In this document: one piece after another, positions 1 through 17,667 of the stretch
Layout of the letters: each line of letters opens with the position of its first letter
How positions within the stretch are numbered: the first letter of the stretch is position 1
DNA from: a virus
Virus genome (UHGV): UHGV-0114647
DNA: 17,667 nucleotides
Direction: 5' to 3' (one strand)
Program-made: the position numbers and the translations under genes
Notes under the pieces: generated by a model
Databases searched by the model: none
The model's input: the letters and a program-made list of their open reading frames with translations, nothing else
Told to the model about the DNA's origin: nothing

Positions 1-233
1 TAATTTACTCAAAAGATGGATGCCCACAGTGTGTGACTGCTAAAAACTTTGCTCAGGCTCGTGGCTTAGACCATGTTGTAAGAATGCTTGGGAAAGATTA
101 TGAGCTAAGTGACCTGATGGATATTGCAAAGATACCTGTTCGTCAGATGCCTTTCATTATGAAGGTTGAAGACAATGAAATGAAACCTGTTGGAACACTA
201 CAGAACTTTATGGCAGAGGTGAATAATGCTTAA
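1..233 (+). CDS. glutaredoxin/thioredoxin-like redoxin (T4 NrdC/NrdH-like), 5'-truncated at window edge
   Basis: Extending the 33..233 frame upstream to base 3 gives ...IYSKDGCPQCVTAKNF..., a CPxC active site after a beta-strand, typical of the glutaredoxin/thioredoxin fold. Stop TAA at 231-233. Sits just upstream of nrdD. Confidence 0.6.
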   Translation, partial: IYSKDGCPQCVTAKNFAQARGLDHVVRMLGKDYELSDLMDIAKIPVRQMPFIMKVEDNEMKPVGTLQNFMAEVNNA

Positions 234-426
234 ACGTTTATGGGATGGTTTTGTTGAAGATGCTCCGATGATTGCTCTGGCATTCATGGTTACTAGCCTG
301 TTTACTGATTTAAAACAAGGTGCTCTCTTTGGAGCTATGCTAGTATGGGTTATCTTTGAGATATTAGATATCAAACATGATTTGAGTGGAAAGCTTAAAA
401 AGCTTATTGAAAAGTTTTCTAAGTAG
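226..426 (+). CDS. hypothetical small membrane protein (66 aa)
   Basis: ORF with GAGGTG Shine-Dalgarno at 216-221 and ATG at 226 overlapping the upstream stop. Hydrophobic segments (MIALAFMVTSLF, ALFGAMLVWVIF). Followed by an intrinsic terminator. Confidence 0.4.
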   Translation: MLKRLWDGFVEDAPMIALAFMVTSLFTDLKQGALFGAMLVWVIFEILDIKHDLSGKLKKLIEKFSK

Positions 427-437
427 AATTAATATAA

Positions 438-460
438 GGGTCTCTTCGGAGACCTTTTTT
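438..460 (+). terminator. rho-independent terminator
   Basis: GGTCTC-TTCG-GAGACC hairpin (439-454) followed by TTTTTT (455-460). Confidence 0.6.
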
Positions 461-475
461 GCATTAGGAGTCAGA

Positions 476-2617
476 ATGGTTAAAGTACAAATTATTAAGA
501 AAGACGGTTCACTGGAAAAACCAAATGTAAATAAAATCGTCGAAGCAGTTACCAAGTCAGCTAATAGAGTCGGCTACAAAGAGTTACCACTAGAAGTTAT
601 CCATGCTCTTGAATCAGCCTTTATGAGACTGCTTGTCAGAGCAACTAATCAGAATGCTATGCTCATCTCTGTAGATGATGTTCACAGTATTGTGGAAGGA
701 ACTCTGGCAGAGGTAAACCATGAAATCTATGAGTCATACTCAACATATAGAAACTATCGTAAAGAGGTTGCACAGAATTGGGATGAACTTTACCAGAAAA
801 CTAAAGACACACTCTTCTTAGGTGACCGTGAGAATGCTAACTTTGATAGTAGCTTAATCTCTACAAAAGGTTCAATCATCCGTGGGTATCTGACAAAAGA
901 AATCTTTAAGCAGTATCACTTGACACCAGAAGAAGCAAGTGCTATTGAAGATGGATTCATTTATATCCATGACCTGAGAGATTTAATCTTCGGTGGTATT
1001 AACTGTTGCTTGTTTGACATTGGAAGTGTCTTGAAAGGTGGTTTTGAAATGTCCGGCATCGAATACTGTGAACCAAAGTCTGTACTTTCAGCTTTACAGG
1101 TTATTGGTGACGTTGTACTCTCAGCAACTGCACAGCAGTTTGGTGGGTTCACTATCCCAGAGATTGACAAGGTTCTTGTGCCATATGCTAAGAAGTCTTT
1201 TGAGTATCATCTGGAGAAAGCAAAGCAGTATAATATCCCAAGTAAAGAAGTATACCACTACGCTAAAGAGCAACTTCAGATTGAGCTAACCCAAGGCTTC
1301 CAATCTCTGGAAATGAAACTGAATACAGTTCCTTGCAGCCGTGGTGATTTTGCATTCACAACTTTAACGTTTGGTTTACTCGAACCAGACATGGCTAGTG
1401 AAGATAACCGCTTGCAATTTATGATTGCAAAGACTATTCTTGATGTGAGAATGAATGGTCAAGGTAAATCTAAGAAGCCTGTTGTATTCCCTAAACTGGT
1501 TTACATTTATGATGAGACAAGGCACATGTTAGACCCTTGGCAGGGAACTCTTTATGACAAAGCTATTGAGTGCTGTTCTAAAGCTATGTATCCAGACTTC
1601 TTAAGTGTTTCTGGTCATGGTTCTGTTGCAGAAGCTTTTGAGCGTTCAGGTGCAGTCATCTCTCCAATGGGTTGTAGGGCTTTCTTATCACCATATTATG
1701 ATGAAGATGGTAAAGAGTTCTACACAGGGCGAGCAAATATCGGTGCAGTATCTCTCAATCTGCCAATGATTTACAAGTATTCTGAAGAGAATGGTTTAGA
1801 CTTCTGGACAGAACTTGACAAGTATCTTGAGATGATTAGAAGCTTTCATAAAAAGCGTTATGAGATGATTGCTAATATGCCAGCAAGCTCTAACCCTCTA
1901 GCATTCACACAAGGTGGTTTGTATAAAGGCCATAAGAAGCCAACTGACAAGATTGGTTGGGATACTGTGAAATCTTTTACAGCCTCTTTCGGTGTTACTG
2001 CATTAGATGAGTTAACAGTACTTGCACAAGGTAAAAGATTACATGAGTCAGACGGTGATATTGCAAGTAAGGTTTTAAACTACCTGAATGGCAAGCTGGA
2101 GCAGTTTAAACAGGAAGATGGTTTCTTGTATGCCCTCTATGGTACACCTGCTGAGAGCCTTTGTGGTACGCAATTGAAGCAGTTTAGAAACATGTTTGGA
2201 GTTATTAAAGGTGTATCTGATAAAGAATACTTTACAAACAGTTTCCACATGAATGTTGGTGCGGATATTACACCATTTGAAAAGCAAGACTTAGAAGAAC
2301 CTTTCTTCCATGCTTGTAATGGAGGACATATCCAGTACATTCGTATTGCTAACCCAGAGAATCATAAAGCTATCAGGGCTTGTGTGACAAGAGGTATGGG
2401 TAAAGGTTTCTATCAAGGTGTTAACTTTGACTTGGCAATCTGTGAGAATTGTGGTCACCGTCCAAGTGCAGATGTTGAATTGTGTCCTAAGTGTAACTCA
2501 CATGATATCTCTGTGATTAACCGTGTATGTGGATACCTTGGTTGGACTAAGATTAAAGGTACTTCCAGAATGAATGATGCAAAAATTGCTGAAATTCAGG
2601 ATAGAAAATCTATGTAA
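476..2617 (+). CDS. nrdD: anaerobic ribonucleoside-triphosphate reductase (class III RNR) NrdD
   Basis: 713 aa from the internal ATG at 476 (RBS AGGAG at 466-470). C-terminus carries a Zn ribbon (CENCGH...CPKCNSH) and the glycyl-radical motif RVCGYLG, the class III RNR signature. No intron or homing endonuclease interruption visible. Confidence 0.9.
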   Translation: MVKVQIIKKDGSLEKPNVNKIVEAVTKSANRVGYKELPLEVIHALESAFMRLLVRATNQNAMLISVDDVHSIVEGTLAEVNHEIYESYSTYRNYRKEVAQNWDELYQKTKDTLFLGDRENANFDSSLISTKGSIIRGYLTKEIFKQYHLTPEEASAIEDGFIYIHDLRDLIFGGINCCLFDIGSVLKGGFEMSGIEYCEPKSVLSALQVIGDVVLSATAQQFGGFTIPEIDKVLVPYAKKSFEYHLEKAKQYNIPSKEVYHYAKEQLQIELTQGFQSLEMKLNTVPCSRGDFAFTTLTFGLLEPDMASEDNRLQFMIAKTILDVRMNGQGKSKKPVVFPKLVYIYDETRHMLDPWQGTLYDKAIECCSKAMYPDFLSVSGHGSVAEAFERSGAVISPMGCRAFLSPYYDEDGKEFYTGRANIGAVSLNLPMIYKYSEENGLDFWTELDKYLEMIRSFHKKRYEMIANMPASSNPLAFTQGGLYKGHKKPTDKIGWDTVKSFTASFGVTALDELTVLAQGKRLHESDGDIASKVLNYLNGKLEQFKQEDGFLYALYGTPAESLCGTQLKQFRNMFGVIKGVSDKEYFTNSFHMNVGADITPFEKQDLEEPFFHACNGGHIQYIRIANPENHKAIRACVTRGMGKGFYQGVNFDLAICENCGHRPSADVELCPKCNSHDISVINRVCGYLGWTKIKGTSRMNDAKIAEIQDRKSM

Positions 2618-2628
2618 GTAGTTGACAA

Positions 2629-2668
2629 GGTGGTGTAGGTCTTGATAGGCTTACATCACCTTTTTATT
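2629..2668 (+). terminator. probable intrinsic terminator after nrdD
   Basis: GGTGGTGTAGG (2629-2639) pairs with CTTACATCACC (2650-2660) allowing two G-U wobbles, followed by TTTTTATT. Confidence 0.4.
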
Positions 2669-2680
2669 GGAGATAATAAA

Positions 2681-2863
2681 ATGTTGAAAATTGGCAAGGT
2701 TTACCTTTTCGTTGCAGGAAAGTCTAATCGCACACTTGAGGCTGTCCTCAAACATGTATCTGAAAATAAATACACTGTGTCTTGGCAAGGTTCTAATGGG
2801 GTATGGTATGACGAGGACTTAACAAAAAACGTTTGGAAAGTTTATCAAGAGGTCACAGCATGA
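2681..2863 (+). CDS. hypothetical protein (60 aa)
   Basis: ATG at 2681 preceded by GGAGAT (2670-2675). Stop overlaps the next start (ATGA). Confidence 0.4.
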   Translation: MLKIGKVYLFVAGKSNRTLEAVLKHVSENKYTVSWQGSNGVWYDEDLTKNVWKVYQEVTA

Positions 2864-3123
2864 GCTATGATAATTGGTTAAAAATGTGGCTATGGATACT
2901 TGGAATTGTATTAGCAGCTATGATAGGATTTCTAGTATATGACACCTATCAAACAAGAATTTGGATGAATGCAAACAATTGCCAGAAAACATCACAAAGC
3001 AGGGAATACATGTACTACATGACAGTAATCTCAGGCAACACTACAATCATCGTCCCACAAATAGGGACAGAGTACCTGTATGTTTGTGATAACAACCAAA
3101 CAATATGGTGGTATGGCGAATGA
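2860..3123 (+). CDS. hypothetical membrane protein (87 aa)
   Basis: ATG at 2860 with AGAGGT upstream, ATGA-coupled to the previous gene. N-terminal TM segment WLKMWLWILGIVLAAMIGFLVY. Confidence 0.4.
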   Translation: MSYDNWLKMWLWILGIVLAAMIGFLVYDTYQTRIWMNANNCQKTSQSREYMYYMTVISGNTTIIVPQIGTEYLYVCDNNQTIWWYGE

Positions 3124-3230
3124 TTAAAACATTCTTGTTAGTCACCTTAGTAGGCTCTGCCTTACTAGGTTTCTTGTTAGGGCTTTTATATAACACATTG
3201 AAAGGAAAGAAAGATGACCAGATTAAATAA
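3120..3230 (+). CDS. putative micro-protein, single TM helix (36 aa)
   Basis: Below the ORF-track cutoff. ATG at 3120 overlaps the upstream stop (ATGA), GGTGG 8 nt upstream. Translates to MIKTFLLVTLVGSALLGFLLGLLYNTLKGKKDDQIK, a TM helix with a basic tail. Confidence 0.25.
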   Translation: MIKTFLLVTLVGSALLGFLLGLLYNTLKGKKDDQIK

Positions 3231-3606
3231 AAATCAAATAAATTGGCTTAAAAACTATACTTTAGAGTGTGGCTCTTGTGAGAAAACTCACAGAAAATAT
3301 TCCTCATTCTATGTAGCCTACACATTGATGATAGATGAAGTGGTCATTGGTTCTGCTGAAATAGAAGGCTTCAACATCCCCCACTCGCTGTGTGGTAAAG
3401 TTTTGGTAGCAACGGGTACATGGTCAGATTCAGACGGCACAGATATTGGTGACATGTCTTTCTACAGCATTGAGCAAACAATGAATCCAAAGTATGTTGC
3501 TTTGATGACTCGTGCTCAGGAAGATGAACTGCTTCAGGAATTTATTAAAGAGCACTGTGAAGAGTACATCACAAAGCATGTGAGTTTTGAAGTTGAGGTG
3601 TACTAA
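3214..3606 (+). CDS. hypothetical protein (130 aa)
   Basis: ORF with GGAAAG upstream. Stop overlaps the nrdG start (TAATG), suggesting translational coupling. No recognisable motif. Confidence 0.5.
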   Translation: MTRLNKNQINWLKNYTLECGSCEKTHRKYSSFYVAYTLMIDEVVIGSAEIEGFNIPHSLCGKVLVATGTWSDSDGTDIGDMSFYSIEQTMNPKYVALMTRAQEDELLQEFIKEHCEEYITKHVSFEVEVY

Positions 3607-4091
3607 TGAACTACATGGAAATACGAAAATTCGATACAGCAAACGGTGAAGGTGCTCGTGTTAGTCTTTTTGTAGCTGGCTGCAAACACCACTGTGAAGG
3701 TTGCTTTAACAGGGAGTCTTGGAAGTTTAATGCTGGTAAAGAGTTTACTTATGCAAACCTTTATGGCATTATGCAGATAATGAATGATGATGGAATCAGT
3801 GGTCTATCTATCCTTGGTGGAGAACCACTTGATGATAGGAATGTTCAGACAGTAACAAATATCTGTAAGCGGATTAAAACCGTATACCCAGACAAATCTA
3901 TATGGTTATGGACAGGTTACCAGCTACATGAAAAAATTAACTTAGAAGTGATGAAATATGTTGACGTGGTAATAGATGGTAAGTATGATGCTTCTAAACC
4001 AACACACAAACCATATCGTGGGTCTGACAATCAAATACTTTGGAGAAAAGAATATGGCTGGCAAGGCGACTGTCAATGGAGAGCAGAATAG
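3606..4091 (+). CDS. nrdG: anaerobic ribonucleotide reductase activating protein NrdG (radical SAM)
   Basis: N-terminus MNYMEIRKFDTANGEGARVSLFVAGCKHHCEGCFN contains the Cx3Cx2C radical-SAM cluster motif. Size of 161 aa and placement near nrdD fit. Confidence 0.85.
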   Translation: MNYMEIRKFDTANGEGARVSLFVAGCKHHCEGCFNRESWKFNAGKEFTYANLYGIMQIMNDDGISGLSILGGEPLDDRNVQTVTNICKRIKTVYPDKSIWLWTGYQLHEKINLEVMKYVDVVIDGKYDASKPTHKPYRGSDNQILWRKEYGWQGDCQWRAE

Positions 4092-4116
4092 AGCGGGTTT
4101 TCGAAGAGGTGAGATT

Positions 4117-4374
4117 ATGACCATCTCTTGCAATAGCTCACTGTTTGGAGAGTATAAGGTTAACCCTAACACTCTTGAAGATTGGCAGAAGTACACAAAG
4201 AGTCTTTTTGATACAACCGGACTAGACGCTTTAAAAAAGCTTGCAGAAGTTGAAGTTTTCAGAGTAAAATATAAGTCACACATGTCAAACTTCTACGCAA
4301 CAAATATTGTTGAAGATGACAAAGTGGTTTCCGTAACAGAAGAAGAACTGAAACAGTTCTGTATTAAACTTTAA
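4117..4374 (+). CDS. hypothetical protein (85 aa; alternative start at 4054)
   Basis: ATG at 4117 with GAGGTGA Shine-Dalgarno at 4106-4112. The same frame is open from 3976 and has another ATG at 4054 with GGAG upstream, which would overlap the nrdG 3' end. Confidence 0.45.
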   Translation: MTISCNSSLFGEYKVNPNTLEDWQKYTKSLFDTTGLDALKKLAEVEVFRVKYKSHMSNFYATNIVEDDKVVSVTEEELKQFCIKL

Positions 4375-4389
4375 TAGAGAGATATTAAA

Positions 4390-4647
4390 ATGGGAATTTT
4401 TTCAAACATGAAAGCAGGTTTCTTAGCAGCTCTGGCAAAAGCAGCAGCTATCGTTTCAATGACTGGTAAGCAGGTTGGAGTAGACGCTTCAGCAGTTGCA
4501 CAGGTTCTTGCAAGCCAGATTGAACAGCAACCTTACATCCATGTTGGACGTGGTAAAGGTGGTAAGAAGCAAGCTCATCGCCAAACTGGTGCAGCAGCAA
4601 TTAAACGTGCAGCTAAAAAAGCTCGCAACCGCAAACGTAGCAAGTAA
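4390..4647 (+). CDS. hypothetical Ala-rich protein with strongly basic C-terminal tail (85 aa)
   Basis: ORF translation; C-terminus GKGGKKQAHRQTGAAAIKRAAKKARNRKRSK. Confidence 0.5.
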   Translation: MGIFSNMKAGFLAALAKAAAIVSMTGKQVGVDASAVAQVLASQIEQQPYIHVGRGKGGKKQAHRQTGAAAIKRAAKKARNRKRSK

Positions 4648-4658
4648 GGATTATTAAA

Positions 4659-4970
4659 ATGGAAAAGGTTTATAACACTCGTAAAATTCAGATTTCTATC
4701 CTGTGCCAGTTTATGGCTGATAAACACAACTCCCACTATTGTGGTACAGGTTTCCTTACTTTAGGTGGTGGCTACATTAGCTTTAAAGAAGCTGTGAAGA
4801 TGTACAACGAGCACCCTGAAGGTGACAAAGAGTTGAAACAACTGAAGCTTACTTATGACAAGAAGCGTAAGAAAATTGTATGCTTGAACAACCTTATCAA
4901 GCCAACTGAAAACGTTTATGATGCAATTGGTGAGGAAGGTTTCTTAAAAGTCTTGAAAATAGCTCAGTAA
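4659..4970 (+). CDS. hypothetical protein (103 aa)
   Basis: ORF with AAGGA upstream of the ATG. No recognisable motif. Confidence 0.5.
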   Translation: MEKVYNTRKIQISILCQFMADKHNSHYCGTGFLTLGGGYISFKEAVKMYNEHPEGDKELKQLKLTYDKKRKKIVCLNNLIKPTENVYDAIGEEGFLKVLKIAQ

Positions 4971-4982
4971 ACGTATATGATT

Positions 4983-5014
4983 AGGGAACTGTAAAAGGTT
5001 CCCTTTTTTATTTT
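4983..5014 (+). terminator. rho-independent terminator
   Basis: AGGGAAC-(8 nt loop)-GTTCCCT hairpin followed by a T-rich run TTTTTTATTTT. Confidence 0.6.
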
Positions 5015-5023
5015 GGAGAAATC

Positions 5024-5539
5024 ATGTACCATTCAAATCTGAAACGTGCTGCTGCAATGTCTGTTCTTCGTCTTGATTTTGATGAGCGTCAAGAGTTCAT
5101 CGAGTCACATCAGTATGACTCTTCAAATTCTAATCACATGGTGCTTTGGAATCGTGGTAAGTTCCGTGATAGTGCCTTGTTCCAGTACTACCCTCATTAC
5201 ACTATTGACAACCTCTATGAATACTGCGTTGTCAAGAACACTATTGCAACCCTTAATAAGCTTTGTAGATATTCTGGAAAGAAAGCTTTCACATTAGGCC
5301 ACCATAAGCCTGTGACAAAAGGTGGAGAGCACCATTGCTCGAACTGGTTTATTCAGACTCAAGAAGATAACCAGAAGCAGGGAGAGAAGCTTCCAGAAGC
5401 CCCTAAGATGACTTGGGAGGAACAGAAAGCATATCTTAAAAATAATATGCCACCAATGCTTGACAGGGAATATGCAGTTCTGGCAATATCACTCTTGTTG
5501 AAGCTTGAGACAGTTTATGAGGCAACTTATCATGGCTAG
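5024..5539 (+). CDS. hypothetical protein with possible HNH-like motif (171 aa)
   Basis: GGAGAA RBS. Segment GHHKPVTKGGEHHCSNWFIQTQEDNQKQ loosely resembles the HH-x-P-x3-GG...N core of HNH nucleases. Weak. Confidence 0.45.
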   Translation: MYHSNLKRAAAMSVLRLDFDERQEFIESHQYDSSNSNHMVLWNRGKFRDSALFQYYPHYTIDNLYEYCVVKNTIATLNKLCRYSGKKAFTLGHHKPVTKGGEHHCSNWFIQTQEDNQKQGEKLPEAPKMTWEEQKAYLKNNMPPMLDREYAVLAISLLLKLETVYEATYHG

Positions 5540-5810
5540 AGAACAATGGGATATCAAAGAGCTAATTAGCGAAGCTGGAAATGGTAGTGAGATGTATATG
5601 ATACGTGGTCACGTCCCAGATGCACTTGCTATTGAGATGATAGACCACTACTCCAACGGATTCTATAAAGAGTTTGGAGAGCCAAATATTGAACGTACTT
5701 GGACAAAACCAGTACCAGACGGAACAGGAAACTGTTCAGTTATCTACCATATTGTAGACCCAAAGAAATGTAAATCAGCTATGGCTGTAACATTTGTAAC
5801 TTTTGATTGA
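5532..5810 (+). CDS. hypothetical protein (92 aa)
   Basis: ATG at 5532 overlapping the upstream gene by 8 nt. No recognisable motif. Confidence 0.4.
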   Translation: MAREQWDIKELISEAGNGSEMYMIRGHVPDALAIEMIDHYSNGFYKEFGEPNIERTWTKPVPDGTGNCSVIYHIVDPKKCKSAMAVTFVTFD

Positions 5811-5820
5811 GAGAAATATT

Positions 5821-6702
5821 ATGAAAACTACTATTCGAGTTCTACTTAATTCAAATTCCAAAGGTTCTCATCAAGAGACCTTCAACATTATCCAGTTCCC
5901 TTCTGGGGAGATTGGTGGTAACTTCTCAGAAGACTTAGTAGACTTTGCTGAACATGCTGCTGGTAAGATTGAAAACGTAATATTCACTGTACAAGGTTAT
6001 GACAAAGACACACTCTTTGCATTGGCTATGGCTAAAGAAGCAATTGACCGTTTGATTCCTCAGAAAGCAACCCTGAAAACTGTTGTCTTTGGATTCTTAC
6101 CAAATGCTCGCTATGACCGTCACATGTTTAAAGGTGATGCAGCAGCACTTAAAGTCTTTGCAAATCTTGTAAATGCTATGGAGTTCGATGCAGTATGTGC
6201 TCTGGATACTCACAGTAATGTTGCAGAGAATTTGTTTAAGAGCTTCTACAACCTCCCTCAAAAAGAGGCAGCAGTCCACTTTGCAAGTGACCCACGCATT
6301 GATTACTTAGTGGCTCCAGATGCAGGTGCAGCTAAGAAGACTGAAGAGGCTGCTAAAGAGGTTGAGAAACCTTACATTACAATGGCTAAGGTACGAAACC
6401 TGAAAACTGGTGAAATCACTGGTATGCGAATCCTTGATGATGTAGACTTGACAGGTAAGACCATCATGATTCTGGATGATATCTGTGACGGTGGTCGAAC
6501 ATTTATCGAGGCTGCAAAGTATCTTCGTGAAGCTGGAGCAGAACGTGTAGAACTGTATGTCACTCATGGGATTTTCTCTAAAGGTGTTGAAAATCTCCTT
6601 GACAATGGTATCGACCATATCTACACTACAAACTCACTAGGGGATGAAAAAGACCGTGGTCTTTCCCACTTCTCACAAGTGACCGTAGCAAATATTGAAT
6701 AA
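5821..6702 (+). CDS. ribose-phosphate pyrophosphokinase family protein (Prs-like); candidate ADP-ribose pyrophosphokinase
   Basis: Prs-family landmarks in order: FGFLPNARYDRH (compare FPYxxYARQDR), LDTHS (compare DLHA), LVAPDAGA (compare VVSPDxGG), and the PRPP-binding loop ILDDICDGGRT (compare DDMIDTGGT). Divergent from housekeeping Prs at several of these conserved positions. Confidence 0.8.
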   Translation: MKTTIRVLLNSNSKGSHQETFNIIQFPSGEIGGNFSEDLVDFAEHAAGKIENVIFTVQGYDKDTLFALAMAKEAIDRLIPQKATLKTVVFGFLPNARYDRHMFKGDAAALKVFANLVNAMEFDAVCALDTHSNVAENLFKSFYNLPQKEAAVHFASDPRIDYLVAPDAGAAKKTEEAAKEVEKPYITMAKVRNLKTGEITGMRILDDVDLTGKTIMILDDICDGGRTFIEAAKYLREAGAERVELYVTHGIFSKGVENLLDNGIDHIYTTNSLGDEKDRGLSHFSQVTVANIE

Positions 6703-6708
6703 AAACTT

Positions 6709-6726
6709 TAGGGGCTGAAAGCCCCA
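6709..6726 (+). other. intergenic hairpin GGGGCT-GAA-AGCCCC without a clear U-tract
   Basis: Perfect 6 bp GC-rich stem 20 nt upstream of the NAMPT-like start. Near-identical hairpin recurs at 11570-11587. Confidence 0.4.
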
Positions 6727-6745
6727 CTTTGAGAGAGATAAAAAG

Positions 6746-8572
6746 ATGACTAAATCAATCTATGCAGTACCAGCAGGTCTTAATGCAGATGCTTATAAAG
6801 CGGGTCATATCTATCAGTATCCAGATGCTACACAGTATCTTATGTTGAACTTAACACCTCGTGGAGATAAATGGTTTAACTCTCCGTTAGAGATTGATGG
6901 TGTTGTAGCTTTTGGTATTCAGCGTTTTGTAAAAGACTATCTGGTAGACCACTGGAATGCAACGTTCTTTGAACGTGATAAGAAAGAAGCCATTGACGAA
7001 ATCTTGGAAATCATGAATGGTGTCCTTGGTGCAGATACTATTGGTCGTCAACATTGGGAAGAACTTCATGACTTGGGTTACCTACCTGTTGAAGTCTACT
7101 CTGTAGAGGAAGGTACAATTGTCCCTATGCGTGTCCCGATGATTGTCTTCAAAAATACTGTAGAGGGATTCCATTGGGTAGCTGGTTACCTTGAAGATGC
7201 TTTCTCTGCTGAAATCTGGAAAGCTTGTACGATTGCAACTATTGCACTGCATTACAAACGTATTTGTAAGCAATGGGCTGATTTAACCTGTGACAACGAC
7301 TCCCATTTACCTTGGCAGTGTCATGACTTTGCAATGCGTGGCATGTCTGGCTTCACAGATGATGCGTTTAACGCAGTAGGACACCTGACAAGCTTTAAAG
7401 GTACTGACAGCTTCCCTGCTGTCTACACTGCTAAACGTTCTTATGGTCAGTTTATGGAAGTAAGTGATATCGGCAACTCTGTACCAGCTACTGAACACTC
7501 TGTGATGTGCGCAAACATTTCATGGAATATGAAAGACTTGTCAGAGGAAGATATTCATTCACAGTACATCATGCGGTCTGATAGCTTGCTGGATGCAAAA
7601 CGTTGGCGTGGTGAGGTTAAAACCTTTGAGCATTTACTGGTAGACGTATATCCAACTGGTATTGCAAGTGTTGTTTCAGATACTTACAACTTCTGGCGTA
7701 CTGTTACAGAGATTCTGCCAGAGCTACGTAATGTAATTCTGAATCGTGATGGTAAGTTGGTAATTCGTCCAGACTCTGGAGACCCTGTTCACATTGTTAC
7801 AGGTTACAAAGCCGTTGAATGGGAAACTGCTAAGTCAATGTTCTACAAGCACATGAAAGGTCTTGCACCAGATAATACCCATCTGCATGACACAATCTTG
7901 AATTGTGAAATGTCTGATATTGGTTTTGGGTTCTCTGCTTGGTTAATCTCTGAAGGTTATGAGATGGTTGTTGAAAATGAAGATTTTGATTATATTGATA
8001 CAATCAACCTGATTACCGCTCAGAAAACTGGACAGTTTACTGTGAAGCGTATGTTAACAGCAGAAATTGATGGAGCTATCCACACGCTGTATAACATCTT
8101 TGGTGGTACTGTTAACTCCAAAGGGTACAAAGTACTGGATGAGCACATTGGACTAATCTACGGTGATTCTATCACTCTGGAAAGGGCTAATGAGATTCTG
8201 TCACGTCTTGCTGATAAAGGTTTTGCAAGTTCTAACGTAGTGTTTGGTGTAGGCTCATACACCTATCAGTACCTGACTCGTGACACCTTTGCATTTGCTG
8301 TTAAAGCAACTCTTGCACAGATGGATGGTCAAGAAATTATGCTGGCTAAAGACCCTAAAACTGACAGTGGTCTTAAGAAGTCTGCTTTTGGTGGAGTCGT
8401 CCCTATGTGGGATGGTGACAAGCTAGTAGCTGTAGATGGTTTTGGCTTTGCAGAGTTTGAAGGTGCAATTGACAATTGTCATAGTGCTTTGAAACTGGTA
8501 TTTAGTAACTCGCAACCTTATGGTTACGTTAACCTGCGTGATGTTCGAAATACTATTGACAAGCAACTTTAA
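6746..8572 (+). CDS. nadV: nicotinamide phosphoribosyltransferase family protein (NAMPT/NadV-like), 608 aa
   Basis: N-terminal DAYKAGHIYQYP (compare NAMPT DSYKxxHxxQYP); HDFAMRGMSG...HLTSFKGTDS (compare DFGYRG...HLVNFKGTD); VVSDTYNF; VIRPDSGDP; NSKGYKVL; GDSIT; FGVGSY; LTRD. About 100 aa longer than typical NAMPT. Confidence 0.8.
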   Translation: MTKSIYAVPAGLNADAYKAGHIYQYPDATQYLMLNLTPRGDKWFNSPLEIDGVVAFGIQRFVKDYLVDHWNATFFERDKKEAIDEILEIMNGVLGADTIGRQHWEELHDLGYLPVEVYSVEEGTIVPMRVPMIVFKNTVEGFHWVAGYLEDAFSAEIWKACTIATIALHYKRICKQWADLTCDNDSHLPWQCHDFAMRGMSGFTDDAFNAVGHLTSFKGTDSFPAVYTAKRSYGQFMEVSDIGNSVPATEHSVMCANISWNMKDLSEEDIHSQYIMRSDSLLDAKRWRGEVKTFEHLLVDVYPTGIASVVSDTYNFWRTVTEILPELRNVILNRDGKLVIRPDSGDPVHIVTGYKAVEWETAKSMFYKHMKGLAPDNTHLHDTILNCEMSDIGFGFSAWLISEGYEMVVENEDFDYIDTINLITAQKTGQFTVKRMLTAEIDGAIHTLYNIFGGTVNSKGYKVLDEHIGLIYGDSITLERANEILSRLADKGFASSNVVFGVGSYTYQYLTRDTFAFAVKATLAQMDGQEIMLAKDPKTDSGLKKSAFGGVVPMWDGDKLVAVDGFGFAEFEGAIDNCHSALKLVFSNSQPYGYVNLRDVRNTIDKQL

Positions 8573-8585
8573 AACAGTATGATAA

Positions 8586-8612
8586 GAGGCTCCTACGGGA
8601 GCCTTTTTAATT
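8586..8612 (+). terminator. rho-independent terminator
   Basis: GGCTCC-TACG-GGAGCC hairpin followed by TTTTTAATTT. Confidence 0.6.
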
Positions 8613-8625
8613 TGTGGAGATTACT

Positions 8626-8961
8626 ATGAAAATTAAACAGATGAATGTTAATTTAATCATTGAAGAACGTTGGGAAAACATCAAGCGCCATGAAGATGGT
8701 CATAAGTTTATCAATGAACTGTTTCAAGCAGCACAATCAGAGTTAGCTTCTGAGATTTATACAACGGTTACTTTGAAGGTTTATATCAAAGGTCTTCCAC
8801 AGAACCATCAAGAAGCTCTTGATTTGTTTCAAGAAGAATTTTACAATCCAAACAAAAAGATACTTGAGAATAGTTTTGCAGTATCTTCGAGTATTGTCCA
8901 TGACAGGAGTTTTGTCCTATTCAGAACTATAGGAGACAAGGTATGCAAGGTTATTGGTTAG
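8626..8961 (+). CDS. hypothetical protein (111 aa)
   Basis: ATG at 8626 with GGAG at 8616-8619. No recognisable motif. Confidence 0.5.
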   Translation: MKIKQMNVNLIIEERWENIKRHEDGHKFINELFQAAQSELASEIYTTVTLKVYIKGLPQNHQEALDLFQEEFYNPNKKILENSFAVSSSIVHDRSFVLFRTIGDKVCKVIG

Positions 8962-9122
8962 AAATTGTTCTTTCACTCGGTTGTATTGTTGCTATTGCAG
9001 TGTTACTATGCAAGTACTTCTCAGAGACTGAACCTTGTGATGGGTGTGAGGGTTCTGGGTTAGTTGGTATAGGACATTGTTGCCCTTACTGCAATGGAAC
9101 TGGAAAGAAATTTAAAAAGTAA
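8943..9122 (+). CDS. putative membrane-anchored micro-protein with DnaJ-type CxxCxGxG zinc finger (59 aa)
   Basis: Below the ORF-track cutoff. GGAGA RBS at 8931-8935, ATG at 8943. Translates to MQGYWLEIVLSLGCIVAIAVLLCKYFSETEPCDGCEGSGLVGIGHCCPYCNGTGKKFKK: one TM helix followed by CDGCEGSG and CPYCNGTG. Confidence 0.4.
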   Translation: MQGYWLEIVLSLGCIVAIAVLLCKYFSETEPCDGCEGSGLVGIGHCCPYCNGTGKKFKK

Positions 9123-9123
9123 C

Positions 9124-9153
9124 TTGACAGTGGCATCTATAAAATTATATAGT
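9124..9153 (+). promoter_or_regulatory. sigma70-like early promoter upstream of rIIA
   Basis: TTGACA at 9124-9129, then TATATA after a 16 nt spacer or TATAGT after 18 nt. AAGGAG RBS at 9171-9176 and ATG at 9185 follow. Confidence 0.45.
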
Positions 9154-9184
9154 TTGCCACATCGACAACTAAGGAGATATTCTT

Positions 9185-11557
9185 ATGCGCATGGTAAATG
9201 ACCACGCAACGGTAATTAAAAGCTCAAGTACACTGGAAACCTCTCAGGCTCAAATTAAGATGACACCTGAAATGTTCAGTCTTCTAAGCTCAGGTGTTTA
9301 CACATATAAAGAACGTGCTGTAATTCGTGAGTTATCATGTAACGCAGTAGATGCTCACATTGATTCTGGTAATGTTGATAAACCTTTCTTGGTTCACTTA
9401 CCAACTCGTTTTGAACCATTCTTTGAAGTTCGTGACTTTGGTACAGGGCTGACTCATGAAAAAGTTATGAAACTTTACATGACCTATGGAGAATCCACAA
9501 AGAACGATTCAAATGACTACATTGGTGCTATGGGTATCGGTTCAAAGTCACCATTTGCAATTGCTCAGTCATTCACTGTATCGAGCTATGTTGATGGTGT
9601 AGTTAACAAATACTCAGTTTACCTTGAGAATGGTATCCCTCAAGTAACTAAGTTGACTACTAACCCAACTACAGAGCCAAATGGTTTAGCTGTTCGAGTA
9701 GCGGTATCTGATAACCGTATTAACAAGTTTCATGAAGAAGCGAGCAATGTATACTCGTACTTTAAAGTTAAGCCAGAGTGTAATGTTGAGTACTATGACA
9801 TTCTTGAAGCAATGACTTCCATTTCTCGTGAAGATGGTGTCTATGATGCAATGAAGTACAAAGAGAACTGGCGTTCAAATAGTAACAGTGTCCATTTCAA
9901 CGTAATCATGGGTAATATTGCTTATCCTGTTGAAATGGGTGAGTTGCTTGGTTCAGAGTTTACAAGCATTCTGCCTCAGTTCTTCCGTAGTGCTGTAGAC
10001 CTTGTTAACATCTACATGCCAATTGGTTCAGTGGCTATTGCTGCATCCCGTGAAGCGTTGCAGATGAATGAGACTACTAAGACCAAGATTGTTGAAGCTG
10101 TGAAGAAAATTACTAAGACAATCGTAGAAGATGTGGTAAAAGAGATTGCTAATAAGCCAACTCTTATTGATGCTGCACAGGCTTACGATACCATGAGGAA
10201 AGAGGCTCGTGAAATCTTTAATCACGTCCAAGATTCTCTGGAATGGCAAGGCCAGAACTTGAAAAAGCTTGAACAGAAACTATTAGGTATTCGTCGTGGT
10301 CAGTTAACTGAAGCAGATGGTTCTCCGTCATTCTTGAAAGATGATGCAGGTAACTTGCGGCTTGACAAAGATGGTAATCCAGTTCCTAATATTGGTAATC
10401 TGTATGAACCTGTAGCATACTACAAGTACAGCAGTCTGGAGAATCGTATTCGAGCAACTTCAGCAACTTATTCACAAGATGCAGCAATGTTTAGTATCTT
10501 TGGTGCAATGAGTAAAGATAAGTTGAGCAACTATTTGTTCCTTATCAATGACCGTCGAAACAAAAACGGGTCTGAAAAGACAACTGGTAAAAACCAGATT
10601 ATACGTGGAGCTTGCCGTGACCGTGAACAGGAAGACTCTAACTTCCGTCGCTACAATGGTATTGCTTTCTTGTTCAGTAGTCAGCAGCAATTTGATGAGT
10701 TTGTAGATTTACATATGCTTGACAAGAGTCTGTTAAGTGTGCATACAATGTCATCTAAAGAGCACCACTATGAAAAACGTACTATTGTACGTGGTGTTGT
10801 AAAACTGTATAAAGCATTTATATGTCCAAATACTTACATGATTCGTTATACAGAGGTTAAAGAGAACTTTGATGAGATTGAAGAACCACAACTGTATATC
10901 AAAGCACAGAGTGATGAAGTGATTGGTGGAATCTTCTCATGTTCACCAGAACGTGCTGCAACGTTGATGACAGAGTTAACTGGACAGTCAGTTTATGTCT
11001 TCCGTAAAGCCAACTGGAAAAAGATTCCTGAAGACTGGACAGAAGTCAATGAACAAGTAATGAAAGATTTTATTGATAACACTCATTGGATTGAGTATCA
11101 TCGTTACTTGACTCACCAATATATGACTAATAATCATGATATCACTGATTGTAATGTGATTTCTCGAAACTTTATGTTTGCTGATAAGCGTAAGTCCAGA
11201 GGCCACATTTACAGTAAAGACTTTAAGAAGACTATTTTCTTAGAGGGGAATGAAGAGGCTATAGAAGCAATGTTTGGACGCTTGGCATATACTGCTGCAC
11301 CAGTTGCTTACAAAGATATTACCAGCACTCTTGATACCATCCGCAGGAATATGAGAGGCTCTTGTAAGCCAAGAAAGGTACTGGATAATGCTAAGAAGCG
11401 TCTTGAAAGCAAGTTCAAAGATTACTTTGAGAAACGCCGTAAAGAAAACTTCTTGCTTTCTAATCTGGATTGGAATAAAGTATCACCCGTCGAAGTTGGT
11501 AAGTTTTTAGGTTTTAACACTAAGAGCATCCCAGAAGATACCAACTGTTGGGAATAA
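9185..11557 (+). CDS. rIIA: rIIA protein (membrane-associated, GHKL-type ATPase N-terminal domain)
   Basis: N-terminus FSLLSSGVYTYKERAVIRELSCNAVDAH carries the GHKL N-box (E-L-x-x-N-A-x-D-A), and NDYIGAMGIGSKSPFA the G-box. Both segments closely track T4 rIIA as recalled. Size of 790 aa fits. Confidence 0.8.
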   Translation: MRMVNDHATVIKSSSTLETSQAQIKMTPEMFSLLSSGVYTYKERAVIRELSCNAVDAHIDSGNVDKPFLVHLPTRFEPFFEVRDFGTGLTHEKVMKLYMTYGESTKNDSNDYIGAMGIGSKSPFAIAQSFTVSSYVDGVVNKYSVYLENGIPQVTKLTTNPTTEPNGLAVRVAVSDNRINKFHEEASNVYSYFKVKPECNVEYYDILEAMTSISREDGVYDAMKYKENWRSNSNSVHFNVIMGNIAYPVEMGELLGSEFTSILPQFFRSAVDLVNIYMPIGSVAIAASREALQMNETTKTKIVEAVKKITKTIVEDVVKEIANKPTLIDAAQAYDTMRKEAREIFNHVQDSLEWQGQNLKKLEQKLLGIRRGQLTEADGSPSFLKDDAGNLRLDKDGNPVPNIGNLYEPVAYYKYSSLENRIRATSATYSQDAAMFSIFGAMSKDKLSNYLFLINDRRNKNGSEKTTGKNQIIRGACRDREQEDSNFRRYNGIAFLFSSQQQFDEFVDLHMLDKSLLSVHTMSSKEHHYEKRTIVRGVVKLYKAFICPNTYMIRYTEVKENFDEIEEPQLYIKAQSDEVIGGIFSCSPERAATLMTELTGQSVYVFRKANWKKIPEDWTEVNEQVMKDFIDNTHWIEYHRYLTHQYMTNNHDITDCNVISRNFMFADKRKSRGHIYSKDFKKTIFLEGNEEAIEAMFGRLAYTAAPVAYKDITSTLDTIRRNMRGSCKPRKVLDNAKKRLESKFKDYFEKRRKENFLLSNLDWNKVSPVEVGKFLGFNTKSIPEDTNCWE

Positions 11558-11564
11558 AAATAGT

Positions 11565-11593
11565 TTGACAGGGGATGAAAAGCCCCTTAGAAT
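11565..11593 (+). promoter_or_regulatory. sigma70-like promoter upstream of rIIB with embedded hairpin
   Basis: TTGACA at 11565-11570, 17 nt spacer, TAGAAT at 11588-11593. The spacer is the hairpin GGGGAT-GAAA-AGCCCC. Confidence 0.45.
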
Positions 11594-11636
11594 ACGAACC
11601 ACTAAGTAATTTTAAACAACAAAGAGAGATATTGAA

Positions 11637-12749
11637 ATGACTACTAAGACTAAAGCACAAATCGACGCAGAAATCTATGCACTGGTTAAAGAAGGTAAAC
11701 TGACCAAAACTGCAATCGCTCTGAAGTATAACACTTCAACCCGTTCGGTAGGTCGTGCTGTAGAGCGTCATGAAGCAACGCTGCTGTCAGGGAAAACCAA
11801 AGCAAAACCTGAAAAGACTCTGAAAGATATTGCAAAGAAAGCTAAAGCGACCAAGAAAGTATCTAAGCAGAAGCCTGTTGCAAAAGCTGTTAAAGAAGCA
11901 GTCAAAGCAGAACCTGTAAATGCTCTGCATGAAGCAATGCAGAAGAACAGCCAGATTGAGTACATGATTACTGGTGATTCTGTTATCATGACTTTCGGTG
12001 CAGAGTCTGAGATTGTTGAGTCAACTCACCCTAACTACACTGATATTGTAATGGCTGTTGTTTCAGGTGAGTACAAGAAAGCTTTTGAACTGATGAACAT
12101 TCGCAAGTCTATTGAGAACTTCACTCAGGGTGCTGTAACCATCAAAGGCGACAACCTGTATTACGGTGCTGTTCAGATGCGCTCAACTCTGGTAGACCGT
12201 ATTCTGGATATGATGAAGAAAGGTGATAATGGTTTTGTTCGACTGATTGCATTCTTCGAAAAACTGATGGAAAACCCATCAAAAGATTCTGTAGAACAAC
12301 TTTGGGGCTTTGTATCACACCTCGATGTTGAAATTGATGAAGAAGGTTATATCATCGGTTGGAAGAAAGTCACAACTCGTGGTGGTAAACTGTTTGACTC
12401 TCGTACCTGCAAAGTTCCAAATGATTTGGGTAACATTGTAGAGATGCCACGTTGGATGGTTGATAATAACCGCCATGTAACCTGCTCTCAGGGTCTGCAC
12501 GTTGGTGCTTGGAATTATGTAACTAGCTTCTCTGGTGACACTATCCTGAAAGTTCGTGTTCATCCTCGTGATGTTGTTTCAGTACCAACTGACTACAACG
12601 ACATGAAAATGCGAGCTTCCCGTTATGAAGTTGCAGCGATTGTAAATAGTCGCCGTGAAGTCATCAAAGAGTGGGATGGTTCAGAAGCACTCCACGTAGT
12701 TGTAGGTACTGCTGGTGAACTGATTTCTCAGCGTAAACGTGAAGTCTAA
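11637..12749 (+). CDS. rIIB: rIIB protein
   Basis: Immediately downstream of rIIA in the same orientation, as in T4. N-terminal region has the helix-turn-helix-like pattern expected for rIIB. Assignment is by synteny plus weak recalled similarity. Confidence 0.55.
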   Translation: MTTKTKAQIDAEIYALVKEGKLTKTAIALKYNTSTRSVGRAVERHEATLLSGKTKAKPEKTLKDIAKKAKATKKVSKQKPVAKAVKEAVKAEPVNALHEAMQKNSQIEYMITGDSVIMTFGAESEIVESTHPNYTDIVMAVVSGEYKKAFELMNIRKSIENFTQGAVTIKGDNLYYGAVQMRSTLVDRILDMMKKGDNGFVRLIAFFEKLMENPSKDSVEQLWGFVSHLDVEIDEEGYIIGWKKVTTRGGKLFDSRTCKVPNDLGNIVEMPRWMVDNNRHVTCSQGLHVGAWNYVTSFSGDTILKVRVHPRDVVSVPTDYNDMKMRASRYEVAAIVNSRREVIKEWDGSEALHVVVGTAGELISQRKREV

Positions 12750-12765
12750 TAAGTAAATTCCTAAA

Positions 12766-12793
12766 GGGGCTGCTTCGGCAGCCTTTTTTATTT
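12766..12793 (+). terminator. rho-independent terminator after rIIB
   Basis: GGCTGC-TTCG-GCAGCC hairpin followed by TTTTTTATTT. Confidence 0.65.
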
Positions 12794-12819
12794 GAAAAAT
12801 GTGCAGGTTAGTGTATAAT
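12792..12819 (+). promoter_or_regulatory. sigma70-like promoter
   Basis: TTGAAA at 12792-12797, 16 nt spacer, perfect TATAAT at 12814-12819. AGGAG RBS at 12841-12845 follows. Confidence 0.5.
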
Positions 12820-12850
12820 TGTCTGCATGTTTAACAAAATAGGAGTGCAA

Positions 12851-13399
12851 ATGAAGAAATTTGTTTTAGGTTTGTGCTTATTCTTTACAGCACATTTAGC
12901 TACAGCGTCTGACTGTCCAGAGCTTACAATCAGTCAGAAAGTTAATATGTTAAAAGCATATAACTATGGAGAAGGACAGATGGGAAAAGGTTGGGGAATC
13001 CCTTTAGCAGCTATAGCCTTACAAGAGTCACAATTAGGTGTCATGTTAGAAAATAAAAAGACTCATGATTATGGTGTTTTCCAAAATCACTTGAAGACTG
13101 TTGTAAAGCGTAACAAGGTATCTCCAAAGGTTGCTAAGAAGAAGCTAGTAAGCGACTTCCATTACTCAGCGAAAGAGGCTCATAAGGAGCTATTATTCTG
13201 GACTAAGGTTCATGGTAACCCAGATGGAAAGTACTCTATGAAGCGTGTCCTAGCTTCTTATAATGCTGGTTACAAATACAAGATTCCAAAGGCTAGACAA
13301 TACTCTCAAGATGTGTACAATAACATGAAACTGCTGGCTCAATGTGAGTTTGCAACAAACATTAAAAAGGTAAAATATGAGCGAATCAAAACAATTTGA
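12851..13399 (+). CDS. secreted lytic transglycosylase-like protein (SLT domain) with N-terminal signal peptide
   Basis: ATG at 12851. Signal peptide MKKFVLGLCLFFTAHLATA. SLT-like motifs AAIALQESQLG (catalytic Glu-Ser), DYGVFQ and ASYNAGYKY. Confidence 0.55.
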   Translation: MKKFVLGLCLFFTAHLATASDCPELTISQKVNMLKAYNYGEGQMGKGWGIPLAAIALQESQLGVMLENKKTHDYGVFQNHLKTVVKRNKVSPKVAKKKLVSDFHYSAKEAHKELLFWTKVHGNPDGKYSMKRVLASYNAGYKYKIPKARQYSQDVYNNMKLLAQCEFATNIKKVKYERIKTI

Positions 13400-14072
13400 C
13401 ATGGTTCTGTGTCATGCTTATGATATCAAGCCACTTGATTTAGATATCAGTTCTGCAAGTTGGCCAGATATTGCTAAAGCTGACTTTGCAGATACAGCAA
13501 GAAATGTTGTGTGTAGCTTTGAAGACTTCCACTCAACAAAGACACAGATTCCTTGTCAGGATTTGCTAACAGGTAAAACTGTATATGTTGGTCGTAATAG
13601 TCTTATCTTGGTTGCAAAGAACTTGGAAGAAAAACGTAAAATGGTCTTAGCAGACATTGATGGTGTTCTTACAAGCTTTGACAAGAAACTTAATGCAACT
13701 CTGTTAGATGACGGCACTTACTCACAGTATACTAACTTGGTAGACTCTCGCAGAGCTAAACCAACATATGTTTTTAACATCCTGTGTGGTATATCAAGAA
13801 ATGCTGATATAGGATTCTTAACTGCTCGTGGAGAATCACAAAGAGTTGTCACACATCTTTTCCTGAATGAGAATGTAGACAGTGATTTCCTACTGTTTAT
13901 GCGTGGATTTGGTGACAATGAGATTAGTGCAGAAAGTTTAAAAGTTCGTATGCTTCAGTCTTGCATTCTACCTTACTATGATGTAGTATGCTTTATAGAA
14001 GATACAGTGAAGAACGTGGCAAAGGTTGAAAGAATCTTACCACACATCAAAACAATGCTTGTTAAAAACTGA
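13377..14072 (+). CDS. hypothetical protein with HAD-like motif I (possible phosphatase/nucleotidase)
   Basis: MVLADIDGVLTSF resembles HAD motif I (hhhhDxDx[TV]); later GFLTARGE could be motif II. No P-loop, so not a Pnk kinase domain. Confidence 0.45.
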   Translation: MSESKQFDMVLCHAYDIKPLDLDISSASWPDIAKADFADTARNVVCSFEDFHSTKTQIPCQDLLTGKTVYVGRNSLILVAKNLEEKRKMVLADIDGVLTSFDKKLNATLLDDGTYSQYTNLVDSRRAKPTYVFNILCGISRNADIGFLTARGESQRVVTHLFLNENVDSDFLLFMRGFGDNEISAESLKVRMLQSCILPYYDVVCFIEDTVKNVAKVERILPHIKTMLVKN

Positions 14073-14083
14073 GAGAGTAAACC

Positions 14084-14548
14084 ATGCAAAACATTATTAC
14101 AGTAGCTATCGATGCTTCCGGTAACAAATCACAGGTAGTTCGTGAGATTATCAAAAGTAATTTCGATGGTAAAATCTTTCGTGCAGTAAACGTGAAAGCT
14201 GATGGTAACATTCGTGAGTATCGTGCCATGTTGAATGTCACAAAACACGTTAAGGGTGTTGGTTCAACTACTGCTCATAAAGAAAATCTGATGACTATCT
14301 ATGATATGGGTATGGCTTCAGAGTTAGGTGCAAAAGGGATTGTACAATCCGGTGCTCCTTACCGTTCTTTCAATCTGGAAACTGCTCTTATGCTTTCCTT
14401 TACAAGTGGTTCTCAAACTACCACTTACCTCTTCACAGATACTGCAACGGTTTCTGCGATTAAGGACAATACCATTAAGGCTGGCGTAGCTGCTGCTTCA
14501 AAAGCCTCAACAATGGCAGCAAATGTCCTTGCGAAAGTTCTTGGTTAA
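14084..14548 (+). CDS. hypothetical protein (154 aa)
   Basis: GAGAG RBS upstream of the ATG. Followed by a strong terminator. No recognisable motif. Confidence 0.5.
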   Translation: MQNIITVAIDASGNKSQVVREIIKSNFDGKIFRAVNVKADGNIREYRAMLNVTKHVKGVGSTTAHKENLMTIYDMGMASELGAKGIVQSGAPYRSFNLETALMLSFTSGSQTTTYLFTDTATVSAIKDNTIKAGVAAASKASTMAANVLAKVLG

Positions 14549-14557
14549 AGTTATTAT

Positions 14558-14585
14558 AGAGGCTCCTTCGGGAGCCTTTTCATTT
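14558..14585 (+). terminator. rho-independent terminator
   Basis: GGCTCC-TTCG-GGAGCC hairpin followed by TTTTCATTT. Confidence 0.6.
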
Positions 14586-14601
14586 ATGTAAGGGGTATAT
14601 T

Positions 14602-14703
14602 ATGATTAAAGTTATCAAGATAATACCATCATTGGTAATGCTCATAGTAGGGGTAGGTATCATACTTATGCTTTGCCCTGCTTTTTGGCCTTTTATCTTA
14701 TAA
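14602..14703 (+). CDS. putative micro-protein, single TM helix (33 aa)
   Basis: Below the ORF-track cutoff. AAGGGG at 14590-14595, ATG at 14602. Translates to MIKVIKIIPSLVMLIVGVGIILMLCPAFWPFIL. Confidence 0.3.
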   Translation: MIKVIKIIPSLVMLIVGVGIILMLCPAFWPFIL

Positions 14704-14722
14704 TAGTCTAGGAGATTGACAA

Positions 14723-15070
14723 ATGACATTCAAAGAATTTTGTCAAGCAGCTTTTGTAATCATGTTTTTGTTAGGTGTAGGTGCTTGGGGTGGCTATACT
14801 TACAAGACTAGCCAAGTTAACGAGAAAGAGTTGACTAATCAGAAGCTTGTTAGTGTTGCTAAAGATGCTTATCAAGAAGGTTTATCAAATCTTAGCTCCA
14901 ATTACAAAAATGATTTGAAAGATGTGCTTGCTAAAAACAAACACACCAAAGAGGTATTGAACTATGAAAAAACTAAAACAGTCTTTATTAATGATTGTGC
15001 TACTGAGCCTTATGTCAGGGTGTTCAACGAACAAAGTGAACAGTACCTTCAAAAACTCCCAAGTAAGTGA
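14723..15070 (+). CDS. i-spanin-like protein (N-terminal TM anchor, periplasmic domain)
   Basis: AGGAGA RBS at 14709-14714. N-terminal TM helix AAFVIMFLLGVGAWGGY followed by a charged, coiled-coil-like periplasmic region. 115 aa, with a lipoprotein gene embedded in another frame at its 3' end. Confidence 0.5.
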   Translation: MTFKEFCQAAFVIMFLLGVGAWGGYTYKTSQVNEKELTNQKLVSVAKDAYQEGLSNLSSNYKNDLKDVLAKNKHTKEVLNYEKTKTVFINDCATEPYVRVFNEQSEQYLQKLPSK

Positions 15071-15233
15071 GAGTGACAAGTACACTCAAGAAGAAGCACG
15101 ATATGAAGTTAAAAGCACTAAAGGCAGAGATATTGCAAGTGCTCTTGAGTTTTATCGTGATGGCTACTATGAATGTACTATTAAGGCAAACAATTTAATT
15201 GATATGATTTTGTTAGGGAATAAACAGCAATGA
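14964..15233 (+). CDS. o-spanin-like outer-membrane lipoprotein
   Basis: AAAGAGGT RBS at 14948-14955. Lipoprotein signal MKKLKQSLLMIVLLSLMSGC with Ser at +2; mature part has a C-terminal Cys. Overlaps the preceding gene by about 107 nt in a different frame. Confidence 0.5.
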   Translation: MKKLKQSLLMIVLLSLMSGCSTNKVNSTFKNSQVSESDKYTQEEARYEVKSTKGRDIASALEFYRDGYYECTIKANNLIDMILLGNKQQ

Positions 15234-15499
15234 CAGAGAAGAATGAAACATTTTTTGTGGAAGGTTATCTTCTGTTACCAAGACCAAGTAACACTTACAT
15301 GAGATTTGACATTATGCCAACGGTTATGGATGATGTAACTTGTCACATCTTTATGCAGGGTGTTTCTGCACAACTTAAGCATGTTGGAAGAGATTGCAAA
15401 ATACGTGTTGACAACCATCCTGAAATCAACGAGAATCACTACACATGGTTCGGGGAAGATTCTAAAGAAATCTATGCAGTCCTTAAAACGAGGAAATAA
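15230..15499 (+). CDS. hypothetical protein (89 aa)
   Basis: ATGA-coupled to the upstream stop. No recognisable motif. Confidence 0.45.
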   Translation: MTEKNETFFVEGYLLLPRPSNTYMRFDIMPTVMDDVTCHIFMQGVSAQLKHVGRDCKIRVDNHPEINENHYTWFGEDSKEIYAVLKTRK

Positions 15500-15500
15500 C

Positions 15501-15656
15501 ATGGACAAGCAAAAGTTACTTAAGCTTATTGAAGAGTATGGTGATTCTCGTTACAATGAAGCTGGAGAAAGTTGTGTAGGTTCTGTAGAGGCTCTGACAC
15601 TCTGGGAAGAATCCTCAGCAGCCTTACTCCAACAAATTAAAGAAGTCATCCAGTGA
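15501..15656 (+). CDS. hypothetical small protein (51 aa)
   Basis: ATG at 15501 with GAGGAAA at 15490-15496. Shorter than the long ORF opening at 15360, which overlaps the upstream gene. Confidence 0.35.
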   Translation: MDKQKLLKLIEEYGDSRYNEAGESCVGSVEALTLWEESSAALLQQIKEVIQ

Positions 15657-15665
15657 GGTTTAGTG

Positions 15666-15992
15666 ATGCAACTAGATGGTAAGAATTATGTAGCCGTCTT
15701 TTCAGACGGTGAGAAAGAAATTGGTACAGCACAAGTCTGTCACAGTGGTAAAGAATTTCTCTATGGGGTTGTTGCATTCATTGGCACTCGTGGAGATATG
15801 AAATCTTTTAAAGATTGTGTTGACAAGCTTGAAGAATCCATAGAGAATCATTGGTGTCTGATATGGCTTAATGCAGAGAATGTTAAAGAACGCTATGCAA
15901 AAGTTGGTATCCATATTGAAAGCATCGAACATGTTGACCTGTTTGAGCTAACTGAAAAGGTGATGTATGAAAATTCTGTTAATCAGAAATAA
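15666..15992 (+). CDS. hypothetical protein (108 aa)
   Basis: ATG at 15666 with GAGG upstream. No recognisable motif. Confidence 0.45.
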   Translation: MQLDGKNYVAVFSDGEKEIGTAQVCHSGKEFLYGVVAFIGTRGDMKSFKDCVDKLEESIENHWCLIWLNAENVKERYAKVGIHIESIEHVDLFELTEKVMYENSVNQK

Positions 15993-16191
15993 AAAGACTC
16001 GTCAGATTATTGCAACTGGCGTTCATGTAGGCCGTAATGAAGTAGTACCTTTTACTGAAATCTTCTCACATGAAGATAAGAGCTATACAAATTACTTGAA
16101 TAGCAAATTTTGCCGCTCAAATCTTGAAGATTTCAAGAAGACTTTTAAGAGTAATCGTACTATTATTCAAGAGGTAATCTTCAATGGCTGA
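15967..16191 (+). CDS. hypothetical protein (74 aa)
   Basis: AAAGGTGA RBS. Overlaps the upstream gene by 26 nt. Confidence 0.4.
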   Translation: MKILLIRNKKTRQIIATGVHVGRNEVVPFTEIFSHEDKSYTNYLNSKFCRSNLEDFKKTFKSNRTIIQEVIFNG

Positions 16192-16384
16192 TTTCTGCAC
16201 TAAGTGTTCTGTTGAGATGTTTGGAAAAGACACAGGGGACTTAAAAGGTCTCTTTACAAAAGCAGAGTTTGAAGCTGGTTCAGCAATGCCAGTAATCTGT
16301 GAAGGTTGTGGTGCTTTATGGGTAGACCATGAAGGTAACCGAGTTAAACCATCTGAAGATAACGAACGTTGGGAGCATTACTAA
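16184..16384 (+). CDS. small zinc-ribbon protein (66 aa)
   Basis: AGAGGT RBS. Two Cys pairs, CTKC and CEGC. Overlaps both flanking genes. Confidence 0.45.
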   Translation: MADFCTKCSVEMFGKDTGDLKGLFTKAEFEAGSAMPVICEGCGALWVDHEGNRVKPSEDNERWEHY

Positions 16385-16385
16385 T

Positions 16386-17180
16386 ATGGGTATCGTAAAA
16401 ATTATTAAAGGTGATATCTTTAAAGACTTTGATGGTAAGAAGTTTGATATCATTGGTCACGGTTGTAACTGTATGAACTTGATGCCAGCAGGTATCGCAG
16501 CAACAATTGCCAAACGTTACCCAAAAGCTTATGAAACTGACGCTGAAGTTTATGCTGCAGTAGGTGGTGAAAATCATAACCCTAAGCATCTAATGCTTGG
16601 TAACATCTCTGTAGCACGTTTTAAGCAGGGTCGAATTGCTAACCTTTACACTCAGGTTATCACTGGCAAAGATGCACGATACAACGCCTTAGAAGCAGCT
16701 TTACAGCGTCTTAACAACTACTGTAAAGTTAATCAACTTAAGAAAGTTGGGCTTCCGATGATTGGTGCAGGGATTGGTGGTCTTGATAGCATGGCTGTGC
16801 TGTCCATTATCAACCAGACTATGAAGGATGTTGACGTTTATATGTATGTCTATGAAGATAAGATGTACAGTCAGTTGACTAGTCCTGTTACTGGTTGGGA
16901 GAACTTCAGTGAGCCTCAATACTTTGATGGTGTTGCTGTGGTAGGCAAGGATAAAGTTACCCTCAAGGTGAAGCGTAATGGCAAGGTACACACCAGTTAC
17001 CCTCCGGTTGAGAAGTACAATCGGAGTAACGCTCAAGTTACCCACCCGTTACAAGGCCACCACCACAGAGCGGTAACGTTTGGTGATGATGCAAGTGTAT
17101 ATATCAATGCGACTACAGAAGAGTTTGCAGAAGATTATATCACACATGAAAACGTAAACTATGTTGAAGCACGTAACTAA
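16386..17180 (+). CDS. macro-domain protein (ADP-ribose binding/processing) with C-terminal extension
   Basis: N-terminus MGIVKIIKGDIFKDFDGKKFDIIGHGCNCMNLMPAGIAATIAKRYP matches the macro-domain opening (GDI-[TF]...D-x-I-V-N-A-A-N...G-G-V). Later GLPMIGAGIGGLD resembles the phosphate-binding glycine-rich loop. Confidence 0.6.
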   Translation: MGIVKIIKGDIFKDFDGKKFDIIGHGCNCMNLMPAGIAATIAKRYPKAYETDAEVYAAVGGENHNPKHLMLGNISVARFKQGRIANLYTQVITGKDARYNALEAALQRLNNYCKVNQLKKVGLPMIGAGIGGLDSMAVLSIINQTMKDVDVYMYVYEDKMYSQLTSPVTGWENFSEPQYFDGVAVVGKDKVTLKVKRNGKVHTSYPPVEKYNRSNAQVTHPLQGHHHRAVTFGDDASVYINATTEEFAEDYITHENVNYVEARN

Positions 17181-17209
17181 TAAGTTACCCAGATAGACAT
17201 AGACAAGCC

Positions 17210-17440
17210 CTCCAAAGTTTGAGTTTAAAATCTCAGGTAAGGGGGGCTTTTTCATTTTAAATTTGTGCAGGTATAGTTGCATAGAACTCTGGACAGATTT
17301 CTTTAGCTGAACTCCAAAGGGAAAATTCATTTCAAATTTGTGTAGGTTTAGACTCCAAAGGGATTTTTCATTTTCAATTTGTGCAGATGCAGTTGGACTC
17401 CAAAGGGAAAATTCATTTTCAGTTTGTGCAGGTAGGTAGC
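17210..17440. repeat. tandem direct repeat array, about four units of 41-100 bp
   Basis: Units begin at about 17210, 17311, 17352 and 17397, all with the core (ac)TCCAAAGGGaaaaTTCATTTtCAaaTTTGTGCAGgT. Internal units are 41 and 45 bp; the first has an insertion. A related TGTGCAGGT element lies in the promoter at 12800. Confidence 0.6.
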
Positions 17441-17607
17441 TGTAGGAAGCCAGCCCCACCACCCCCTCTTACTCCCCTTCATCCCAAAAGTCAAGAGAAA
17501 AATTTGTAGAGAACGCAAAAATAATTCTTGACTAGATTCCTGTTTTAGTGTATCCGCATACGTGCGTTCTATTCACAAAGCATCAAAAAATATTTTAAAA
17601 ATTTTTG

Positions 17608-17636
17608 TTGACTTCATAAATCCAGTCTTATAGTAT
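17608..17636 (+). promoter_or_regulatory. candidate sigma70-like promoter directed out of the window
   Basis: TTGACT at 17608-17613, then TATAGT after a 15 nt spacer or TAGTAT after 17 nt. Spacing is not ideal. Confidence 0.3.
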
Positions 17637-17667
17637 TTGCATCAACGGGAAACATCCCAACAATCCT

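Follow-up and report, generated by a model that had tools for sequence, protein, structure and literature searches.

The question raised by this locus is whether two adjacent phage genes, encoding a Prs-like and a NAMPT-like protein, serve classical nicotinamide salvage or instead rebuild NAD+ in cells whose defences have depleted it. The window analysed here is a stretch of 17,667 nucleotides of the UHGV virus genome UHGV-0114647, and a preliminary description had proposed that positions 5821-8572 carry a candidate NAD+ reconstitution module with an anti-defence role, naming classical NadV salvage with a true PRPP synthetase as the alternative. Both open reading frames are real, the first running from an ATG at 5821 to a stop ending at 6702 (293 aa) and the second from an ATG at 6746 to a stop ending at 8572 (608 aa). 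They lie adjacent on the plus strand, separated by a 43-nt spacer, and each is preceded by a GAGAGA-type Shine-Dalgarno sequence. Because of orthology and synteny with genes 79-80 of Escherichia phage Bas63 (JohannRWettstein), and because the published catalytic and specificity residues are present, the pair is very probably NAD+ reconstitution pathway 1 (NARP1), consisting of Adps and Namat. NARP1 as found here is already known and published: it was discovered in Bas63 genes 79-80 (Osterman et al. 2024, preprint 10.1101/2024.02.11.579819), and this founding example belongs to the same phage subfamily.

DNA comparison assigns the window to a Mooglevirus (Ounavirinae) phage, Shigella phage ESh19 (Mooglevirus) being 99.2% identical to it. 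Bas63 is syntenic with the window, and the two share the gene order NrdD, NrdG, 77, 78, 79, 80, rIIA, rIIB, PNK, spanins and Macro. The Bas63 operon matches that of the window in subfamily, flanks, protein lengths and architecture, with identities of 81% for Adps (gp79) and 75-77% for Namat (gp80), and also in the two Namat insertions, the intergenic hairpin and the flanking promoter and terminator elements. The differences are that Bas63 belongs to the genus Felixounavirus and carries an intron/homing endonuclease in nrdD that is absent from the window phage, that the window has 15 aa more in the first Namat insertion, and that the large insertion is about 45% identical. Closer still are the sister phages Sf13, KPS64, Michonne and Moogle, whose Adps and Namat are near-identical to the window proteins and have been tabulated as Namat-associated Adps and 'Adps-associated' Namat (supplementary tables, 10.1101/2024.02.11.579819). 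The KPS64 Adps, listed in Table S1 of that preprint, differs from the window Adps at 2 of 293 residues. The reconstitution reading of the preliminary description is thus upheld by Bas63 orthology and synteny, by the tabulated sister proteins and by published sequence determinants.

The classical reading takes the first gene product to be a genuine PRPP synthetase and the second to be an NMN-forming NadV/NAMPT, with host NadR or NadD/PncC finishing NAD+. It is favoured by the protein names in Pfam, NCBIfam and the GenBank annotations of all relatives, and by the enterobacterial host encoding both NadR and NadD. The 5821-6702 product matches PF14572 (E 1.4e-10), PF00156 (E 5.6e-11) and phrog_619 (E 5e-99), and its closest PDB sequence matches are ribose-phosphate pyrophosphokinases; the domain matches of both proteins are far beyond chance. 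Also on the classical side, it passes the broad model TIGR01251 (130 bits, cut-off 113), the sole Prs model that it passes. It misses the equivalog and subfamily cut-offs of NF002320 (99 vs 297 bits) and NF002095 (107 vs 296 bits). The HMM comparison that the preliminary description had proposed gives scores on the housekeeping-Prs models NF002320 and TIGR01251 of 99 and 130 bits for the window protein, level with those of validated Adps (74 and 106 for SPbetaL1, 101 and 138 for Bas63) and not with those of E. coli Prs (533 and 423), of whose score on E. coli-type models the window protein reaches about one fifth. Moreover, SPbetaL1 Adps yielded no Prs product in vitro.

At the residue level, the two motifs singled out earlier lie where they were described, DDICDGGRT at aa 219-227 (nt 6475-6501) and LDTHS at aa 128-132 (nt 6202-6216). 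The K-x-R-x-x-x-T-G-x-I hairpin is conserved, and catalytic K190 in this MAKVRNLKTGEI hairpin aligns with K185 of the Adps of Vibrio phage ICP1 and with K162 of SPbetaL1; the substitutions K185A and K162A abolish Adps activity (ICP1: PMC13586617). Also kept relative to ICP1 Adps, for which apo, substrate and product structures are available (PMC13586617) and to which identity is about 32%, are F26, R97, H131, D167, D219/D220 and F228, including the equivalents of ICP1 F18, R87, H121, D161, D212 and D213, together with PP-loop C222-T227. In ICP1, the remodelled PP-loop C215-S220 serves the ATP donor. The two PP-loops share DDICDG and align as D219-D220-I221-C222-D223-G224-G225-R226-T227 in the window and D212-D213-I214-C215-D216-G217-A218-A219-S220 in ICP1, the differing positions being backbone-amide contacts in ICP1 Adps (PMC13586617). 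Two ICP1 contact residues are replaced in the window, F92 by M102 and F223 by E230. On the adenine side (ICP1 F18, R87, F92), F26 and R97 are conserved and M102 occupies the F92 position; two further listed Adps also differ there, validated SPbetaL1 with a gap and a homologue from a Pseudomonas phage with Cys. Nor is DDICDGGRT universal to Adps, as the biochemically characterised SPbetaL1 enzyme reads DDLSSFGGT. Cellular Prs and NAMPT share with the phage pair the folds, the Pfam families and the acceptor-site Asp pair, His and Arg. E. coli Prs, at 24-25% identity, differs from the window Adps, which has a remodelled flexible loop and PP-loop and lacks the C-terminal regulatory helices: the window protein has 293 aa vs 315 in E. 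coli Prs, and the alignment stops short of the C-terminal segment of Prs. Absence of the alpha11-alpha12 regulatory/filament module, located at the C-terminus of PRPS, has been described from ICP1 Adps structures (PMC13586617). Sequence comparison supports placing the 5821-6702 product in the phage Adps clade rather than with housekeeping Prs, as a putative ADP-ribose pyrophosphokinase that would convert ADPR and ATP to ADPR-PP and AMP.

The second gene (6746-8572) encodes a NAMPT-like protein matching PF04095, PF18127, phrog_448 (E 7e-198) and NF006629 (466 bits). Its identity is 45% to SPbetaL1 Namat and 29% to KVP40 Nampt. The top solved structures, 9W5W/9W5X (E 3e-124), are those of SPbetaL1 Namat (PMC12774641), vs about 1e-41 for human, rat and mouse NAMPT. 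The NAMPT-like catalytic core, built of nicotinamide-stacking Phe and Tyr, Asp, Arg and the catalytic His (D15, Y17, F195, R198, D221, A248, H251, R341, D343), is conserved and aligns with D13, Y15, F189, R192, D215, A242, H245, R306 and D308 of SPbetaL1. An adenine-clamp helix motif, GSYTYQYLTRD, occupies aa 503-513, with aromatic residues at Y505 and Y509; its phi3 position is Leu in the window and Met in Bas63, vs a consensus of Asn or Val, and the equivalent in KVP40 Nampt is GGGLLQQLDRD. The clamp loop, TPRGDKWF, has Lys (K42) as its third and Trp (W43) as its fourth residue, as in Bas63 Namat, and supplies a candidate extra adenine-stacking residue at the place where SPbetaL1 Namat uses R40. 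Two insertions, at about aa 258-289 and 355-442, are missing from the crystallised SPbetaL1 enzyme, which has 491 aa. The otherwise similar SPbetaL1 system (Bacillus phage; Adps WIT26982, Namat WIT26983) consists of two adjacent genes in identical order and shares the catalytic lysine, the Namat core and the clamp-helix motif, at 30% identity for Adps. These comparisons support reading the 6746-8572 product as Namat rather than Nampt, a nicotinamide ADP-ribose transferase proposed to convert ADPR-PP and nicotinamide to NAD+ and PPi. One point again favours the classical reading: SPbetaL1 Namat also makes NMN from PRPP in vitro when ADPR-PP is absent (Osterman et al., 10.1101/2024.02.11.579819). 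By analogy, the window Namat may keep some of this classical, NMN-forming activity.

Classical salvage also calls for an NMN adenylyltransferase, which the preliminary description had not seen in the window. None of the 29 window ORFs submitted to Pfam matched a cytidylyltransferase or Nudix family, and tblastn with the NadR and NadD of E. coli and a NadR-type NMNAT of a T5-like phage gave no match below E 0.7 in the window, in complete ESh19 or in complete Bas63, the positive control being recovered at E 2e-54. The observation holds for the window and for the complete genomes of both relatives. These searches bear on two other pathways. NARP2 of Vibrio phage KVP40 combines the Nampt NadV with the bifunctional Nmnat NatV, and its NadV has the NAMPT fold and passes NF006629; it needs Nmnat, lacks an Adps partner and has a short clamp-loop equivalent, whereas the window has Adps, a Namat-type clamp and no NMNAT found with NadR-, NadD- or T5-type queries, and a NARP2 assignment was rejected. 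NARP3, defined by a PnuC-like transporter and a NadR-like enzyme, was likewise rejected, as no NadR-like match was obtained by tblastn in the window, ESh19 or Bas63; a NadR-like match does exist in ICP1 genomes, unlike in the window's relatives.

In the NARP1 scheme, a host defence effector of the SIR2, TIR or SEFIR type (for example SIR2-HerA/Nezha, type I Thoeris or DSR2) would cleave NAD+ to ADP-ribose and nicotinamide. Adps, a remodelled PRPP-synthetase fold, would form ADPR-PP by moving the beta-gamma pyrophosphate from ATP onto the 1'' hydroxyl of ADP-ribose, and Namat, a NAMPT fold with an adenine-binding 'selectivity clamp', would swap the pyrophosphate for nicotinamide and yield NAD+ directly, making both the NMN intermediate and NMN adenylyltransferase dispensable. 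Purified enzymes of SPbetaL1 and ICP1 have been shown to carry out this chemistry (ICP1: PMC13586617), and the Bas63 protein 'did not purify well' (Osterman et al., 10.1101/2024.02.11.579819). The enzymes characterised in vitro are non-Ounavirinae homologues with 30-32% (Adps) and 45% (Namat) identity to those of the window, whose own proteins are expected by analogy to perform the same reactions. In vivo, ADPR-PP was detected in Bas63-infected SIR2-HerA cells only with genes 79-80 present, deletion of these genes sensitised Bas63 to SIR2-HerA, and Bas63 overcame SIR2-HerA even in a host without pncC and nadR (Osterman et al., 10.1101/2024.02.11.579819). Independently, the PhageMaP study found a 1e4- to 1e6-fold drop in plating on Sir2-HerA after deletion of g79 or g80, reversed by complementation. 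Protection against NAD+-depleting defences, which two groups have shown independently for the Bas63 orthologue, would by analogy extend to the window phage. Because of the Adps-like Prs scores, the Namat clamp in place of the Nampt-type motif, the failure to find an NMNAT in the window, ESh19 and Bas63, and the independence of the Bas63 operon, which also makes ADPR-PP in vivo, from pncC and nadR, we consider classical salvage, the alternative offered by the preliminary description, to be very unlikely.

It could also be argued that the pair is a general auxiliary metabolic module, boosting nucleotide or NAD+ supply for replication irrespective of defence and grouped with the nucleotide-metabolism genes beside it, rather than an anti-defence device. 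The pair does adjoin NrdD/NrdG, with NrdA/B close by in relatives, and the PhageMaP study credits Bas63 g79 and g80 with a benefit against two systems other than classical NADases, the Ec86 retron and hhe. However, ADPR-PP appears only when an NAD+-cleaving defence is present, the substrate ADPR is a product of NAD+ cleavage by defence, and the Bas63 deletion mutant, compared with and without defence, has its reported defect on the SIR2-HerA host, leaving such a module a scarcely credible explanation.

NARP1 here probably belongs to a larger transcriptional context than had been described. The preliminary description had the pair bounded by terminators, and hairpins with T-runs are indeed found at both ends, but the unit that they bound comprises four genes rather than two: between the upstream terminator and the Prs-like gene lie two co-oriented, tightly packed ORFs (5024-5539 and 5532-5810). 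Based on consensus scans only, the four genes are probably co-transcribed from a promoter-like site at 4953-4981 to a terminator at 8584-8612. The former, a sigma-70-like TTGAAA-17-TATGAT on the plus strand with 10/12 matches, is the candidate promoter of the unit; in an alignment with Bas63 and ESh19 its -35 hexamer is invariant and its -10 varies between TATGAT and TACTAT. It directly abuts an intrinsic-terminator-like hairpin with T-run at 4983-5012 (plus strand; hairpin 4983-5004, 8-bp stem with 4 G-C pairs) that ends the preceding unit and is conserved in ESh19 and largely in Bas63, whose one stem substitution, on our reading of the alignment by eye, still appears to permit a G-U pair. 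The closing plus-strand element at 8584-8612 (hairpin 8584-8607, 10-bp stem, T-run) has an invariant stem across the three phages and a loop that differs in ESh19. Overlapping the end of Namat, at 8556-8583 on the plus strand, is a sigma-70-like promoter for the next unit (TTGACA-16-TATGAT, 11/12 matches), kept in Bas63 and ESh19. Between Adps and Namat lies a G+C-rich hairpin, GGGGCUGAAAGCCCC, at 6711-6725 on the plus strand (-11 kcal/mol, z -2.6), with an invariant stem and a variable loop in Bas63 and ESh19; no T-run follows it on the plus strand.

The first gene of the unit (5024-5539, plus strand) encodes a 171-aa homologue of Bas63 gp77 (76% identity to bas63_0077; phrog_3500, E 2e-92) with a weak HNH-endonuclease-like match to HNH PHROGs. 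Bas63 gp77 is a reported anti-retron factor, deletion of which lowers plating 10-fold on an Ec67-retron host, with restoration by complementation (preprint 10.1101/2024.10.10.617714). The second (5532-5810, plus strand), whose start overlaps the preceding stop, encodes a 92-aa homologue of Bas63 gp78 (66% identity to bas63_0078; phrog_4726, E 8e-60), and a Pfam scan of its product gave no match even at E 10.

Farther away, 7.7 kb and about 15 genes downstream of Namat, lies a homologue of bas63_0095 (16386-17180, plus strand), encoding a Macro-domain protein of the Poa1p/TARG1/DarG class (PF01661, 29 bits, cut-off 22) that carries about 90 extra aa at its C-terminus. Its top PDB sequence matches are Poa1p, and Foldseek with an AF2 model (pLDDT 86.8) returned TARG1, Poa1p and DarG as top matches. 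Adpp from Vibrio phage Gary, a validated enzyme, is 29% identical to it (E 2e-15). An HMM made from 13 published Adpp proteins associated with NARP1 scores it at 108 bits and fails to detect E. coli YmdB. This fold class also contains the glycohydrolases TARG1 and DarG, and the family is widespread in phages. The protein is possibly a distal accessory of the pathway, a candidate Adpp-like ADPR-1''-phosphate phosphatase. In NARP1-AP of Gary, composed of Adps, the Macro-domain phosphatase Adpp and Namat, the Macro gene is inside the operon (preprint 10.64898/2026.01.28.702374), whereas that of the window is distal and has the extra C-terminal domain. Canonical NARP1-AP, with Macro within two genes of Adps/Namat, was not found at this locus: the flanking ORFs (5024-5539, 5532-5810, 8614-8961 and 8943-9122) had no match to Macro or RyR Pfam families even at E 10, and the 59-aa flanking ORF gave only sub-threshold Pfam matches to unrelated families. 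We tentatively suggest, while regarding it as doubtful, that Ounavirinae phages may run a dispersed NARP1-AP in which the distal Macro protein would dephosphorylate ADPR-1''-phosphate, the product of aRES defence, to ADPR, feeding Adps and Namat. The published NARP1-AP survey scanned no farther than two genes to each side of NARP1 and tabulates no Ounavirinae phage (10.64898/2026.01.28.702374); therefore, a dispersed arrangement would have been missed.

NARP1 is an important recent discovery, comprising two reactions new to biochemistry and allowing phages to reverse the NAD+ depletion caused by defences such as Thoeris, SIR2-HerA and DSR2. As a close orthologue of the founding operon, with sister-phage proteins already tabulated, the window contributes nothing new on the pathway. 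Its value is for annotation, in that the GenBank labels 'ribose-phosphate pyrophosphokinase' and 'nicotinamide phosphoribosyltransferase' in this phage group should become Adps and Namat. The only wider potential lies in the candidate extension of the pathway to aRES products via the distal Macro-domain gene, through which, if it holds true, Ounavirinae phages would also resist aRES.

The pair of adjacent genes proposed in the preliminary description, one Prs-like and one NAMPT-like, was recovered on the plus strand as an ORF of 293 aa at 5821–6702 (ATG start, with a TTG at 5803 as a possible extended start) and an adjoining ORF of 608 aa at 6746–8572. The Prs-like protein matched Pfam Pribosyl_synth (PF14572) and Pribosyltran (PF00156) as well as phrog_619 ("ribose-phosphate pyrophosphokinase", E 5e-99), and the NAMPT-like protein matched NAPRTase (PF04095), NAMPT_N (PF18127), and phrog_448 ("nicotinamide phosphoribosyl transferase", E 7e-198). 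The divergent motifs quoted for the former, DDICDGGRT and LDTHS, were located at aa 219–227 and aa 128–132, respectively. At the DNA level, the region 5500–8700 shared 99.2% identity with ESh19, a Shigella phage of the genus Mooglevirus (Ounavirinae), and 99.0% with SFPB. Of the 259 phage records matching this region, nearly all were Escherichia, Salmonella, Shigella, and Citrobacter phages of 85–90 kb. Other genes in the window encode NrdD, NrdG, rIIA, rIIB, polynucleotide kinase (PNK), and a Macro-domain protein. The window is collinear with 46–64 kb of Escherichia phage JohannRWettstein (Bas63, MZ501086), a Felixounavirus of the same subfamily, across NrdD, NrdG, genes 0077–0080, rIIA, rIIB, PNK, spanins, and 0095, and the Bas63 annotation of the syntenic genes suggests that spanin genes are present here as well. 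In Bas63, the annotation splits nrdD into two joined segments flanking a homing-endonuclease gene; in the window, nrdD (386–2617, plus strand) is a single uninterrupted ORF, and this phage thus carries the allele without the homing-endonuclease insertion. PADLOC returned only weak ShosT and PsyrT matches of the phosphoribosyltransferase domain and one marginal SduA match of a 115-aa downstream protein, all of which were judged uninformative.

NARP1 (NAD+ reconstitution pathway 1 of phages), which pairs the enzymes Adps and Namat, was described in a preprint that reportedly later appeared in Nature in 2024. In that preprint, Bas63 lacking the founding genes 79–80 was sensitized to the SIR2-HerA defense and showed deeper NAD+ loss, wild-type Bas63 still overcame SIR2-HerA in a host without pncC and nadR, and ADPR-PP (m/z 720.01) was detected only in defense-expressing cells infected with wild-type phage (Osterman et al. 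2024, 10.1101/2024.02.11.579819). Purified Adps from the Bacillus phage SPbetaL1 converted ADPR and ATP to ADPR-PP, and purified SPbetaL1 Namat produced NAD+ from ADPR-PP and nicotinamide, with ADPR-PP preferred over PRPP (10.1101/2024.02.11.579819). In an independent study (PhageMaP), Bas63 deleted for g79 or g80 plated 1e4- to 1e6-fold less well on hosts with Sir2-HerA, a defect that complementation reversed, and the two genes also acted, less strongly, against the Ec86 retron and the hhe system (10.1101/2024.10.10.617714). The window Adps is 81% identical to Bas63 gp79 (237/293, gapless) and the window Namat 75%–77% identical to gp80. Closer relatives are already present in the NARP1 supplementary tables, which include Adps (marked Namat-associated) and Namat (marked "Adps-associated") of Shigella phages Sf13 and KPS64 and Citrobacter phages Michonne and Moogle (10.1101/2024.02.11.579819); the window protein and the tabulated KPS64 Adps sequence agree at all but 2 positions. 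Orthology and synteny with Bas63, together with the sequence determinants of both enzymes, bear out the earlier proposal of a two-gene NAD+ reconstitution pathway, and by these sequence comparisons we identify the system in the window as NARP1, a pathway already published and structurally dissected, whose founding example comes from the phage's own subfamily.

Comparison with housekeeping Prs, as suggested in the preliminary description, placed the Prs-like protein with Adps. On the NCBIfam models NF002320 and TIGR01251, it scored 99 and 130 bits, versus 533 and 423 bits for Escherichia coli Prs, 101 and 138 bits for Bas63 Adps, and 74 and 106 bits for the validated SPbetaL1 Adps, and it missed every Prs equivalog cut-off. 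In the Adps of Vibrio phage ICP1, the catalytic lysine K185 lies on a beta-hairpin, the PP-loop C215–S220 binds the ATP donor, the acceptor is held by R87, H121, D161, D212, and D213 with adenine contacts from F18 and F92, and the C-terminal helices of PRPS are lost (PMC13586617). When the window protein was aligned with an ICP1-like Adps, K190, R192, R97, H131, D167, D219, D220, F26, and F228 were found to be kept, as was the PP-loop C222–T227 (CDGGRT versus CDGAAS in the ICP1-like Adps). Two positions were changed, ICP1 F92 to M102 and F223 to E230, the first of which also varies in two further listed Adps (a gap in SPbetaL1 and Cys in a Pseudomonas phage homologue). The hairpin motif K-x-R-[ND]-x-x-T-G-x-I was common to all five Adps compared, the E. 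coli Prs sequence there being DKRRPRANV, and the window Adps ends about 20 residues short of the Prs C-terminus.

The structural study of Namat defines a "selectivity clamp" (PMC12774641), which in the window Namat corresponds to the motif GSYTYQYLTRD (aa 503–513), accompanied by the loop TPRGDKWF with the K42-W43 arrangement described for Bas63. In the Nampt of Vibrio phage KVP40, a NARP2 enzyme, the motif is replaced by GGGLLQQLDRD and the loop is short. The catalytic core of the window Namat is intact (D15, Y17, F195, R198, D221, H251, R341, and D343), and its identity is 45% to SPbetaL1 Namat versus 29% to KVP40 Nampt. Its closest solved structures were 9W5W and 9W5X (E 3e-124), in an alignment resembling that of SPbetaL1 Namat, versus about 1e-41 for human, rat, and mouse NAMPT structures. 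At 608 aa the protein is longer than SPbetaL1 Namat (491 aa), a difference accounted for by two insertions absent from both SPbetaL1 Namat and KVP40 Nampt, at aa ~258–289 (about 7517–7612, plus strand) and aa ~355–442 (about 7805–8071, plus strand). The larger insertion was present in 255 phage records and, among the matches listed, always lay within a Namat gene or in an unannotated record. Its identity between Mooglevirus and Felixounavirus is ~45%, versus ~76% for the whole Namat, indicating from these alignments that it evolves much faster than the remainder of the protein. An intein or homing element was rejected because the frame is continuous and the segment is confined, among the matches listed, to Ounavirinae Namat genes, and we therefore treat it as a lineage-specific insertion. 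Since Bas63 carries both insertions and its system works in vivo, they do not undermine the Namat assignment.

The preliminary description had seen no NMN adenylyltransferase (NMNAT) in the window, and this absence extended to the complete ESh19 and Bas63 genomes for the types searched. Pfam scans of 29 submitted window ORFs revealed no NMNAT family, and tblastn of the window and both genomes yielded nothing below E 0.7 for three queries, the NadR and NadD proteins of E. coli and an NMNAT from a T5-like phage, the kind now termed NARP3 (PMC13464706), with a control locus recovered at E 2e-54. In KVP40, natV was not found within 6 kb of nadV. The NadR-like matches listed from the phage database fell in Vibrio phages, T5-like 110–125 kb phages, and other large phages, with none in the ~88 kb Ounavirinae genomes. 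ICP1 records (e.g., MW794143 and MW794144) were matched by both the Adps and the E. coli NadR queries, the latter at 36% identity across 84% of NadR. In ICP1, NARP1 may thus be accompanied by a NadR-like NMNAT or kinase, in which the Ounavirinae differ from it.

A further question is whether the Macro-domain gene belongs functionally with the pair. When the aRES defense cleaves NAD+, the products are nicotinamide and ADPR-1''-phosphate, the latter being unusable for NARP1, and 15% of NARP1 operons carry Adpp, a Poa1p-like Macro phosphatase restoring ADPR, in a combination termed NARP1-AP (10.64898/2026.01.28.702374). That survey covered two genes on each side of NARP1 only, and its table is without Felix, Sf13, Moogle, and JohannRWettstein entries or any Ounavirinae phage (10.64898/2026.01.28.702374). 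In the window, no Macro or RyR (RyDEP-like) domains were detected in genes flanking the pair, even at E 10. The Macro gene lies 7.7 kb downstream of Namat (ORF 16329–17180, plus strand, probable start at 16386 according to the ESh19 annotation) and is a homologue of bas63_0095, annotated as a "putative phosphatase". Its Macro domain (PF01661, 29 bits, cut-off 22) is 29% identical to the validated Adpp of Vibrio phage Gary (E 2e-15), and the top PDB sequence matches of the protein were to yeast Poa1p, an ADP-ribose 1''-phosphate phosphatase. On an HMM built from 13 published Adpp sequences, by which E. coli YmdB went undetected, the protein scored 108 bits and was the only match in the ESh19 genome. 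The equivalent of Poa1p H23, H25, is invariant across the family alignment; the residues mutated in Adpp were not found in the supplements of the aRES preprint. An AlphaFold model (alignment of 24 homologues, pLDDT 86.8) gave matches of about the same strength to the macrodomains of TARG1, Poa1p, and DarG (E ~3e-9, target TM 0.75–0.86), and its beta-strand-rich C-terminal ~90 residues extend past the part to which the best matches align. However, this fold class also takes in ADP-ribosyl glycohydrolases, and members of the family were found in 2,748 phage records (a count taken irrespective of NARP1), many of them from Escherichia, Klebsiella, and Salmonella phages with genomes of 150–170 kb. 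The Namat-to-Macro spacing is conserved in divergent relatives, but since these phages are collinear throughout the region, we regard it as plain conserved synteny and rejected it as a sign that the two genes are functionally linked. For these reasons, a dispersed NARP1-AP is considered unlikely here and is not recorded as a finding.

NARP1 itself appears to be organized with its upstream neighbors. The earlier claim that terminators bound the pair held in that plus-strand hairpins with T-runs were found at 4983–5004 and 8584–8607, but two ORFs intervene on the upstream side. The first is a gp77 homologue (5024–5539, plus strand, 171 aa, phrog_3500, 76% identity to bas63_0077), and the second a gp78 homologue without a detected domain (5532–5810, plus strand, 92 aa, phrog_4726, 66% identity to bas63_0078), whose start overlaps the gp77-homologue stop, whose end lies 10 nt ahead of Adps, and which adjoins NARP1 in Bas63 also. 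Each hairpin is part of a composite plus-strand element, at 4953–5012 (sigma-70-like promoter 4953–4981, TTGAAA-17-TATGAT, hairpin from 4983) and 8556–8612 (promoter 8556–8583, TTGACA-16-TATGAT, hairpin from 8584), with one or two bases at most between promoter and hairpin. Bas63 and ESh19 keep both elements, with an unchanged stem in the downstream hairpin and a loop that differs in ESh19. A transcript initiated just after the -10 hexamer would start within the hairpin's 5' arm and escape termination, and incoming transcripts would be terminated by the same hairpin. Each short intergenic region could thus serve as the close of one unit and the beginning of another. The arrangement suggests a putative self-contained four-gene unit comprising the gp77 homologue, the gp78 homologue, Adps, and Namat. 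Between the last two, a G+C-rich hairpin (GGGGCUGAAAGCCCC, 6711–6725, plus strand, -11 kcal/mol, z -2.6) has an invariant stem and a variable loop among relatives, with no T-run downstream on the plus strand, and may serve in RNA stability or processing.

A preprint reports that the Ec67 retron is counteracted by Bas63 gp77, which it calls a GIY-YIG protein (10.1101/2024.10.10.617714). Its homologue in the window had nothing in Pfam and remote matches only to HNH-endonuclease PHROGs (weakly HNH-like, motif HHKPVTKGGEHHCSNW), which leaves the domain assignment doubtful. Downstream of NARP1 lie homologues of rIIA (9185–11557) and rIIB (11637–12749), both on the plus strand, whose Bas63 counterparts g84 and g85 were reported to counter QatABCD (10.1101/2024.10.10.617714). 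By homology with these Bas63 genes, several genes of the window would have anti-defense roles, and the region would hold several reported or candidate anti-defense genes in a row.

Follow-up and report, generated by a model that had tools for sequence, protein, structure and literature searches.

An additional domain inserted in the NAMPT-like Namat of an Ounavirinae phage

The adps-namat locus

The window analysed here (the whole 17.7-kb stretch of virus genome UHGV-0114647) derives from an Ounavirinae phage. Its adps-namat segment is 99.5% identical to that of Shigella phage ESh19, and 93-99% identical to those of other Mooglevirus genomes. The + strand carries nrdD (386-2617), the gene for its activase, several ORFs of unknown function and a Prs-like gene, followed by an ORF for a NAMPT-like protein of 608 aa, rIIA, rIIB and a gene for a Macro-domain protein. 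The Prs-like product matches Pfam Pribosyltran and Pribosyl_synth, as well as phrog_619 (5e-99), and its gene, adps, ends 43 nt upstream of the NAMPT-like ORF, namat. Coordinates of these two genes, and of the segments of namat discussed below, are collected in Table 1.

The start of adps was placed at a TTG (5803) in the program-made list of ORFs, while the ATG used in Table 1 agrees with the 882-nt annotation found in all relatives. Adps and namat are separated only by a spacer (6703-6745), unlike in FelixO1, where an HNH homing-endonuclease gene (2492-2983 of the retrieved locus, L002) lies between them.

Adps and Namat make up NARP1, a widespread counter-defence of phages that is reported in about 4% of those sequenced, and which in general counters several NAD+-depleting defence systems. 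Adps pyrophosphorylates ADP-ribose in the first step, and in the second Namat converts ADPR-PP and nicotinamide to NAD+ and PPi. Deletion of the adps-namat operon makes phage Bas63 sensitive to SIR2-HerA (bioRxiv 10.1101/2024.02.11.579819). A preference for ADPR-PP over PRPP has been shown biochemically with a purified phage Namat (including an active-site mutant in SpβL1 R306 numbering) and, in vivo and at the level of the operon, for Bas63.

Table 1. Positions of adps, namat and the segments of namat considered in the text.
Feature	Residues	Position	Strand	Basis
adps, Prs-like ADP-ribose pyrophosphate synthetase, NARP1 partner	293 aa	5821..6702	+	Pfam, phrog_619
namat, nicotinamide ADP-ribose transferase of NARP1, NAMPT-like fold	608 aa	6746..8572	+	Pfam, PDB match, Foldseek
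Selectivity-clamp loop (SCL), TPRGDKWFNSP	37-47	6854..6886	+	alignment, comparison with Bas63
Insertion A (insA), helical extension after the catalytic-His strand	258-289	7517..7612	+	phmmer, MAFFT, AF2
RPDSGDP, end of catalytic strand, N-terminal anchor of the insertion B loop	341-347	7766..7786	+	alignment mapping
Insertion B (insB), self-contained α/β domain, ~85-87 residues	356-442	7811..8071	+	phmmer, AF2
Selectivity-clamp helix (SCH), GSYTYQYLTRD	503-513	8252..8284	+	Namat signature GSXΦXΦXΦTRD

Identity of the 608-aa protein

The 608-aa protein matches Pfam NAPRTase (1.2e-30) and NAMPT_N, and its residues 2-608 span the phrog_448 profile (500 positions). When compared with all PDB chains by phmmer, its best matches are 9w5w and 9w5x (E 3e-124), the crystal structures of the Namat of phage SpβL1 (PMC12774641). 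A Foldseek comparison of its model with 9w5x (E 3e-53, TM 0.94, target-normalised) likewise shows the NAMPT-like type II PRTase fold. SpβL1 Namat is thus the best match in both sequence and structure; it has the fold, the catalytic residues, the GSXΦXΦXΦTRD motif and the reaction in common with the window protein. Among phages with an experimentally examined NARP1 operon, Bas63 (JohannRWettstein) encodes a Namat (gene 80; bioRxiv 10.1101/2024.02.11.579819) with the same operon partner and the same SCL and SCH motifs, and the two proteins are 75% identical over their full length.

The residues that contact NAD+ in SpβL1 Namat are listed in PMC12774641, and they can be followed through the alignment. 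D13, Y15, F189, R192 and D215 correspond to D15, Y17, F195, R198 and D221 of the window protein; R306, D308 and G360-D361 to R341, D343 (both within RPDSGDP) and G473-D474; and G390-S391, R399 and D400 to G503-S504, R512 and D513. Further contact positions map to K42/W43, A248, Y505, Y509 and T511. All are invariant in an alignment of 39 sequences, except K42/W43, Y505 and Y509. The selectivity of Namat for ADPR-PP has been assigned to a clamp formed by SCL and SCH, defined on the SpβL1 enzyme (PMC12774641). The SCH signature GSXΦ1XΦ2XΦ3TRD, with aromatic residues at X, is matched in full by GSYTYQYLTRD. In the SCL, the position of SpβL1 R40 is taken by K42, with W43 next to it. The Bas63 sequence is arranged likewise, and W43 is likely to be the adenine-stacking residue, as described for Bas63.

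Canonical NAMPT/NadV enzymes (human NAMPT, 2gvg; Haemophilus ducreyi NadV, 9ke8) are type II phosphoribosyltransferase dimers that have RPDSG, the catalytic His and the nicotinamide pocket in common with the window protein, but they use PRPP, have neither the aromatic clamp nor an Adps partner, and carry no insertion at either of the sites described below. In human NAMPT the segment equivalent to the SCH reads GSGGGLLQKLTRD, without the adenine-stacking aromatics. Having GSYTYQYLTRD and an adjacent adps gene, the window protein falls outside this canonical class, while every sequence-level feature of a Namat is present. The ORF probably encodes an ordinary, functional Namat that is the orthologue of the Bas63 enzyme, an assignment we make jointly with the reading of its insertion given below. 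Both the gene and its function were already known, and the window is a close relative of deposited phages.

Two insertions in the Namat core

A preliminary description of this DNA had proposed that the NAMPT-like protein, at 608 aa longer than typical for NAMPT, carries an insertion of about 100 residues within 7796-8110, and a smaller extra stretch between the DFxxRG and RPDSG landmarks. Both are real. All 32 solved NAMPT/Namat sequences that were matched have 477-503 aa. RPDSGDP and NSKGYKVL (aa 457-464) are separated by 109 residues, compared to 31 for the same interval in the phmmer alignment to SpβL1 Namat, an enzyme of 491 aa without either insertion, in which about 19 residues follow RPDSGDP before the next helix. 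The same interval in human NAMPT has about 19 residues. The phmmer alignment to 9w5w/9w5x covers three separate blocks of the query (5-257, 290-355 and 443-599), leaving aa 258-289 (insA) and 356-442 (insB) without counterpart in solved NAMPT/Namat chains. The larger insertion proper therefore lies inside the range first proposed, as given in Table 1, and the landmark spacing on which that proposal relied was right, the inserted residues being absent from the canonical NAMPT/Namat core.

Net gains in length were obtained from the MAFFT alignment of the 39 sequences, by comparison with homologues of 495/496 aa. The interval from V348 to T447 spans 100 residues in the window protein vs 27 in these homologues (net +73), and that from S252 to K292 spans 41 vs 13 (net +28). 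InsA directly follows the strand with TEHSV, which includes the catalytic H251, and is 14 residues longer than in Bas63. InsB is flanked by the RPDSG strand on one side and by the next helix of the barrel on the other. No catalytic or ADPR-PP clamp residue is replaced or interrupted by either insertion. As insB is present in frame in 255 phage records, it is neither a chance feature nor an artefact of assembly.

Predicted structure and position

The full-length AlphaFold2 model, built from the 39-sequence alignment, has a mean pLDDT of 92.8, and means for blocks of ten residues are 91-96 across 351-440. InsB is modelled as an α/β domain (β356-358, α359-373, α378-386, α393-402, β407-410, β416-421, α422-428, β434-437), and the insA region as helices (251-262, 272-276 and 281-301). 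When insB was modelled on its own (aa 353-443, 27-sequence alignment), the pLDDT was 94.3, the pTM 0.83 and the secondary structure unchanged, which supports an autonomously folding domain. The structure prediction proposed in the preliminary description thus returns a discrete domain, with confidence both in the full model and alone.

In the model, insB comes after strand β335-341, which ends in R341 and D343, and before helix α438-452 and strand β468-475, which ends in G473-D474. The ends of both strands contact NAD+ in the SpβL1 structure (PMC12774641). Since these C-terminal strand ends bind NAD+, insB is predicted to occupy a βα loop on the catalytic face of the barrel; and as insA follows the catalytic-His strand and insB the RPDSG strand, both would emerge on this face, at its rim. 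Judged from this topology, insB may adjoin the pocket or the dimer partner. An AF3 model has been published for the Bas63 Namat together with NAD+; the only contacts to the adenine reported for it come from SCL and SCH (PMC12774641), an observation that neither supports nor excludes a role of insB as a lid.

Relatives and distribution of insB

InsB gave no match in Pfam at E up to 10, and none in PADLOC. Its profile reached a best E of 0.07 against PDB sequences, and Foldseek a best E of 0.11 against BFVD, neither of them significant. Searching 1.84 billion representatives with a profile HMM of insB recovered only Namats, besides one artefact, a tandem-repeat protein of 1880 aa (P0121) whose score arises from 15 repeated partial matches and which was rejected as a relative. 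The fold of insB is accordingly without detectable relatives in Pfam, PDB, BFVD and the representatives searched by profile. Neither of the two structure papers, on Namat (PMC12774641) and on Adps, comments on the insertion, nor does the preprint on NARP1.

The 255 phage records were found by tblastn with insB alone, and by organism name nearly all are enterobacterial phages of the Felix O1 type; four carry other names (Campylobacter, Staphylococcus, Yersinia). Among the 40 of these matches that were listed, the genes are annotated as NadV, NAMPT or nicotinate PRTase, or are unannotated. The insert profile also finds the FelixO1 orthologue (hmmsearch, E 1.5e-29), whose insert differs from that of Bas63 at only 3 of 90 residues. 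Bas63 Namat accordingly has an insertion of the same domain family at the same site, but its allele is only ~43-46% identical to that of the window. Relative to FelixO1, identity is ~46% in insB vs 74.5% over the whole protein, and across genera insB is kept at 26-46% identity. Conservation within the domain is concentrated in two segments, β1-α1 and GYE-β2-ED-β3, which hold the conserved positions K363, G404, Y405, E406, E412, T419 and L422, while the α2-α3 region varies in sequence and length.

Selection was estimated by region (Nei-Gojobori) between the window and four relatives. The core has dN/dS values of 0.06-0.12, insB 0.24-0.26, and insA 0.38-0.61 (three relatives; there are no synonymous differences to ESh22). 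Both inserts are thus under purifying selection, relaxed relative to the core. In sliding comparisons of identity, they appear as sharply divergent patches of the operon, and they diverge separately from each other: insA of the window is 99-100% identical to that of ESh22 while insB has only 62-68% nt identity, and in comparison with Michonne the values are 65% for insA and 91-92% for insB. Seven Ounavirinae Namats display six combinations of insA and insB, drawn from three types of each, and these include Moogle-type cores with a Felix-type insB. By sequence comparison, insA and insB are recombination cassettes that reassort almost combinatorially.

Other inserts at the same site

Site B, the point at which insB is inserted, appears from sequence to be an insertion hot spot in Namats that adjoin adps across phage groups. 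At the lower end, the loop has 18 aa in a Klebsiella chromosomal homologue and ~19 aa in Staphylococcus phage A5W and SpβL1. Inserts of 45 aa (P0086), 60 aa (Kuttervirus KFSST3), 66-67 aa (P0063 and Pseudomonas phage Pyxpy02), 93-94 aa (Bacillus phage Kirov and Serratia phage ChuuTotoro) and 110 aa (Listeria phage P100) occur in others. In Kirov, ChuuTotoro, P100, KFSST3 and Pyxpy02 the insertion point is the same as that of insB, directly after RPDSGxPxxIxxG, and in each of these phages namat is found no more than ~1.5 kb downstream of an adps gene (annotated as such, or of Prs size), next to it in most cases. None of these other inserts was detected by the Felix-type profile (E above 0.5). 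The Kirov and ChuuTotoro inserts, from a Bacillus and a Serratia phage, are homologous to each other (31% identity, E 8e-17), forming a family whose sequence bears no relation to that of the Felix type.

One speculative extension, which we consider improbable, is that the loop after the RPDSG strand serves phage Namats as a dedicated slot for accessory domains. Lineages would have independently installed small domains without detectable relatives (the Felix type, the Kirov/ChuuTotoro type and others), and would now exchange them by recombination. Such domains might control access to the active site that rebuilds NAD+, regulate it, or link it to Adps.

The insert-less Klebsiella homologue (496 aa, 44-45% identical; contig L011, 3217-6491) adjoins a Prs-like gene and a divergently transcribed regulator of the NUDIX/NrtR type. 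This looks like a bacterial NARP1-like locus, or an NrtR-regulated prs-nadV locus.

Possible roles of insB

The preliminary description had suggested that an inserted domain could alter substrate specificity, in line with a non-canonical substrate. The non-canonical donor is borne out as far as sequence can tell, the protein being a putative Namat paired with Adps, but the insertion is not its cause. Without any insert, the Namat of SpβL1 has full activity and is selective for ADPR-PP (PMC12774641). With the SCL/SCH clamp defined on this insert-less enzyme, and its motifs intact in the window protein, insB was rejected as the source of ADPR-PP specificity. As no catalytic or clamp residue is disturbed, chemistry and donor specificity should be the same as in insert-less Namats.

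The reading that we prefer, with a probability of roughly 0.55, is that of an ordinary Namat to which a lineage-specific, non-catalytic domain has been added. InsB would be an accessory domain that folds by itself and has been grafted into the βα loop behind the RPDSG strand; insA would be a smaller, helical addition to the loop that follows the catalytic-His strand. InsB would most likely serve as a cap or buttress, at the edge of the dimer interface or of the entrance to the active site, where it could tune stability, access or quaternary contacts. Such a domain would be exchangeable: it appears to evolve quickly, to be swapped between phages as a recombination cassette, and to be kept by selection.

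A nearly neutral decoration would account equally well for the fast evolution of insB (2-4 times that of the core), for the occurrence of unrelated inserts at this site and for the full activity of enzymes that have none. Across Namats the loop holds anywhere from 18 to 110 residues, and its inserts belong to two or more families that are unrelated to each other. On this reading the surface loop would be permissive, and insB would have essentially no specific function beyond leaving the fold undisturbed. We regard this as unlikely, although it is the strongest of the alternatives. A dN/dS of ~0.25 indicates clear purifying selection on insB, even at saturated dS, and the domain is compact, confidently modelled and has conserved polar residues. 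It has also been retained across genera despite its low identity, while useless sequence is usually shed by phage genomes.

Somewhat less probable again is a docking module for the hexameric Adps, by which the labile ADPR-PP would be channelled from Adps to Namat. A contact of the insertion with the Prs-like partner had also been suggested in the preliminary description. The two genes are adjacent and functionally coupled, and insB is acidic in every member of the family (net charge -2 to -10). One further profile, phrog_12872 (547 positions), is matched by both proteins, by Adps at 30-237 and by Namat at 253-533. This suggests that natural Adps-Namat fusions exist in some phages, and such fusions would suggest in turn that proximity is advantageous. 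The reported lack of a stable complex between SpβL1 Adps and Namat also keeps the idea alive. However, Adps has 280-304 aa whether its Namat carries a Felix-type insert, a Kirov-type insert, another or none, and no lineage-specific segment that would answer to the insert is seen in it. Between the window and ESh22, which differ in their insB allele, adps shows no matching localised drop in identity, and insB alleles reassort freely between phages. The lack of a reciprocal insertion in Adps and of matching divergence in adps argues weakly against docking.

InsB might also be the surface of an arms race, a hypervariable domain that shields Namat from a host factor, or is targeted by one (an inhibitor or sensor of NARP1). 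Within the operon, sharp hypervariability is confined to the two insertions, and their reassortment extends across the Mooglevirus/Felixounavirus boundary. Against this, positive selection is not seen (dN/dS is well below 1), no host factor that targets Namat was found in the literature searched, and mosaicism is common in Ounavirinae-type phages anyway, which makes this a distinctly improbable explanation.

That insB is what remains of a mobile element, be it an intein, part of a homing endonuclease or a segment moved by transposition, can practically be dismissed. InsB has a slightly lower GC content (0.35-0.36 vs ~0.42), and an HNH endonuclease gene adjoins namat in FelixO1, but its 87 aa fall short of the size of an intein (at least ~130 aa with Hint-fold blocks), and it starts with AVEWET and ends with AEID-G, with neither an initial Cys/Ser/Thr nor a final His-Asn plus nucleophile. 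It has no Pfam Hint/intein match even at E 10, its flanking repeats are only chance matches of 11-21 nt, and AF2 models it as well packed and integral to the mature protein. The lack of intein hallmarks had been remarked on from the sequence at the outset.

InsB is a correct but modest finding, and the Namat that carries it is an orthologue of the insert-bearing Bas63 enzyme. The only solved Namat structure that was found (9w5w/9w5x) is of an insert-less enzyme. The enzymes of the well-used Felix O1/Bas63 group, and many others, carry an uncharacterised domain that is predicted to lie by the active site. Whether this is a passive decoration, a lid or a dock for Adps would affect how far the structural model from SpβL1 generalises. 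The role of insB bears on annotation as well, because many Namats are still labelled NadV or NAMPT. If it is passive, insB is a correctly identified but ordinary lineage-specific insertion.

Genes neighbouring the operon

Directly upstream of adps are two + strand ORFs of unknown function (5024-5539 and 5505-5810; phrog_3500 and phrog_4726), which may be co-transcribed with NARP1. ORFs of similar size occupy the same place in FelixO1, ESh22 and the distant Erwinia phage Coenus. The Macro-domain protein (283 aa; 16329-17180, + strand) matches Pfam Macro (9e-07) and phrog_335 ('phosphatase', 1e-106), and its gene lies ~7.8 kb downstream of namat, outside the operon. According to a preprint of 2026, ADPR-1P phosphatases with a Macro domain (Adpp) are associated with NARP1 and enable it to overcome the aRES defence. 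In Pseudomonas phage Pyxpy02 a macro-domain gene (4406-4891 of the retrieved locus, L008) is found two genes downstream of namat.

Follow-up and report, generated by a model that had tools for sequence, protein, structure and literature searches.

Genes and signals at the locus

The window considered here, the whole analysed stretch of 17,667 nucleotides from virus genome UHGV-0114647, is a genome segment of a Mooglevirus, a Felix O1-like myophage. On its plus strand, positions 12851..13399 encode a protein of 182 amino acids that belongs to the Vs.1 family (PHROG 600) and is a predicted exported peptidoglycan glycosidase of the GH23/SLT-like type. The gene is preceded by the intrinsic terminator of rIIB (12763..12790, plus strand), which has a core stem of GGCTGC and GCAGCC, a TTCG loop and a following T-run, folds as RNA at -15.6 kcal/mol (z -2.76), is kept in Mooglevirus and Felixounavirus, and is marked as a terminator in the annotation of phage Michonne. 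A consensus terminator scan skipped this structure because its T-run was absorbed by extension of the stem.

Only 2 nt separate the end of this terminator from the -35 element of a sigma70-type promoter (12792..12819, plus strand), which consists of TTGAAA at 12792-12797, a spacer of 16 nt, where the optimum is 17, and TATAAT at 12814-12819. The initial annotation had assigned the gene its own promoter directly after the rII terminator and had called it the best match in the window. The promoter is present as described, but the ranking does not hold, as its 11/12 consensus match is shared in a five-way tie with plus-strand sites at 8556, 9124, 11565 and 13396, among which it is distinguished as the one site with a perfect -10 hexamer. 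The whole window contains 69 promoter-like matches against 45 +/- 7 in shuffled sequences, so that any single match is weak evidence. Across Mooglevirus and Felixounavirus the -10 hexamer of this promoter is invariant, and the -35 hexamer is either TTGAAA or TTGTAT. Transcription of the gene would start near 12826.

Host RNA polymerase would thus be expected to initiate just past the rIIB terminator and to produce a transcript spanning three genes. The second of these, annotated as a polynucleotide kinase (PNK; HAD-like; 13377..14072, plus strand; PHROG 3970, E 3.4e-127), begins 23 nt inside the 3' end of the Vs.1-type gene, and the third (14084..14548, plus strand) encodes 154 amino acids matching PHROG 2267, a match that assigns no function. 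The predicted transcript would end at a terminator with a 9-pair stem, including 5 GC pairs, and a T-run (14558..14579, plus strand), which lies upstream of the spanin genes and is annotated at the equivalent position in Michonne. The spanins themselves are an i-spanin with an N-terminal transmembrane domain (14723-15070) and an o-spanin with the lipobox LMSGC (14964-15233). They begin 1,324 nt past the Vs.1-type gene, in agreement with the distance of about 1.3 kb given initially, and the remark that no holin is evident in between is borne out by the lack of any membrane-spanning protein from the Vs.1-type gene to the spanins. The 26-bp start-associated repeat of phage Mordin is absent from the window.

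Translation start and export

The true start of the Vs.1-type gene is very probably the ATG at 12851, which is preceded at a distance of 5 nt by the Shine-Dalgarno sequence AGGAG (12841..12845, plus strand). The ribosome binding site is annotated likewise in Michonne, and the annotations of both KPS64 and Michonne use the equivalent start. The ATG at 12827, from which the mechanically called open reading frame begins, was rejected, having no Shine-Dalgarno sequence, lying where the transcript is predicted to begin and being unconserved in Felixounavirus.

From the start at 12851, residues 1-19 form a signal peptide, MKKFVLGLCLFFTAHLATA (12851..12907, plus strand), with n-, h- and c-regions and an A-x-A motif, and signal peptidase I is predicted to cut between Ala19 and Ser20, where the mature sequence begins with SD. 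These calls rest on rules of thumb rather than on a trained predictor. The N-terminus contains an uncharged stretch of 17 residues with an h-region of about 11-13 residues, and its best 19-residue Kyte-Doolittle mean of 1.52 is below the transmembrane threshold used. Among relatives, the small residues at -3 and -1 are kept and position -2 and the sequence of the h-region vary; a crude signal-peptide test was passed by 121 of 163. The classical cleavable Sec signal peptide proposed at the outset is therefore upheld, its A-x-A site being retained across divergent relatives. A lipoprotein reading of LGLC (residues 6-9) was discarded, given that this motif comes too early in the protein, with Leu in the -1 position.

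The distribution of two cysteines provides further information on the mature protein. Cys22 and Cys165 are both present in 70 relatives, both absent from 73 and found singly in 22 (Fisher p 3e-24, uncorrected for phylogeny), and this newly noted co-variation suggests a periplasmic disulfide. Export of the 182-residue precursor would proceed through Sec, signal peptidase I would remove the first 19 residues, and the mature protein of about 163 residues would fold in the periplasm, probably clamped by the Cys22-Cys165 disulfide.

Domain, fold and family membership

Domain searches gave a divided answer to the suggestion of a lytic transglycosylase. The Pfam SLT model (PF01464) scores the protein at 18.4 bits (E 0.0017), short of the gathering cut-off of 21.3, but the same model is matched by 10 of 11 close relatives (E <= 0.01, best 2.6e-6) and T4 Vs.1 clears the cut-off with 25.1 bits. 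NCBIfam gave no relevant match to the protein. Solved-structure searches with the single protein and with an 11-sequence profile returned only spurious kinase and designed-repeat matches, and only a 149-sequence profile reached EtgA as the best match (E 6.4e-6) and c-type lysozymes. The AlphaFold2 model has a mean pLDDT of 79, and in blocks of 10 residues over residues 31-160 the values are mostly 88-96, falling to 76-78 in two loops. Its best matches in BFVD are phage SLT-domain proteins (E 1e-8, TM 0.7), and a Foldseek search against the PDB gave a weak E of 0.12 with a probability of 0.99. The modelled fold is that of the goose-lysozyme/SLT group.

The gene is the counterpart, by orthology, of phage T4 vs.1 in the Felix O1 group. 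The phrog_600 profile matches it over its full length (E 3.6e-57, residues 1-170 on positions 1-176 of 178), which places it in the family to which T4 vs.1 itself has been assigned (PMC11879866 supplement), and BLASTP against T4 Vs.1 (UniProt P13311) gave 33% identity over 167 columns (E 2e-14). Besides full-length homology, the two proteins share a near-equal size (181 amino acids in T4, 182 here), an N-terminal signal peptide, the motifs E-S, Y-G-x-F-Q-N and S-Y-N-x-G, and a place in an early gene region. They differ in that T4 Vs.1 has Ala at the position of Asp73, has no Cys22/Cys165 pair, and is encoded between regB and vs rather than between rIIB and the PNK-like gene. A homolog is present in 1,929 phage records, comprising T4-like, Vi1-like and Felix O1-like phages. 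The plasmid collection contained no homolog, and a scan of representative bacterial genomes with the close alignment, which concerns close relatives, produced pattern matches and no true relative.

The kind of gene is thus already known. GenBank holds an identical protein as "putative lysin" or "lytic transglycosylase domain-containing protein", and a publication of 2006 reportedly noted a weak SLT similarity of T4 Vs.1. In the literature we found no described function of Vs.1; the main texts of the HIDEN-SEQ and CRISPRi-ART studies are silent on it, with data carried in their supplements only, and no mention of the Vs.1-type protein occurs in the cryo-EM paper on Bas63. The initial observation is real and was correctly read from the sequence, and its interpretation as a protein with a Sec signal peptide and an SLT-like catalytic domain, expressed from its own promoter and outside any holin cassette, is supported.

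Active site and predicted chemistry

The three SLT-like motifs named in the initial annotation, ESQ (59-61), YGVFQ (74-78) and YNAGY (137-141), are all present. The codons of the catalytic Glu59-Ser60 lie at 13025..13030, those of Asp73-Tyr-Gly-Val-Phe-Gln78, which form a lysozyme/EtgA-like D-Y-G-x-x-Q motif, at 13067..13084, and those of Tyr137-Asn-Ala-Gly140, corresponding to SLT motif III, at 13259..13270 (all plus strand). Glu59 aligns with Glu42 of EtgA and motif III with Y116-N117-A-G119. Loss of the catalytic Glu from the alignment had been named as the observation that would overturn the enzymatic reading, and Glu59 proved to be invariant in 165 of 165 relatives. In the same set, S60 is found in 160 sequences, G75 in 159, Q78 in 97 (with His in 55), Y137 in 165, N138 in 153, G140 in 164 and Y151 in 165, and Gly63 and Trp117 are near-invariant, so that the complete motif set of catalytic Glu in E-S, G-x-x-Q, Y-N-x-G and distal Tyr is represented.

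The closest correspondence is to EtgA, the active site of which consists of E42, N54, D60, Q65, N67, Y116, N117, G119 and Y133 (PMC10880428). Residues E59, N68, D73, Q78, Y137, N138, G140 and Y151 of the Vs.1-type protein align on E42, N54, D60, Q65, Y116, N117, G119 and Y133, giving identity at 8 of the 9 positions, the exception being N67, which is replaced by H80. DYGVFQ aligns with T-Y-D60-I-G-I-M-Q65 of EtgA and with D52-Y-G-I-L-Q of hen egg-white lysozyme (HEWL). As aligned, the active site matches the "hybrid" type of EtgA, with Asp73 as the putative equivalent of lysozyme Asp52, an assignment that is new in this analysis. Every sequence of the Ounavirinae clade has Asp73; the wider family has D at this position in 64 sequences and S in 79. 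Slt70 has Ala rather than Asp at the position equivalent to lysozyme Asp52 (PMC10880428), where the Vs.1-type protein has Asp73.

Judging from the fold and the conserved residues, the protein would act as a single-domain GH23 enzyme in which Glu59, as general acid, cleaves the MurNAc-GlcNAc bond in the glycan strands of peptidoglycan. The product would be either 1,6-anhydro-MurNAc, as made by a lytic transglycosylase (LT), or a reducing end, as made by a muramidase; since Asp73 occupies the position of lysozyme Asp52, hydrolysis is a possibility and either product may form. Muralytic activity and the biological role of the Vs.1 family are what we infer from these comparisons. With its EtgA-like active site the protein, being soluble, is well suited as a model in which to compare the chemistry of lytic transglycosylases with that of muramidases.

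Expression, fitness and virion data from relatives

Published data sets on related phages contain information on the timing and importance of the gene. T4 vs.1 is early as RNA and middle as protein (PMC9697503 supplement), and ORF 3 of Felix O1 is transcribed ahead of the late class (PMC3185647 Table 3). In knock-down experiments T4 vs.1 was scored as "Semi-Fit" and the ortholog in the Felix O1-like phage SUSP1 as "Not Fit" (PMC11879866 supplements). Among the 17 proteins found in Felix O1 virions, gp3 is not included (PMC3185647).

Homologs in T4-like, Vi1-like, Vibrio and Shewanella phages are always located among early or metabolic genes, and early-region neighbours of Vs.1 homologs were seen in five lineages. 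The initial annotation considered an early-type promoter on a periplasmic murein enzyme to be unusual; in a large phage family this combination is instead conserved as the rule. Such a putative early exported wall-cleaving enzyme is encoded by approximately 1,900 sequenced phages, which represent three major lineages of myophages infecting Gram-negative bacteria.

Comparison with known exported wall enzymes

Close counterparts of the Vs.1-type protein are EtgA, IagB and IpgF, specialised peptidoglycan glycosidases of type III secretion systems (PDB 4XP8, 8URN), which are likewise small (about 150-180 amino acids), Sec-exported and composed of a single GH23 domain, with a disulfide that is present in EtgA and predicted in the Vs.1-type protein. 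Identity to EtgA is only 28%, however, and the type III or type IV secretion or pilus machinery that characterizes the class is replaced here by a lytic phage genome with rIIB, PNK-like and spanin neighbours. No counterpart of the EscI-like docking partner of EtgA is found near the gene, leaving regulation by docking without a visible equivalent. The protein would work like these enzymes and is not a member of their class. The family 1 lytic transglycosylases of E. coli (Slt70, MltC, MltE/EmtA and MltF) are multidomain or lipid-anchored, whereas the Vs.1-type protein is a free single domain.

Among phage enzymes, a parallel is offered by Tgl of the Kayvirus phages of Staphylococcus, a Sec-secreted, LT-like second endolysin expressed from a host-type early promoter (PMC7150955). 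Both proteins have a cleavable signal peptide with A-x-A and accompany a canonical endolysin that depends on a holin, and the Tgl promoter is host-type and active without phage proteins (PMC7150955). The differences are that Tgl serves phages of a Gram-positive host, belongs to another LT family (IsaA/SceD-like, pfam06737), is encoded three genes from lysK, where the Vs.1-type gene is far from the endolysin gene, and has an activity established by experiment, where that of the Vs.1-type protein is predicted. By sequence, all four features of a secreted auxiliary endolysin are found together, namely a Sec signal, a muralytic domain, a host-type early promoter and a canonical endolysin in the same phage type.

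The SAR endolysins (P1 Lyz, phage 21 R) and the signal-peptide endolysin Lys44 of fOg44 are also exported phage muralytic enzymes independent of holins. These are, however, the sole endolysins of their phages and are encoded in the lysis cassette, and SAR domains are uncleaved, longer, Gly/Ala-rich anchors. The Vs.1-type protein differs by its short h-region, kept cleavage site, separate GH24 endolysin and place in the early region; in our heuristic judgement it does not have the uncleaved, weakly hydrophobic anchor of about 20 residues that defines a SAR endolysin.

Biological role

We consider it likely that the vs.1 ortholog encodes a Sec-exported auxiliary wall enzyme of the GH23 type, acting independently of a holin beside the GH24 endolysin. 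Under this model, in its least certain step, the enzyme would begin to nick or remodel the sacculus early or midway through infection and would not by itself bring about lysis. It would help the GH24 endolysin and the spanins to finish lysis, or might matter only in natural settings, for instance in non-growing or wall-modified hosts. The knock-down scores, which indicate that the gene is dispensable, fit an auxiliary role, and little or no cost would also be expected, equally, of a condition-specific role outside lysis. Counting against the model, early synthesis of an active periplasmic glycosidase should endanger the infected cell at a time when no progeny are finished. For a restraint on the enzyme, the model borrows from the secreted endolysins of Gram-positive phages and from the tolerance of E. 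coli to periplasmic LT overproduction (PMC10139938).

The signal sequence and muralytic domain, the spanins 1.3 kb downstream and the GenBank name "putative lysin" would also suit the principal endolysin of the phage, exported by Sec like Lys44 or as a SAR protein, released by collapse of the membrane potential through a holin or pinholin, and essential for lysis. This is improbable given that Mooglevirus Sf17 (gp017) and Felix O1 (gp35) encode a canonical GH24 endolysin elsewhere, that knock-down in SUSP1 was "Not Fit", that T4 possesses Vs.1 although it lyses by gpe and holin t, and that the gene shares a separate operon with the PNK-like gene, closed by a terminator ahead of the spanins. 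The SAR version is additionally contradicted by the h-region of about 11-13 residues, the kept A-x-A and a hydrophobicity under the transmembrane threshold. Nor is the protein a canonical holin-dependent endolysin, that is, a cytoplasmic principal lysin, having a signal peptide and a separate GH24 enzyme beside it. The earlier proposal of an exported endolysin is unlikely as far as a sole lysin is meant. Another initial proposal, an aid to DNA injection, fares worse: a virion-associated wall-piercing enzyme of the T7 gp16, PRD1 P7 or T4 gp5 type is hardly credible for a free-standing 18-kDa domain without an attachment module, encoded in the early region and not among tail or baseplate genes, whose cleavable Sec signal removes it from the cytoplasm where virions are assembled and whose Felix O1 relative gp3 is absent from the virion proteome in the literature (PMC3185647).

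A retained but inactive fold, serving as a peptidoglycan binder or as a decoy for the inhibitors Ivy, MliC and PliG, could account for the weak Pfam score. Inactive homologs usually lose catalytic and substrate-binding residues; here Glu59 is kept in every relative and conservation extends to the Tyr, Asn, Gly and Gln residues that bind substrate, and we regard this possibility as very improbable. Less easily set aside, though still unlikely in our estimation, is an early periplasmic wall remodeller with a purpose other than lysis, for instance hindrance of superinfection, enlargement of the cell in prolonged infection or lysis inhibition, clearing of uncross-linked strands, or muropeptide signalling or recycling. 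The family is consistently found among genes of early host takeover and nucleotide metabolism, with rII adjacent or rI close by, and not with late lysis genes, T4 vs.1 RNA is early, its fitness effect is mild in a host without special defences, and the family has been kept in three phage lineages, all of which would suit such a remodeller. Against it, no conserved partner or regulator gene adjoins the family, and early synthesis is also known for secreted endolysins.

Implications

If the enzyme is an auxiliary lysin, as we favour, it would constitute a Gram-negative parallel of Kayvirus Tgl and other secreted second endolysins, and enzybiotic design could profit from a compact enzyme that is naturally active in the periplasm; another role would represent a new step of host takeover. 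It can also be speculated, as a rather doubtful extension, that the Vs.1 family is a distinct class of early, Sec-exported enzymes that reshape the sacculus while the host is being taken over and are not devoted to terminal lysis, and that the Felix O1 clade with Asp73 has switched from lytic transglycosylase to muramidase. Were this true, a T4 gene left unexplained for decades would acquire a function.

Family membership and genomic setting

The 17.7-kb window shares 96-99% identity with Mooglevirus genomes, among them Shigella phage ESh19 and Citrobacter phage BSwM KMM4. Mooglevirus belongs to the Ounavirinae, the Felix O1-like myophages infecting Shigella, Citrobacter and E. coli. The window is an early region with nrdD, NAD-salvage genes, rIIA (9185-11557), rIIB (11637-12749), the gene under study (12851-13399), a PNK-like gene, spanins and a macro-domain gene.

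An identical protein is encoded by Shigella phage Henu12. Among 50,697 phage records compared by translated search, 1,929 hold homologs, including Tevenvirinae and other Straboviridae, Ackermannviridae, Vibrio schizoT4 phages, Shewanella phages and Ounavirinae; none of 72,556 plasmids does. The match in T4-type genomes is gene vs.1, flanked by regB and vs, whose product shares 33% identity with the 182-residue protein (E 2e-14), equals it in length and likewise carries a signal peptide; the gene is the counterpart of T4 vs.1. It is a member of a known, widespread and already annotated phage family, with low novelty; our search for literature on Vs.1 function found nothing beyond Nolan et al.

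Catalytic domain and active site

Sequence evidence for the SLT-like identity proposed in the initial annotation is thin from this protein alone (Pfam SLT at 18.4 bits, below the 21.3 cut-off; nothing in NCBIfam; only noise in a PDB sequence search) but strong at the family level. Pfam SLT is matched by 10 of 11 relatives, and in BFVD the fold can be overlaid on phage proteins labelled 'SLT domain-containing' (E 1e-8). An exhaustive profile search returned 624 cluster representatives, nearly all of 150-210 residues and with alignments that begin at the N-terminus. In a set of 165 of these, Glu59, Tyr137 and Tyr151 are unchanging and Ser60, Gly63, Gly75, Trp117, Asn138 and Gly140 almost invariant, so that the catalytic glutamate on which the proposal had been made to depend is conserved.

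With a 149-sequence profile, the best match among solved structures was EtgA (E 6.4e-6), a peptidoglycan glycosidase that serves type III secretion in EPEC; c-type lysozymes came next, with E35 and D52-Y-G-x-x-Q-I-N as the aligned positions. Direct alignment with EtgA gives 28% identity, and its E42/N54/D60/Q65/Y116/N117/G119/Y133, the published active-site set (PMC10880428), correspond to E59/N68/D73/Q78/Y137/N138/G140/Y151 here. EtgA has been described as a muramidase/lytic transglycosylase 'hybrid' owing to D60, the equivalent of lysozyme D52, with its product type left unresolved (PMC10880428), and the same uncertainty would apply to the chemistry of the predicted enzyme. Asp73 is invariant within the Felix O1-group clade; in the wider family 64 sequences have Asp at this position and 79 have Ser, in many cases preceded by an Asp two residues upstream, and T4 Vs.1 has Ala.

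Predicted export signal and cysteines

The N-terminus comprises two lysines, a hydrophobic core of 11-13 residues and A-T-A preceding Ser20. Among relatives the core drifts in sequence, while position -1 is Ala or Ser, -3 small or aliphatic and -2 variable (ATA, AVA, AIA, ALA, TFA, VYA, SFA, VNA, AHA, ANA; AHS in T4), the apparent signature of signal peptidase I, and 121 of 163 relatives pass a crude signal-peptide test. These features argue for the cleavable Sec signal originally proposed. A SAR domain is unlikely, since the N-terminal stretch falls short of a membrane anchor in both length and hydrophobicity. Cys22 and Cys165 co-occur: 70 sequences have both, 73 have neither and 22 have a single one (p 3e-24, with no correction for phylogeny). 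The pattern is what a structural disulfide would be expected to produce in exported proteins. Three relatives (P0015, P0016 and P0019) carry a lipobox-like L-S-A-C or A-V-G-C within the signal sequence, and a loose lipobox pattern occurs in 8 of 163 family members; lipoproteins, and not soluble enzymes alone, may therefore exist in the Vs.1 family.

Transcription and timing

All sequence features named in the initial annotation were found. The promoter at 12792-12819 (+; TTGAAA-16-TATAAT) matches at 11/12 positions, but it ties with four other sites and its ranking as the best in the window was overstated. Since this AT-rich DNA has many such matches (69 found, 45 expected), a single one is little proof by itself. 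Conservation adds weight to the prediction: the hairpin of the rIIB terminator (12763-12790; -15.6 kcal/mol, z -2.76) and the -10 hexamer are retained both in Mooglevirus and in Felixounavirus, which is more distant and has TTGTAT as its -35. The mechanical reading frame begins at 12827, but AGGAG at 12841-12845, the annotated start in KPS64 and Michonne and the absence of the upstream ATG from Felixounavirus point to ATG 12851 as the true start. The 3' end overlaps the PNK-like gene (13377-14072, +) by 23 nt, and the unit formed by these genes and a third ORF is closed by a terminator at 14558-14579.

Another 11/12 match (TTGACA-17-TATGAT; 13396-13424, +) lies at the extreme end of the gene, shortly after the ATG of the PNK-like gene at 13377, and may be an internal promoter or chance. 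The label 'polynucleotide kinase' (PHROG 3970) on the latter may overstate knowledge: its sole Pfam match is weak and HAD-phosphatase-like (residues 81-213, E 0.073), and no kinase domain was recognisable in that search. At 407-457, 4953-5004, 8556-8607 and 14529-14579 (+), the last base of a sigma70-like promoter match is also the first of a terminator hairpin, which is directly followed by the next gene's Shine-Dalgarno and ATG. These would be compact terminator/promoter overlaps, in which RNA starting about 7 nt past the -10 would begin within the hairpin's 5' arm and so escape the terminator that halts upstream read-through; the gene studied here has the opposite order, terminator first.

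Early expression of a periplasmic muralytic enzyme had been regarded as unusual. The pairing is instead the norm for this family, because Vs.1-type genes have early or metabolic neighbours in all lineages examined and never sit in a late lysis cassette, T4 vs.1 RNA is classed as early and its protein as middle (PMC9697503 supplement), and ORF 3, the Felix O1 counterpart, belongs by its RT-PCR peak to class three of the four in Table 3 of PMC3185647, which from the row order would be '25 min'.

Possible role during infection

The sequence analyses directly support the fold, the conservation of catalytic residues, the export signature, the layout of the operon, the orthology and the non-endolysin status. 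The initial interpretation was essentially right and the finding real. Of the roles it suggested, that of an exported endolysin is unlikely if this were the phage's only lysin: Mooglevirus Sf17 encodes a GH24 endolysin (gp017) elsewhere in its genome and the Felix O1 lysin is gp35, which makes the present protein a second wall enzyme. As noted originally, no holin is evident before the spanins, both of which lie after the 14558-14579 terminator; membrane proteins are absent from the interval. The i-spanin has a TMD at its N-terminus and the o-spanin a lipobox, LMSGC. A part in DNA entry, also proposed, is unlikely, because gp3 is not listed in Felix O1 virion proteomics (PMC3185647) and a Sec signal is incompatible with virion packaging. 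In the laboratory such genes are dispensable or nearly so, given the CRISPRi-ART scores of T4 vs.1 ('Semi-Fit', 0.81, p 0.099), grouped there with genes of 'purely unknown function', and the SUSP1 ortholog AVU07_agp083 ('Not Fit', 1.02, p 0.28; PMC11879866 supplement).

We propose that host RNA polymerase would transcribe the gene from early or mid infection, and that Sec and signal peptidase would deliver an 18-kDa disulfide-bonded glycosidase into the periplasm, where Glu59 would cut MurNAc-GlcNAc bonds. Most speculatively, limited cleavage might be tolerated until the holin fires and then hasten or secure lysis, or might count solely on non-growing or wall-modified hosts. Such tolerance is supported by Kayvirus Tgl, a second, LT-like endolysin that is secreted through Sec, has an early promoter of the host type and lyses S. 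aureus only upon membrane depolarisation (PMC7150955), and by the recovery of E. coli from periplasmic MltA/MltB overproduction via the Rcs response (PMC10139938). A less probable role in wall remodelling, unconnected with lysis, would agree with the early-gene neighbourhood just as well as an auxiliary-lysis role. The remaining interest lies in Vs.1 family biology, as predicted from sequence, and in the EtgA-like hybrid active site.

Shared genes with T4

The macro-domain gene (16329-17180, +, 283 aa) encodes an N-terminal Macro domain (Pfam E 9.4e-7) and about 120 extra C-terminal residues with no match; the protein is 38% identical (E 5e-18) to T4 Tk.4, named AdfM, an anti-DarTG2 factor, in a 2025 preprint. 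Set against T4 at 59-62 kb, the Mooglevirus early region at 9185-17180 includes counterparts of T4 early accessory genes (rIIA, rIIB, Vs.1, a Pnk-like gene, Tk.4 macro and NrdD) arranged in another order, which suggests that Straboviridae and Ounavirinae draw on a common pool of host-takeover genes.

Follow-up and report, generated by a model that had tools for sequence, protein, structure and literature searches.

A HAD phosphatase gene labeled polynucleotide kinase in Ounavirinae phages encodes a predicted kinase-less relative of T4 Pnkp

Gene organization around the HAD phosphatase gene

The window analyzed here is the whole 17,667-nt stretch of the viral genome UHGV-0114647, which is approximately 99% identical to Shigella phage SFPB (Mooglevirus), a Felix O1-like phage of the Ounavirinae. 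On its plus strand, positions 13377–14072 hold a genuine open reading frame (ORF) that starts with ATG and encodes 231 amino acids followed by a stop codon. The RefSeq record of phage SUSP1 uses the same ATG (13377), while the SFPB annotation starts at an in-frame ATG at 13401 instead. The sequence AAGGT lies 8 nt upstream of the 13377 start, and the eight-residue leader between the two starts is retained in homologues. The full-length protein matched PHROG 3970 (E 3e-127), and tblastn found the gene in 302 phage records, equal to the number of records with a major capsid protein of at least 60% identity (also 302). Within the Ounavirinae, it is a core gene. The ORF call, PHROG match, tblastn search and RefSeq record agree on a complete ORF, in which an N-terminal orphan domain is predicted to precede a Pnkp-type HAD phosphatase domain. 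GenBank, RefSeq and PHROG label the product as "polynucleotide kinase" or "PseT 5'-kinase/3'-phosphatase".

The HAD gene lies in the middle of a three-gene block. The upstream gene (12827–13399, plus strand) overlaps its start by 23 nt and encodes a T4 Vs.1 homologue of PHROG 600 with a signal peptide and the motifs of a soluble lytic transglycosylase (SLT; ES, GVFQ and YNAG). Erwinia phage records name this gene RegB, which would form a RegB-Pnk pair as in T4. We rejected this name because of the signal peptide, the SLT motifs, a weak SLT Pfam match, the lack of a RegB match and the match to T4 Vs.1, a transglycosylase. The downstream gene (14084–14548, plus strand) belongs to PHROG 2267 and directly follows the HAD gene in the window, SFPB/SUSP1, Pistou and Wc4-1; in two more distant loci, L007 and L008, the HAD gene has a PHROG-2267-like ORF in its vicinity but not next to it. 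A search of the PHROG 2267 protein against PDB sequences gave only a spurious match to a designed repeat protein. A candidate sigma-70-like promoter (TTGAAA-16-TATAAT, 11/12; 12792–12819, plus strand) precedes the block and a terminator-like GC-rich hairpin with a T-rich tail (14558–14589, plus strand) directly follows its third gene, both by consensus match only. Neither of its operon partners, one a transglycosylase-like periplasmic protein and the other of unknown function, points to nucleic-acid metabolism. A NARP1 pair (5803–8572) and a macro-domain protein (16329–17180) are encoded on the same genome arm. A spanin pair lies two genes downstream of the HAD gene; in T4, pseT adjoins the spanin genes pseT.2 and pseT.3.

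Conserved motifs and predicted fold of the C-terminal domain

Searched alone against Pfam, NCBIfam, PADLOC and PDB sequences, the target protein gave a sub-threshold Acid_phosphat_B match and noise only, so that family profiles were needed. A word-indexed protein search recovered eight close clusters only, and the distant relatives came from an exhaustive search of representatives. The DIDGVLT motif at residues 93–99 (13653–13673, plus strand) places a HAD domain in the C-terminal two thirds of the protein, at approximately residues 86–231 (13632–14069, plus strand). Its occurrence goes beyond chance, given the PHROG match, the 302 records, the residue invariance and the HAD-fold model. Residues Asp93, Asp95, Gly96, Thr99, Thr149, Arg151, Lys189, Glu208 and Asp209 are invariant among nine cluster representatives, down to 39% identity, and the D93-I-D95-G-V97 segment is also invariant in nine more distant relatives. 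All residues that would perform the chemistry (the nucleophile, the acid-base, the Ser/Thr, the Lys and the metal ligands) are invariant down to approximately 30% identity.

The AlphaFold2 model is confident (pLDDT 87.6, pTM 0.85), and every one of the 28 PDB structures that Foldseek matched to it at E ≤ 1e-3 is a HAD-fold phosphatase or a HAD-like domain. The core looks capless, and its structural neighbors are nearly all HADs directed at macromolecules or membrane lipids (Pnkp, lipin/LNS2, MDP-1, CTDNEP1 and TIM50). Judged from the motifs and the predicted fold, residues 86–231 are a genuine HAD/DxDxT phosphatase domain. The original prediction had assigned the C-terminal half of the protein to a HAD-type phosphatase of unknown specificity, and this general call holds: motifs, PHROG 3970 and the model agree, the predicted fold is that of a HAD, and homologues keep the motif I aspartates. 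Structure prediction, which it had proposed as a check for a Rossmann-like HAD core and cap, gave a Rossmann-like alpha/beta core that looks capless.

Alignment with T4 Pnkp matched the conserved residues to its catalytic set. Asp93 and Asp95 of motif I correspond to T4 Asp165 and Asp167; Thr149 and Arg151 of motif II (T149-A-R151; 13821–13829, plus strand) to Ser211 and Arg213; Arg176, in an invariant LFMRG motif (13902–13904, plus strand), to Arg246; Lys189 of motif III (13941–13943, plus strand) to Lys258; and Glu208-Asp209 of motif IV (13998–14003, plus strand) to Asp277-Asp278. Arg176 is invariant as well. In T4 Pnkp, Asp277 is a Mg2+ ligand together with Asp278. The nucleophile of the T4 enzyme is Asp165 and the acid-base is Asp167, and catalytic roles are also described for Ser211, Lys258 and Asp278, the last of which is a Mg2+ ligand (PMC3592404). 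The two substitutions in the target have precedents among 24 kinase-fused Pnkps, ten of which carry Thr at the Ser211 position and nine Glu at the Asp277 position.

Placement in the T4 Pnkp phosphatase family

The fold and profile comparisons pointed to the same family. In the Foldseek search of the PDB, T4 Pnkp and Pnkp1 occupied ranks 1–21 (E 2e-7 to 2.5e-5); the entry for the T4 phosphatase domain on its own (5uj0) superposed with a target-normalized TM score of 0.80 and an rmsd of 2.5 Å. The HAD-subfamily profile search that had been proposed as a check pointed to 3'-phosphatases of the T4 Pnkp type: when hhalign compared the C-terminal domain with the phosphatase domains of the 24 kinase-fused Pnkps, including T4, the probability was 99.8% (E 1.1e-28, 121 columns). 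When the family profile was compared with the PDB, Pnkp1 was the best match (E 0.016), and residues 78–219 gave weaker matches to three further "polynucleotide kinase" PHROGs. The window protein alone had no match to PF25109 (HAD_PNKP) at E ≤ 0.1. Its 39%-identical relative (P0008) scored above the gathering score of this family (33.6 versus 27.6 bits), and two other relatives scored under 27.6 (P0002, 17.5 bits; P0006, 14 bits). In the exhaustive HMM search of 1.84 billion representatives, the distant relatives were only stand-alone HAD_PNKP-like proteins of approximately 150 aa and kinase-phosphatases of approximately 300 aa. By profile-profile comparison, which was decisive, the target is a divergent member of the T4 Pnkp-type 3'-phosphatases that lies below the curated threshold for a single sequence.

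The original prediction had suggested a 5'(3')-deoxyribonucleotidase-like enzyme as one possibility, and the searches pointed away from it: there was no PF06941 (NT5C) match at E ≤ 0.1, and the deoxyribonucleotidase-like structure 3bwv ranked 45th. NT5C belongs to the same HAD superfamily and has a similar-looking motif I (DxDGVL), but T4 Pnkp matched at E 2e-7 and 3bwv at E 0.027.

An orphan N-terminal domain in place of the kinase

Residues 1–85 (13377–13631, plus strand) are predicted from the alignment, the model and hhalign to form a small beta-rich domain with an invariant H13-A14-Y15. The N-terminal 90 or so residues had been described as without recognizable match, and they stayed so in Pfam, NCBIfam and PDB sequences; a fold search of residues 1–88 returned nothing at E ≤ 1e-3 and no P-loop NTPase. 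The SH3 matches in this fold search were non-significant (best E 0.048), and an SH3-like label for the modeled domain is tentative. A Walker A or P-loop motif (GxxGxGKS) is absent from the whole protein, and hhalign of residues 1–85 with the 24 Pnkp kinase domains gave a probability of 0.6%. As judged by these sequence comparisons, the N-terminal domain is not a kinase but an orphan domain that is unrelated to the Pnkp kinase domain. Since the kinase half appears to be replaced by this small orphan domain, the database name "polynucleotide kinase" is, on the predicted domain content, wrong.

Departures from T4 Pnkp shared with kinase-less relatives

Outside the catalytic core, T4 Pnkp residues Arg176, Asp187, Arg213, Arg246, Asp254 and Arg279 are reportedly essential or polynucleotide-binding; Asp187 and Asp254 are said to be essential architectural residues, and Arg279 is reportedly one of two arginines that hold a sulfate, a presumed mimic of the penultimate phosphodiester. 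In the target, Arg213 and Arg246 are kept as Arg151 and Arg176, while Asp187, Asp254 and Arg279 are replaced by Ala127, Ala185 and Thr210; Lys104 replaces T4 Arg176 in a part where the alignment is uncertain. The T4-type C-terminal G-x-F tail, which is part of the dimer interface required for T4 phosphatase activity, is also absent from the target. Among the 159 sampled relatives, 135 are kinase-less. Of the 24 kinase-fused Pnkps, 23, 21 and 21 keep the residue at the Asp187, Asp254 and Arg279 positions, respectively, compared with only 87, 70 and 52 of the 135 kinase-less relatives. This lower retention suggests that the kinase-less clade may have switched to another substrate, and the replacement of all three equivalents in the target means that a nucleotide-type substrate is still conceivable.

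Partner genes and dispensability

Neither an RNA ligase nor a 5'-kinase is annotated in SFPB, the closest genome; PHROG annotation of SUSP1 genes agp015–agp138 revealed no RNA ligase, and ten larger hypothetical SFPB proteins matched no ligase or kinase PHROG. The T4 kinase domain, phosphatase domain and RnlA gave no tblastn match in SFPB and the window; this insensitive search also missed the true phosphatase homologue and is therefore not a valid negative. Because no ligase or kinase partner is annotated, the classical repair pathway is unsupported, although a very divergent ligase may have escaped these searches. The SUSP1 orthologue AVU07_agp084 (97% identical) was scored "Not Fit" with a fitness of -0.95 in CRISPRi-ART (PMC11879866, supplement 16), and the SUSP1 table files it under "translation" (PMC11879866). 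The gene is thus accessory, being subfamily-wide and dispensable on a laboratory host. In T4, pnk mutants grow normally on laboratory strains, and the gene is needed on prr+ hosts (PMC3014915).

Proposed function and alternative readings

Homology, fold prediction, motif conservation, the missing kinase domain and dispensability form the established basis for a functional reading. With about an even chance of being correct, in our judgment, the protein is a kinase-less T4 Pnkp-type phosphatase, most likely a Mg-dependent 3'-phosphate or 2',3'-cyclic-phosphate esterase that acts on nucleic-acid ends as an accessory gene product. For its catalytic activity, its substrate and the role of its N-terminal domain, we infer the following scheme. 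By homology, Asp93 would attack a phosphomonoester or 2',3'-cyclic phosphodiester to form an aspartyl-phosphate, with Asp95 as the putative general acid-base, Thr149 and Lys189 holding the phosphate, and Mg2+ presumably bound by Asp209 (with Glu208) and Asp93; water would then release the phosphate. The likeliest substrate would be a 3'-phosphate or 2',3'-cyclic phosphate at a nucleic-acid end, probably of RNA, and the blocked end would become a 3'-OH usable by polymerases, PNPase, poly(A) polymerase or the CCA-adding enzyme. As the annotations of the closest phages list neither a 5'-kinase nor an RNA ligase, T4-style heal-and-seal tRNA repair is probably not run, and the enzyme would more likely act alone on 3' ends. 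The N-terminal domain (residues 1–85), which sits where T4 has its kinase, may serve in substrate targeting or oligomerization. A T4 pseT mutant with only the phosphatase showed that taking off 3'-phosphates is enough to promote mRNA decay, presumably via PNPase (PMC3014915).

A possible but unlikely alternative is a phosphatase for small nucleotides, such as 3'-dNMPs, 3'-NMPs, pAp, ADP-ribose-1''-phosphate or the ADPR cyclic phosphate derived from ADPR-PP of NARP1, with the N-terminal domain as a pseudo-cap. T4 Pnkp itself hydrolyzes 3'-dTMP at 24 per second (PMC3592404), the equivalent of the putative phosphodiester-binding Arg279 is gone from the target and most kinase-less relatives, and the pTM of 0.85 implies a defined packing of the N-terminal domain onto the HAD core. 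A core that looks capless is nevertheless typical of HADs with large substrates, no nucleotidase family of Pfam was matched, and a deoxyribonucleotidase-like structure came only at rank 45. The genomic setting can be read in its favor as well: the NARP1 pair and the macro-domain protein lie on the same arm, the HAD gene and NARP1 occur together in four Ounavirinae genomes (SFPB, SUSP1, Pistou and the window), and Bas63 infections yielded an ion of ADPR cyclic phosphate (10.1101/2024.02.11.579819). However, the HAD gene and NARP1 were found in all Ounavirinae examined, including Kolesnikvirus, and since both are core genes of the subfamily their co-occurrence is uninformative and does not discriminate. 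The proposal that the protein acts on NMN, ADP-ribose phosphates or PRPP-type intermediates had only the NARP1 pair behind it, which lies 4.8 kb upstream, apparently in another transcription unit, with rIIA, rIIB and other genes in between; the link is conceivable, but none of the results supports it. The phosphatase described with NARP1 is a macro-domain protein, and the preprint makes no mention of a HAD (10.64898/2026.01.28.702374). A decidedly improbable extension is that the enzyme serves counter-defense or salvage and acts on a small ribose-phosphate molecule; it would, for example, open the cyclic phosphate of ADPR cyclic phosphate and take it off, or destroy a phosphorylated nucleotide immune signal. 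The combined cyclic-phosphodiesterase and monoesterase chemistry of T4 Pnkp makes salvage chemically conceivable (PMC3592404), and a macro-domain or candidate macro-domain gene and NARP1 accompany the HAD gene in the Ounavirinae genomes examined. If salvage were true, the enzyme and the nearby macro-domain protein would return ADPR to NAD+ reconstitution. ADP-ribose cyclic phosphate is a by-product of the NARP1 intermediate ADPR-PP.

After Pnkp, the Foldseek neighbors are Nir2 LNS2 (E 1e-4), lipin, MDP-1 and CTDNEP1, and the 39%-identical relative has a weak LNS2 Pfam match (E 0.064), which could suggest a phosphatase for a phosphoprotein (FCP/SCP or MDP-1 type) or a membrane lipid phosphate (lipin/LNS2) whose SH3-like N-terminal domain binds a protein or envelope target. 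Envelope- or lysis-related neighbors (rIIA/rIIB, the SLT-like periplasmic protein and the spanins) and the weak N-terminal fold matches to SH3, usually a peptide-binding domain, fit this picture, yet the similarity to SH3 does not reach significance, the profile placement with Pnkp is firm, and the lipin/LNS2 or protein-phosphatase HAD matches are 3–5 orders of magnitude weaker. Unlike its SLT-like neighbor, the target has no signal peptide or membrane segment, and the two genes are non-adjacent in locus L008; we consider this explanation improbable. A catalytically dead HAD fold with a structural or binding role would agree with the replacement of Asp187 and Asp254, essential in T4, and with the missing dimerization tail, but it is very improbable: the invariance of the chemistry residues to approximately 30% identity is the signature of an active enzyme, and the architectural residues vary in many other kinase-less relatives too. 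The bifunctional 5'-kinase/3'-phosphatase of the databases, repairing tRNA with a ligase, has in its favor the GenBank, RefSeq and PHROG names and a spanin pair two genes on, as T4 pseT lies beside pseT.2/pseT.3. We give it almost no credence, as it is contradicted by the sequence: the N-terminal domain has only 85 aa, neither the comparison with kinase domains nor the fold search revealed a kinase, no P-loop is present, and RNA ligase is not annotated in SFPB or SUSP1; the empty tblastn with RnlA and the kinase domain counts for little given its low sensitivity.

Comparison with known end-healing phosphatases

The best structural and profile match of the kinase-less phosphatase is the phosphatase of T4 Pnkp/PseT (PDB 1LTQ, 2IA5 and 5UJ0; PF25109), which has the same DxDxT acylphosphatase fold and catalytic set. 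Both proteins are phage-encoded, dispensable on laboratory hosts and located near spanin genes. T4 Pnkp carries a P-loop kinase at its N terminus, whereas the target carries an unrelated 85-aa beta-rich domain; the target also differs by a stretch of approximately 12 additional residues that separates motif I from the first helix and is common to many kinase-less relatives, by Ala127, Ala185 and Thr210 in place of Asp187, Asp254 and Arg279, and by the lack of a G-x-F tail and of an annotated partner RNA ligase. Stand-alone phage proteins of approximately 150 aa annotated as "PNKP phosphatase domain-containing" (such as JK_61P of Escherichia phage Jk06 and the PTXU04 "phosphatase") are likewise kinase-less HAD_PNKP proteins and uncharacterized. 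They share the long segment after motif I, and many vary at the T4 Asp187, Asp254 and Arg279 positions; in contrast to the target, they have no N-terminal domain and are only approximately 20–25% identical to it. The target clade has signatures of its own (TARGESQR, LFMRGF and CILPYY). A literature search on the Ounavirinae clade and on kinase-less Pnkps found no functional study.

Yeast Tpp1 and Arabidopsis ZDP are kinase-less eukaryotic DNA 3'-phosphatases of the DxDxT type, and in ZDP the phosphatase is preceded by zinc fingers that bind DNA. Both are members of the eukaryal PNKP branch with DNA as their substrate; their N-terminal domains are unrelated to that of the target, and phosphatases of this type were absent among the matches obtained. 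By analogy, they show that a phosphatase for end healing can function as a stand-alone enzyme. Another phage phosphatase found in NARP1-bearing genomes is Adpp, a macro-domain ADPR-1''-phosphate phosphatase that extends NARP1; a macro-domain gene is among the commonest NARP1-associated genes, and Adpp is defined by a macro domain (PF01661, PF14519 or PF20016) no more than two genes from Adps/Namat (10.64898/2026.01.28.702374). The target differs in having a HAD rather than a macro fold, and it lies 4.8 kb and at least five genes downstream of the Namat-like gene.

Implications

Hundreds of Felix O1-like phage genomes, including those of several therapy or typing phages, now carry the wrong name, and pipelines that count the gene as tRNA-repair capacity or "translation" are misled. 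Otherwise, the protein is fairly ordinary and would bring little surprise for specialists unless its substrate proves unusual. It offers a compact example of the Pnkp phosphatase module reused by phages without the kinase. The gene is core yet dispensable, a profile also seen in T4 pnk, dispensable on laboratory strains and needed on prr+ hosts, and genetic work in T4 hints that RNA decay can be steered by the removal of 3'-phosphates alone (PMC3014915).

A conserved gene of Ounavirinae phages

The window, 17.7 kb long, represents one arm of the genome of an Ounavirinae (Felix O1-like) myophage, and its plus strand carries every long ORF. These encode NrdD (386–2617), NrdG (3606–4091), a Prs-like protein of 299 aa (5803–6702), a Nampt-like protein of 608 aa (6746–8572), rIIA (9185–11557), rIIB (11637–12749), a 190-aa signal-peptide protein (12827–13399), the 231-aa protein studied here (13377–14072), a 154-aa protein of PHROG 2267 (14084–14548), the i-spanin and o-spanin (14723–15233) and, after several small ORFs, a 283-aa macro-domain protein (16329–17180).

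The 231-aa ORF is a real and conserved gene. Its product shares 99.6% identity with that of Shigella phage SFPB (genus Mooglevirus) and 97% with that of Escherichia phage SUSP1, and aligns with PHROG 3970 along its entire length (E 3e-127). The ORF and its motif DIDGVLT (residues 93–99, nt 13653–13673) lie where the original prediction had placed them; its observation of a HAD-type motif is confirmed, while its interpretation is supported only in part. The gene was found by tblastn in 302 phage records, the same number that carry a major capsid protein at least 60% identical to that of SFPB, which makes it in effect a subfamily core gene. When 1.84 billion representative proteins were searched exhaustively with an HMM, only 179 matched at E ≤ 1e-3, 10 of them at E ≤ 1e-10, indicating that the clade with the N-terminal extension is narrow. 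In Salmonella phage Meda, the orthologue is present as two ORFs of 122 and 108 aa (BFVD A0A385ITD4 and A0A385IS66), each named 'polynucleotide kinase', which suggests a frameshift, a sequencing error or a gene-splitting insertion.

A divergent member of the T4 Pnkp phosphatase family

This protein, which lacks a kinase domain and carries an orphan N-terminal domain, belongs to the phosphatase family of T4 polynucleotide kinase-phosphatase (Pnkp, PseT) as a divergent member. As a single sequence it gave one Pfam match, to Acid_phosphat_B, below threshold. A family member 39% identical to it scored above the gathering cutoff for PF25109 ('Polynucleotide kinase PNKP phosphatase domain'), and the top PDB match of the family profile was Pnkp1. 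The AlphaFold2 model, built from a 9-sequence alignment, is confident (pLDDT 87.6, pTM 0.85). When this predicted model was compared with the PDB using Foldseek, ranks 1–21 were occupied solely by T4 Pnkp and the RNA-repair enzyme Pnkp1 (best E 2.3e-7), with a TM score of 0.80 and an rmsd of 2.5 Å to the isolated T4 phosphatase domain (5UJ0). Other capless HADs (Nir2 LNS2, lipin, MDP-1 and CTDNEP1) came next; a deoxyribonucleotidase-like protein, a function suggested in the original prediction, appeared no higher than rank 45. The C-terminal profile was also aligned by hhalign with kinase-fused Pnkp phosphatase domains (24 proteins with an N-terminal P-loop from the exhaustive HMM search, plus T4 Pnkp from NC_000866), giving a probability of 99.8% and an E value of 1.1e-28 over 121 columns. 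Together, these matches establish homology of the C-terminal domain to the Pnkp phosphatase module.

In T4 Pnkp, the phosphoryl group is accepted by Asp165, which also binds Mg2+ together with Asp278; Asp167 serves as general acid-base, and the phosphate is contacted by Ser211 and Lys258 (PMC3592404). MAFFT and hmmalign concurred in mapping T4 D165, D167, S211, R213, R246, K258, D277 and D278 to D93, D95, T149, R151, R176, K189, E208 and D209, all of which are invariant within the family; the residues that carry the chemistry are still invariant in relatives of about 30% identity. Among the kinase-fused Pnkps, Thr occupies the S211 position in 10 of 24 and Glu the D277 position in 9 of 24. Zhu and colleagues reportedly found in 2007 that S211T and D277E are active in T4. 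Because the catalytic set is invariant and the T149 and E208 variants are common in kinase-fused Pnkps, the enzyme should, on its sequence, be catalytically competent.

Outside this set, the protein departs from T4 Pnkp at several positions. T4 D187, D254 and R279 are replaced by A127, A185 and T210, and the counterpart of T4 R176 is K104, in a poorly aligned stretch. A census revealed that D187, D254 and R279 are kept in 23, 21 and 21 of the 24 kinase-fused proteins but in just 87, 70 and 52 of 135 kinase-less relatives. In T4 Pnkp, R279 and R246 jointly bind a sulfate that stands in for the substrate's penultimate phosphodiester; with R279 lost, there is less reason to infer that polynucleotides are bound in the same way. 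The T4 C-terminal G-x-F tail is absent, and about 12 extra residues follow motif I, as in many kinase-less relatives.

Residues 1–85 form an orphan small beta-rich domain. Modeled alone, it is confidently predicted (pLDDT 82.8), with six short strands and three short helices, and H13-A14-Y15 is invariant in the family. A PDB fold search returned nothing at E ≤ 1e-3, the best matches being SH3 domains (E ~0.05, target-normalised TM ~0.6). Distant relatives of 200–250 aa keep a highly divergent N-terminal extension.

Genomic neighborhood

The start of the gene overlaps the upstream gene (12827–13399; in Erwinia phage Pistou, L005 5334–5846) by 23 nt. The latter encodes a T4 Vs.1 homologue of PHROG 600 with a Sec-type signal peptide and the lytic transglycosylase (SLT) motifs ES, GVFQ and YNAG. 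Its label 'T4 endoribonuclease RegB' in Erwinia phages is not supported, given the signal peptide, SLT motifs and Vs.1 homology. The label appears to be mistaken and may have been taken over from an adjacent gene, regB being a neighbor in T4. The PHROG 2267 ORF (14084–14548) directly follows the HAD gene in the window, SFPB, SUSP1, the Kolesnikvirus Pistou and Pectobacterium phage Wc4-1, and the whole three-gene block recurs in the last two. In the metagenomic relative L007, an SLT-like gene lies directly upstream and a PHROG-2267-like ORF three ORFs further down; in L008, which also has such an ORF near the HAD gene, the order differs and the genes of the block are not adjacent. The 154-aa protein has an Ala/Ser/Thr-rich C-terminus and gave no Pfam, NCBIfam, PADLOC or meaningful PDB match. 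By consensus match only, a promoter-like site (12792–12819, +) precedes the block and a strong terminator-like hairpin (14558–14579, +) follows it.

In T4 (L004 5003–6782, −), pseT directly adjoins pseT.1 and the spanin genes pseT.2 and pseT.3, and in the window (13377–15233, +) the pseT-like phosphatase lies two genes upstream of the spanin pair; this proximity may be left over from a common ancestry of the T4-like and the Felix O1-like phages. The phage encodes an ATP-dependent DNA ligase, about 19 tRNAs and a DUF2828 'RNA-binding' protein. The gene for this 471-aa PHROG 850 protein (SFPB L003 5271–6686, +; SUSP1 AVU07_agp131) lies outside the window, immediately upstream of the tRNA cluster, in which two tRNA-Lys genes occur. 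The protein may handle RNA in the manner of Ro/TROVE proteins; to link it with the 3'-phosphatase is purely speculative.

Alternative activities

The leading alternative to an enzyme acting on polynucleotides, though unlikely, is a phosphatase of small-molecule nucleotides or ADP-ribose (ADPR) phosphates. The original prediction had tied the gene to the neighboring NAD genes, yet an ADPR-phosphate substrate gained no positive support. The Prs-like and Nampt-like pair (5803–6702 and 6746–8572) corresponds to the NAD+ reconstitution pathway NARP1 (Adps and Namat). This pathway was initially shown in Felixounavirus Bas63, and there the names derived from Pfam (PRPP synthetase, Nampt) proved functionally wrong (10.1101/2024.02.11.579819); the SFPB GenBank names still carry the old functions. 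The phosphatase shown to extend NARP1 is the macro-domain enzyme Adpp (bioRxiv 10.64898/2026.01.28.702374), and the window holds its own protein of this domain type. The HAD gene lies 4.8 kb from the pair in a seemingly separate transcription unit. Since the pair is present in every Ounavirinae genome examined, its co-occurrence with the HAD gene is uninformative. The N-terminal domain of the macro-domain protein (16329–17180) matches Pfam Macro (E 9e-7) and PHROG 335 'phosphatase', and the protein is DarG-like in NCBIfam and PADLOC (E ~4e-13), with no match for its C-terminal extension of about 100 aa. It could be an Adpp-like ADPR-1''-phosphate phosphatase (anti-aRES) or an anti-DarT DNA de-ADP-ribosylase. 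A macro-domain ORF also lies downstream of the HAD gene in L007 (8868–9713) and L008 (7960–8406).

The other alternatives rank lower. A protein or lipid phosphatase is improbable. With the catalytic residues invariant, a dead enzyme is very improbable. Least probable of all is the bifunctional kinase of the annotation: no P-loop was found in residues 1–85, hhalign against 24 Pnkp kinase domains gave a probability of 0.6%, and the database name 'polynucleotide kinase' is a misannotation.

A possible role in 3'-end healing

The evidence best fits a stand-alone 3'-end-healing phosphoesterase, which would remove 3'-phosphates from nucleic-acid ends through an Asp93-phosphoenzyme and probably 2',3'-cyclic phosphates as well. 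An active Pnkp-type HAD phosphatase without a kinase is very probable, and the full statement, which adds a polynucleotide substrate, is about evenly balanced. Neither the SFPB annotation nor the PHROG-based one of SUSP1 genes agp015–agp138 lists an RNA ligase or a separate 5'-kinase, and ten larger hypothetical proteins matched no such PHROG. With neither kinase nor ligase, the protein could not complete T4-style tRNA repair. A precedent for phosphatase-only function is the T4 pseT1 mutant, which showed that removing 3'-phosphates is enough to accelerate mRNA decay, presumably because PNPase can then act on the RNA (PMC3014915). The orthologue is dispensable on the laboratory host: SUSP1 AVU07_agp084 was 'Not Fit' (mean fitness −0.95) in a transcriptome-wide CRISPRi-ART screen (PMC11879866, supplement 16). 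T4 pnk is likewise dispensable on laboratory strains (PMC3014915).

That a 3'-OH might also serve priming, CCA addition or polyadenylation is speculative. In Kolesnikviruses, a tRNA nucleotidyltransferase/poly(A) polymerase gene adjoins the DNA ligase gene (Pistou L018 2745–4013, −); the SFPB and SUSP1 annotations list no such gene. A CCA-adding enzyme requires 3'-OH ends, which a stand-alone 3'-phosphatase could supply.

Follow-up and report, generated by a model that had tools for sequence, protein, structure and literature searches.

The question raised by this locus is whether two genes that share part of their DNA, one encoding a small membrane protein and the other a lipoprotein, form a two-component spanin, and whether both of the frames that overlap are real. 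The DNA analysed (17,667 nucleotides of the virus genome UHGV-0114647, in the following the window) was recognized by DNA comparison with phage records as that of a Mooglevirus-like (Felix O1-like) myophage. The region of the pair was 99.0% identical to Shigella phage ESh19 over 2.3 kb, and 84-99% identical at the DNA level to Mooglevirus and related Ounavirinae, among which are the Citrobacter phages KMM4 and KMM2, the Shigella phages ESh19 and Sf13-Sf19 and Escherichia phage 3HA14. In total, 258 phage records matched the region, the best matches being Mooglevirus and Felixounavirus, and many of these carry the labels 'i-spanin' and 'o-spanin' at this position. We use the same two names here for the predicted products. 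The genes and their translation signals were located as follows:

14710..14714, plus strand: Shine-Dalgarno sequence AGGAG, 8 nt before the i-spanin ATG, read from the sequence
14723..15070, plus strand: predicted i-spanin gene, 115 aa, ATG start (open reading frame; PHROG 1152; annotated Ounavirinae homologues)
14951..14955, plus strand: Shine-Dalgarno sequence GAGGT, 8 nt before the o-spanin ATG and within the i-spanin coding sequence
14964..15233, plus strand: predicted o-spanin gene, 89-aa prolipoprotein, ATG start (open reading frame; annotated homologues; PHROG matches)

The supplement of the spanin census by Kongari et al. likewise gives AGGAG for Felix01, JH2 and Moogle, and the equivalent of GAGGT for EC6 (PMC6139136 supplement).

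The 115-aa protein matched PHROG 1152, annotated as 'Rz-like spanin', over residues 1-115 (E=5.1e-38), and its identity to the annotated i-spanins of the Ounavirinae was 76-100%. Two features of the protein are relevant to its proposed role:

14741..14803, plus strand: predicted N-terminal transmembrane segment of the i-spanin, approximately residues 7-27, CQAAFVIMFLLGVGAWGGYTY (Kyte-Doolittle)
14996..14998, plus strand: codon of i-spanin Cys92, the sole periplasmic Cys (alignments of relatives)

The 19-residue Kyte-Doolittle maximum of the protein is 1.72 and lies at residues 6-24, no other hydrophobic segments were found in it, and the 88 residues beyond the transmembrane segment are polar and for 30% charged. 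The original prediction had described precisely such a protein, with an N-terminal transmembrane segment and a charged domain. The profile is that of a type II topology, with one N-terminal transmembrane segment and, as we infer for the orientation, the bulk of the protein in the periplasm. Cys92 sits in the conserved C-terminal motif F-x-N-x-C-x4-Y-x3-FN and was invariant in the alignments as well as in the distant homologues. AlphaFold2 placed helices at residues 39-57, 65-79, 82-91 and 95-111, with low confidence (mean pLDDT 55). This agrees with the Jpred prediction of 66% helix for the periplasmic domain of the Felix01 and Moogle proteins (PMC6139136 supplement) and is suggestive of a mostly helical periplasmic domain. 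With Pepcoil, one coiled coil was predicted in the i-spanin of Moogle and none in that of Felix01 (PMC6139136 supplement). The AlphaFold2 models of both proteins were built on shallow alignments (15-16 sequences at 55-99% identity; mean pLDDT 55-56) and served for hints on secondary structure only.

The second gene starts 241 nt downstream of the i-spanin start, in the +1 frame relative to it. Its position inside the 3' end of the first gene, in another frame and behind a ribosome binding site of its own, is therefore as had been proposed. At the other end, its stop codon TGA and the start codon of the following gene share nucleotides (ATGA at 15230-15233), which leaves no gap. The encoded protein matched PHROG 4180 (1.9e-47) and PHROG 2425 (2.1e-10), both labelled 'unknown function', and annotated o-spanins are 78-100% identical to it. 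Two features stand out:

15009..15023, plus strand: lipobox L-M-S-G-C of the o-spanin, with the Cys20 codon at 15021-15023 (PROSITE PS51257)
15123..15224, plus strand: predicted C-terminal amphipathic helix of the o-spanin, residues 54-87 (AlphaFold2, pLDDT 62-73)

The N-terminus fits the PROSITE lipoprotein rule PS51257 (MIVLLSLMSGC), with Cys20 as the lipobox residue and three Lys among the first seven residues. As implemented, the rule consists of six non-charged residues and the pattern [LIVM..]2-x-[AGS]-C, together with Lys or Arg within the first seven residues. Cys20 is hence the predicted site of lipidation and of cleavage by signal peptidase II, and Ser21 at position +2, a compatible residue and not Asp, predicts sorting to the outer membrane. 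The signal sequence, the lipobox Cys and the Ser at +2 that had been read from the letters were all recovered in this way. Counting Cys20, the mature protein comprises 70 aa. It had been described as not Pro-rich and in fact contains zero Pro; one more Cys is present (Cys71). In the low-confidence AlphaFold2 model, the signal helix is followed by disorder from residue 19 to 49 and then by the helix at 54-87, which predicts a mature o-spanin with a disordered linker of ~30 residues and, behind it, a helix of ~34 residues. The helix holds the conserved motif ALEFYRDGYYEC and Cys71 (codon 15174-15176), and residues E62, D66, C71, N76 and L78 are invariant across distant homologues.

The pair is already known: its spanin family was catalogued in 2018, and numerous genomes of the Felix O1 and Moogle type carry the annotation. 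Kongari et al. (2018; PMC6139136; BMC Bioinformatics 19:326) grouped Felix01, Moogle, JH2, wV8 and others in one spanin family, and the 'JH2' family has the overlapped architecture (PMC6139136). For Felix01, Moogle and JH2 the supplement lists the class 'ovl', an i-spanin of 348 nt and 115 aa, an o-spanin of 89 aa (70 mature) and an overlap of 107 nt, whereby the i-spanin family (n=15) includes phiEco32, KBNP1711 and NJ01 and the o-spanin family has n=11 (PMC6139136). The sequences of Felix01, Moogle and EC6 given there visibly match the window pair, and the same two genes are named i-spanin and o-spanin in the records of 3HA14, Sf14, Mijalis and many more phages. Families were delimited in the census at an identity of at least 40% over at least 40% of the length (Kongari 2018). 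Both window proteins lie above that threshold, the i-spanin with 76% (wV8) and 91% (Mijalis) identity and the o-spanin with 80% and 84%. The family entries, i.e. Felix01 p014 with its overlapped partner, the i-spanin and o-spanin of Moogle, and PHROG 1152 for the i-spanin, share with the window pair the lengths of 115 and 89 aa, the 107-nt overlap, the positions of the ribosome binding sites and the type of lipobox (xMSGC-ST). The neighbourhood is alike as well, with the polynucleotide kinase gene, the 154-aa gene and the terminator preceding the spanins. The differences are restricted to minor substitutions and an insertion of ~120 nt in the window between the terminator and the i-spanin. Moreover, at least one periplasmic Cys is available for intermolecular disulfides in 507 of 528 spanin systems (PMC6139136), and the window pair has C92 in the i-spanin and C71 in the o-spanin. 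The two genes overlap, both being on the plus strand. By analogy with the catalogued family, it is highly probable that the pair, as predicted, serves a Felix O1/Moogle-like myophage as its two-component spanin. The overlapped Rz/Rz1-type reading of the original prediction is borne out by the annotations of the relatives, by the match to PHROG 1152 (E=5e-38) and by the layout recorded in the census (PMC6139136), and the interpretation as a whole, which had been appropriately hedged, is supported.

The genomic context of the pair is bounded by one further element:

14558..14587, plus strand: Rho-independent terminator with a 9-bp GC-rich stem, a TTCG loop and a T-run, which ends the upstream gene

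This terminator delimits the spanin region on its 5' side, and the records of wV8 and Mijalis list the same element under that name. The genes before it are, in order, rIIA, rIIB, a 190-aa protein (a putative lysin in some records), polynucleotide kinase and a 154-aa protein; behind it follow the overlapped pair, small ORFs and a macro-domain phosphatase. Thus, the neighbours of the pair are early-type genes (rIIA/rIIB, polynucleotide kinase, macro-domain phosphatase), and a holin or endolysin gene is not adjacent. The lysis genes of Moogle (endolysin, i-spanin, o-spanin and putative holin) are scattered round the genome, and the same holds for Felix O1-like phages in general (PMC4319497), and this dispersal accounts for the absence of holin and endolysin genes beside the pair.

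A scan of viral contigs with the o-spanin alignment yielded 58 loci, 53 of which were resolved by script and five of which were read by eye. In the latter five the lipoprotein lacks an ATG start; one of them (L038) was checked. All Felix/Moogle-type (Ounavirinae) loci (29 of 29) have the pair of 115 and 89 aa with the 107-nt overlap. The distant loci, which belong to Erwinia Kolesnikvirus, to phiEco32-like phages of ~77 kb and to a set of contigs of ~30 kb, keep an overlapped pair of transmembrane protein and lipoprotein, with overlaps of 116-191 nt and an identity of 28-40%. A lipobox Cys followed by Ser was present in 58 of 58 loci, in a Cys-Ser-(Thr/Met) pattern, and an upstream overlapping transmembrane ORF in all 53 resolved loci, the true partner in locus L066 being its second listed ORF. 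Within these 53 loci the inner-membrane partner has one periplasmic Cys (two in one locus) and the lipoprotein one or two. The Cys of the inner-membrane partner lies in K-P-V-F-x-N-V-C-A-S/T-D-D-Y-x-R-x-F-N, and every lipoprotein sequence that was inspected contains the helix motif A-L-E-x-Y-R/Q-D-x-Y-x-x-C-x4-N-x-L. The C-terminal motifs and the Cys residues were kept in Erwinia phage FIfi106, in Bas93 and other phiEco32-like phages and in the ~30-kb contigs. The distant lipoproteins contain 3-9 prolines and two Cys; the form with zero prolines and a single Cys is specific to the Felix/Moogle clade. The joint conservation of the C-terminal ends of both proteins fits the spanin model, in which it is these ends that meet in the periplasm.

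A comparison with the spanins of lambda and T4 revealed a likeness of architecture and not of detectable sequence. Scans of both proteins against Pfam and NCBIfam gave nothing at or near threshold, and profile searches against the sequences of the PDB gave nothing significant, the best match being an unrelated lipoprotein (E=0.044). Like lambda Rz/Rz1, the window pair combines a type II inner-membrane protein with an outer-membrane lipoprotein, uses two frames of the same DNA to encode them and has periplasmic Cys available for homotypic disulfides. However, no sequence similarity to the lambda proteins was found (no Pfam family matches either window protein), and the lambda genes are fully embedded, whereas those of the window are overlapped. 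In addition, lambda Rz1 is described as unstructured and as having a mutationally sensitive penta-proline stretch (PMC6139136), whereas the mature o-spanin of the window, with its 70 aa, lacks Pro entirely and has a predicted C-terminal helix.

A comparison with PseT.3/PseT.2 of T4 had been recommended in the original prediction. The T4 proteins measure 117 and 99 aa versus 115 and 89 aa in the window, neither o-spanin has a proline-rich region, both are predicted to end in a helix, and in either phage the pair lies in an early-type region near a polynucleotide kinase gene, the order being pseT.3, pseT.2, pseT.1, pseT in T4 and kinase, 154-aa gene, spanins in the window. Size, the lack of a proline-rich region and linkage to the kinase are thus alike, but homology to the T4 proteins was not detected with hhalign, which returned probabilities of 0.4% (i-spanin) and 6.5% (o-spanin). 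The PHROGs also differ (739/812 in T4; 1152 and 4180/2425 in the window). The T4 genes are moreover classed as 'separated', with a 4-nt junction, whereas those of the window overlap, and in T4 the i-spanin lacks a periplasmic Cys and the o-spanin has two, against one in each window protein. According to the census, PseT.2 has no proline-rich stretch and ends in a predicted helix, and considerable structure is predicted for several further o-spanins (PMC6139136). Therefore, the length of the mature lipoprotein and its scarcity of Pro do not disqualify it as an o-spanin.

If the paradigms of lambda Rz/Rz1 and T4 PseT.3/PseT.2, as summarised in the census (PMC6139136), apply to this pair, the following sequence of events may be envisaged. 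The i-spanin would insert into the inner membrane in an N-in/C-out orientation. The o-spanin would be lipidated at Cys20, cut by signal peptidase II and sorted by the Lol system to the outer membrane, where it would reside in the inner leaflet. Across the periplasm, the conserved C-termini of both partners would then bind to each other, presumably through the F88-N90-C92-Y97-F101-N102 motif of the i-spanin and the helix around E62-D66-C71-N76-L78 of the o-spanin, whereby C92 and C71 may each form homotypic intermolecular disulfides. After removal of the peptidoglycan mesh by the holin and the endolysin, whose genes lie elsewhere in the genome, the spanin complexes would collapse and, in doing so, fuse the inner and outer membranes, which would complete lysis.

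Several observations weigh against the spanin reading. These are the lack of a Pfam, NCBIfam or PDB relative, the early-type neighbours, the low pLDDT of the models, the 'unknown function' label of the o-spanin PHROGs, the lack of homology to T4, the absence of a Pepcoil coiled coil for Felix01 and, finally, the absence from the mature o-spanin of a proline-rich region such as that of lambda Rz1, where mutations have shown it to be critical. A functional test of the Felix O1-type spanin family was not found in the literature searched, and further studies have been called necessary (PMC8300805). In view of this, the pair might instead constitute an envelope complex without a role in lysis, which would act in superinfection exclusion or receptor masking in the manner of T5 Llp or the lambdoid Cor proteins and would be expressed early, alongside the neighbouring rII and polynucleotide kinase genes. 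The location among early-type genes and outside a lysis cassette would suit such a complex, as would the label of the o-spanin PHROGs and the lack, in that literature, of experimental evidence for a lysis function of the family. However, the T4 spanin genes too are found in an early region, beside pseT, and the PADLOC defence models gave no match. The pair is furthermore co-conserved in its overlapped form in Felix O1-like myophages, phiEco32-like phages, Kolesnikvirus and the ~30-kb contigs, and such a spread over unrelated types of phage is more easily reconciled with a core role in lysis than with host-specific exclusion. In fact, the census records the pair as the two-component spanin of Felix01, Moogle and JH2 (PMC6139136), and one conserved periplasmic Cys per partner matches the disulfide rule for spanins. 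We therefore regard an envelope complex of this kind as very improbable and retain the assignment as a spanin.

The stretch of DNA that the two genes share is the following:

14964..15070, plus strand: dual-coding overlap of 107 nt (codon-position diversity)

It codes for the last 35 residues of the i-spanin and, in the other frame, for the signal peptide and the first mature residues of the o-spanin. The original prediction had taken the openness of both frames through the overlap as strong evidence that both genes are real. The conclusion held, but the argument did not. In the +1 frame of the genes of the window a stop occurs at 6.2% of the codons, which gives a probability of ~0.11 for 35 open codons, and 20 of the 304 +1-frame runs in the window are at least 35 codons long. 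The open overlap by itself was therefore rejected as proof of dual coding. A more specific property is the lipobox: the o-spanin ORF is the sole ORF in the six frames of the 17.7-kb window that complies with PS51257, where shuffled sequences lead one to expect 0.25.

Codon-position diversity was determined over the 511-nt unit of Felix O1-like and Moogle-like phages, for which 28 distinct sequences were compared. In the region that belongs to the i-spanin only, diversity in the i-spanin frame was 0.083, 0.058 and 0.232 at positions 1, 2 and 3, respectively. In the 160 nt that belong to the o-spanin only, the corresponding values in the o-spanin frame were 0.087, 0.055 and 0.325. In the overlap, read in the i-spanin frame, they were 0.063, 0.050 and 0.064. 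Outside the overlap each gene thus has an excess of third-position variation in its own frame, whereas within it variation is low at all three codon positions. Stops were absent from both frames in all 28 sequences. Such a pattern implies that both frames are under selection, and on this comparative evidence, which we consider decisive, both overlapping frames are real and subject to purifying selection. The notion that only the 115-aa gene is real and the 89-aa lipoprotein frame is open by chance could draw on the fact that an open +1 run of 35 codons is not rare here and on the omission of the lipoprotein from the annotations of ESh19 and pEC-M719-6WT.1, but it is extremely unlikely and was ruled out by the codon-position diversity, i.e. 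the third-position excess in the lipoprotein-only stretch and the drop in third-position diversity of the i-spanin frame from 0.232 upstream to 0.064 in the overlap, in line with the lack of stops, the conservation of the protein, lipobox included, down to relatives at 28-40% identity, its status as the only lipobox ORF of the window and the gapless ATGA junction.

The insertion of ~120 nt that sets the window apart from most of its relatives contains one additional reading frame:

14602-14703: hydrophobic ORF of 33 aa with a single transmembrane segment, between the terminator and the i-spanin start

The insertion with this ORF was present in 2 of 50,697 phage records, and both tblastn and an exact-sequence look-up of the ORF returned the same two phage records only. 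Considering its position between the terminator and the i-spanin start, the ORF is probably co-transcribed with the spanins. One may speculate that it encodes a new moron peptide that modulates the spanins or the timing of lysis and, separately, that the proline-free o-spanin and the C-terminus of the i-spanin associate as a helix-helix zipper, but these readings are improbable. If true, the zipper formed by the o-spanin of this clade would represent a mechanism unlike that of the proline-rich lambda Rz1.

The value of the analysis as a discovery is small, and its practical value lies in the correction of annotation in public records. In ESh19, the closest deposited genome, the i-spanin is listed as 'hypothetical', the o-spanin was missed and a spurious ORF of 31 aa is given in another frame. 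The start of the o-spanin in the RefSeq record of Sf14 lies downstream of its signal peptide. The start annotated in Bas93 is likewise too late for the signal peptide, and the record of FIfi106 is without an o-spanin annotation. With respect to the biology of the family, the proline-free o-spanin with its predicted helical end would provide a useful contrast to lambda Rz1 for studies of membrane fusion by spanins.

The way in which the spanin genes are treated in the records of ESh19 (the closest deposited genome), pEC-M719-6WT.1, Sf14, Bas93 and FIfi106 is a matter of annotation errors. The loci concerned, each in its own coordinates unless stated, are:

ESh19 (L007, ON528729.1) 1384-1859: spanin region, equivalent to window 14723-15198
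Sf14 (L002, NC_042075.1) 3988-4254: misannotated o-spanin
Bas93 (L006) 1796-1969: misannotated o-spanin
FIfi106 (L005) about 1430-1705: unannotated o-spanin

In the records of ESh19 and pEC-M719-6WT.1 the i-spanin is named 'hypothetical' and the o-spanin is absent, a short ORF in another frame having been called in its place. In the Sf14 RefSeq entry an internal codon is taken as the o-spanin start, which leaves 64 aa and cuts off most of the signal peptide; the Bas93 record annotates merely a 57-aa fragment, and that of FIfi106 leaves the gene wholly unannotated.

The start of the gene is also at issue in a group of distant o-spanin homologues on contigs of 27-59 kb (L038-L041 and L044, about 1440-1760). 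Their frame contains a good lipobox (LLMTMSGC-ST) and no upstream ATG at a suitable distance, and, with a start at the sole in-frame Met residues, the signal peptide would lack a positively charged N-region, which together suggests that translation begins at a non-canonical start codon.

Upstream of the spanins (14723-15233), the window encodes:

12827-13399, +: 190-aa protein, PHROG 600 ('unknown function')
13377-14072: polynucleotide kinase
14602-14703, +: 33-aa ORF (MIKVIKIIPSLVMLIVGVGIILMLCPAFWPFIL), RBS AAGGGG

The first of these genes lies between rIIB and the kinase gene, overlapping the latter by 23 nt. Its product matches the Pfam SLT transglycosylase family below threshold (E=0.002, 18.1 bits versus a cut-off of 21.3) and is labelled 'putative lysin' in some relatives (lysozyme-like domain, IPR023346). 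A role as a second muralytic protein, separate from the known Felix O1 endolysin, is possible.

Spanin genes are found near a polynucleotide kinase gene in T4 as well (L068, 3003-4782); the order is kinase, 154-aa gene and spanins in the window, and pseT.3, pseT.2, pseT.1 and pseT in T4. Sequence homology between the two spanin pairs was not detectable. The proximity could be coincidence or, in view of rIIA and rIIB being adjacent in the window too, a relic of a common early-region organisation.

The 33-aa ORF is extremely hydrophobic (KD19 maximum 2.81) and is harboured by an insertion of ~120 nt that parts the terminator from the i-spanin RBS; the spacing there is only ~52 nt in all other Ounavirinae examined. 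Among 50,697 phage records just 2 contain the ORF, those of ESh19 and pEC-M719-6WT.1. The latter aligns with the window over 178 nt around the ORF at 92.8% nucleotide identity, yet the peptide is 100% identical, and thus all nucleotide differences inside the ORF are synonymous. The ORF probably represents a real small membrane protein gained as a moron, and it likely shares a transcript with the spanin genes. In pEC-M719-6WT.1, the sole carrier besides ESh19 and the window, a 50-aa acidic ORF is located between the 33-aa ORF and the i-spanin gene:

L008 (pEC-M719-6WT.1) 1384-1536: 50-aa acidic ORF (MKYKVYIVIQGVEIAIDIYSDTDSDDAYELEEELRMKAKLLFPHAECCYL)

This extra ORF shows that small-gene insertion has a hotspot at the site directly 5' of the spanins.

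Follow-up and report, generated by a model that had tools for sequence, protein, structure and literature searches.

The window analysed here is a 17,667-nucleotide stretch of UHGV virus genome UHGV-0114647, whose source is a Mooglevirus, a Felix O1-like phage of the Ounavirinae. Towards its 3' end lies a gene for a macrodomain protein, which is preceded by a zinc-ribbon gene and followed by a terminator-like element:

16184..16384, + strand: zinc-ribbon gene, 66 aa ORF with C5xxC8...C39xxC42; phrog_2210, E 3e-38; homolog of T5.062
16371..16388, + strand: junction of the two genes; GGGAG Shine-Dalgarno (16371-16375) within the zinc-ribbon 3' end, TAA at 16382-16384, a single T, and ATG at 16386-16388
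16386..17180, + strand: macro gene, 264 aa ORF encoding a macrodomain plus C-terminal domain; phrog_335, E 1.3e-105; ortholog of bas63_0095
16386..16865, + strand: macrodomain, residues 1-160; Pfam PF01661; Poa1p/TARG1/DarG clade; AF2 pLDDT mostly above 90
16458..16472, + strand: H25-G-C-N28-C motif; His25/Asn28 correspond to Poa1p His23/Asn26, and His25 to Adpp His24
16485..16487, + strand: codon 34, which opens the G-x-G ADP-ribose loop; CCA (Pro) here, GGT (Gly) in other Ounavirinae
16641..16655, + strand: N86-L-Y-T-Q90 strand; Gln90 at the catalytic-Lys position of TARG1 (K84) and DarG (K80)
16764..16787, + strand: second glycine-rich (phosphate-binding) loop, G127-A-G-I-G-G-L-D134; counterpart of the IGCGL loops in TARG1, Poa1p and DarG
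16866..17177, + strand: linker and C-terminal domain, residues 161-264; orphan alpha+beta domain, Ounavirinae only
17205..17259, + strand: terminator-like hairpin and T-tract; RNA fold -20.5 kcal/mol, z -3.4, then UUUUUCAUUUU

The terminator-like hairpin and T-tract close the transcription unit 3' of the macro gene, and a second terminator-like site at 14558-14579 forms its upstream boundary; an Rfam scan of the entire window gave no match. The downstream neighbour of the macro gene is a non-coding gap. Both the macro gene and the zinc-ribbon gene are kept in about 250 Ounavirinae genomes and are therefore real genes as opposed to chance open reading frames.

The initial sequence-only reading had proposed that the product opens with a macro domain, which is now well established. 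The Pfam family PF01661 matches residues 25-141 above its gathering score (E 8.2e-7; 29.4 bits against a cut-off of 22), and the AF2 model of the 264-aa protein is confident (pLDDT 87.8) and superposes on solved macrodomains, with the three-layer alpha/beta/alpha macro fold present. Foldseek searches of the PDB with this model were led by Poa1p (6lfr, E 5.6e-11), TARG1 (4j5r, E 2.6e-10) and DarG (5m3e, E 2.2e-9), with a TM on target of 0.77-0.86 across the three; there were 245 PDB matches at E<=0.001, and the best 50 of the 245 are nearly all macrodomains, with a few designed serine hydrolases among them. Profile searches against the PDB likewise yielded E values of 1e-17 to 1e-18 for BT1257, Poa1p, Mycobacterium tuberculosis (Mtb) DarG and TARG1. 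The comparison with macro subfamilies and the inspection of catalytic residues that had been suggested at the outset place the protein in the Poa1p/TARG1/DarG clade, with the Poa1p His and Asn both kept. Within phages, it belongs to phrog_335, which also contains T4 Tk.4/AdfM and Adpp, and it is about equally distant from the two (38% identity to Tk.4/AdfM and 29-31% to Adpp members). Its placement in the phage Tk.4(AdfM)/Adpp macrodomain family, as the representative from the Ounavirinae, is secure. We found about 256 phage records encoding the macrodomain together with the C-terminal domain, and the orthologs are 99-96% identical within Mooglevirus and 62-64% identical in Felixounavirus. Bas63 carries the same gene; its bas63_0095 is annotated as a "putative phosphatase", while the GenBank orthologs are named "macro domain-containing protein". 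Literature searches combining Felixounavirus with macro domain, or DarTG with Bas63, found no papers.

Several conserved features bear upon function. The H25-G-C-N28-C motif, which aligns to Poa1p, is invariant among 25 homologs. N86, T89 and Q90 are invariant among homologs as well, and HMM alignment sets this strand against "LITKK" of TARG1 and "FPTKK" of Mtb DarG. The same invariance applies to P124, G127 and G129, and both glycine-rich loops are present (P34-A-G36 and G127-A-G-I-G-G132). From these residues and the predicted fold, we infer that the macro gene encodes a putative ADP-ribose-processing enzyme, the activity and substrate of which are considered below.

The C-terminal extension, which had been put at roughly 90 aa, is indeed present and amounts to roughly 100 aa. 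It has no match to any known family or fold, it is missing from the macro homologs of T4, Vequintavirus and Pakpunavirus, and it evolves faster than the macrodomain when orthologs are compared. The His-rich QGHHHR stretch pointed out within it does exist, but it is not conserved: the orthologs have QGHCHR, QGHSCR, HDHCLR, KGSMQR or KSNHRI at this site, and we have rejected it as a metal-binding or functional motif because of this divergence. Whether the protein is viewed as an Adpp or as an AdfM, the orphan C-terminal domain is its only new element.

Farther upstream in the window are the two genes that had been described as a Prs-like/NAMPT-like pair:

5803..6702, + strand: Adps, first NARP1 enzyme (ADP-ribose pyrophosphokinase), the "Prs-like" gene; Pfam Pribosyltran/Pribosyl_synth; 81% identical to bas63_0079
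6746..8572, + strand: Namat, second NARP1 enzyme (nicotinamide ADP-ribose transferase), the "NAMPT-like" gene; 75% identical to bas63_0080

The pair is NARP1, a pathway that was discovered in Bas63 and for which bas63_0079 and bas63_0080 have been validated experimentally (bioRxiv 10.1101/2024.02.11.579819). The Namat gene product matches the SpbetaL1 Namat structures 9W5W/9W5X (PMC12774641) at E 3e-124, versus about 1e-41 for true Nampt. Adps is encoded at 60% identity or above in about 253 phage records; NARP1 and the macro gene are co-inherited across the Ounavirinae, and even the most divergent relative retains the order Namat-rIIA-rIIB-...-macro. The macro gene is situated 14 genes (7.8 kb) downstream of the end of Namat at 8572, beyond the terminator-like site at 14558-14579.

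Based upon these features, the role that we favour for the protein in this phage, with a probability of roughly 0.4, is that of a distally encoded Adpp feeding NARP1. Adpp, a phosphatase acting on ADPR-1''-phosphate, provides an extension of the NARP1 NAD+ pathway (bioRxiv 10.64898/2026.01.28.702374). Presumably, the macro cleft formed by loops 34-36 and 127-134 would bind the ADP-ribose moiety, while His25 and Asn28 would strip the group on C1'' of the distal ribose to release free ADP-ribose. The RES-type defence NADases (aRES) would supply the substrate, as they convert NAD+ to nicotinamide and ADPR-1''-phosphate, which NARP1 cannot use; dephosphorylation by the macrodomain would yield ADPR, from which the phage's own Adps and Namat could rebuild NAD+. 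Activity on DarT2-modified DNA might exist alongside. It had been suggested from the sequence that a macro domain could liberate ADP-ribose for the upstream pair; this activity has been reported for the homolog Adpp and is putative for the present protein.

Several observations are in agreement with an Adpp role. Poa1p is the best match both in structure and in the PDB sequence search, the catalytic His and Asn of Poa1p/Adpp are invariant, Gary Adpp, which has been verified biochemically, is matched by BLASTP at E 2e-15, and a Gln stands in place of the Lys with which TARG1 and DarG cleave macromolecular ADP-ribose. In addition, the Pakpunavirus homolog (31.5% identical) is located inside a NARP1 operon. 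Those macro proteins of the family that are linked to NARP1 are polyphyletic, and the one from Acinetobacter phage phiAbaA1 has HGCNC/YTQ like the protein studied here; therefore, this motif type does not exclude Adpp function. NARP1 alone does not overcome aRES, and the aRES carriers in Table S2 of the Adpp study (bioRxiv 10.64898/2026.01.28.702374) include Escherichia, Shigella, Salmonella and Citrobacter, which are host genera of these phages. Against an Adpp role, that study lists no enterobacterial phage in its Table S1 and defines NARP1-AP by a gene within two genes of Adps/Namat, a definition that leaves out the macro gene because of its 14-gene distance. Co-occurrence within one virus subfamily may also reflect shared ancestry only, and members of the family are common where NARP1 is lacking, as in T4. 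Furthermore, the highest pairwise identity is to the anti-DarTG2 protein Tk.4/AdfM, whose known phenotype is unrelated to NAD+ salvage, it is not obvious why a small-molecule phosphatase would need an extra 100-aa domain, and the Pro at position 34 in this phage might alter activity.

A serious, if still tentative, alternative is that the protein acts as AdfM does, in which case the macrodomain would remove DarT2-placed ADP-ribose from thymidines of phage ssDNA, or otherwise neutralise DarT2, the fast-evolving C-terminal domain would serve in the recognition of DNA or toxin, much as the second domain of DarG binds DarT, and NARP1 would be irrelevant. T4 Tk.4/AdfM is an anti-DarTG2 macrodomain according to genetic evidence from a HIDEN-SEQ preprint, since T4 delta-tk.4 becomes sensitive to DarTG2 (bioRxiv 10.1101/2025.11.20.689424). 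Within the family, pairwise identity is highest with Tk.4, at 38% in an alignment of 136 aa with E 5e-18; the two proteins are members of PHROG 335 and have the signature "HGCNC ... NLYTQxx(P/T)G" in common. A neighbour-joining tree, which carries no support values, groups the protein with T4 and Murica, whereas tblastn bit scores are equal for AdfM-like and Adpp-like members; isoelectric points, as a hint of DNA binding, scatter within both groups. An anti-DarT2 function is also consistent with the presence of DarG among the top structural and profile matches, with the two-domain layout of DarG2 antitoxins (macro plus toxin-binding), and with the faster divergence of the C-terminal domain, as expected of a domain that tracks a variable partner. 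The Gln at the TARG1/DarG Lys position argues instead for an Adpp. The original suggestion that a phage macro domain could reverse DarT-type ADP-ribosylation matches what is proposed for the homolog Tk.4/AdfM and is putative here. We rejected an identity as a DarG antitoxin itself, as NCBIfam NF048014 scores 49.6 bits against a cut-off of 250 and matches only profile positions 2-153 of 338. There is no adjacent DarT gene and no ART-like family among the window proteins scanned.

It is improbable that the enzyme instead hydrolyses other 1''-linked ADP-ribose species, such as the Thoeris signals (2'cADPR, 3'cADPR and His-ADPR), O-acetyl-ADP-ribose, or Appr-1''-p from RNA repair, for the destruction of immune signals or the clearance of by-products. 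Macro domains do process a wide range of ADP-ribose compounds that carry 1''- or 2''-substituents (PMC9503650), and a polynucleotide-kinase/phosphatase-like gene is found at 13377-14072 in the same region as the macro gene. The logic also has a precedent, since a different phage enzyme, RyDEP, converts cADPR signals to ADPR, which is recycled by NARP1. Despite this, cleavage of Thoeris signals is not known from any member of the phage macro family, the window proteins scanned include neither a KptA/Tpt1 nor a 2H phosphoesterase, and nothing specific favours such substrates beyond the general chemistry of the fold.

The zinc-ribbon gene invites a further proposal, namely that its product is the obligate partner of the macro protein in a translationally coupled two-component unit, which we consider very unlikely. 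The CxxC...CxxC reading frame ahead of the macro gene is as initially described; the overlap claimed between its stop and the macro start is not, because the two codons are one base apart (TAA-T-ATG). We rejected an upstream start at ATG 16329, which would give an overlapping 283-aa product: it is missing in Moogle, a stop directly precedes it in Felixounavirus, and ATG 16386 is the only start conserved among orthologs. In favour of coupling, the 0-1 nt spacing and the internal GGGAG Shine-Dalgarno, in the arrangement GGGAG...TAA(N0-1)ATG, are kept in both Mooglevirus and Felixounavirus, and the adjacency persists even at 42% macro-protein identity. However, the whole block is tightly packed, with nearby genes overlapping by 26 and 8 nt or lying 1 nt apart, so there is nothing special about this junction. 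The distribution of neither gene fits a two-component unit, because zinc ribbons occur without an adjacent macro gene and a distant macro protein with the C-terminal domain occurs without a zinc ribbon. The phrog_2210 zinc-ribbon family has 836 phage records, and its T5-like homologs lie inside a tRNA cluster, that of Vequintavirus (rV5-like) precedes a tail-fibre gene, and that of Pseudomonas phage PaMx35 is part of a recombination module, all without an adjacent macro gene. Conversely, the macro homologs of T4, Murica (Vequintavirus) and PaSzW-1 (Pakpunavirus) have no adjacent zinc ribbon, and the distant relative L015, in which the macrodomain is joined to the C-terminal domain, has an unrelated 103-aa gene at this position and no zinc ribbon within 12 kb. 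The adjacency is confined to Mooglevirus and Felixounavirus. The zinc-ribbon protein has no match in PDB, Pfam, NCBIfam or PADLOC. Judging from gene neighbourhoods, it is probably a mere neighbour and a functional partnership is unlikely; the pairing merits no follow-up on present evidence.

Least probable of all is a non-catalytic or impaired ADP-ribose binder, serving as a sponge or sensor: some macrodomains are indeed readers only (PMC9503650), and in this phage and Shigella phage Henu12, alone among the Ounavirinae compared, a CCA codon (all three bases of which differ from KMM2, 3HA14, Sf18, HP1, Moogle, TP1 and Si3) puts Pro at the opening Gly of the G-x-G loop, a change that might alter activity, but position 34 is variable in the wider family (A/N/K/S/D). 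Apart from this residue, both glycine loops are intact and invariant, as are His25, Asn28 and Gln90, and purifying selection on the gene is evident from about 250 genomes.

NAD+ depletion and ADP-ribosylation rank among the main defences of bacteria against phages, and phages of the Felix O1-like group serve in the typing of Salmonella and E. coli as well as in biocontrol. Returning to the favoured Adpp role, a broader formulation would be that the Felix O1-like phages, Bas63 included, carry a distant "third enzyme" of extended NARP1, in which a macrodomain 1''-hydrolase joined to an orphan domain converts ADPR-1''-phosphate to ADPR and perhaps also acts on DarT2 DNA adducts or other 1''-linked species. 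We regard this composite picture as somewhat doubtful. If it were true, the operon-proximity criterion would undercount NARP1-AP, the AdfM/Adpp family would represent a broad-spectrum eraser serving several counter-defences, and the C-terminal domain, with its fast evolution, would constitute a novel module for targeting or regulation. A supply of ADPR to NARP1 would make the Ounavirinae resistant to the RES-type NADases that defeat NARP1 alone, while an AdfM-type activity would add a two-domain variant to a family that so far rests upon one genetic result in T4. Since Bas63 is an established genetic model and has the ortholog bas63_0095, the function is directly testable.

When compared with known systems, the protein shares the macrodomain clade of DarG and TARG1 (profile E about 3e-17; Foldseek E 2e-10 to 5e-9; TM 0.80-0.86 on target), but their catalytic Lys (K80 of Taq DarG, K84 of TARG1) is replaced by the invariant Gln90, Asp125 of TARG1 is a Gly here, and the DarT-binding domain of DarG is lacking. 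Yeast Poa1p (PDB 6LFQ/6LFR), an ADP-ribose 1''-phosphate phosphatase, superposes with a TM of 0.77 on target and has the equivalent His/Asn pair, although the identity is only 23%, Poa1p carries Ser where this protein has Gln90, the strand there is followed by a long insertion in Poa1p, its Ser30 corresponds to Leu32, and it is a eukaryotic enzyme acting upon a tRNA-splicing by-product. T4 Tk.4/AdfM has identical HGCNC and NLYTQxxPG-type motifs, and both proteins are encoded by non-structural genes of virulent enterobacterial myoviruses. Unlike the 264-aa protein with its orphan domain, Tk.4 is a single domain of 155 aa; moreover, T4 lacks NARP1 and the Tk.4 phenotype is known from genetics only. 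The Gary Adpp of a Vibrio phage (KNV71_gp137; Osterman et al.) differs in having no counterpart of the ~100-aa C-terminal domain, in HQxNC/YGQ motifs as opposed to HGCNC/YTQ, and in lying within two genes of NARP1 and not at a distance. Nevertheless, the two belong to the same Poa1p-like macro family at 29% identity, both have a Gln at the TARG1/DarG Lys position, the catalytic His of H-x-C-N-C, whose H24A substitution was used to inactivate Gary Adpp (Table S4 of bioRxiv 10.64898/2026.01.28.702374), is kept, and Adps and Namat are encoded by this phage too.

The 264-aa product of the macro gene is probably (roughly 0.8) an active anti-defence hydrolase that would strip a substituent off C1'' of ADP-ribose. 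Over the region encoding it, the window shares 99% identity with Citrobacter phage BSwM KMM2 and 87-98% with other genomes of Mooglevirus, whose members are Felix O1-like myoviruses (Ounavirinae) of ~88 kb. Two plus-strand genes fill the interval, and they close a longer gene block:

14558-14579, terminator-like site, 5' boundary of the block
16184-16384, + strand, zinc-ribbon ORF, 66 aa, C5xxC8 and C39xxC42
16371-16388, + strand, zinc-ribbon/macro junction read from the sequence: GGGAG (16371-16375), TAA (16382-16384), T, ATG
16386-17180, + strand, macro gene, 264 aa, start ATG 16386
17205-17259, stable hairpin and T-tract directly 3' of the macro gene, 3' boundary of the block

The true start of the macro gene is ATG 16386, since the MGIVK N-terminus is kept in all orthologs, an in-frame upstream ATG at 16329 is absent from phage Moogle, and the Felixounavirus gene has a stop codon directly 5' of its ATG. 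The Shigella phage Henu12 record (L014 527-1378) annotates the macro gene from a non-conserved upstream ATG (283 aa) and leaves out the zinc-ribbon gene, which is probably an annotation error. As a separate observation, the non-coding gap at 17181-17667 contains four direct repeats of ~43 nt (17230-17433; core CTCCAAAGGGA...TTCATTT..A.TTTGTGCAGGT), located 3' of the terminator-like hairpin and 5' of a sigma70-like promoter (17608-17636). Mooglevirus and Felixounavirus both retain this ~500-nt gap, in which some records annotate doubtful minus-strand ORFs, and the repeats could possibly be tandem promoters, regulator sites or an origin.

The macro-domain call made from sequence alone was borne out by profiles and a predicted structure. 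Residues 1-160 score above the gathering threshold of Pfam Macro, and the full protein falls in phrog_335 ("phosphatase"; E 1e-105). Given 25 homologs as input, AlphaFold2 yields a model (pLDDT 87.8, pTM 0.86) that has yeast Poa1p as its top Foldseek PDB match (6lfr, E 5.6e-11), with human TARG1 (E 2.6e-10) and DarG macrodomains (E 2-6e-9) among the highest. The family profile matches BT1257, Poa1p, Mtb DarG, TARG1 and SCO6735 at E 1e-17 to 1e-18, none being clearly preferred; together with the Foldseek ranking, this places the protein in the Poa1p/TARG1/DarG clade. Identity as DarG itself was rejected, as the protein scores 49.6 bits against an NCBIfam cut-off of 250 and aligns with the macro half of that profile only. 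No DarT gene neighbors the macro gene. Invariant among homologs are H25-G-C-N28-C, N86-L-Y-T-Q90 and P124..G127-x-G129. His25 and Asn28 are equivalent to His23 and Asn26 of Poa1p, cited as its catalytic residues (PMC12846349), and His25 likewise corresponds to the His24 mutated to inactivate Adpp; Gln90 occupies the position of the catalytic lysine of TARG1 (K84) and DarG (K80).

Two characterized relatives suggest what such an enzyme might do. Adpp is a Poa1p-like macro protein encoded at most two genes from the NAD+ pathway NARP1 in 15% of NARP1 phages; that of Vibrio phage Gary converts ADPR-1''-phosphate to ADPR and, because the RES-domain defence aRES generates this substrate, allows NARP1 to beat aRES (bioRxiv 10.64898/2026.01.28.702374). 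T4 Tk.4, annotated as phrog_335, was renamed AdfM following a transposon screen, and its clean knockout gained DarTG2 sensitivity; the phenotype is genetic, and enzymatic stripping of ADP-ribose from DNA is the authors' proposal (bioRxiv 10.1101/2025.11.20.689424). The sequence-only reading, which had suggested reversal of DarT-like modification or liberation of ADP-ribose, was therefore sound in its functional ideas, as the family includes members with anti-DarTG2 and ADPR-generating roles. Tentatively, and at somewhat less than even odds, we favor a distal Adpp, which would convert ADPR-1''-phosphate to ADPR and thereby feed the phage's NARP1. This is suggested by an active site of Poa1p type that lacks the lysine of TARG1/DarG, by Adpp activity being the one biochemical function so far known in the family, and by the presence of a genuine NARP1 in the genome and of aRES in the host genera.

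An AdfM-type function against DarT2 is possible, though somewhat less likely. T4 Tk.4 has the highest pairwise identity (38% over 136 aa, compared with 29%, E 2e-15, for Gary Adpp and 31.5% for a Pakpunavirus homolog inside a NARP1 operon), and the two-domain layout recalls DarG. A rough NJ tree without support values and a motif comparison also group the protein with those of T4 and rV5-like phages ("HGCNC...NLYTQxxPG"), most NARP1-linked proteins reading "HQxNC...YGQ". This grouping is weak, because the tree is unsupported, tblastn bit scores are equivalent across both groups, and a NARP1-linked Acinetobacter protein carries the "T4-type" motifs; sequence alone thus cannot choose between AdfM-type and Adpp-type activity. 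Both could apply, since promiscuity is common among the macrodomains of this clade. Other 1''-linked ADP-ribose substrates, which the general chemistry of the macro fold would permit, are unlikely. Separately, the 190-aa protein at 12827-13399 (cf. L002 1556-2101; phrog_600, weak SLT-like match, "putative lysin" in HP1) is a homolog of T4 vs.1, which lies two genes upstream of tk.4, and T4 and Felix-like phages therefore share faint synteny around the macro gene.

It is very improbable that the zinc ribbon and macro protein form a translationally coupled two-component unit, as had been proposed from a supposed start/stop overlap. The two codons abut without overlap, and packing is equally tight across the whole block, where genes either share 26 or 8 nt or lie 1 nt apart. 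Their adjacency is conserved, but in Ounavirinae only. The zinc-ribbon family (phrog_2210; no match in PDB, Pfam or NCBIfam) occurs in 836 phage records, and its homologs have no macro gene beside them in T5-like phages (T5.062, in a tRNA cluster), in Vequintavirus (5' of a tail-fibre gene) and in Pseudomonas phage PaMx35 (among recombination genes). Conversely, no zinc ribbon lies near the macro genes of T4, Murica or PaSzW-1, and the most divergent relative carrying both macrodomain and C-terminal domain has an unrelated 103-aa gene upstream instead. Rather than a conserved module, the pairing is thus a gene order peculiar to this lineage. In Escherichia phage AKFV33 (L004 2501-2695), the homolog lies between tRNA-Ser and tRNA-Gln.

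Least probable of all is an impaired ADP-ribose binder: codon 34 (16485-16487), where the G-x-G loop that binds ADP-ribose has its first glycine, reads CCA (Pro) in this phage and Henu12 versus GGT (Gly) in all other Ounavirinae genomes examined, differing at three of three bases between identical flanks, but position 34 varies in the wider family.

The C-terminal domain (residues 161-264) is present only in Ounavirinae orthologs. It is an orphan, since it has no Pfam match, a BFVD search with the same model returned its own ortholog only, and weak, out-of-register matches to Ig-like repeat proteins were regarded as spurious. It diverges faster than the macrodomain (macrodomain/C-terminal identities of 89/64, 73/53 and 49/25% in ever more distant orthologs), and the His-rich QGHHHR previously highlighted in it is not conserved among orthologs.

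The upstream pair at 5803-8572, earlier described as Prs-like/NAMPT-like, turns out to be NARP1 (Adps and Namat). Its second protein matches the crystal structures of SpbetaL1 Namat with E 3e-124, versus ~1e-41 for true Nampt, and the two proteins share 81% and 75% identity with those of Bas63 genes 79 and 80 (L018 12747-15455). Bas63 is the Felixounavirus that served for the discovery of NARP1 and its validation by deletion (bioRxiv 10.1101/2024.02.11.579819). Ounavirinae Namat proteins (593-608 aa) are ~100 aa longer than crystallized SpbetaL1 Namat (496 aa), and their PDB match falls into three pieces, suggestive of an insertion following ~residue 257. NrdD is one unbroken ORF here (386-2617) and an annotated two-piece join enclosing a homing-endonuclease gene in Bas63 (L018 6631-9517); an intron or intein-type insertion is thus variable among Ounavirinae.

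Bas63 shares the layout of the window: its gene 0094 encodes the zinc ribbon, and the product of 0095 ("putative phosphatase") has 64% identity with our protein. Adps at >=60% identity occurs in ~253 phage records and the full-length macro protein in ~256, and a divergent metagenomic relative retains the Namat-rIIA-rIIB-...-macro order. The macro gene sits 7.8 kb and 14 genes from NARP1; the published survey of NARP1 with nearby Adpp (NARP1-AP) did not count it, and its Table S1 is without enterobacterial phages (bioRxiv 10.64898/2026.01.28.702374). A literature search found no paper on the Ounavirinae macro protein, GenBank records already annotate the gene as a macro-domain protein or phosphatase, and the family has characterized members. 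The novelty lies in the conserved fusion of a macrodomain to an orphan domain and in the presence in the prototype NARP1 phages of an Adpp/AdfM-family homolog unlinked to NARP1.

Follow-up and report, generated by a model that had tools for sequence, protein, structure and literature searches.

A conserved array of direct repeats in a non-coding control region of FelixO1-like phages: a predicted cluster of protein-binding sites

Several described systems resemble the repeat array treated here. Iteron systems include the lambda ori with its four O-protein sites, the P4 ori and crr, R6K, pSC101, P1 (which has an extra site in the rep promoter) and T4 oriE. Transcription-activated origins include the T7 primary origin, which consists of tandem promoters and an A/T-rich region, T4 oriF and oriG, and the ColE1 origin, at which RNA II forms a hybrid of G-rich RNA and C-rich template. 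The replisome of T7 itself uses transcription and not an initiator. Multi-operator phage regulators are represented by the asymmetric operators of P1 C1, the p4 sites of phi29 and the MotA boxes of T4, which lie at -30. The iss region of T5 is a large untranslated repeat region with inverted repeats, palindromes and paired consensus DnaA boxes, located in the 10-kb terminal repeat (bioRxiv 10.1101/866236).

The window analysed here is a stretch of 17,667 nucleotides from the virus genome UHGV-0114647. It comes from a Mooglevirus, within the Mooglevirus/Felixounavirus group of FelixO1-like myoviruses (Ounavirinae), and is 98.8% identical over 768 tested bases to Citrobacter phage BSwM KMM2, a complete related reference genome of 88,537 bp. 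FelixO1 is a classical Salmonella typing phage, and members of Felixounavirus, Mooglevirus and Kolesnikvirus are in wide use in cocktails for biocontrol and therapy. The paper on the FelixO1 genome includes the terminator t13 and other direct repeats, but not the array, and states that temporal transcription control and terminator bypass are not understood (PMC3185647). A literature search found no description of the array for FelixO1-type phages, and no transcriptome, origin-mapping or footprinting study for the FelixO1 group.

The array lies in a non-coding gap of ~505 bp that runs from 17181 to about 17685. The corresponding gap in KMM2 measures 503 bp and is the second largest internal gap of that genome, so the long non-coding stretch reported in a preliminary description of this DNA (there estimated at ~490 bp) is real. 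The gap is flanked by a macro-domain gene, which closes the operon ending at the array, and by the first of a run of small genes, each with its own promoter. The array lies where the rII-to-macro operon gives way to the terminal block of small early genes; its distance from the right end is 6.9 kb (7.8%) in Pr103Blw and 8.0 kb (9.0%) in KMM2. The RT-PCR timing table for FelixO1 is too coarse for classing the flanking genes. Sub-blocks of the gap show conservation of 0.90 and 0.80, equal to or higher than that of the flanking genes (0.72–0.76). The features of the region, together with an isolated copy of the repeated motif further upstream, are as follows.

12782–12809, plus strand: fifth, isolated motif copy, TTATTT GAAAAAT GTGCAG GT, with its core at 12788–12806
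16329–17180, plus strand: macro-domain 'phosphatase' gene (Pfam Macro domain, E = 9e-7; PHROG 335; relatives annotated as phosphatase or macro domain)
17205–17258, plus strand: intrinsic terminator equivalent to FelixO1 t13, made up of a hairpin (17205–17249) and the T-tract TTTTTCATTTT
17246–17273, plus strand: motif copy 1, GCTTTT TCATTT TAAATTT GTGCAG GTA, fused to the terminator
17321–17348, plus strand: motif copy 2, GAAAAT TCATTT CAAATTT GTGTAG GTT
17362–17389, plus strand: motif copy 3, GATTTT TCATTT TCAATTT GTGCAG ATG
17407–17434, plus strand: motif copy 4, GAAAAT TCATTT TCAGTTT GTGCAG GTA
17450–17485, no strand assigned: C-rich block, G-rich on the minus strand with four G-tracts
17466–17494, minus strand: candidate leftward promoter P_L, with -35 TTGACT (17494–17489), a 17-nt spacer and -10 TAAGAG (17471–17466)
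17528–17556, plus strand: putative rightward promoter P1, TTGACT-17-TATCCG
17584–17636, plus strand: rightward early promoter P2, UP-element-like AAAAATATTTTAAAAATTTTT followed by TTGACT-17-TAGTAT (promoter scan 9/12)

Tandem Repeats Finder reports a single array at 17311–17433 (period 45, 2.9 copies, score 147), which is the sole sizeable tandem repeat in the window. A repeat search finds four copies in register, starting at 17230, 17305, 17346 and 17391 with a spacing of 75/41/45, in agreement with the four tandem repeats of the preliminary description. The first copy was there called expanded, correctly, and the expansion is the 45-nt terminator hairpin. The copies share a bipartite core, TCATTT-N7-GTGCAG, that starts at 17252, 17327, 17368 and 17413. 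The GTGTAG of copy 2 is a C>T variant specific to the window, and relatives have GTGCAG at this position. In the 88.5-kb genome of KMM2 the exact core occurs four times, always within the array, where shuffled sequences predict 0.1 occurrences. When one mismatch is allowed, the single intergenic match in KMM2 is the fifth copy, which is embedded in a promoter. The motif is therefore confined to two intergenic loci and is not randomly scattered, and all five copies are on the transcribed strand.

The conserved unit is ~27 bp long and consists of a G at position -6, a 4–5-bp A- or T-tract, TCATTT, seven A/T-rich base pairs, GTGCAG and (G/A)T. It can also be written as G-(C/A)-(TTTT or AAAT)-TCATTT-N7-GTGCAG-G-T. 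Among 81 distinct units, T0, A2–T5 and G13–G18 are 98–100% conserved and G-6 is 95% conserved, with N7 and the flanks variable; MAFFT alignments, which make no use of the search pattern, give the same invariant columns. At positions -5 to -1 the choice is all-or-none between CTTTT and AAAAT. Such an A/T-tract, which can have either polarity, suits readout of the shape of double-stranded DNA and does not fit an RNA motif. The ACTCCAAAGGG half, initially taken as the key shared part, is lineage- and copy-specific, and most relatives have a different sequence in its place in copy 4; the conserved part is instead W5-TCATTT-N7-GTGCAG(G/A)T with the G at -6. Elsewhere in the window TTTGTGCAGGT is not enriched (14 matches at two or fewer mismatches, against 8.2 expected). 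Each unit includes 18–20 bp of pure A/T. Iterons are recognised by at least three co-oriented direct copies of a 17–27-bp site in non-coding DNA, and the array has four such copies (3–5 in relatives), all on one strand.

At ~73% identity or better, 256 phage records have a match to the intergenic region, among them FelixO1 at 7970–8389. The ~45 Felixounavirus and Mooglevirus genomes compared have either four copies (spacing 73–77/39–41/45) or three (75/45), and the three-copy lineage, which is without copy 2, includes finno, the Si3-like phages and pSJ21. Copies 3 and 4 are 45 bp apart in all genomes examined except wV8 (43 bp). The spacing between copies 1 and 2 and between copies 2 and 3 drifts by 2–4 bp among relatives. 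Across all relatives the copy number, a comparison already proposed in the preliminary description, varies from three to five.

Erwinia phage phiEa21-4 (Kolesnikvirus) is not alignable with the window at the DNA level, and has the same layout after its macro-domain gene. In this phage and its relatives, four units with the right half GTGCATAG occur at 37/37/39 bp at the same point of synteny. The order in phiEa21-4 is terminator, separate array, related C-rich block and back-to-back promoters, the leftward one reading TTGACG-18-TATACT and the rightward one TTGACT-17-TATATT. Copy 4 of FelixO1 and unit 3 of phiEa21-4 hardly differ over about 35 nt. Five units (GTGCATAGG, GTGGATAGG) are found in L077, another lineage of 88 kb, where the C-rich block is inside the array. 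The minus strand of this block contains an exact Chi sequence, GCTGGTGG, in L077 only, in an orientation that is wrong for protection of the nearby right end. The right half-site differs by genus, being GTGCAGGT or else GTGCATAG or GTGGATAGG, with the remainder of the unit kept, as is expected under co-evolution of a site and its protein. The succession of array, G/C-skewed block and A/T-rich divergent promoters is seen in three lineages. When IMG/VR, GTDB genomes and metagenomes were scanned for the pattern, only FelixO1-like contigs carried the array. The GTDB genomes gave solely unrelated 21-nt minisatellites, and the metagenomes gave known FelixO1-like arrays together with many unrelated tandem repeats and no new lineage. 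One IMG/VR locus (L048) is a coding repeat.

The fifth copy is located directly 3' of the rIIB terminator hairpin (-15.6 kcal/mol, z = -3.3), where it overlaps the -35 element and spacer of a promoter, TTGAAA(12792)-16-TATAAT(12819). It covers positions -38 to -20 of this promoter, the strongest of sigma70 type in that part of the window, and 7 nt separate its GTGCAG from the TATAAT. The TGTGCAGGT element reported inside the promoter at 12800–12810 is this fifth copy, which is conserved across genera and is not a chance occurrence. It is kept in Felixounavirus and Mooglevirus and is absent from phiEa21-4. In Felixounavirus the promoter at this site has a perfect -10 and a poor -35 (TTTGTA), and a site over a poor -35 is, by analogy, in the classic position for a regulator. 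The motif thus brackets a 4.4-kb operon that extends from an SLT-like gene to the macro-domain gene. It is absent from the roughly 40 other sigma70-type promoters of the phage.

Invariant cores, drifting spacers, fixed orientation, shifts in copy number, a changed half-site and a tract of two polarities together point to recognition sites of one dsDNA-binding protein. With somewhat better than even confidence, we regard the array as a cis-acting cluster of four co-oriented, iteron-like sites for one predicted sequence-specific DNA-binding protein in an early control region. The sites are confined to the array and the one promoter-embedded copy, and are conserved in three genera while the spacers drift. 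The units do not code, do not fold, and are neither terminators nor promoters. That a protein binds them, and the consequences of its binding, we infer from this pattern. The putative protein is more likely to be encoded by the phage than by the host. A search of the ten proteins of the adjacent operon found no DNA-binding domain.

The 45-nt hairpin at 17205–17249 has a predicted stability of -20.5 kcal/mol (z = -3.66), which was reached by none of 200 shuffles. In FelixO1, t13 is listed at 7947..7994 with -21.8 kcal/mol (Table 2 of PMC3185647). The stem is maintained through G-C/G-U changes and one compensatory change, and is strand-specific (alifold -27 on the plus strand against -7.6 on the minus strand). 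Its T-tract TTTTTCATTTT doubles as the left half of copy 1. One alternative is a plus-strand RNA element: in read-through RNA the units would serve for termination in reserve, for processing or for decay, the C-rich block would be a site of Rho utilisation, and the region would accordingly be nothing but a multi-layer transcription insulator. All five copies are co-oriented with transcription and copies 1 and 5 follow genuine terminator hairpins, as such an element would have it; TTTTTCATTT is the usual terminator tail of the phage (it also occurs at 14558), and the C-rich, G-poor ancestral block resembles a rut site. However, copies 2–4 have weaker predicted folds than shuffled sequence (-3.3 to -4.7 kcal/mol, z = +1.0 to +1.3), and on either strand of the array only t13 is supported as a conserved RNA structure, with no covariation elsewhere. 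A series of tandem intrinsic terminators was rejected, as a hairpin with a U-tract is found only at copy 1 (-20.5) and at the rIIB site (-15.6). Units with an A-tract instead of a T-tract are present in all lineages, and an RNA signal would not be indifferent to a swap from U5 to A5 between copies. The phiEa21-4 array is detached from its terminator, and the L077 units all have A-tracts and no U-tract. GTGCAG also lies beyond the release point of efficient terminators, so that it would rarely be transcribed. The conservation pattern is hard to reconcile with an RNA signal, and we consider an RNA element unlikely.

The promoter-like elements noted in the preliminary description 3' of the array are present as P1, P2 and the leftward P_L. 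At P_L, all 37 distinct sequences retain TTGACT-17-TA.... despite two non-homologous versions of the spacer and -10, which reads TAAGAG or TAATAG in 20 of them and TAGCCT or TAGTCT in 17. In the window this -10 is without a final T and the promoter scan made no call; judged by its sequence, P_L may be active and may give rise to antisense transcription across the array. The -10 of P1 ends in G, and P1 too is presumed to be active from its sequence only. The A/T-rich block upstream of P1 (17486–17527) is universally conserved and common to P1 and P_L; lying between the two, it could, with the pure A/T stretches of the units, be the unwinding region of an iteron-type origin, and it can also be read as promoter UP elements. 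The UP-element-like match before P2 was judged against the published consensus. A promoter is annotated at the location of P2 in ASO1A. P2 is followed by a conserved early leader (CATCAACGGG...CCCAACAATCCT), and this promoter and leader family recurs upstream of several small genes further downstream. The C-rich block is ancestral, with related blocks in phiEa21-4 and the L077 lineage. In one Felixounavirus sublineage it has been swapped for unrelated sequence of opposite G/C polarity. A G-quadruplex or rut role for the block as an obligatory partner is weakened by this replacement in a healthy sublineage. Terminator, array, G/C-skewed block and P_L/P1/P2 form a conserved non-coding control module; within the section of the genome covered here, no other non-coding feature was found to be as strongly conserved.

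The position of P_L is also compatible with a leftward non-coding RNA of ~250 nt, in which 3–5 repeats of CUGCAC-N7-AAAUGA would act as a sponge, antisense or primer RNA. The retention of a leftward promoter in all 37 sequences in two unrelated -10 contexts agrees with this, as do a leftward promoter matching at 10/12 positions at the equivalent place in phiEa21-4, two phiEa21-4 units that score as minus-strand sigma70 promoters (TTGCCA-17-TAAAAT), and the finding that no leftward ORF over the array is conserved. However, the whole window has no Rfam match at E <= 1, and the minus strand is without conserved structure. There is no leftward terminator, the t13 stem being weak in that sense (-7.6), and the window's TAAGAG is without the critical final T. 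The fifth copy lies elsewhere in an opposite transcriptional context, and the two-state A/T tract argues for function at the DNA level. Such an RNA is quite unlikely. ARAGORN finds no tRNA in the window.

A host DnaA-box cluster would interpret the right half-sites as degenerate boxes, serving either a DnaA-dependent origin or a T5-like pause in DNA entry after the first 7–9% of the genome. The units of the window match 5–6 of the eight specified positions of TT(A/T)TNCACA, with positions 1–3 always wrong, and KMM2 80400–80800 contains no match of 7/8 or better. Boxes were rejected on the window and reopened by phiEa21-4 (8/9 positions), in which the opposite strand reads (C/T)TATGCAC(A/G) and matches 7/8 specified positions; in L077 the difference between copies (G/C) falls on the degenerate N. 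They were rejected again for the window lineage after background scoring, which gave 31 sites of 7/8 per 14 kb, so that matches of this quality are background in such AT-rich genomes. The conserved AGGT flank is not expected under selection for DnaA binding. The distance of the array from the right end (7.8–9.0%) is near the T5 first-step-transfer boundary of 7.9% (bioRxiv 10.1101/866236), but the DnaA model for T5 is itself a hypothesis. A T5-type injection stop was rejected, the array having no inverted repeats and no consensus DnaA boxes. There are also no A1/A2-type genes, and two-step entry is not known to occur in any myovirus. We regard a DnaA-box cluster as very unlikely.

Other readings were rejected outright. 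A genome end or packaging site came into consideration because two GenBank records and several IMG/VR contigs end in this region. In Pr103Blw, however, 6.3 kb separate the array from the start of the annotated DTR of 581 bp, which lies downstream, and DTRs of 608 bp have been shown experimentally for UAB_Phi87 (PMC4837284). Two ends near the array among 256 records correspond to chance, one contig has a 55-nt k-mer overlap (k = 55, circular) and one has a Nextera adapter; the contig breaks arise from the k = 55 circular overlap and from graph junctions. The earlier exclusion of a CRISPR array was right: the repeats are 65–86% alike, the period is irregular (75/41/45), the 'spacers' are conserved across genomes and partly repeated themselves, and there are no cas genes in this virulent phage. 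Stacked sigma70 promoters were rejected because copies 2–4 give none, and copies 2 and 3 have no -10 at sensible spacing. The sigma70 match at copy 1 (TTTTCA-17-TATAGT, 9/12) is not conserved in relatives. Sites for IHF, Fis, CRP, Fur, sigma54, sigmaE and sigma32 were compared by eye as consensus sequences with the unit, and none fits all copies.

A protein-coding gene was likewise rejected. Several records place an ORF over the array, namely those of Mordin (gp014, minus strand), KMM2 and wV8 (gp13, plus strand) and the original one for FelixO1; in RefSeq FelixO1 the region is without annotation. These ORFs differ in strand, frame and extent between lineages, and the reading frame across the invariant block changes from one lineage to another. 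The indels are of 2 and 4 nt, and variable columns are distributed 24/26/29 by codon phase, with no 3-periodicity. The relatives show no decayed ORF. That the repeats have no function of their own, as relics of a duplicated terminator-promoter cassette (copies 1 and 5 do resemble terminator-plus-downstream cassettes) or as parts of a short coding gene such as those annotated, is highly improbable, because the cores are invariant in ~45 genomes and recognisable in three genera where neighbouring bases drift.

If the array is a cluster of sites for one DNA-binding protein, the four occupied sites would build a nucleoprotein complex adjoining divergent promoters. This complex may mark a transcription-activated replication origin, in which the P_L transcript would traverse both the G-rich block and the A/T-rich units, in the manner of T7, T4 or ColE1-type origins. 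The phage has a T7-like primase-helicase (PMC3185647). Such a role is put forward tentatively, by analogy with those origins. The period of 37–45 bp is about twice that of classical iterons, helical phasing is not strictly kept, and the C-rich block needed for an R-loop has the opposite G/C polarity in one healthy sublineage. Neither GC nor AT skew has an inflection at the array, a weak test in that skew follows gene orientation and transcription. Alternatively, the sites could form an operator or roadblock array that insulates the early genes from read-through and stops P_L transcripts, for which there is no leftward terminator; from its place at -38 to -20, the fifth site would then control the promoter of the upstream operon. 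We hold this second role to be slightly the less likely of the two, and each by itself to be less likely than not. A combined view, in which array, G/C-skewed block and back-to-back promoters constitute a FelixO1-type replication origin with both iteron recognition and transcriptional priming, is on the doubtful side. In it, host RNA polymerase would make a P_L transcript that forms an R-loop on the C-rich template; the four sites would be bound by a phage protein that opens the adjacent A/T-rich units to load the T7-like primase-helicase. A DNA-entry pause that delimits a first-transferred early block of 7–9% in a myovirus is even less likely.

The preliminary description had offered four interpretations. 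An iteron-like origin and a cluster of regulator sites are favoured together, as an array of protein recognition sites at the DNA level, with little between them, and stacked promoters fail at copies 2 and 3, where the -10 is missing. A recombination hotspot is compatible with the mosaic breakpoints at the array, where the macro gene and the C-rich block have been swapped in some lineages, but does not explain conservation of the core at the level of single bases.

The module is ~300 bp long and mutable, which makes it a concrete target in the search for an origin or early/middle switch and for the putative DNA-binding protein. Many GenBank records place 'hypothetical proteins' over the array, and these are almost certainly spurious. 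For genome engineering, including cell-free phage rebooting, the array region is not a place for deletion or insertion.

In comparison with known systems, the array appears to work most like iteron or operator arrays. Similar to iteron arrays, it consists of 3–5 co-oriented, asymmetric direct repeats of ~20–27 bp in non-coding DNA beside A/T-rich sequence and promoters, and copy number varies among relatives while the core is kept. The extra copy that overlaps a promoter ~4.4 kb away is reminiscent of autoregulatory sites or of P4 crr. However, the period is 37–45 bp here and about 22 bp in iteron arrays, there is no recognisable initiator gene or skew signal, and the FelixO1 replisome is T7-like (PMC3185647). 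As at the T7, T4 and ColE1 origins, promoters face a G/C-skewed block and then A/T-rich DNA, near a genome end and at an early/middle boundary, and the T7-like primase-helicase is a further similarity to T7. Those origins need no repeated 27-bp motif, however, and here the polarity of the G-rich RNA is reversed in one sublineage and the P_L of the window is weak by consensus. The asymmetric motif, the copy near -29 of a sigma70-type promoter and the cluster upstream of early promoters are like the sites of multi-operator regulators, but with five sites per genome, of which four are promoter-less, they define no promoter class, and the array is clear of P1 and P2. Like the iss of T5 (Davison), the region is untranslated, more conserved than its neighbours and repeat-rich, lies at ~8% of a genome with DTRs, and bounds small early genes. 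It differs in having direct repeats only, a 0.6-kb DTR that is 6 kb away and early genes transcribed outward, and the resemblance is positional only. Taken together, the array is a cis-acting module that is kept throughout the subfamily and, as far as the literature search shows, has not been described before; in its general kind it is familiar rather than a new principle.

The array, four co-oriented copies of the TCATTT-N7-GTGCAG core, lies just after the macro-domain gene. In the three-copy lineage of relatives, which is missing copy 2 (phage finno, L038 2429–3300; also L009, L021 and L037), the protein of this gene shows just 43% identity and the terminator hairpin differs, while the cores of the motif and the blocks downstream of the array persist. 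This makes the array a mosaic junction between exchangeable modules. A compositional step also occurs at the array in Citrobacter phage BSwM KMM2, where GC content falls from ~0.38–0.42 (50001–80000) to 0.33–0.37 downstream (80001–88537). The downstream portion shows weaker GC skew and higher AT skew, and gene orientation is the same on both sides. The features of the region are as follows.

14558–14588: strong intrinsic terminator, mid-operon, GGCTCCTTCGGGAGCC + TTTTCATTT (t5 of FelixO1)
17049–17462, minus strand: ORF over the array
17348–17518, minus strand: ORF over the array
17381–17509, plus strand: ORF over the array
17275–17320 and 17435–17448: second short repeat, (T/C)CT(G/A)TAGAGA(A); in FelixO1, L004 1542–1593
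17450–17485: C-rich block; L004 ~1715–1752; L061 (Erwinia phage, phiEa21-4 type) 9478–9497; L077 (an 88-kb lineage with five units), reverse strand, ~5430–5470
17466–17556: predicted back-to-back promoters, leftward TTGACT-17-TAAGAG and rightward TTGACT-17-TATCCG; L061 9595–9687
17637–17667 and downstream: terminal small-gene block; KMM2 80883–87560

Many GenBank records call the ORFs across the array hypothetical proteins, with differing strands and frames (Mordin gp014, KMM2 HNDCFFNB_00146, wV8 gp13, FelixO1 ORF31–34, and calls in ESh22 and Silverhawkium gp124). These proteins are almost certainly spurious. The second short repeat is akin to CTCCAAAGAGA, which forms the left half of units 2 and 3. 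In Felixounavirus it appears twice 3' of copy 1 and once 3' of copy 4, and as it follows both, these two copies have a longer unit of 36 nt in common (83% identity).

The C-rich block is kept across genera, and its minus strand carries four G-tracts matching the canonical pattern of a putative G-quadruplex. In L077 the minus strand of the block also includes a perfect copy of the E. coli Chi site, GCTGGTGG. In EC6, momo, BPS15Q2 and finno, which belong to one Felixounavirus sublineage, an unrelated block takes the place of the C-rich one, and its G-rich strand is the plus strand. In one public viral contig (L013, IMGVR_UViG_3300045988_004180) a Nextera adapter, CTGTCTCTTATACACATCTCC, stands right behind TAAGAG at the contig end adjoining the C-rich block; this is an assembly or trimming artefact. 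Separately, Escherichia phage vB_EcoM_P54 (PV390658.1) is filed as a Tequatrovirus yet has the FelixO1-type module described here, and FelixO1-like or T5-like sequence occurs in 'Staphylococcus phage SA1' (GU169904.1) and some 'Campylobacter phage' records. All of these are likely mislabelled.

The two predicted promoters have in common an invariant A/T-rich centre. The leftward one (P_L candidate) is retained in all 37 of 37 sequences, across two unrelated -10 contexts, and phiEa21-4 has a 10/12 equivalent. No conserved ORF was found for this candidate promoter to express. The T-tail of the mid-operon terminator is identical to that in the left half of the motif, but is not followed by GTGCAG, which makes this terminator a useful internal negative control.

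Gene content immediately 3' of P2, a candidate rightward early promoter, varies among close relatives. Many small genes of the terminal block are preceded by a recurring cassette of a strong sigma70 promoter and a conserved leader (CATCAACGGG...CCCAACAATCCTAAACTGGAGA), the 14-bp core of which is annotated as a repeat_region in Mordin. The block in KMM2 also holds a 613-bp non-coding gap (85575–86187), the largest internal one of the genome. The cassettes resemble the promoter-stem-loop cassettes of T4-type phages, which shuffle small early genes there.
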